The notes beneath the pieces are model-generated. The model did not search any database, was not told the DNA's origin, and saw only the letters and a list, made by a program, of their open reading frames with translations. This document shows, piece by piece, positions 1 to 14,174 of a stretch of 14,174 nucleotides of DNA. The DNA comes from an uncultured archaeon (lineage in GTDB: Archaea > Aenigmatarchaeota > Aenigmatarchaeia > CG10238-14): contig CAYMPD010000026.1 of NCBI GenBank assembly GCA_964392445.1, forward strand, positions 1 to 14,174, read 5' to 3'. The position numbers and the translations under genes are program-made. Position 1 is the first letter of the stretch; each line of letters begins with the position of its first letter.

Positions 1-1
1 G

Positions 2-166
2 TCCAGACTCAAACCAACAATCGGTGGAAGAAGTATGTTGAGATAGAGCACCACCAACACCAGCCAAAACAACGCCCAAACCCACTAAGGCAGATTTAGA
101 AATTCTCCCTTCCTCAGAAAGTAGAAAACCGGAAACTTTCTTCTTAATCTTAGGCAATTTAACCAT
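2..166 (-). CDS. Putative His-Xaa-Ser system precursor peptide, 3'-truncated by the window edge and absent from the ORF track
   Basis: Manual translation from ATG at 166 gives MVKLPKIKKKVSGFLLSEEGRISKSALVGLGVVLAGVGGALSQHTSSTDCWFESG..., open to position 1. An SD-like AGGTG lies just upstream on the minus strand (172-176). It sits 42 bp downstream of hxsB on the same strand and contains H-T-S. Confidence 0.75.
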   Translation of the reverse strand, partial: MVKLPKIKKKVSGFLLSEEGRISKSALVGLGVVLAGVGGALSQHTSSTDCWFESG

Positions 167-208
167 TAATACACCTATAACTACTTTAGTTAAACTTCTA
201 TTTAAAAG

Positions 209-1642
209 TTAAACTCCTTCCTTAGATAAGGACCACTTGGTTAATATATTTCTTTGTTCTGGGGAGAAAACAATCTTTTTCAACACATGTTCTAACATCG
301 ATCCTCTAATTTTACATTCATTATCCGCAGATATATTTCCTATTATTTTACCCTGTTGTCCATAAGTACAAACTAGACAAGACCCGCAAAAAGCTCTCCA
401 AACACAACTTTTACACCTAGTCAATAGACCTGATGAGGCACTGATGATTTCACCTACTTCAGGAGATAAAAACACTTCTTTGTAATCCTGTTCCCTCACA
501 TTCCCAATTTTAAATAGGTCAAAAGACCTAGCTTCATCACATGCATAAATATCACCTTTGTAATCATATGCACATTGAGATAATGCAGCACCACAAGGAA
601 ACCCCCAACACGTATAATTAGGATAATTTGTGGACATAAATTTCCTAGTTATTAGGACTGACATATTTTCTTTGAACTTCACTCCCTTTTTATTCAACTC
701 AAAAATATATTCCAGAATGGTTTTCCAGAAATTTACATATTCTTCAGGCGTATATCCAATTTTTTTCCATAAAGAGCGAGCAAACCCAGCATTGTTTAAC
801 TGTCTAATTCTTATTTTATCAAACCCTCTTTCAACATATTCATCCACAATTTCTTTTGGGTATTTTAAGGAAAATTTAGTGGTTGTTGGTAATGCGTTTA
901 TGTTATAGTCATATTCATTTTTGATAATATCAATCCAACGAACCACACTTTCATAAGAAGATTTATCTCCCAACAGTTTCCTATTTTTATCATGTAGTTC
1001 CTTGGGCCCATCTAACGATGTGCATAGGCTAACCCTATTTTCAATCAAATACTCGAGGATATCATTATCCATCAAAGATAAATTACTGACCATTATGAAA
1101 TTGAGATTCTTCTTTTCTTTTCGATTCTTTTCTTTTGCATATTCTATAATATATTCAACAACTGGGAAGTTTATCAGAGGTTCTCCTCCCTGAAATTCTA
1201 TACCTATCGATTTGGAGGGACATTGAAAAATAAAATCAACAACTTCTTTAGCAATATCTTCGTCCATATCAAACCCTTCAGCGTCAATAGGCTCAGATTT
1301 TGCATGACAATAAATACATCTGTGATTACATCTAAGTGTAGGAGAAACAATGTGGAGATTAACCGAATTGAAGAGAAAAGATTTCCTTGACTTGTAAGCA
1401 TTCACTATATTCTGTTTATTGTTTCCAGTTAGTATTATTCCACTTTTTTCCAATTTTTTAAATAAAATGGGGTTCTTTTGCAATCTTCCAAATCTAAGTA
1501 AATCATATTCTTTTTTCGAAAGAACAGCCCATCCACCGTGAATAGTAGAAACAAAAATATTTTTATCGTCAAGTTTTTTATGGGAAAATTCATTAATCTT
1601 ATAGTTTCCAATCCCAAAACGATCAAAATAACTTATAGCCAA
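209..1642 (-). CDS. hxsB: His-Xaa-Ser system radical SAM/SPASM maturase HxsB
   Basis: LHIVSPTLRCNHRCIYC (CxxxCxxC, 1307-1330), GGEP, SLDG. C-terminal SPASM-type cysteines PCGA...YDYKGDIYACDEAR...CKSCVWRAFCGSCLVC. The LHxVxxTLRC and PCGA/CDE[AG]R signatures match HxsB as I know the family. TTG start preceded by AGGTGA. Adjacent to hxsD-like genes. Confidence 0.85.
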   Translation of the reverse strand: MAISYFDRFGIGNYKINEFSHKKLDDKNIFVSTIHGGWAVLSKKEYDLLRFGRLQKNPILFKKLEKSGIILTGNNKQNIVNAYKSRKSFLFNSVNLHIVSPTLRCNHRCIYCHAKSEPIDAEGFDMDEDIAKEVVDFIFQCPSKSIGIEFQGGEPLINFPVVEYIIEYAKEKNRKEKKNLNFIMVSNLSLMDNDILEYLIENRVSLCTSLDGPKELHDKNRKLLGDKSSYESVVRWIDIIKNEYDYNINALPTTTKFSLKYPKEIVDEYVERGFDKIRIRQLNNAGFARSLWKKIGYTPEEYVNFWKTILEYIFELNKKGVKFKENMSVLITRKFMSTNYPNYTCWGFPCGAALSQCAYDYKGDIYACDEARSFDLFKIGNVREQDYKEVFLSPEVGEIISASSGLLTRCKSCVWRAFCGSCLVCTYGQQGKIIGNISADNECKIRGSMLEHVLKKIVFSPEQRNILTKWSLSKEGV

Positions 1643-1756
1643 AATATCACCTACTTATTTATTTTTTATATCACTTAAAGTAGATATATTTACAGGTAAT
1701 TGATAAGGAATAGGAAGAGATTAAAGAAGAGATATTATCTGTTTTGAAAAATAGGA

Positions 1757-1996
1757 TTAATTGTTCTTGACGGTTGCCAAAACGTAATTATAAAATTCAT
1801 CCTTTAACTTTTCCCCATCAATTTTCCCTTTTTTTGGTAGTAATATCGCAGATGTTGACTCATCAGAGCCATCAACAAGAACCCAAAAGGATTCTGTATA
1901 AGCCTGTGCAGCTAATAAAATATGCTCTTTCTGAAATAATTTTGTGTCAAAATTGACTATAACCTTATTTTTGGACATTTCAGTCATCTCCTCCAT
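1757..1996 (-). CDS. hxsD: HxsD-like protein, short paralog; probable start ATG at 1978 (MSKNKV...)
   Basis: VNFDTKLFQKEHILLAAQAYTESFWVLVDG...LLPKK...KLKDEFYNYVL aligns with the core of the neighbouring HxsD-like ORF (VSVNPYFYNLDVVYSSLYNFLEDNYCKVDG...LKPKK...KLGRKFNNELI). Confidence 0.6.
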   Translation of the reverse strand: MEEMTEMSKNKVIVNFDTKLFQKEHILLAAQAYTESFWVLVDGSDESTSAILLPKKGKIDGEKLKDEFYNYVLATVKNN

Positions 1997-2432
1997 ACTT
2001 CTCTTCCCAAGGTATGTTTATCCCTTCTGGATCCTTTTCCCAGTCTTTCTCTACTTTTTTTTCTTCAACTGGCTGATGTGAGGTCAATGCTCTCTTGACT
2101 ATCTCTATTCTCATATCTTCAGTTTTTAAACCTCTGATATGGATAGAAGCATAATTAATTAGTTCATTGTTGAATTTTCTTCCCAATTTTTCCAAGTCCT
2201 TAACTTTCTTTTTAGGTTTCAATTCCACTAATATTTCATCGTTGGGATCACCATCAACCTTACAATAATTATCTTCTAGGAAATTATAAAGAGAAGAATA
2301 AACAACATCCAAATTGTAGAAATATGGATTCACAGAAACTATGACTTTTTTGGGATGTAATTCTATGTTCTCTATCATTTTTATTTTAGGTTCTTTTTTC
2401 TTCTTAGTCTTTTTGGACTTTTTCTTAGCCAT
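1980..2432 (-). CDS. hxsD: His-Xaa-Ser system protein HxsD-like
   Basis: HxsD-type pattern Y..dvv..s.Y.F.....v.l.....i.V.L.PK....l...F.NEL......i...T..iR..Iv..AL. Lys-rich N-terminus and acidic DPEGINIPWEEKY tail. Located next to hxsB. Confidence 0.7.
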   Translation of the reverse strand: MAKKKSKKTKKKKEPKIKMIENIELHPKKVIVSVNPYFYNLDVVYSSLYNFLEDNYCKVDGDPNDEILVELKPKKKVKDLEKLGRKFNNELINYASIHIRGLKTEDMRIEIVKRALTSHQPVEEKKVEKDWEKDPEGINIPWEEKYGGDD

Positions 2433-2446
2433 TTTACTCTAACCTA

Positions 2447-2457
2447 TTTTATTATAA
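2447..2457 (+). promoter_or_regulatory. Candidate archaeal TATA box in a 43 bp divergent intergenic region
   Basis: TTTTATTATAA lies 19-29 nt upstream of the ATG at 2476, which has no SD. This fits a leaderless transcript. The region is AT-rich, so specificity is low. Confidence 0.3.
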
Positions 2458-2475
2458 GATTTCATATTTTTATCT

Positions 2476-3606
2476 ATGTTGTTAACTGACCCAATTTTTT
2501 TAGGAATATTGATCTTTGGAATTTGGACTTCTTATACTGACATTAAAAACGGGAAAATTAAGAATTTAACTGTTTTTCTTATTCTTATATTTGGTTTAGG
2601 TATAAATCTTTATTTGGGAACTGACATATTGCGAATGTTATTGAATTCTCTAATATCTCTAATTATTGCTTACTTATTATGGGATTTTGATTTTTGGTCG
2701 CCTGGAGATGCCAAGTTATTTTTTGCTTTTACTTTCTTGTTTCCCATAAAAATTTACGAATTGGGAATAATCTCATATTTTCCCTCTTATGTAATTTTAA
2801 TAAACACTTTCGTCCCAGTCGCAGTATTTTCTATCTTTTATTCGATAATTAAGTTAAAACCAAGGTTCCTCAAAGAAAAAATAAATGAGTCATTCTCCCC
2901 CTCATCAATTTCAAGTATAGTCGTCTTTATTGTCGGATTTTCTGCTCTTTTTCAGGTTATAAATATACTTTTTGACGTGAACATTAACCGAATTTTTCAA
3001 ATAATTTTAATGCTAGTAATAGCTGAAAGTTTAAATAAATTCAAAAAATTGTATTTCAATATATTTTCAATACTAATTATCATTTTGTCAATTATAATTT
3101 CCCCATTTAGTATATTGAGCATCGATTTTTTGATCAATCTTCTGTATACATTCCTATTATTCCAGATTTTACGTTTACTTCTGGTGAACCTGGATGAATT
3201 TTTACTCAAAAAGGAGGTCCATATTGAAAACTTGAAACCCGGGATGATACTTGGGGAGCATATAATAAAGAGGGATGGTGAATATGTGAAATATAATAGA
3301 CCAATAGTAACATACTTTGACTTTATAAGAACTGTGAGGAAAAAGTTTTCAGCAAAATTCACAGGAAAGTTATCAGAGGAGGATGTAAATAAGATACAAT
3401 CTTTAAGGAAGAAAGATAAATTAAAATTCGACAAGATAAAAATCTCTAAAACTATCCCATTCGCACCTTTTATTTTCATTGGAATGGTACTAACTTACTT
3501 ATTGAGAGGTAGCATATCCACAATTTTGGCGATTATTATAGGAAAAATCGGCTTATATCTAAATATAATCTATTATAAACTACTTATAGAATTTGGATTA
3601 ATTTAA
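2476..3606 (+). CDS. A24-family prepilin/prearchaellin-type aspartyl peptidase with an archaeal C-terminal domain (EppA/FlaK-like)
   Basis: Polytopic membrane protein. First Asp in SYTDIKNGKIKN, second Asp in WSPGDAKLF (variant of GxGD.KL). Soluble insert KEVHIENLKPGMILGEHI, then the C-terminal IPFAPFIFIG typical of A24 peptidases. Confidence 0.8.
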   Translation: MLLTDPIFLGILIFGIWTSYTDIKNGKIKNLTVFLILIFGLGINLYLGTDILRMLLNSLISLIIAYLLWDFDFWSPGDAKLFFAFTFLFPIKIYELGIISYFPSYVILINTFVPVAVFSIFYSIIKLKPRFLKEKINESFSPSSISSIVVFIVGFSALFQVINILFDVNINRIFQIILMLVIAESLNKFKKLYFNIFSILIIILSIIISPFSILSIDFLINLLYTFLLFQILRLLLVNLDEFLLKKEVHIENLKPGMILGEHIIKRDGEYVKYNRPIVTYFDFIRTVRKKFSAKFTGKLSEEDVNKIQSLRKKDKLKFDKIKISKTIPFAPFIFIGMVLTYLLRGSISTILAIIIGKIGLYLNIIYYKLLIEFGLI

Positions 3607-3619
3607 TTTCGGGATTCGA

Positions 3620-4510
3620 ATGAAAGTCTTGAAGAAAACTTTTAATAGCATAAGGGAAATTAAACCCCTCTCTGGGTTAAATATAGAGAAAATATTACTT
3701 TCATCTCCCTTTTCAATAGTCAGATTAAATGACGCTTCCATAGGTTCCGCAATAAACTATGATAATCTGTTAAATCCAAAAACGGGCTATCAAATTAAAT
3801 TGAGGGAGGAAAAATTCTACTCTGAGGTTCAAGATGATCCCCTATTATGGAATACGCTCGTTGGTGAAAAAGATTTACTTTCCACCTCTTTAAAAGTTTC
3901 TATTTTGAGCGCATTATCTCAAAATTTATTTACAGGTGACTTATTAAGTAAATTTGGAATAAGACTAGAAAGGACAAACTATTCAAATGAATTTGATGGG
4001 GATTTCCAATACTCGGTCCGATCTATAGTGGGAGAGCCAAAAAATACTTTGATTATAGGCGAAGGTGGAATATATCCTTATTATGTCCTAAAAATGAATA
4101 TCCCAAAAGTGACGGTATGTGATATAAAATATAGAGATATTCACCAATTAAGAAAATCTGAGAGGGAAGCTGATCTTCTTATTAGAAAATTTGGTTTTGA
4201 TGGGGATTTGTCATTTATAGACGTCCAAGAAATAGATCACATTGAAAAATCAGTTGATGTTCTTTGGATAACCGGTTCTGTCCTTTGTAATAACACATTT
4301 AGAGAATTAGTGCCGTTATTTGGTAAAGCTAAAAAAGTAGTTTTACAAGGTCCAAGTTGTAGTATTTTTCCAGAACATATCCTTCAATCTGGAGTTACTG
4401 ACATTTTGACTACAATTAAATCCGAAAGGGAATTAGAATTGGGTCAGTTTAAGAGCACTAGAATCTATGATATAGTCGATAAGAACTATATTCATATGAA
4501 AAGAGTGTAA
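3620..4510 (+). CDS. DUF364-like Rossmann-fold protein (putative heavy-metal chelation family)
   Basis: The C-terminal DVLWITGSVLCNNTF...VVLQGPSCSIFPEHILQSGVTDI matches the DUF364 pattern (iTGstlvNgT...vvl.GPSas..p..lf..Gv). There is also a Gly-rich LIIGEGG loop. Confidence 0.65.
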   Translation: MKVLKKTFNSIREIKPLSGLNIEKILLSSPFSIVRLNDASIGSAINYDNLLNPKTGYQIKLREEKFYSEVQDDPLLWNTLVGEKDLLSTSLKVSILSALSQNLFTGDLLSKFGIRLERTNYSNEFDGDFQYSVRSIVGEPKNTLIIGEGGIYPYYVLKMNIPKVTVCDIKYRDIHQLRKSEREADLLIRKFGFDGDLSFIDVQEIDHIEKSVDVLWITGSVLCNNTFRELVPLFGKAKKVVLQGPSCSIFPEHILQSGVTDILTTIKSERELELGQFKSTRIYDIVDKNYIHMKRV

Positions 4511-4551
4511 ATATTAATAATCCGTCAATGTAATTAATTATTGGTGAGGTT

Positions 4552-4833
4552 GTGAAACTAATTCCCAGGAAAAGATTGGTCCTATTGACCGTGTTCCTGA
4601 TAGTAATTTTTATCTGGATGTTAGTTTTATCGAATTTAGATATATATCAAATACAAATTTATATGAACAATAGACCATCTGACGGGGATTCTAAGAGAAT
4701 TAAGAGATGCTTTAGTCTAGAATCGAGTTTTGATTGTGTTTCCAATCGAGTTATTTCTGGATATTATATAAAGGCGATAACTTACAAGAATAAGGAAGTG
4801 ATTAGTGAAAATAACTGGGAAGTAGTCGAATGA
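4552..4833 (+). CDS. Small hypothetical membrane-anchored protein
   Basis: GTG start with GGTGAGG SD. Basic N-terminus plus a hydrophobic helix, two Cys. Its stop overlaps the next start (ATGA, 4830-4833). Confidence 0.6.
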   Translation: MKLIPRKRLVLLTVFLIVIFIWMLVLSNLDIYQIQIYMNNRPSDGDSKRIKRCFSLESSFDCVSNRVISGYYIKAITYKNKEVISENNWEVVE

Positions 4834-5375
4834 CTAAGAATTATAAGTGTGAGATATGTGAAAAGAAGTTTTCTAGTAAAAGAGGTTTAGCTATACATAA
4901 GGGAAAAGTTCATAAAAAAAGAGGATTTGCAAAGATCAAAACCAATAGGAAAAAACTTTCAGTTTTGATTTTCCTTTTTTTAGTTTTATTATTTTCCATT
5001 CCATTCTTGATTTCCATTTATAAAAAAATATTCCAAAACTCTATAATAAAAATTCATTCTCCTCTGAATAAGACTTATTTTCAGAAGGAAATACCTATCC
5101 ATGTTTCTTGTGGAGATGAACCTTGTTTATGGATTAAGCACAAAATTGACGATGGGATATTATCAAAGATTACGTGTGGAGAAGGAGAACCATGCGTATT
5201 AATGACTGAAACAGATGAATATCTTTTTGTAACTAGTTGCACAGAGTGTTATAGTTTTAACTTAACTGGGATTGAATTTAGTGATGGTTCTCATTCAGTA
5301 GATGTTAGAGTTAAAGATTATGATGGAAGGGAATATGATTCCAAAGTGACTTTTACTATCAGATGTCAACATTAA
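4830..5375 (+). CDS. C2H2 zinc finger + transmembrane helix + extracellular Ig-like domain protein
   Basis: CEICEKKFSSKRGLAIHKGKVH (C-x2-C-x3-F-x5-L-x2-H-x4-H, 4848-4913). Basic stretch, then TM LSVLIFLFLVLLFSIPFLISIY. Ig-like IHSPLNKTY...GSHSVDVRVKDYDG...VTFTI. Confidence 0.75.
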   Translation: MTKNYKCEICEKKFSSKRGLAIHKGKVHKKRGFAKIKTNRKKLSVLIFLFLVLLFSIPFLISIYKKIFQNSIIKIHSPLNKTYFQKEIPIHVSCGDEPCLWIKHKIDDGILSKITCGEGEPCVLMTETDEYLFVTSCTECYSFNLTGIEFSDGSHSVDVRVKDYDGREYDSKVTFTIRCQH

Positions 5376-5415
5376 TAATATATTAGAGAAATCCGAATAG
5401 TTTTATTAGAACTAT

Positions 5416-8400
5416 ATGTTTAATTTGAATTATAAAAAACTGACTTTTTTTGTATCTTTGTTTATTTTTCTTATAATTTTGACGGGTCTTGTCTATTCTG
5501 CATGTGGCAGCCACTGGGTAGTTAAAATAAAAGTCTGGGTCGAAGGTGGACCTTCTAATACTTGCACTGTAGATAATGAGGGTACATCTCCAATCTGCTC
5601 AGTATCTTATTCTACGCCTGGAGAACATACAGGTCGTGCTGAGAGTTATGATCGAGCTGATAAAGTATGTAGTTCAGCTAGTACTTCTTTTGAAATCTGT
5701 CCTCCTCGATGTAGTTATCAAGAAACCAGTCAATCAGCAATTGATACTTATTGTGAAGCTATTGGATTTTCTTGTGATTATGGATATGTGAACCCAATGA
5801 CATGTTATAGTGGTGAAACCTGTCCCAGTTGGAAAAATTATGGGTTAGATTGTAACCCACCTTATTGTAATTGTGAATGTTGTGAATGTGATGGAGAAGT
5901 TAACTTGTGCACTAATAATTGTGATGTGGATTGTGGTGCTGAGTCTGCTTGTGATGAGAAGAGCCCTGGAGAAAATATAGGTTATTGTAACAAAGGTGGT
6001 TGTAGTGCTATTCATGACAAATGTGACAGTAATTGTAATGTGGTTGATAGATCAGACATGACTTGTAGAAAGACTGGGGTTTCGGATTGTACTGGAGCTG
6101 CTGTATGTGATTTGGTGACATCAGGAGATGATATCCCGTATTGTGACAAGGGTGGGGAAACATATTTCGGGGATAAATGTCAGGATTGTACTTGTCAACC
6201 TGTTGATAGAGGGGATAATATATGTAGATCTTCTGGGTCTCTCGGATCAAGTGATGGGTGTACTGCTCATTCTGAATGTAATGGTAAAAGTCCTGGTGAT
6301 GCTTGGGAAGGGAATATTTGGATTTATGACGCATGTAAATGGTGTGATTCTTCCTGTGGTCTTGACTATGAACTAAAAACAAATGTTAATAATTACTACA
6401 CTTCAGGATCTACATGTTATTATAATTGTGATCTTGTTTGTCGAGAGGGTGGATATGTAAGGGAAAATTGCGACAGTTGTAATACGGGTGAATGTTGTGA
6501 ATGTAGTTCTTCTGGTTGTTCGCCTGACAATACTCAATGTGATGGGGATTGTAAAAGTGATTGTAGTTGTGAAACGTGTTATGATGTTTGTCTTAATGAA
6601 GGGTATTTTGGGGCATTTTGTAGTTCAGATAGCAATTTTTGCAGTAATTTTCCTCTCTGTCTCTGGGGTTATTGTTACTACGACTGTTTTCGTCAATCAA
6701 ATAGTTATGACTGTGGGGACTATTGTTATTGTTATAATTACGAAGAATGTGATTGTGACACGATGAATTGTGTGGATGGTTCAGGGTGTATTGCTGCCAC
6801 AACGACGACAACTACTACAACTACAACTACAACGACTACGACTACTACCACAACAACGACAACAACCACAACTACTACCACAACCACAACGACAATTTGT
6901 GAATGTTCAGTAGATTCAGATTGTGACTCCACTTGCTATTGTAGTAGTGTATATGAATGTTCCTGTTATCTGAGCTCGACTTGTGATGGTTGTAATTGTG
7001 TAAGTGGTAATACTTACTTCTGCGATAATTCCTGCACAGATTTATGTGACTCAGGACAGTGTTCAGAATGTGCATGTGTACCAACTACTACAACGACCAC
7101 TACAACAACTACTACTACAACAATCCAGTCCATCTTATCCTTAACTCCAGAATCTGGACCCCTAGGATATACTGTAACTGCAGACGTCCCAGATGATTCA
7201 TATAAAGTATGTGATTATCAAGGTTGTTCTGGGTCAAATTGTGATGGTACATTAATAAGAACTGGAGATGGGACTTTTTCCGCACCATCGGCTGTGGGTA
7301 CCTATGAATATTACGCCTGTCCTGGAGAGGGTTATGACTCTATAACTGTGAACTGTGGCTCAAACTGCGAACCTAATCACTGTGTTTCCCCTGATTGTAT
7401 ATGTCCTTTTGGAGAGGGAGATTGTGATGTTAATGATGATTGTAATCCAGGGCTTATTTGTGGTATAGATATAGGTGATGATCCATTGTTTGGTTGCTCT
7501 GATATTCCTGAAGGAACTGTTGATGTTTGTGTAGAATGTACAGATCATTCGGATTGTCTAGGAACCGAAGGAATTGATATTTGTTGTTTAAATGACCAAA
7601 TCACTAAAGATGTATGTGAGTCTTCGGGAAAATATAGATGTCTAACAAATTGTACAGCAGATAATAATTGTACACAGTGTGCTTGTGATGCATCAGACTC
7701 AGATGGGGGTATTGATTATAGTAACCAAGGTATCTGTACAGACTTCAAAGGATGTAATTTAACTTTAGCAGTTGACGATTGTCTCCCTACTGATAGTTTT
7801 ACAGATTATTGTCTGAAAACAGCTCCTAATTGTACCATAGATGGATGTACTTGTGGTTATAATGTTACCGGCGGCGACACTTGTATAGACGAGAGTTGGG
7901 ATATGTTTGGAGGAGAAACCATTTATGGTGATTGTTGTTATTGTTGCCAGTGTTGTTATTGTGAAAATTTTATCACCGGAGATAGAGTAACTTGTGGAGA
8001 GGATGGTAGCTGTCCTGTAGGTTACAATTCTATAAGAGATAAATGTCTTGATGATGGTACATGTCTTGATGATCCATCTAAGCCTTATAATAATATCAAA
8101 TCTAGCTGTAACCAAGATGGGACATGCCCAAGTATTGATGATGAACTTAATATAACCTATGAGTCTCAATGTGGTGAATACGTTTTCGAGCATTTTGTAT
8201 CTGGTTCAGGTGATGATGCTTATTGTCCAAATGAAACAGATCAGAGTTATAATTGTTTAGAGTATGGTTCCAATTGTTATTGTCAAAATGGGGCTTGTGG
8301 ATGTCCCACTCCTGGAGATTATGAGAACTGTGAGAGCTGTACAAATTCTGGTTATGAATGGTGTGATAATCCAGGGACCTGTTCAAATGACTGTACACCA

Positions 8401-9954
8401 CTAAACTGTGCTGGAAATTGTATAATTACTTCTACAAATTGTCCCGCTACTACTACTACAACAACAACAACCACCACGACTACTATTCCCAACCATGGTT
8501 TATTAGTATTTGTCTCCTCTCAAAAATATCAAGGTTCTAACTTAGGCGGTTTAACAGATGCTAGTGCTAAATGTCAAAATATGGCCGATAATGCGGGCCT
8601 ATCCACAAGATACTTCAAAGCGTGGTTATCTGACTGGGAAACAGATGCTAGGGATAGATTTATAACTCGAGGACTTCCCTATTATCGATTAGATATAGTT
8701 AAAGTAGCTGATGATTTCTCAGATTTAACTGATAGAAATATAGATAATCCTATTAATGTTAATGAAACTGGGAATTTAATAACATACAAACCTTATAATG
8801 TTTGGACAGGGACCAATGAAACTGGTATTGAAAATGTTACTTGTGGAACCACTGGTAACTGGTCCACTGGATCGGAAACAGATATAGGGACAAGTGGATC
8901 CATATTACATACAACTTATAACTGGACTTACAATTACACCTTCAAATGTACAAATGAATCTAGAATTTATTGTATTGAGGATACAGCATGTGGTAATGGT
9001 ATTATAAATGTGGGAGAGCAATGTGACGGATCAGAATGGGGGCCGATAACTGGCTGTCAAGATTTTGATGATTTTACTGGAGGGACATTATCATGTACAT
9101 CTTTTTGTAAATTTAACACCACATTATGTGAAAAATTGGACAGTGTTTGTGGAGATGGGGTTATAGATCAGGGTGAGACATGTGACGGTTCTAATTGGGG
9201 GCCGATAACTGGCTGTCAAGATTTTGATGATTTTACTGGAGGGATATTAAGTTGTTATCCTGCAGGAGATGAGTCTGAATGTAGGTTTAATACTTCAGGA
9301 TGTGAAGGTGGACCTACGGGAGTTTGTGGAGATGGGGTTATAGATCAGGGTGAGACATGTGACGGTTCTAATTGGGGGCCGATAAATAATTGTACTGATT
9401 TTGATGATTTTACTGGAGGGATATTGACATGTGGAGAGGATTGTAAGTTTAACAGTTCTTTCTGTTTTAATTGTGGAGATGGAGTTATAGATGCGGGAGA
9501 ACAATGTGACGGGTCAGAATGGGGGCCGATAACTGGCTGTCAAAATTTTGATGATTTTACTGGAGGGATATTAAGTTGTTATTCTGTAGGACATGAATAT
9601 GAATGTTTGTTTGACACCTCATCTTGTGAAGGTGGTGCTTCAAAGGATTGTGGAGATGGTATATTACAAAATTCTGAGGAATGCGACTATCTTAGATCCA
9701 ACCCGGATTCTCCCTGTGAAACTTATGAATATTGTAATAATACCTGTAATTGTTATGATTTTAGAAATGATGCTAGTGGGTGTAACTACTATGATTACTG
9801 TGAAGATGGTCATGCGCCAGAGGATCCAAGTACATTATGTTCATCTGATTGGGATGCTTATTGTTATTCCGTAACGGATCCAATAGGTATTCAGGATATT
9901 TGCTCAGATTCAAGTTATTGGAATCATACCTTAGCAACATGCCCAGAAGGGTGA
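5416..9954 (+). CDS. Giant secreted cysteine-rich surface protein (1512 aa) with poly-Thr linkers, a DUF1554/endostatin-like domain and CGDG (Myxococcus Cys-rich/DUF4215-like) repeats
   Basis: N-terminal signal peptide. 64 Cys in the first 461 aa by manual count. Three poly-Thr tracts. Ig/IPT-like segment LSLTPESGPLG. DSDGG module. VFVSS...GGLTDASAKCQ...KAWLSD...VWTGT...IYCIE domain. Five CGDG...GE.CDG repeats. No C-terminal TM. Confidence 0.85.
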   Translation: MFNLNYKKLTFFVSLFIFLIILTGLVYSACGSHWVVKIKVWVEGGPSNTCTVDNEGTSPICSVSYSTPGEHTGRAESYDRADKVCSSASTSFEICPPRCSYQETSQSAIDTYCEAIGFSCDYGYVNPMTCYSGETCPSWKNYGLDCNPPYCNCECCECDGEVNLCTNNCDVDCGAESACDEKSPGENIGYCNKGGCSAIHDKCDSNCNVVDRSDMTCRKTGVSDCTGAAVCDLVTSGDDIPYCDKGGETYFGDKCQDCTCQPVDRGDNICRSSGSLGSSDGCTAHSECNGKSPGDAWEGNIWIYDACKWCDSSCGLDYELKTNVNNYYTSGSTCYYNCDLVCREGGYVRENCDSCNTGECCECSSSGCSPDNTQCDGDCKSDCSCETCYDVCLNEGYFGAFCSSDSNFCSNFPLCLWGYCYYDCFRQSNSYDCGDYCYCYNYEECDCDTMNCVDGSGCIAATTTTTTTTTTTTTTTTTTTTTTTTTTTTTTTTICECSVDSDCDSTCYCSSVYECSCYLSSTCDGCNCVSGNTYFCDNSCTDLCDSGQCSECACVPTTTTTTTTTTTTTIQSILSLTPESGPLGYTVTADVPDDSYKVCDYQGCSGSNCDGTLIRTGDGTFSAPSAVGTYEYYACPGEGYDSITVNCGSNCEPNHCVSPDCICPFGEGDCDVNDDCNPGLICGIDIGDDPLFGCSDIPEGTVDVCVECTDHSDCLGTEGIDICCLNDQITKDVCESSGKYRCLTNCTADNNCTQCACDASDSDGGIDYSNQGICTDFKGCNLTLAVDDCLPTDSFTDYCLKTAPNCTIDGCTCGYNVTGGDTCIDESWDMFGGETIYGDCCYCCQCCYCENFITGDRVTCGEDGSCPVGYNSIRDKCLDDGTCLDDPSKPYNNIKSSCNQDGTCPSIDDELNITYESQCGEYVFEHFVSGSGDDAYCPNETDQSYNCLEYGSNCYCQNGACGCPTPGDYENCESCTNSGYEWCDNPGTCSNDCTPLNCAGNCIITSTNCPATTTTTTTTTTTTIPNHGLLVFVSSQKYQGSNLGGLTDASAKCQNMADNAGLSTRYFKAWLSDWETDARDRFITRGLPYYRLDIVKVADDFSDLTDRNIDNPINVNETGNLITYKPYNVWTGTNETGIENVTCGTTGNWSTGSETDIGTSGSILHTTYNWTYNYTFKCTNESRIYCIEDTACGNGIINVGEQCDGSEWGPITGCQDFDDFTGGTLSCTSFCKFNTTLCEKLDSVCGDGVIDQGETCDGSNWGPITGCQDFDDFTGGILSCYPAGDESECRFNTSGCEGGPTGVCGDGVIDQGETCDGSNWGPINNCTDFDDFTGGILTCGEDCKFNSSFCFNCGDGVIDAGEQCDGSEWGPITGCQNFDDFTGGILSCYSVGHEYECLFDTSSCEGGASKDCGDGILQNSEECDYLRSNPDSPCETYEYCNNTCNCYDFRNDASGCNYYDYCEDGHAPEDPSTLCSSDWDAYCYSVTDPIGIQDICSDSSYWNHTLATCPEG
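5932..6300 (+). repeat. Internal Cys-rich protein repeat, about 2.3 copies of 52-57 aa
   Basis: Units start at 5932 (CGAESACDEKSPG...YCNKGG...DKC...DRSDMTCR), 6088 (CTGAAVC...SGDDIPYCDKGG...DKC...DRGDNICR) and 6259 (CTAHSECNGKSPGD). Confidence 0.65.
6799..6894 (+). repeat. Poly-Thr tract, 32 codons (ACN)n
   Basis: Read directly from the sequence; ACA, ACT, ACG and ACC are mixed. Confidence 0.95.
7084..7122 (+). repeat. Poly-Thr tract, 13 codons
   Basis: Read directly from the sequence. Confidence 0.95.
8449..8484 (+). repeat. Poly-Thr tract, 12 codons
   Basis: Read directly from the sequence. Confidence 0.95.
8500..8979 (+). other. DUF1554/endostatin-like (C-type-lectin-related fold) domain inside the giant protein
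   Basis: LVFVSSQKYQGSNLGGLTDASAKCQNMADNAGL...FKAWLSD...PYYRLD..KVADDFSDL...PINVNETG...VWTGT...C..W...G..G......W......C....RIYCIE matches the consensus as I know it. Confidence 0.7.
8989..9720 (+). repeat. Tandem CGDG/CGNG cysteine-rich repeats: four full units and a degenerate fifth
   Basis: Units start at 8989, 9148, 9325, 9472 and 9649 (53, 59, 49 and 59 aa). Perfect DNA duplications: 9145-9208 = 9322-9385 (64 bp) and 9037-9085 = 9196-9244 (49 bp). Confidence 0.9.
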
Positions 9955-9958
9955 TAAA

Positions 9959-10426
9959 ATGAAAATAAAAAAAATAGGTAAATTAATTTTTTTGGTGGTA
10001 TTACTAAATATAAGCTTTGCTCAAGAAGCACAAATAAACATCAATAAAAAAGGTTTGGGTGAAAATCCCCAAGAGATGTATTTTACAATCCACAATACCG
10101 GAGAAATAGACATCACTAATGTTAAGATATCTATTGACGGAAAAAAAGTTAAAACAATTCAAAGCAAAACCTCACCAAACAAAGGTTTTGAGGTCTCGTT
10201 TTTATTAAAACCAGGGGAACATTTAATAGAAGCGGAAACTCCAGAGGGGGCATATGATTCTTTAAAAGTAACTATATCCCCAGTTAGAAAAAAGGATAGT
10301 GCAAAATCCGAAAAAGATTTAGTAAAATCATTTACGGAAACAATTGACTTTAAAGCACTCCTAATCTTTGGAATAGTATCACTGGTAATAGTATGGTTAA
10401 TAATGAAAAAACCAAAATTGGATTAG
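9959..10426 (+). CDS. Secreted CARDB/Ig-like domain protein with a C-terminal TM anchor
   Basis: Signal peptide ending ISFA. FTIHNTGEIDITNVKISIDGK...LKPGEHLIEA is CARDB-like. C-terminal TM LLIFGIVSLVIVWLIM followed by KKPK. Confidence 0.7.
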   Translation: MKIKKIGKLIFLVVLLNISFAQEAQININKKGLGENPQEMYFTIHNTGEIDITNVKISIDGKKVKTIQSKTSPNKGFEVSFLLKPGEHLIEAETPEGAYDSLKVTISPVRKKDSAKSEKDLVKSFTETIDFKALLIFGIVSLVIVWLIMKKPKLD

Positions 10427-10779
10427 TAATCCTGATATTTATCATCTTAACCTTTGTTGTCATTACTCTCCGAAATAAAAGTATGACTGTAAATGTAATA
10501 TATCTTAGGAAATCAAGTTGTATTATAATCAACCAAACAGATAGGATAATGGAAGAATTTGAAGATAAATTCGGAAGTGAATTATCAATAAAAACTGTGG
10601 ATCTAGACCATGAACAAAACATCACAAAAGAAGATAGAGATATGATAAATAAATATCAAATTATAGGAATACCATTAATAATCATTAATGGGAAAGAATA
10701 TAGGAAAGGTTTCACAGAAAAGAATATAAAAAGGGAGATTTGTAGAAGTTTCCTGATTAAACCCGAGGAATGTAAATGA
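10393..10779 (+). CDS. Membrane-anchored thioredoxin/glutaredoxin-fold protein with one active-site Cys
   Basis: N-terminal TM. VNVIYLRKSSCIII sits at the CxxC position. KYQIIGIPLIIING carries the cis-Pro motif. C-terminal IC...EEC pair. Confidence 0.65.
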   Translation: MVNNEKTKIGLVILIFIILTFVVITLRNKSMTVNVIYLRKSSCIIINQTDRIMEEFEDKFGSELSIKTVDLDHEQNITKEDRDMINKYQIIGIPLIIINGKEYRKGFTEKNIKREICRSFLIKPEECK

Positions 10780-11342
10780 AAAAGATGGTTTTTGCTTTAA
10801 TTTTTTCACTCTTCTTAATTAGAGGCATTAATGCTGGTTTCTGTTGTAAAGATCCAAATACAGGTCAGGAAAAATGTTGGGATTATGGAGAATGTTGTAA
10901 TGGGTTTTGGTACATATCTTGTCACGATTTTACTATTAGTGTTTCTGGTCCTAATGTTTTTCGCGTGGGACAAAAAACTCCTGTGACGGTTTACATCGAA
11001 AATACCGGAGCCTATTCAGATAGTTATACATTAACTTATGAGGTCAGAGACTGTAACCCAGATTTAGTTCAGGTGGATATGACGGGCGCGGATCAGATAA
11101 CAAATCTTGGTCCTGGAGAGATCGGGAAAGTATATCCTAGAATAACCGTCCTTGCAAGTACTGTTACTGGAACTGTTAGATTTAATGCAACATCAACAAA
11201 ACCAGAAACAAAATACGATGATTTGCTTATCTTGGAATCAGATGTTTATCTTAGTCTTCCAGAATTTTCTGGTATTTATTTCATTCAATTAAGTCTTTTG
11301 ATAGGAATTATTTATTTTCTCAAAACTCGAAATTATTTTTGA
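10776..11342 (+). CDS. Secreted Ig-like protein with a PEF-CTERM-type sorting signal
   Basis: Signal peptide. Small Cys-rich N-terminal module (CC..C..CC..C). VYIENTGAYSDSYTL. LPEF (11256-11267) followed by a TM and a basic tail KTR. ATGA-coupled to the upstream gene. Confidence 0.7.
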   Translation: MKKMVFALIFSLFLIRGINAGFCCKDPNTGQEKCWDYGECCNGFWYISCHDFTISVSGPNVFRVGQKTPVTVYIENTGAYSDSYTLTYEVRDCNPDLVQVDMTGADQITNLGPGEIGKVYPRITVLASTVTGTVRFNATSTKPETKYDDLLILESDVYLSLPEFSGIYFIQLSLLIGIIYFLKTRNYF

Positions 11343-11346
11343 TAGA

Positions 11347-11874
11347 ATGAAGAAGATGAGATATTTTTTAATTATACTTTTAATGTGGAGTTTTAGTTTT
11401 GAGGTAGTTTACTCTCAACTCTACAACTTCAAAACATGGTCTGAAAGGAAGGGTATATTCACGATCGGTGTTCCATCACCATTTTTGATTTACGTCCAAA
11501 ATATAGGAAATACAGCAGATAATTACACAATAACATACGACGTTGATTATAACCCATCTGGGGATGATTTATCACATCTTATCGACATCCATCTGGTGTC
11601 AAATAGAATAGAAAATCTTGAGGCTAATCGAACTAGAGATACTCAAGGAGCAATAACACTTTTAGGTCCAGTTTTTAACCCCCCCAACGCTAACATAACG
11701 TTTAACGTCACTTCGGAGAATAGTGGAAATCTGAACCAAACATCAATTGAAATTTCTGGTGGAGCTTCTGGAGGATTTCTAAAAACGCTTCCAGAATTTG
11801 GGTTAATAGGCTTTTTAGAATTATTTCTACTTATATGTCTAGTGATATTTTATCGTCCTAAAATAGTTTTTTAA
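11347..11874 (+). CDS. Secreted Ig-like protein with a PEF-CTERM-type sorting signal; paralog of the upstream gene
   Basis: Signal peptide. IYVQNIGNTADNYTITY and FNVTS align with VYIENTGAYSDSYTLTY and FNATS in the upstream gene. LPEFG (from 11788) followed by a TM and RPK. Confidence 0.7.
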   Translation: MKKMRYFLIILLMWSFSFEVVYSQLYNFKTWSERKGIFTIGVPSPFLIYVQNIGNTADNYTITYDVDYNPSGDDLSHLIDIHLVSNRIENLEANRTRDTQGAITLLGPVFNPPNANITFNVTSENSGNLNQTSIEISGGASGGFLKTLPEFGLIGFLELFLLICLVIFYRPKIVF

Positions 11875-11911
11875 GGACGTCATGTTAATTTTTAATAGGG
11901 AGGATTCTTAA

Positions 11912-12118
11912 TTGTCCTCAGGGGGGTTGTCTGATATGAAATACTGTGAAAATTGTAAGAAGGAATTTTCTGATGTCGCCACTAAATGTTCTAAATGTGG
12001 GGGAGAATTGATTGATATTGTAGATGATGAAATAAAACTGACCGGAGAGGAGGAAGAAAAAAAGGAATATCTTGTTTTAGATGAGTACAACTATAAAGAT
12101 AGGTTCCGGGATTGGTAG
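11912..12118 (+). CDS. Small zinc-ribbon protein with an acidic tail; start is TTG 11912 or ATG 11936
   Basis: CENC-x10-CSKC. GGGAGG lies 8 nt upstream of the TTG. Confidence 0.6.
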   Translation: MSSGGLSDMKYCENCKKEFSDVATKCSKCGGELIDIVDDEIKLTGEEEEKKEYLVLDEYNYKDRFRDW

Positions 12119-12143
12119 GTTAGTGATACGCCAAATAGTTTTT

Positions 12144-12416
12144 CTAGTAATATTTTATTCCCTTCATCTCTGCTAGTGTTTTTTCAATGTTCTTAATCCT
12201 TTCCGTCATGGTTCTGTTTTGTATCTTGATGTTGTCTAACTCTGTCAGTATTAAATCTAGTCTTGCTTTGAGATTGTCCATGTGGATTCTTTCTTCTTGG
12301 TCTTTTGACTTTTTTTCTTCTGGGATTGGGGGTAGTTTCTTTGATAAATTATCCAAGTCCGAAATATCTCGTCTTTTTCTCTTTTTCCTTCCAAATATTT
12401 TTTTGAAAATGTTCAT
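12144..12416 (-). CDS. Hypothetical protein with a C-terminal coiled coil
   Basis: Heptad pattern LKARLDLILTELDNIKIQNRTMTERIKNIEKTL. GAGGA SD. ATGA overlap with the upstream gene. Confidence 0.7.
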   Translation of the reverse strand: MNIFKKIFGRKKRKRRDISDLDNLSKKLPPIPEEKKSKDQEERIHMDNLKARLDLILTELDNIKIQNRTMTERIKNIEKTLAEMKGIKYY

Positions 12417-12943
12417 ACTATCCTCTTCTCATCTGTTGGTGTTATGTTTAATAATTCTTGATATTTTCTTTTCATATCTTCTATTTTTTGTCTGCACCAG
12501 AAGTCCAAGTATTTCTTTCTCTGTTTCTGGTGAAAGTATCTGTCATAAAACCAATAAAAAGCTCTTGCAATTGGGTTATTTATATCCTCAAAAATAGTAG
12601 AGCCACCATATGAAGTTTTAAGAACTCCACCAATTGATATTTTAACCCAACCTTCTTTATTAGGATCAGAGGGTTGAACACCCTGAATTACCACTTCTAT
12701 TATTACTGTACTAAAACGATCTAAGCCCTTATCAACATAGGCATTTAAGTAGAATCCTCTTGGATCCTCATCCGGGTTGTATCTGAATTGTCTCTCCCAA
12801 TAGTCCTTCTTTTCAACCTCCCAAAGCTCTCTTAAAAAATCTGGAGTTTTTTGTACAGCCCTAAAAGGATTAGGTCCTTTAAAGTTAATCCTAAGGGTAC
12901 CAAAAGGAACTAAACAATCTTGCTCTAATGTCATCTTAGCCAA
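12413..12943 (-). CDS. Hypothetical protein, GPNP-motif paralog 2
   Basis: TTG start with AGGTGA SD overlapping the upstream stop. Aligns over its full length with 12954..13487. Confidence 0.75.
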   Translation of the reverse strand: MAKMTLEQDCLVPFGTLRINFKGPNPFRAVQKTPDFLRELWEVEKKDYWERQFRYNPDEDPRGFYLNAYVDKGLDRFSTVIIEVVIQGVQPSDPNKEGWVKISIGGVLKTSYGGSTIFEDINNPIARAFYWFYDRYFHQKQRKKYLDFWCRQKIEDMKRKYQELLNITPTDEKRIV

Positions 12944-12953
12944 GTTAATTCAC

Positions 12954-13487
12954 CTATTCTTTGGGTATTAAATTAAAGAAAGCCTTCATTTCATTAGTAA
13001 AATTAGTCATTATTTCTCTACACTTATCTATGTATTTCTCTCTTTTATCCTGGTAAAAAACCTTATGCCAAAATGTTCTTGCTATCTCATAAAAAATTGA
13101 TCTTTCCCAGAGATTATCTTGAGGATATTCAGTTCTTAGAACTCCAGCTACCTCTATATGAATTTTACCTTCTTTTCCATCCTGATTCTTTTCCATAAAA
13201 CCTTTCATCTTTACTTTAAGATAAAGATAAGAAAACCTATCCAAGTCCTTACTAATCTGCCACGAAACTGAAAATTCTTCTCTATTACCTTTTTTATTCC
13301 ATTTATAGTCCCTTTCCTGAACTCTCTCTGTCTCTTTTACACCAAAAATAGTCCAAAGACATTCCTTAATCTTATTATAAGCCAAATGTGGATTGGGTCC
13401 TTCATAATCTATATGCAATAAAGGCTCTCCTGCAAAATCAAAACAATCTTCTTGGAGTAAAAGTTTAGTTCTTGCGAATATCGGCAT
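12954..13487 (-). CDS. Hypothetical protein, GPNP-motif paralog 1
   Basis: ATG with GGTGA SD. Shares L.QDC/L.EDC, GPNP, ER, K.LDRFS, KEG...I...GVL.T, F.....Q..R.KY.D.C with its neighbour. Confidence 0.75.
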   Translation of the reverse strand: MPIFARTKLLLQEDCFDFAGEPLLHIDYEGPNPHLAYNKIKECLWTIFGVKETERVQERDYKWNKKGNREEFSVSWQISKDLDRFSYLYLKVKMKGFMEKNQDGKEGKIHIEVAGVLRTEYPQDNLWERSIFYEIARTFWHKVFYQDKREKYIDKCREIMTNFTNEMKAFFNLIPKE

Positions 13488-13573
13488 TATATCACCAATT
13501 AATTAAAATTATCTTTGTATTATTTGGTAATTTGGTATTATAAAATTGTGCTCTTTGACTCTATTAAGTGAAA

Positions 13574-13581
13574 TATATTAA
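13574..13581 (+). promoter_or_regulatory. Candidate TATA box for a leaderless transcript starting at ATG 13604
   Basis: TATATTAA at -30 to -23 relative to the ATG, with a purine-rich BRE-like stretch upstream. There is no SD before the ATG. Confidence 0.3.
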
Positions 13582-13603
13582 TTGAAATCTTCAAATTTAA
13601 TTT

Positions 13604-13771
13604 ATGTTATCTTTAATAAGCAAGATTTTCGGAGCTATATGCATTACAATAGGGGGGATATTACTTTTTTGTAGTTTCTTTCTTATTAAAAATCAAAATG
13701 TCTTCTTGGTATCTATTCTAGGAGGTCCCATACTAATCTATTTAGGGTTGAAATTACTAAATTATCTTTGA
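13604..13771 (+). CDS. Small two-TM membrane protein (55 aa), absent from the ORF track
   Basis: Manual translation: MLSLISKIFGAICITIGGILLFCSFFLIKNQNVFLVSILGGPILIYLGLKLLNYL*. Helical-hairpin hydropathy. Similar to the next ORF. Confidence 0.6.
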   Translation: MLSLISKIFGAICITIGGILLFCSFFLIKNQNVFLVSILGGPILIYLGLKLLNYL

Positions 13772-13776
13772 GATAA

Positions 13777-13941
13777 ATGTTACTACTTAGATTATTAGGA
13801 TGGGGTTCTATGATATTTGGTATTCTTACTATTGTGGCTTCTCCTTATACTCTACAAAACCAAGCTATGCCTATGCAAAGAGCTCAAATAATATTTGGAA
13901 TATTTTGTATAGGATTGGGTTTTCTCCTGATCAGTTTGTGA
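13777..13941 (+). CDS. Small two-TM membrane protein (54 aa), absent from the ORF track
   Basis: Manual translation: MLLLRLLGWGSMIFGILTIVASPYTLQNQAMPMQRAQIIFGIFCIGLGFLLISL*. Starts 5 nt after the previous stop. Confidence 0.6.
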   Translation: MLLLRLLGWGSMIFGILTIVASPYTLQNQAMPMQRAQIIFGIFCIGLGFLLISL

Positions 13942-13953
13942 TTTCTATCTATT

Positions 13954-14174
13954 TTAATCAGATATTTCATAACCCATTAATTCACTTAAAGCTCTAAAAG
14001 TCCCCCAAATAGACCCTCCTTTATTTATTATCTCATAAACCTCAAGATATAGAGGATCGGTCGTTCTATGGACAAATTGGGTTTCTAAGGACTTATGAGT
14101 TTCTCTCCAATTGTCGGAAGGACTAATTTGATTAACAACTCTAGCTACCCTAATCAACAGTCTTATTCCATATT
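13954..14174 (-). CDS. 3' end of a hypothetical protein that starts beyond the window
   Basis: The frame of the 13954..14157 ORF stays open to the window edge (...YGIRLLIRVARVVNQ...), so the TTG at 14157 is probably internal. Confidence 0.5.
   Translation of the reverse strand, partial: YGIRLLIRVARVVNQISPSDNWRETHKSLETQFVHRTTDPLYLEVYEIINKGGSIWGTFRALSELMGYEISD

Follow-up and report, generated by a model that had tools for sequence, protein, structure and literature searches.

What does a membrane peptidase of the A24 family, whose members normally process pilins and archaellins, do beside the genes of a radical-SAM peptide maturation system? The question is raised by positions 2-3606 of contig C26, which in its entirety (14,174 nucleotides) is the window analyzed here and which belongs to a genome of 1.2 Mb in 54 contigs. 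We consider it fairly probable that this region is a DPANN (Aenigmatarchaeota) variant of the HXS system, with a five-gene core that includes a dedicated A24 leader peptidase acting by the mechanism proposed below. Besides that peptidase, a membrane aspartyl enzyme, the core comprises hxsD, an hxsD-like gene, hxsB and the precursor gene hxsA.

Four of these genes lie on the minus strand: the 5' part of an hxsA-like precursor gene (2..166; 55 codons, running off the contig end), hxsB, encoding a radical SAM/SPASM maturase (209..1642), a small hxsD-like gene, hxsD' (1757..1996), and hxsD, with a Lys-rich N-terminal extension (1980..2432). The two hxsD-type genes overlap by 17 nt. A divergent, AT-rich intergenic region of 43 bp (2433..2475) separates hxsD from the gene for an Hxs-type A24 (GxGD-class) membrane aspartyl peptidase on the plus strand (2476..3606). 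All five genes are intact at these coordinates except that of the precursor, which the end of the contig truncates. The arrangement reported by the first-pass annotation, two hxsD genes, hxsB and a small ORF on one strand head-to-head with an A24 gene, is therefore correct. A DUF364 gene directly downstream of the peptidase (3620-4510) was considered as a further component and rejected; it occurs in no other of the first 38 loci and is absent from the sister locus.

The identification as an Hxs locus, also proposed from the sequence alone, is borne out by HxsB, which scores 445.6 bits against TIGR03978 (cut-off 370) in profile searches and matches the Pfam domains Radical_SAM, Fer4_12 and SPASM. 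Its residues 105-112 (CNHRCIYC) form the CxxxCxxC motif, and the SPASM Cys cluster is present. HxsD scores 42.2 bits against TIGR03976 (cut-off 50) and HxsD' 34 bits against NF038315 (cut-off 41); the orthologues at the one relative's locus that was checked, at 54.7 and 77.5 bits, respectively, both exceed these cut-offs. In an alignment of 44 HxsD sequences, the motif N-E-L-I-N-Y bears only a loose resemblance to the bacterial LLNDYxLRE. Comparison of the HxsD AF2 model (pLDDT 87.8) with 48,161 chains gave a top Z of 7.2, tied among unrelated alpha/beta proteins, and revealed neither a clear fold relative nor a leader-binding domain. PADLOC (2023) has no HXS model, and HxsB matches only its weak generic viperin radical-SAM models.

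The first-pass annotation described Hxs systems as predicted RiPP loci. That description is out of date, as the bacterial form (hxsD-hxsB-hxsC-hxsA, Pseudomonadota) has been shown experimentally to be an anti-phage system that keeps phage DNA from entering E. coli (Li et al., Nat Commun 2026; PMC13128918). Its effector is periplasmic and peptidoglycan-anchored. N-terminal processing of bacterial HxsA is non-canonical and requires HxsB, HxsC and HxsD, the protease not being named; the paper mentions neither archaea nor any peptidase (PMC13128918).

The archaeal variant shares with the canonical system (TIGR03976-03979) an HxsB above the family cut-off, small HxsD-like proteins and, as seen in relatives, an HxS-repeat precursor family with an export signal and N-terminal processing, both of these predicted in the archaeal variant. 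It differs in having a five-gene core with the A24 enzyme and two HxsD paralogs, and in placing HxsC outside that core: HxsC-like genes, which miss the cut-off wherever they were scored, lie within 6 kb of only 45 of 93 related peptidase genes. No HxsC was found on this contig by Pfam and NCBIfam profile searches; the HxsC-like genes of this genome are on contigs C16 and C30 and score 100-126 bits (cut-off 267.9). In the archaeal precursors a leader of about 20 residues precedes the hydrophobic stretch, whereas in bacteria the signal peptide comes first. The archaeal precursors carry far more HxS repeats, and no peptidoglycan-binding domain was seen among those examined. Finally, the host is a DPANN archaeon; the anti-phage function is known only in E. 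coli. Parts of the variant are already catalogued, since the best models for its precursors, HxsD-like genes and extra radical-SAM genes are those of NCBIfam: HxsA3 (NF038309), HxsA4 (NF038313), HxsD_rel (NF038315) and HxsC4 (NF038332).

Does the peptidase belong to this system? A lack of linkage between A24 and hxsB in related genomes, which the first-pass annotation had held to speak against its proposal, was looked for, and strong linkage was found instead. Counted over related genomes, which are not independent samples, an A24 gene lies within 8.5 kb of 26 of the 36 HxsB loci in the phylum, most of the other ten being on short contigs or at contig ends, and DPANN loci picked by the peptidase alone contain a full HxsB in 57 of 80 cases (median distance 691 bp). 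Some Hxs gene is found within 6 kb of 85 of the 93 unique peptidase genes, and an HxsD-like gene within 6 kb of 57. At 65 of 76 related loci the peptidase is read in the same direction as the core gene closest to it (median gap 38.5 bp), and the usual order is A24-hxsD-hxsD'-hxsB-hxsA on a single strand. The peptidase gene of the window is divergent from hxsD, unlike that of most related loci. Beyond the radical-SAM, HxsD, A24 and HxsA families, no cluster of neighboring genes recurs at more than 9 of the 93 loci.

Presence and absence give the same picture. Among 371 Aenigmatarchaeota genomes, 33 have HxsB, 32 match the Hxs-type A24 profile, 31 have both and 3 have only one; this co-occurrence count is partly circular because the profile itself derives from HxsB-linked peptidase genes, but the absence of the Hxs-type A24 from 337 HxsB-negative genomes is still informative. 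The present genome has two HxsB loci, on different contigs, each with its own A24 within 5 kb. A third A24, located elsewhere, is a shorter, better-scoring housekeeping gene with the canonical GGGDAK motif. The adjacency of A24 and Hxs genes is far beyond chance, and the A24 enzyme is functionally tied to the Hxs locus.

The peptidase is a distinct paralog, inherited and lost along with hxsB and usually located in the hxsB operon. The linked peptidases form a long-branched clade apart from 21 housekeeping A24s encoded by those genomes (SH-aLRT 100) and are 340-395 residues long, compared to about 250-315 in known archaeal A24 enzymes. The match of the window protein to PF01478 is marginal (27.5 bits, cut-off 26.5) and that to PF06819 is better (35.2, cut-off 23.4); no NCBIfam model matches it. 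With the archaeal enzymes FlaK, PibD and EppA (PF01478, PF06819; PDB 3S0X) it shares a polytopic architecture, two catalytic Asp residues, the second in x-G-D-x-K, the FlaK fold and a cytoplasmic beta-rich insert (around residues 245-325). Asp22 and Asp78 are invariant in 27 orthologues. The motif around the second departs from that of FlaK, PibD and EppA, with W-S/P-x-G-D-A-K-L-F in place of GxGD (WSPGDAKLF in the window); the first Gly is replaced, giving S/P/T-x-G-D in the group. Two further differences are linkage to radical-SAM genes rather than to pilus or archaellum genes, and a presumed substrate with a long conserved leader. The AF2 model (pLDDT 83.7) aligns to FlaK (3S0X_B) with Z 12.1 and rmsd 3.7 over 165 aligned residues, the next match having Z 5.5. 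The fold is shown only by this comparison, made with VIA-align: Foldseek against the PDB gave a weak match to FlaK (rank 32, E 2.6), and a PDB sequence search with a profile of the 27 peptidases retrieved no A24 structure even at E values as high as 1.

The precursor in the window stops at codon 55, upstream of any HxS repeat, while complete precursors of relatives have long HxS arrays. It shares 80% identity with residues 1-55 of the sister-species precursor, and its N-terminus matches HxsA3 (NF038309) weakly (22.8 bits) and fits the leader common to the precursors of 57 relatives. Contig C30 ends in the sole open-ended HxS-repeat ORF of the assembly; the join of that ORF to the start of C26 is only putative, and the start of C26 has no exact overlap with any contig end of the assembly. 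The large C-terminal domain of the 545-residue sister-species precursor is absent from this genome. All six precursors scanned fall below the NCBIfam cut-offs (best 54.1 against 55). Some precursors bear self-cleaving Hint or S74 domains.

Precursors of relatives are ordered as leader, short hydrophobic stretch, Ala-rich region resembling a signal peptidase site, and HxS repeats. The leader, about 20-25 residues with the consensus [LIF]-P-K-I-K-K...F-L-x-x-E-E-G, is highly conserved, more so than the core, a low-complexity His/Ser repeat. Across 57 unique precursors, the Gly is invariant (57/57) and Pro (55/57), Lys (55/57) and Glu (54/57) nearly so. The invariant Gly lies 6-7 residues upstream of the hydrophobic stretch; in the window it is Gly20, followed by hydrophobic residues 26-41 (16 residues, Gly-rich) and the start of the core (HTSS...).

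The most likely role of the peptidase is that of a leader protease dedicated to a His-rich peptide that HxsB modifies and the cell secretes; it probably trims the conserved leader of the precursor. HxsA would be made with a cytoplasmic leader of about 20 residues that serves as a handle for HxsD, HxsD' and HxsB, and HxsB would modify the His-Xaa-Ser core inside the cytoplasm. The hydrophobic stretch would then enter the membrane, and the peptidase would remove the leader at the cytoplasmic face. The first-pass annotation had suggested a prepilin-like precursor cut by the peptidase; since a charged leader precedes a hydrophobic stretch in the precursor, such a membrane-inserted intermediate is plausible, but the pilin product that was to follow is not supported (see below). 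Judging only from conservation and from the behavior of A24 enzymes elsewhere, the likeliest cut would be after the invariant Gly, leaving K/R-I-S-K and the hydrophobic stretch. What remains would resemble an ordinary Sec signal, so the His-rich core would probably be exported and released by signal peptidase, with no pilus assembly. By analogy with bacterial HXS, an envelope-located antiviral role is the leading guess.

A precedent of a different family is found in the epipeptide radical-SAM RiPP system, in which EpeP (M50) is an intramembrane leader protease (reviewed in PMC10885120). Here too a membrane-embedded protease is proposed to link leader removal and export of a radical-SAM-modified peptide. 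EpeP is a metalloprotease and the Hxs A24 an aspartyl protease of the GxGD class; the two families are not related.

Several observations sit less easily with the proposed mechanism. The distance from the Gly to the hydrophobic stretch exceeds that of classic prepilins, and the Gly is followed by Lys or Arg, uncommon at the A24 sites known so far. The peptidase departs from the canonical GxGD, the window precursor is incomplete and the contig lacks HxsC. A signal peptidase cut at the Ala-rich region also seems to make a second protease redundant, unless the order of events matters. It is possible, if somewhat doubtful, that the leader is a mask and the A24 enzyme a checkpoint. The conserved N-terminal tag would hold the precursor with the cytoplasmic radical-SAM machinery, and a cut after the Gly, made only after modification, would expose a Sec-type signal (K-I-S-K, hydrophobic stretch and Ala-rich site) and send the finished peptide out, possibly as an envelope antiviral barrier. 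If true, maturation and secretion of a peptide would be coupled in a new way, and a radical-SAM peptide pathway would have its first aspartyl (GxGD) leader protease.

A rival reading assumes a different division of labor. Signal peptidase I would make the productive cut, and the A24 enzyme would then cleave the remnant of leader and signal in the membrane, or would act mainly as a scaffold or export partner. Signal peptide peptidases belong to the GxGD proteases, an Ala-rich c-region comes after the hydrophobic stretch in many relatives, and the leader, whose conservation exceeds that of the core, may serve some separate purpose. The invariance of both catalytic Asp residues, however, argues against a pure scaffold, and to our knowledge every characterized A24 enzyme acts on a full-length substrate, cutting it at the cytoplasmic face. 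We regard this explanation as unlikely.

Less probable still is a pilin-like product, in which the hydrophobic helix would stay on the modified peptide after leader loss, for surface display or a type IV pilin-like filament. The usual substrates of the family, the charged N-terminus followed by a hydrophobic stretch and the presence of a T2SSE ATPase near the peptidase at a few loci are in keeping with it. However, the pilus-type T2SSE cluster is found within 6 kb at only 4 of the 93 loci and is absent from the window; linked genes for an assembly ATPase and platform would be expected of a pilin. A class III signal peptide has a short charged leader ending in Gly, Ala or Ser right before a helix of about 20 residues, which the mature protein retains. 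The precursors have no conserved small residue directly before the hydrophobic helix, the positions there being variable (Q/E/H, then S/A/K), and their hydrophobic stretch is short, rich in Gly and Ala and followed by the Ala-rich region. A His/Ser-repeat core and the self-cleaving domains of some precursors are likewise unlike filament subunits. The pilin or surface-anchored product of the first-pass annotation is thus not upheld. That the gene is a general prepilin or prearchaellin peptidase that happens to adjoin hxsD is scarcely credible: its Pfam score barely above cut-off and its opposite strand in the window are outweighed by the separate, shorter and better-scoring A24 of this genome, a similar second copy in nearly every other HxsB-positive genome searched, the clean tree split between the two A24 types, a distribution that follows HxsB and a place in the Hxs operon at most loci.

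The bacterial HXS study left open which protease removes the HxsA N-terminus and how maturation is tied to export (PMC13128918). For the first of these questions the archaeal variant supplies a candidate enzyme, along with a conserved leader and an invariant Gly accessible to mutagenesis. Aspartic, A24 or prepilin-type enzymes find no mention in the 2023 review of RiPP leader proteases (PMC10885120). Our literature searches found no paper describing an archaeal Hxs-A24 variant and, among the papers listed, none joining prepilin peptidase, RiPP, radical SAM and leader peptide, and none joining peptidase A24 with DPANN and RiPP. If a leader protease function is confirmed, the enzymes known to remove leaders from modified peptides would come to include aspartyl intramembrane proteases, and prepilin-type peptidases would have a task other than in pili and archaella. 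DPANN archaea with genomes near 1 Mb would then also be hosts of an HXS-type system, which may be antiviral. In some Aenigmatarchaeota genomes, a phylum in which HxsB is carried by 33 of 371, the HXS-type system is present twice.

The source genome, placed by its relatives in the Aenigmatarchaeota, a DPANN lineage, is a 1.2 Mb assembly in 54 contigs, with ~30% GC and 94.9% completeness; the window is its entire contig C26. The first-pass annotation had described two hxsD genes, hxsB and a small ORF on one strand, head-to-head with a prepilin-type (A24) peptidase gene, and this description is correct. The product of hxsB (209-1642, minus) matches TIGR03978 with 445.6 bits (cut-off 370) and contains Radical_SAM, Fer4_12 and SPASM domains, with the motif CNHRCIYC at residues 105-112. 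The genes hxsD (1980-2432, minus; 42.2 bits to TIGR03976, cut-off 50) and hxsD-like (1757-1996, minus; NF038315, 34 bits against 41) overlap by 17 nt. An hxsA-like open frame of 55 codons (2-166, minus) lies 42 nt past hxsB and exits the contig end. The peptidase gene (2476-3606, plus), 43 bp from hxsD, encodes a 376-residue membrane protein scoring 27.5 bits to Peptidase_A24 (cut-off 26.5) and 35.2 bits to the archaeal A24 C-terminal domain.

Among 371 genomes of the phylum, 33 encode HxsB (E at most 1e-60), representing 28 genera and 36 loci. Of these 36 loci, 26 have a Pfam A24 match no more than 8.5 kb away on their contig, and the distance is usually 2.5 kb or less; the other ten are mostly on short contigs or at contig ends. 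The common core on the gene maps consists of A24, HxsD, HxsD-like, HxsB and a small HxsA-like ORF. We searched the 371 genomes with a profile of the 27 HxsB-linked peptidases (alignment A2; E at most 1e-20). This peptidase subtype was found in 32 genomes, 31 of which also encode HxsB and one of which has the peptidase only; two genomes have HxsB only, and 337 have neither. The positive side of this co-occurrence is partly circular because the profile was built from linked genes; the absence of the subtype from HxsB-negative genomes is non-circular evidence. A scan by peptidase motif only, with one genome per species, yielded 258 relatives, and the best 80 were examined, mostly from Aenigmatarchaeota, Woesearchaeota, Nanoarchaeota, Micrarchaeota, Iainarchaeota, Undinarchaeota and Altiarchaeales. 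Full-length HxsB is present at 57 of these best 80 loci, at a median distance of 691 bp, and in most of the remainder HxsD, a truncated HxsB, HxsC-like genes or HxsA occur close to a contig end. The predicted neighbourhood of hxsB and A24 thus holds in related genomes. An Hxs gene lies within 6 kb of 85 of 93 unique peptidase genes. In 65 of 76 cases the peptidase gene shares its strand with the closest core gene (median gap 38.5 bp), and the divergent peptidase/hxsD layout of the window is a minority form among related loci. Among 1.84 billion proteins, the subtype profile retrieves at least 755 clusters (50% identity; E at most 1e-30).

In a quick maximum-likelihood tree, one long branch (SH-aLRT 100) separates the 27 linked peptidases from 21 housekeeping A24 enzymes of the same genomes. 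All 27 orthologues retain Asp22 and Asp78, the latter within the motif W-S/P-x-G-D-A-K-L-F, in which the first Gly of the family GxGD is replaced. AlphaFold (pLDDT 83.7) models the window peptidase as a bundle of helices carrying a beta-rich insert around residues 245-325. A PDB sequence search and Foldseek gave no convincing match; full structural comparison placed FlaK (3S0X) at the top (Z 12.1, rmsd 3.7, 165 residues), the runner-up having Z 5.5. Parts of the variant system are already modelled in NCBIfam, as HxsA3, HxsA4, HxsD_rel and HxsC4, and the NCBIfam scan revealed no model for the Hxs-linked peptidase. No prepilin-type peptidase linked to radical-SAM peptide maturation was found in the literature searched, in which subscription journals are poorly covered, and a 2023 review of RiPP leader proteases mentions no aspartyl enzyme (PMC10885120).

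The genome encodes two HxsB and three A24 proteins. The second HxsB lies on contig C16 in a larger cluster (~3500-18500 of L014, the region C16:5000-24000) with its own A24 peptidase in mid-cluster. This cluster also includes HxsD-like, YcaO, three U32-peptidase-like, four HxsC-like radical-SAM and PQQ-type beta-propeller genes, and an HxsA3-like precursor of 137 residues with irregular His/Ser/Gly content. The YcaO gene is possibly split at 6655-6831 of L014. The two Hxs-linked peptidases share 31% identity over 163 residues (E 2e-11), and that of C16 groups with a peptidase from a distant genome (G356), not with that of the window. The third A24 protein (284 residues) has a canonical GGGDAK and resembles both of them at the active site only.

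Among 57 distinct precursors from related loci, the N-terminus is conserved above the cores. The common leader is [LIF]-P-K-I-K-K-x-I-S-S-F-L-x-x-E-E-G-K-I-S-K, with Gly conserved in 57/57, Pro in 55/57, Glu in 54/57 and the last Lys in 55/57. It is followed by two variable polar residues, a hydrophobic stretch (conserved Gly in 53/57) and an Ala-rich region; many precursors continue with H-T-N-S and long His-Xaa-Ser arrays, frequently ending S-Y or G-S-C-W-T-C-Q. The window fragment matches this pattern, with the invariant Gly at position 20, the hydrophobic stretch at 26-41 and a core starting H-T-S-S. All six relatives' precursors scanned fell just under the HxsA3 or HxsA4 cut-offs (best 54.1 against 55). 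The sister-species precursor differs, having 545 residues and a large C-terminal domain without a family match; that domain is absent from the window's genome. At two relatives' loci (L038:7059-8366, minus; L074:11710-12309, plus), HxsA-like precursors with the common leader are fusions with self-cleaving modules: one has a pair of Hint/intein-type domains, the other a Peptidase_S74 (endosialidase chaperone) domain.

The remainder of the window precursor probably lies on contig C30 (L015), at its end, a putative join. No other HxS-repeat frame in the assembly is open-ended, and C30 breaks off (8959-9199) within a perfect tandem repeat (18 nt x 6.1) that encodes H-S-S-H-G-S units. The repeat is followed by a Cys-rich and T-T-S tail. 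Repeat DNA seems regularly to break short-read assemblies, and precursors would therefore be under-reported; many relatives' contigs likewise stop 1-2.5 kb beyond hxsB. Should C30 adjoin the window, the locus would extend into C30 221-8931. The genes there encode a radical SAM/SPASM protein of 639 residues, a member of the DUF362/Npun_F2552 family, a B12-binding radical-SAM protein, an HxsC-like protein and another radical-SAM protein. A relative of the 639-residue protein is encoded within 6 kb of 23 of 93 related peptidase genes.

The suggestion that the precursor is a pilin was not borne out. A pilus-type ATPase lies within 6 kb at only 4 of 93 loci and is lacking in the window, the hydrophobic stretch is short, Gly/Ala-rich and followed by an Ala-rich site, and two Hint domains or an S74 self-cleaving domain are found at the end of some precursors. 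In bacteria, the HXS system prevents phage DNA from entering the cell; the effector HxsA carries a modification (+8 Da on one repeat), and its N-terminus is cut in a process that requires HxsB, HxsC and HxsD and differs from ordinary signal-peptide removal (PMC13128918). That study neither names a protease nor mentions archaea (PMC13128918). For the DPANN variant, gene content suggests that the N-terminal cut is made by a private A24 enzyme. Substrates of A24 enzymes (PilD, FlaK, PibD) are inserted in the membrane and are cleaved on its cytoplasmic side, following a Gly, Ala or Ser. The Gly of E-E-G is the sole invariant small residue of the leader, and a cut after it would leave K-I-S-K, the hydrophobic stretch and the Ala-rich site, the layout of a Sec signal. 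We therefore propose that the leader would be recognised by the HxsD proteins and HxsB, the core modified by HxsB in the cytoplasm, the leader removed by the A24 peptidase, and the core then exported and released. What is observed is limited to gene identities, co-inheritance and conserved residues; the substrate, cut site, order of steps and biological role are inferred.

A DUF364 gene (3620-4510, plus) begins 13 nt past the peptidase gene. It was rejected as part of the system and looks like a local insertion, because it is missing from the sister-species locus while the following two genes (4552-5375, plus) are retained there; these encode a membrane protein of 93 residues and a protein of 181 residues that combines a C2H2 zinc finger with a membrane helix. 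At 12413-12943 and 12954-13487 (both minus) lie tandem paralogs (176 and 177 residues; 30% identity, E 2e-23) for which Pfam, NCBIfam and PADLOC gave no match. The small secreted proteins encoded at 10776-11342 and 11347-11874 (both plus) are paralogous (26% identity, E 6e-12) and have no NCBIfam or Pfam match. Each terminates with L-P-E-F followed by a hydrophobic stretch and a short basic tail, an arrangement resembling a PEF-CTERM-type archaeosortase sorting signal. The gene at 5416-9954 (plus) encodes a 1512-residue predicted secreted protein without a Pfam or NCBIfam family match. This protein is very Cys-rich, contains long poly-Thr linkers and has four to five copies of the module C-G-D-G-V-I-x-x-G-E-x-C-D-G...F-D-D-F-T-G-G, and its gene has a GC content of ~38-40%, compared with ~30% for the rest of the window.
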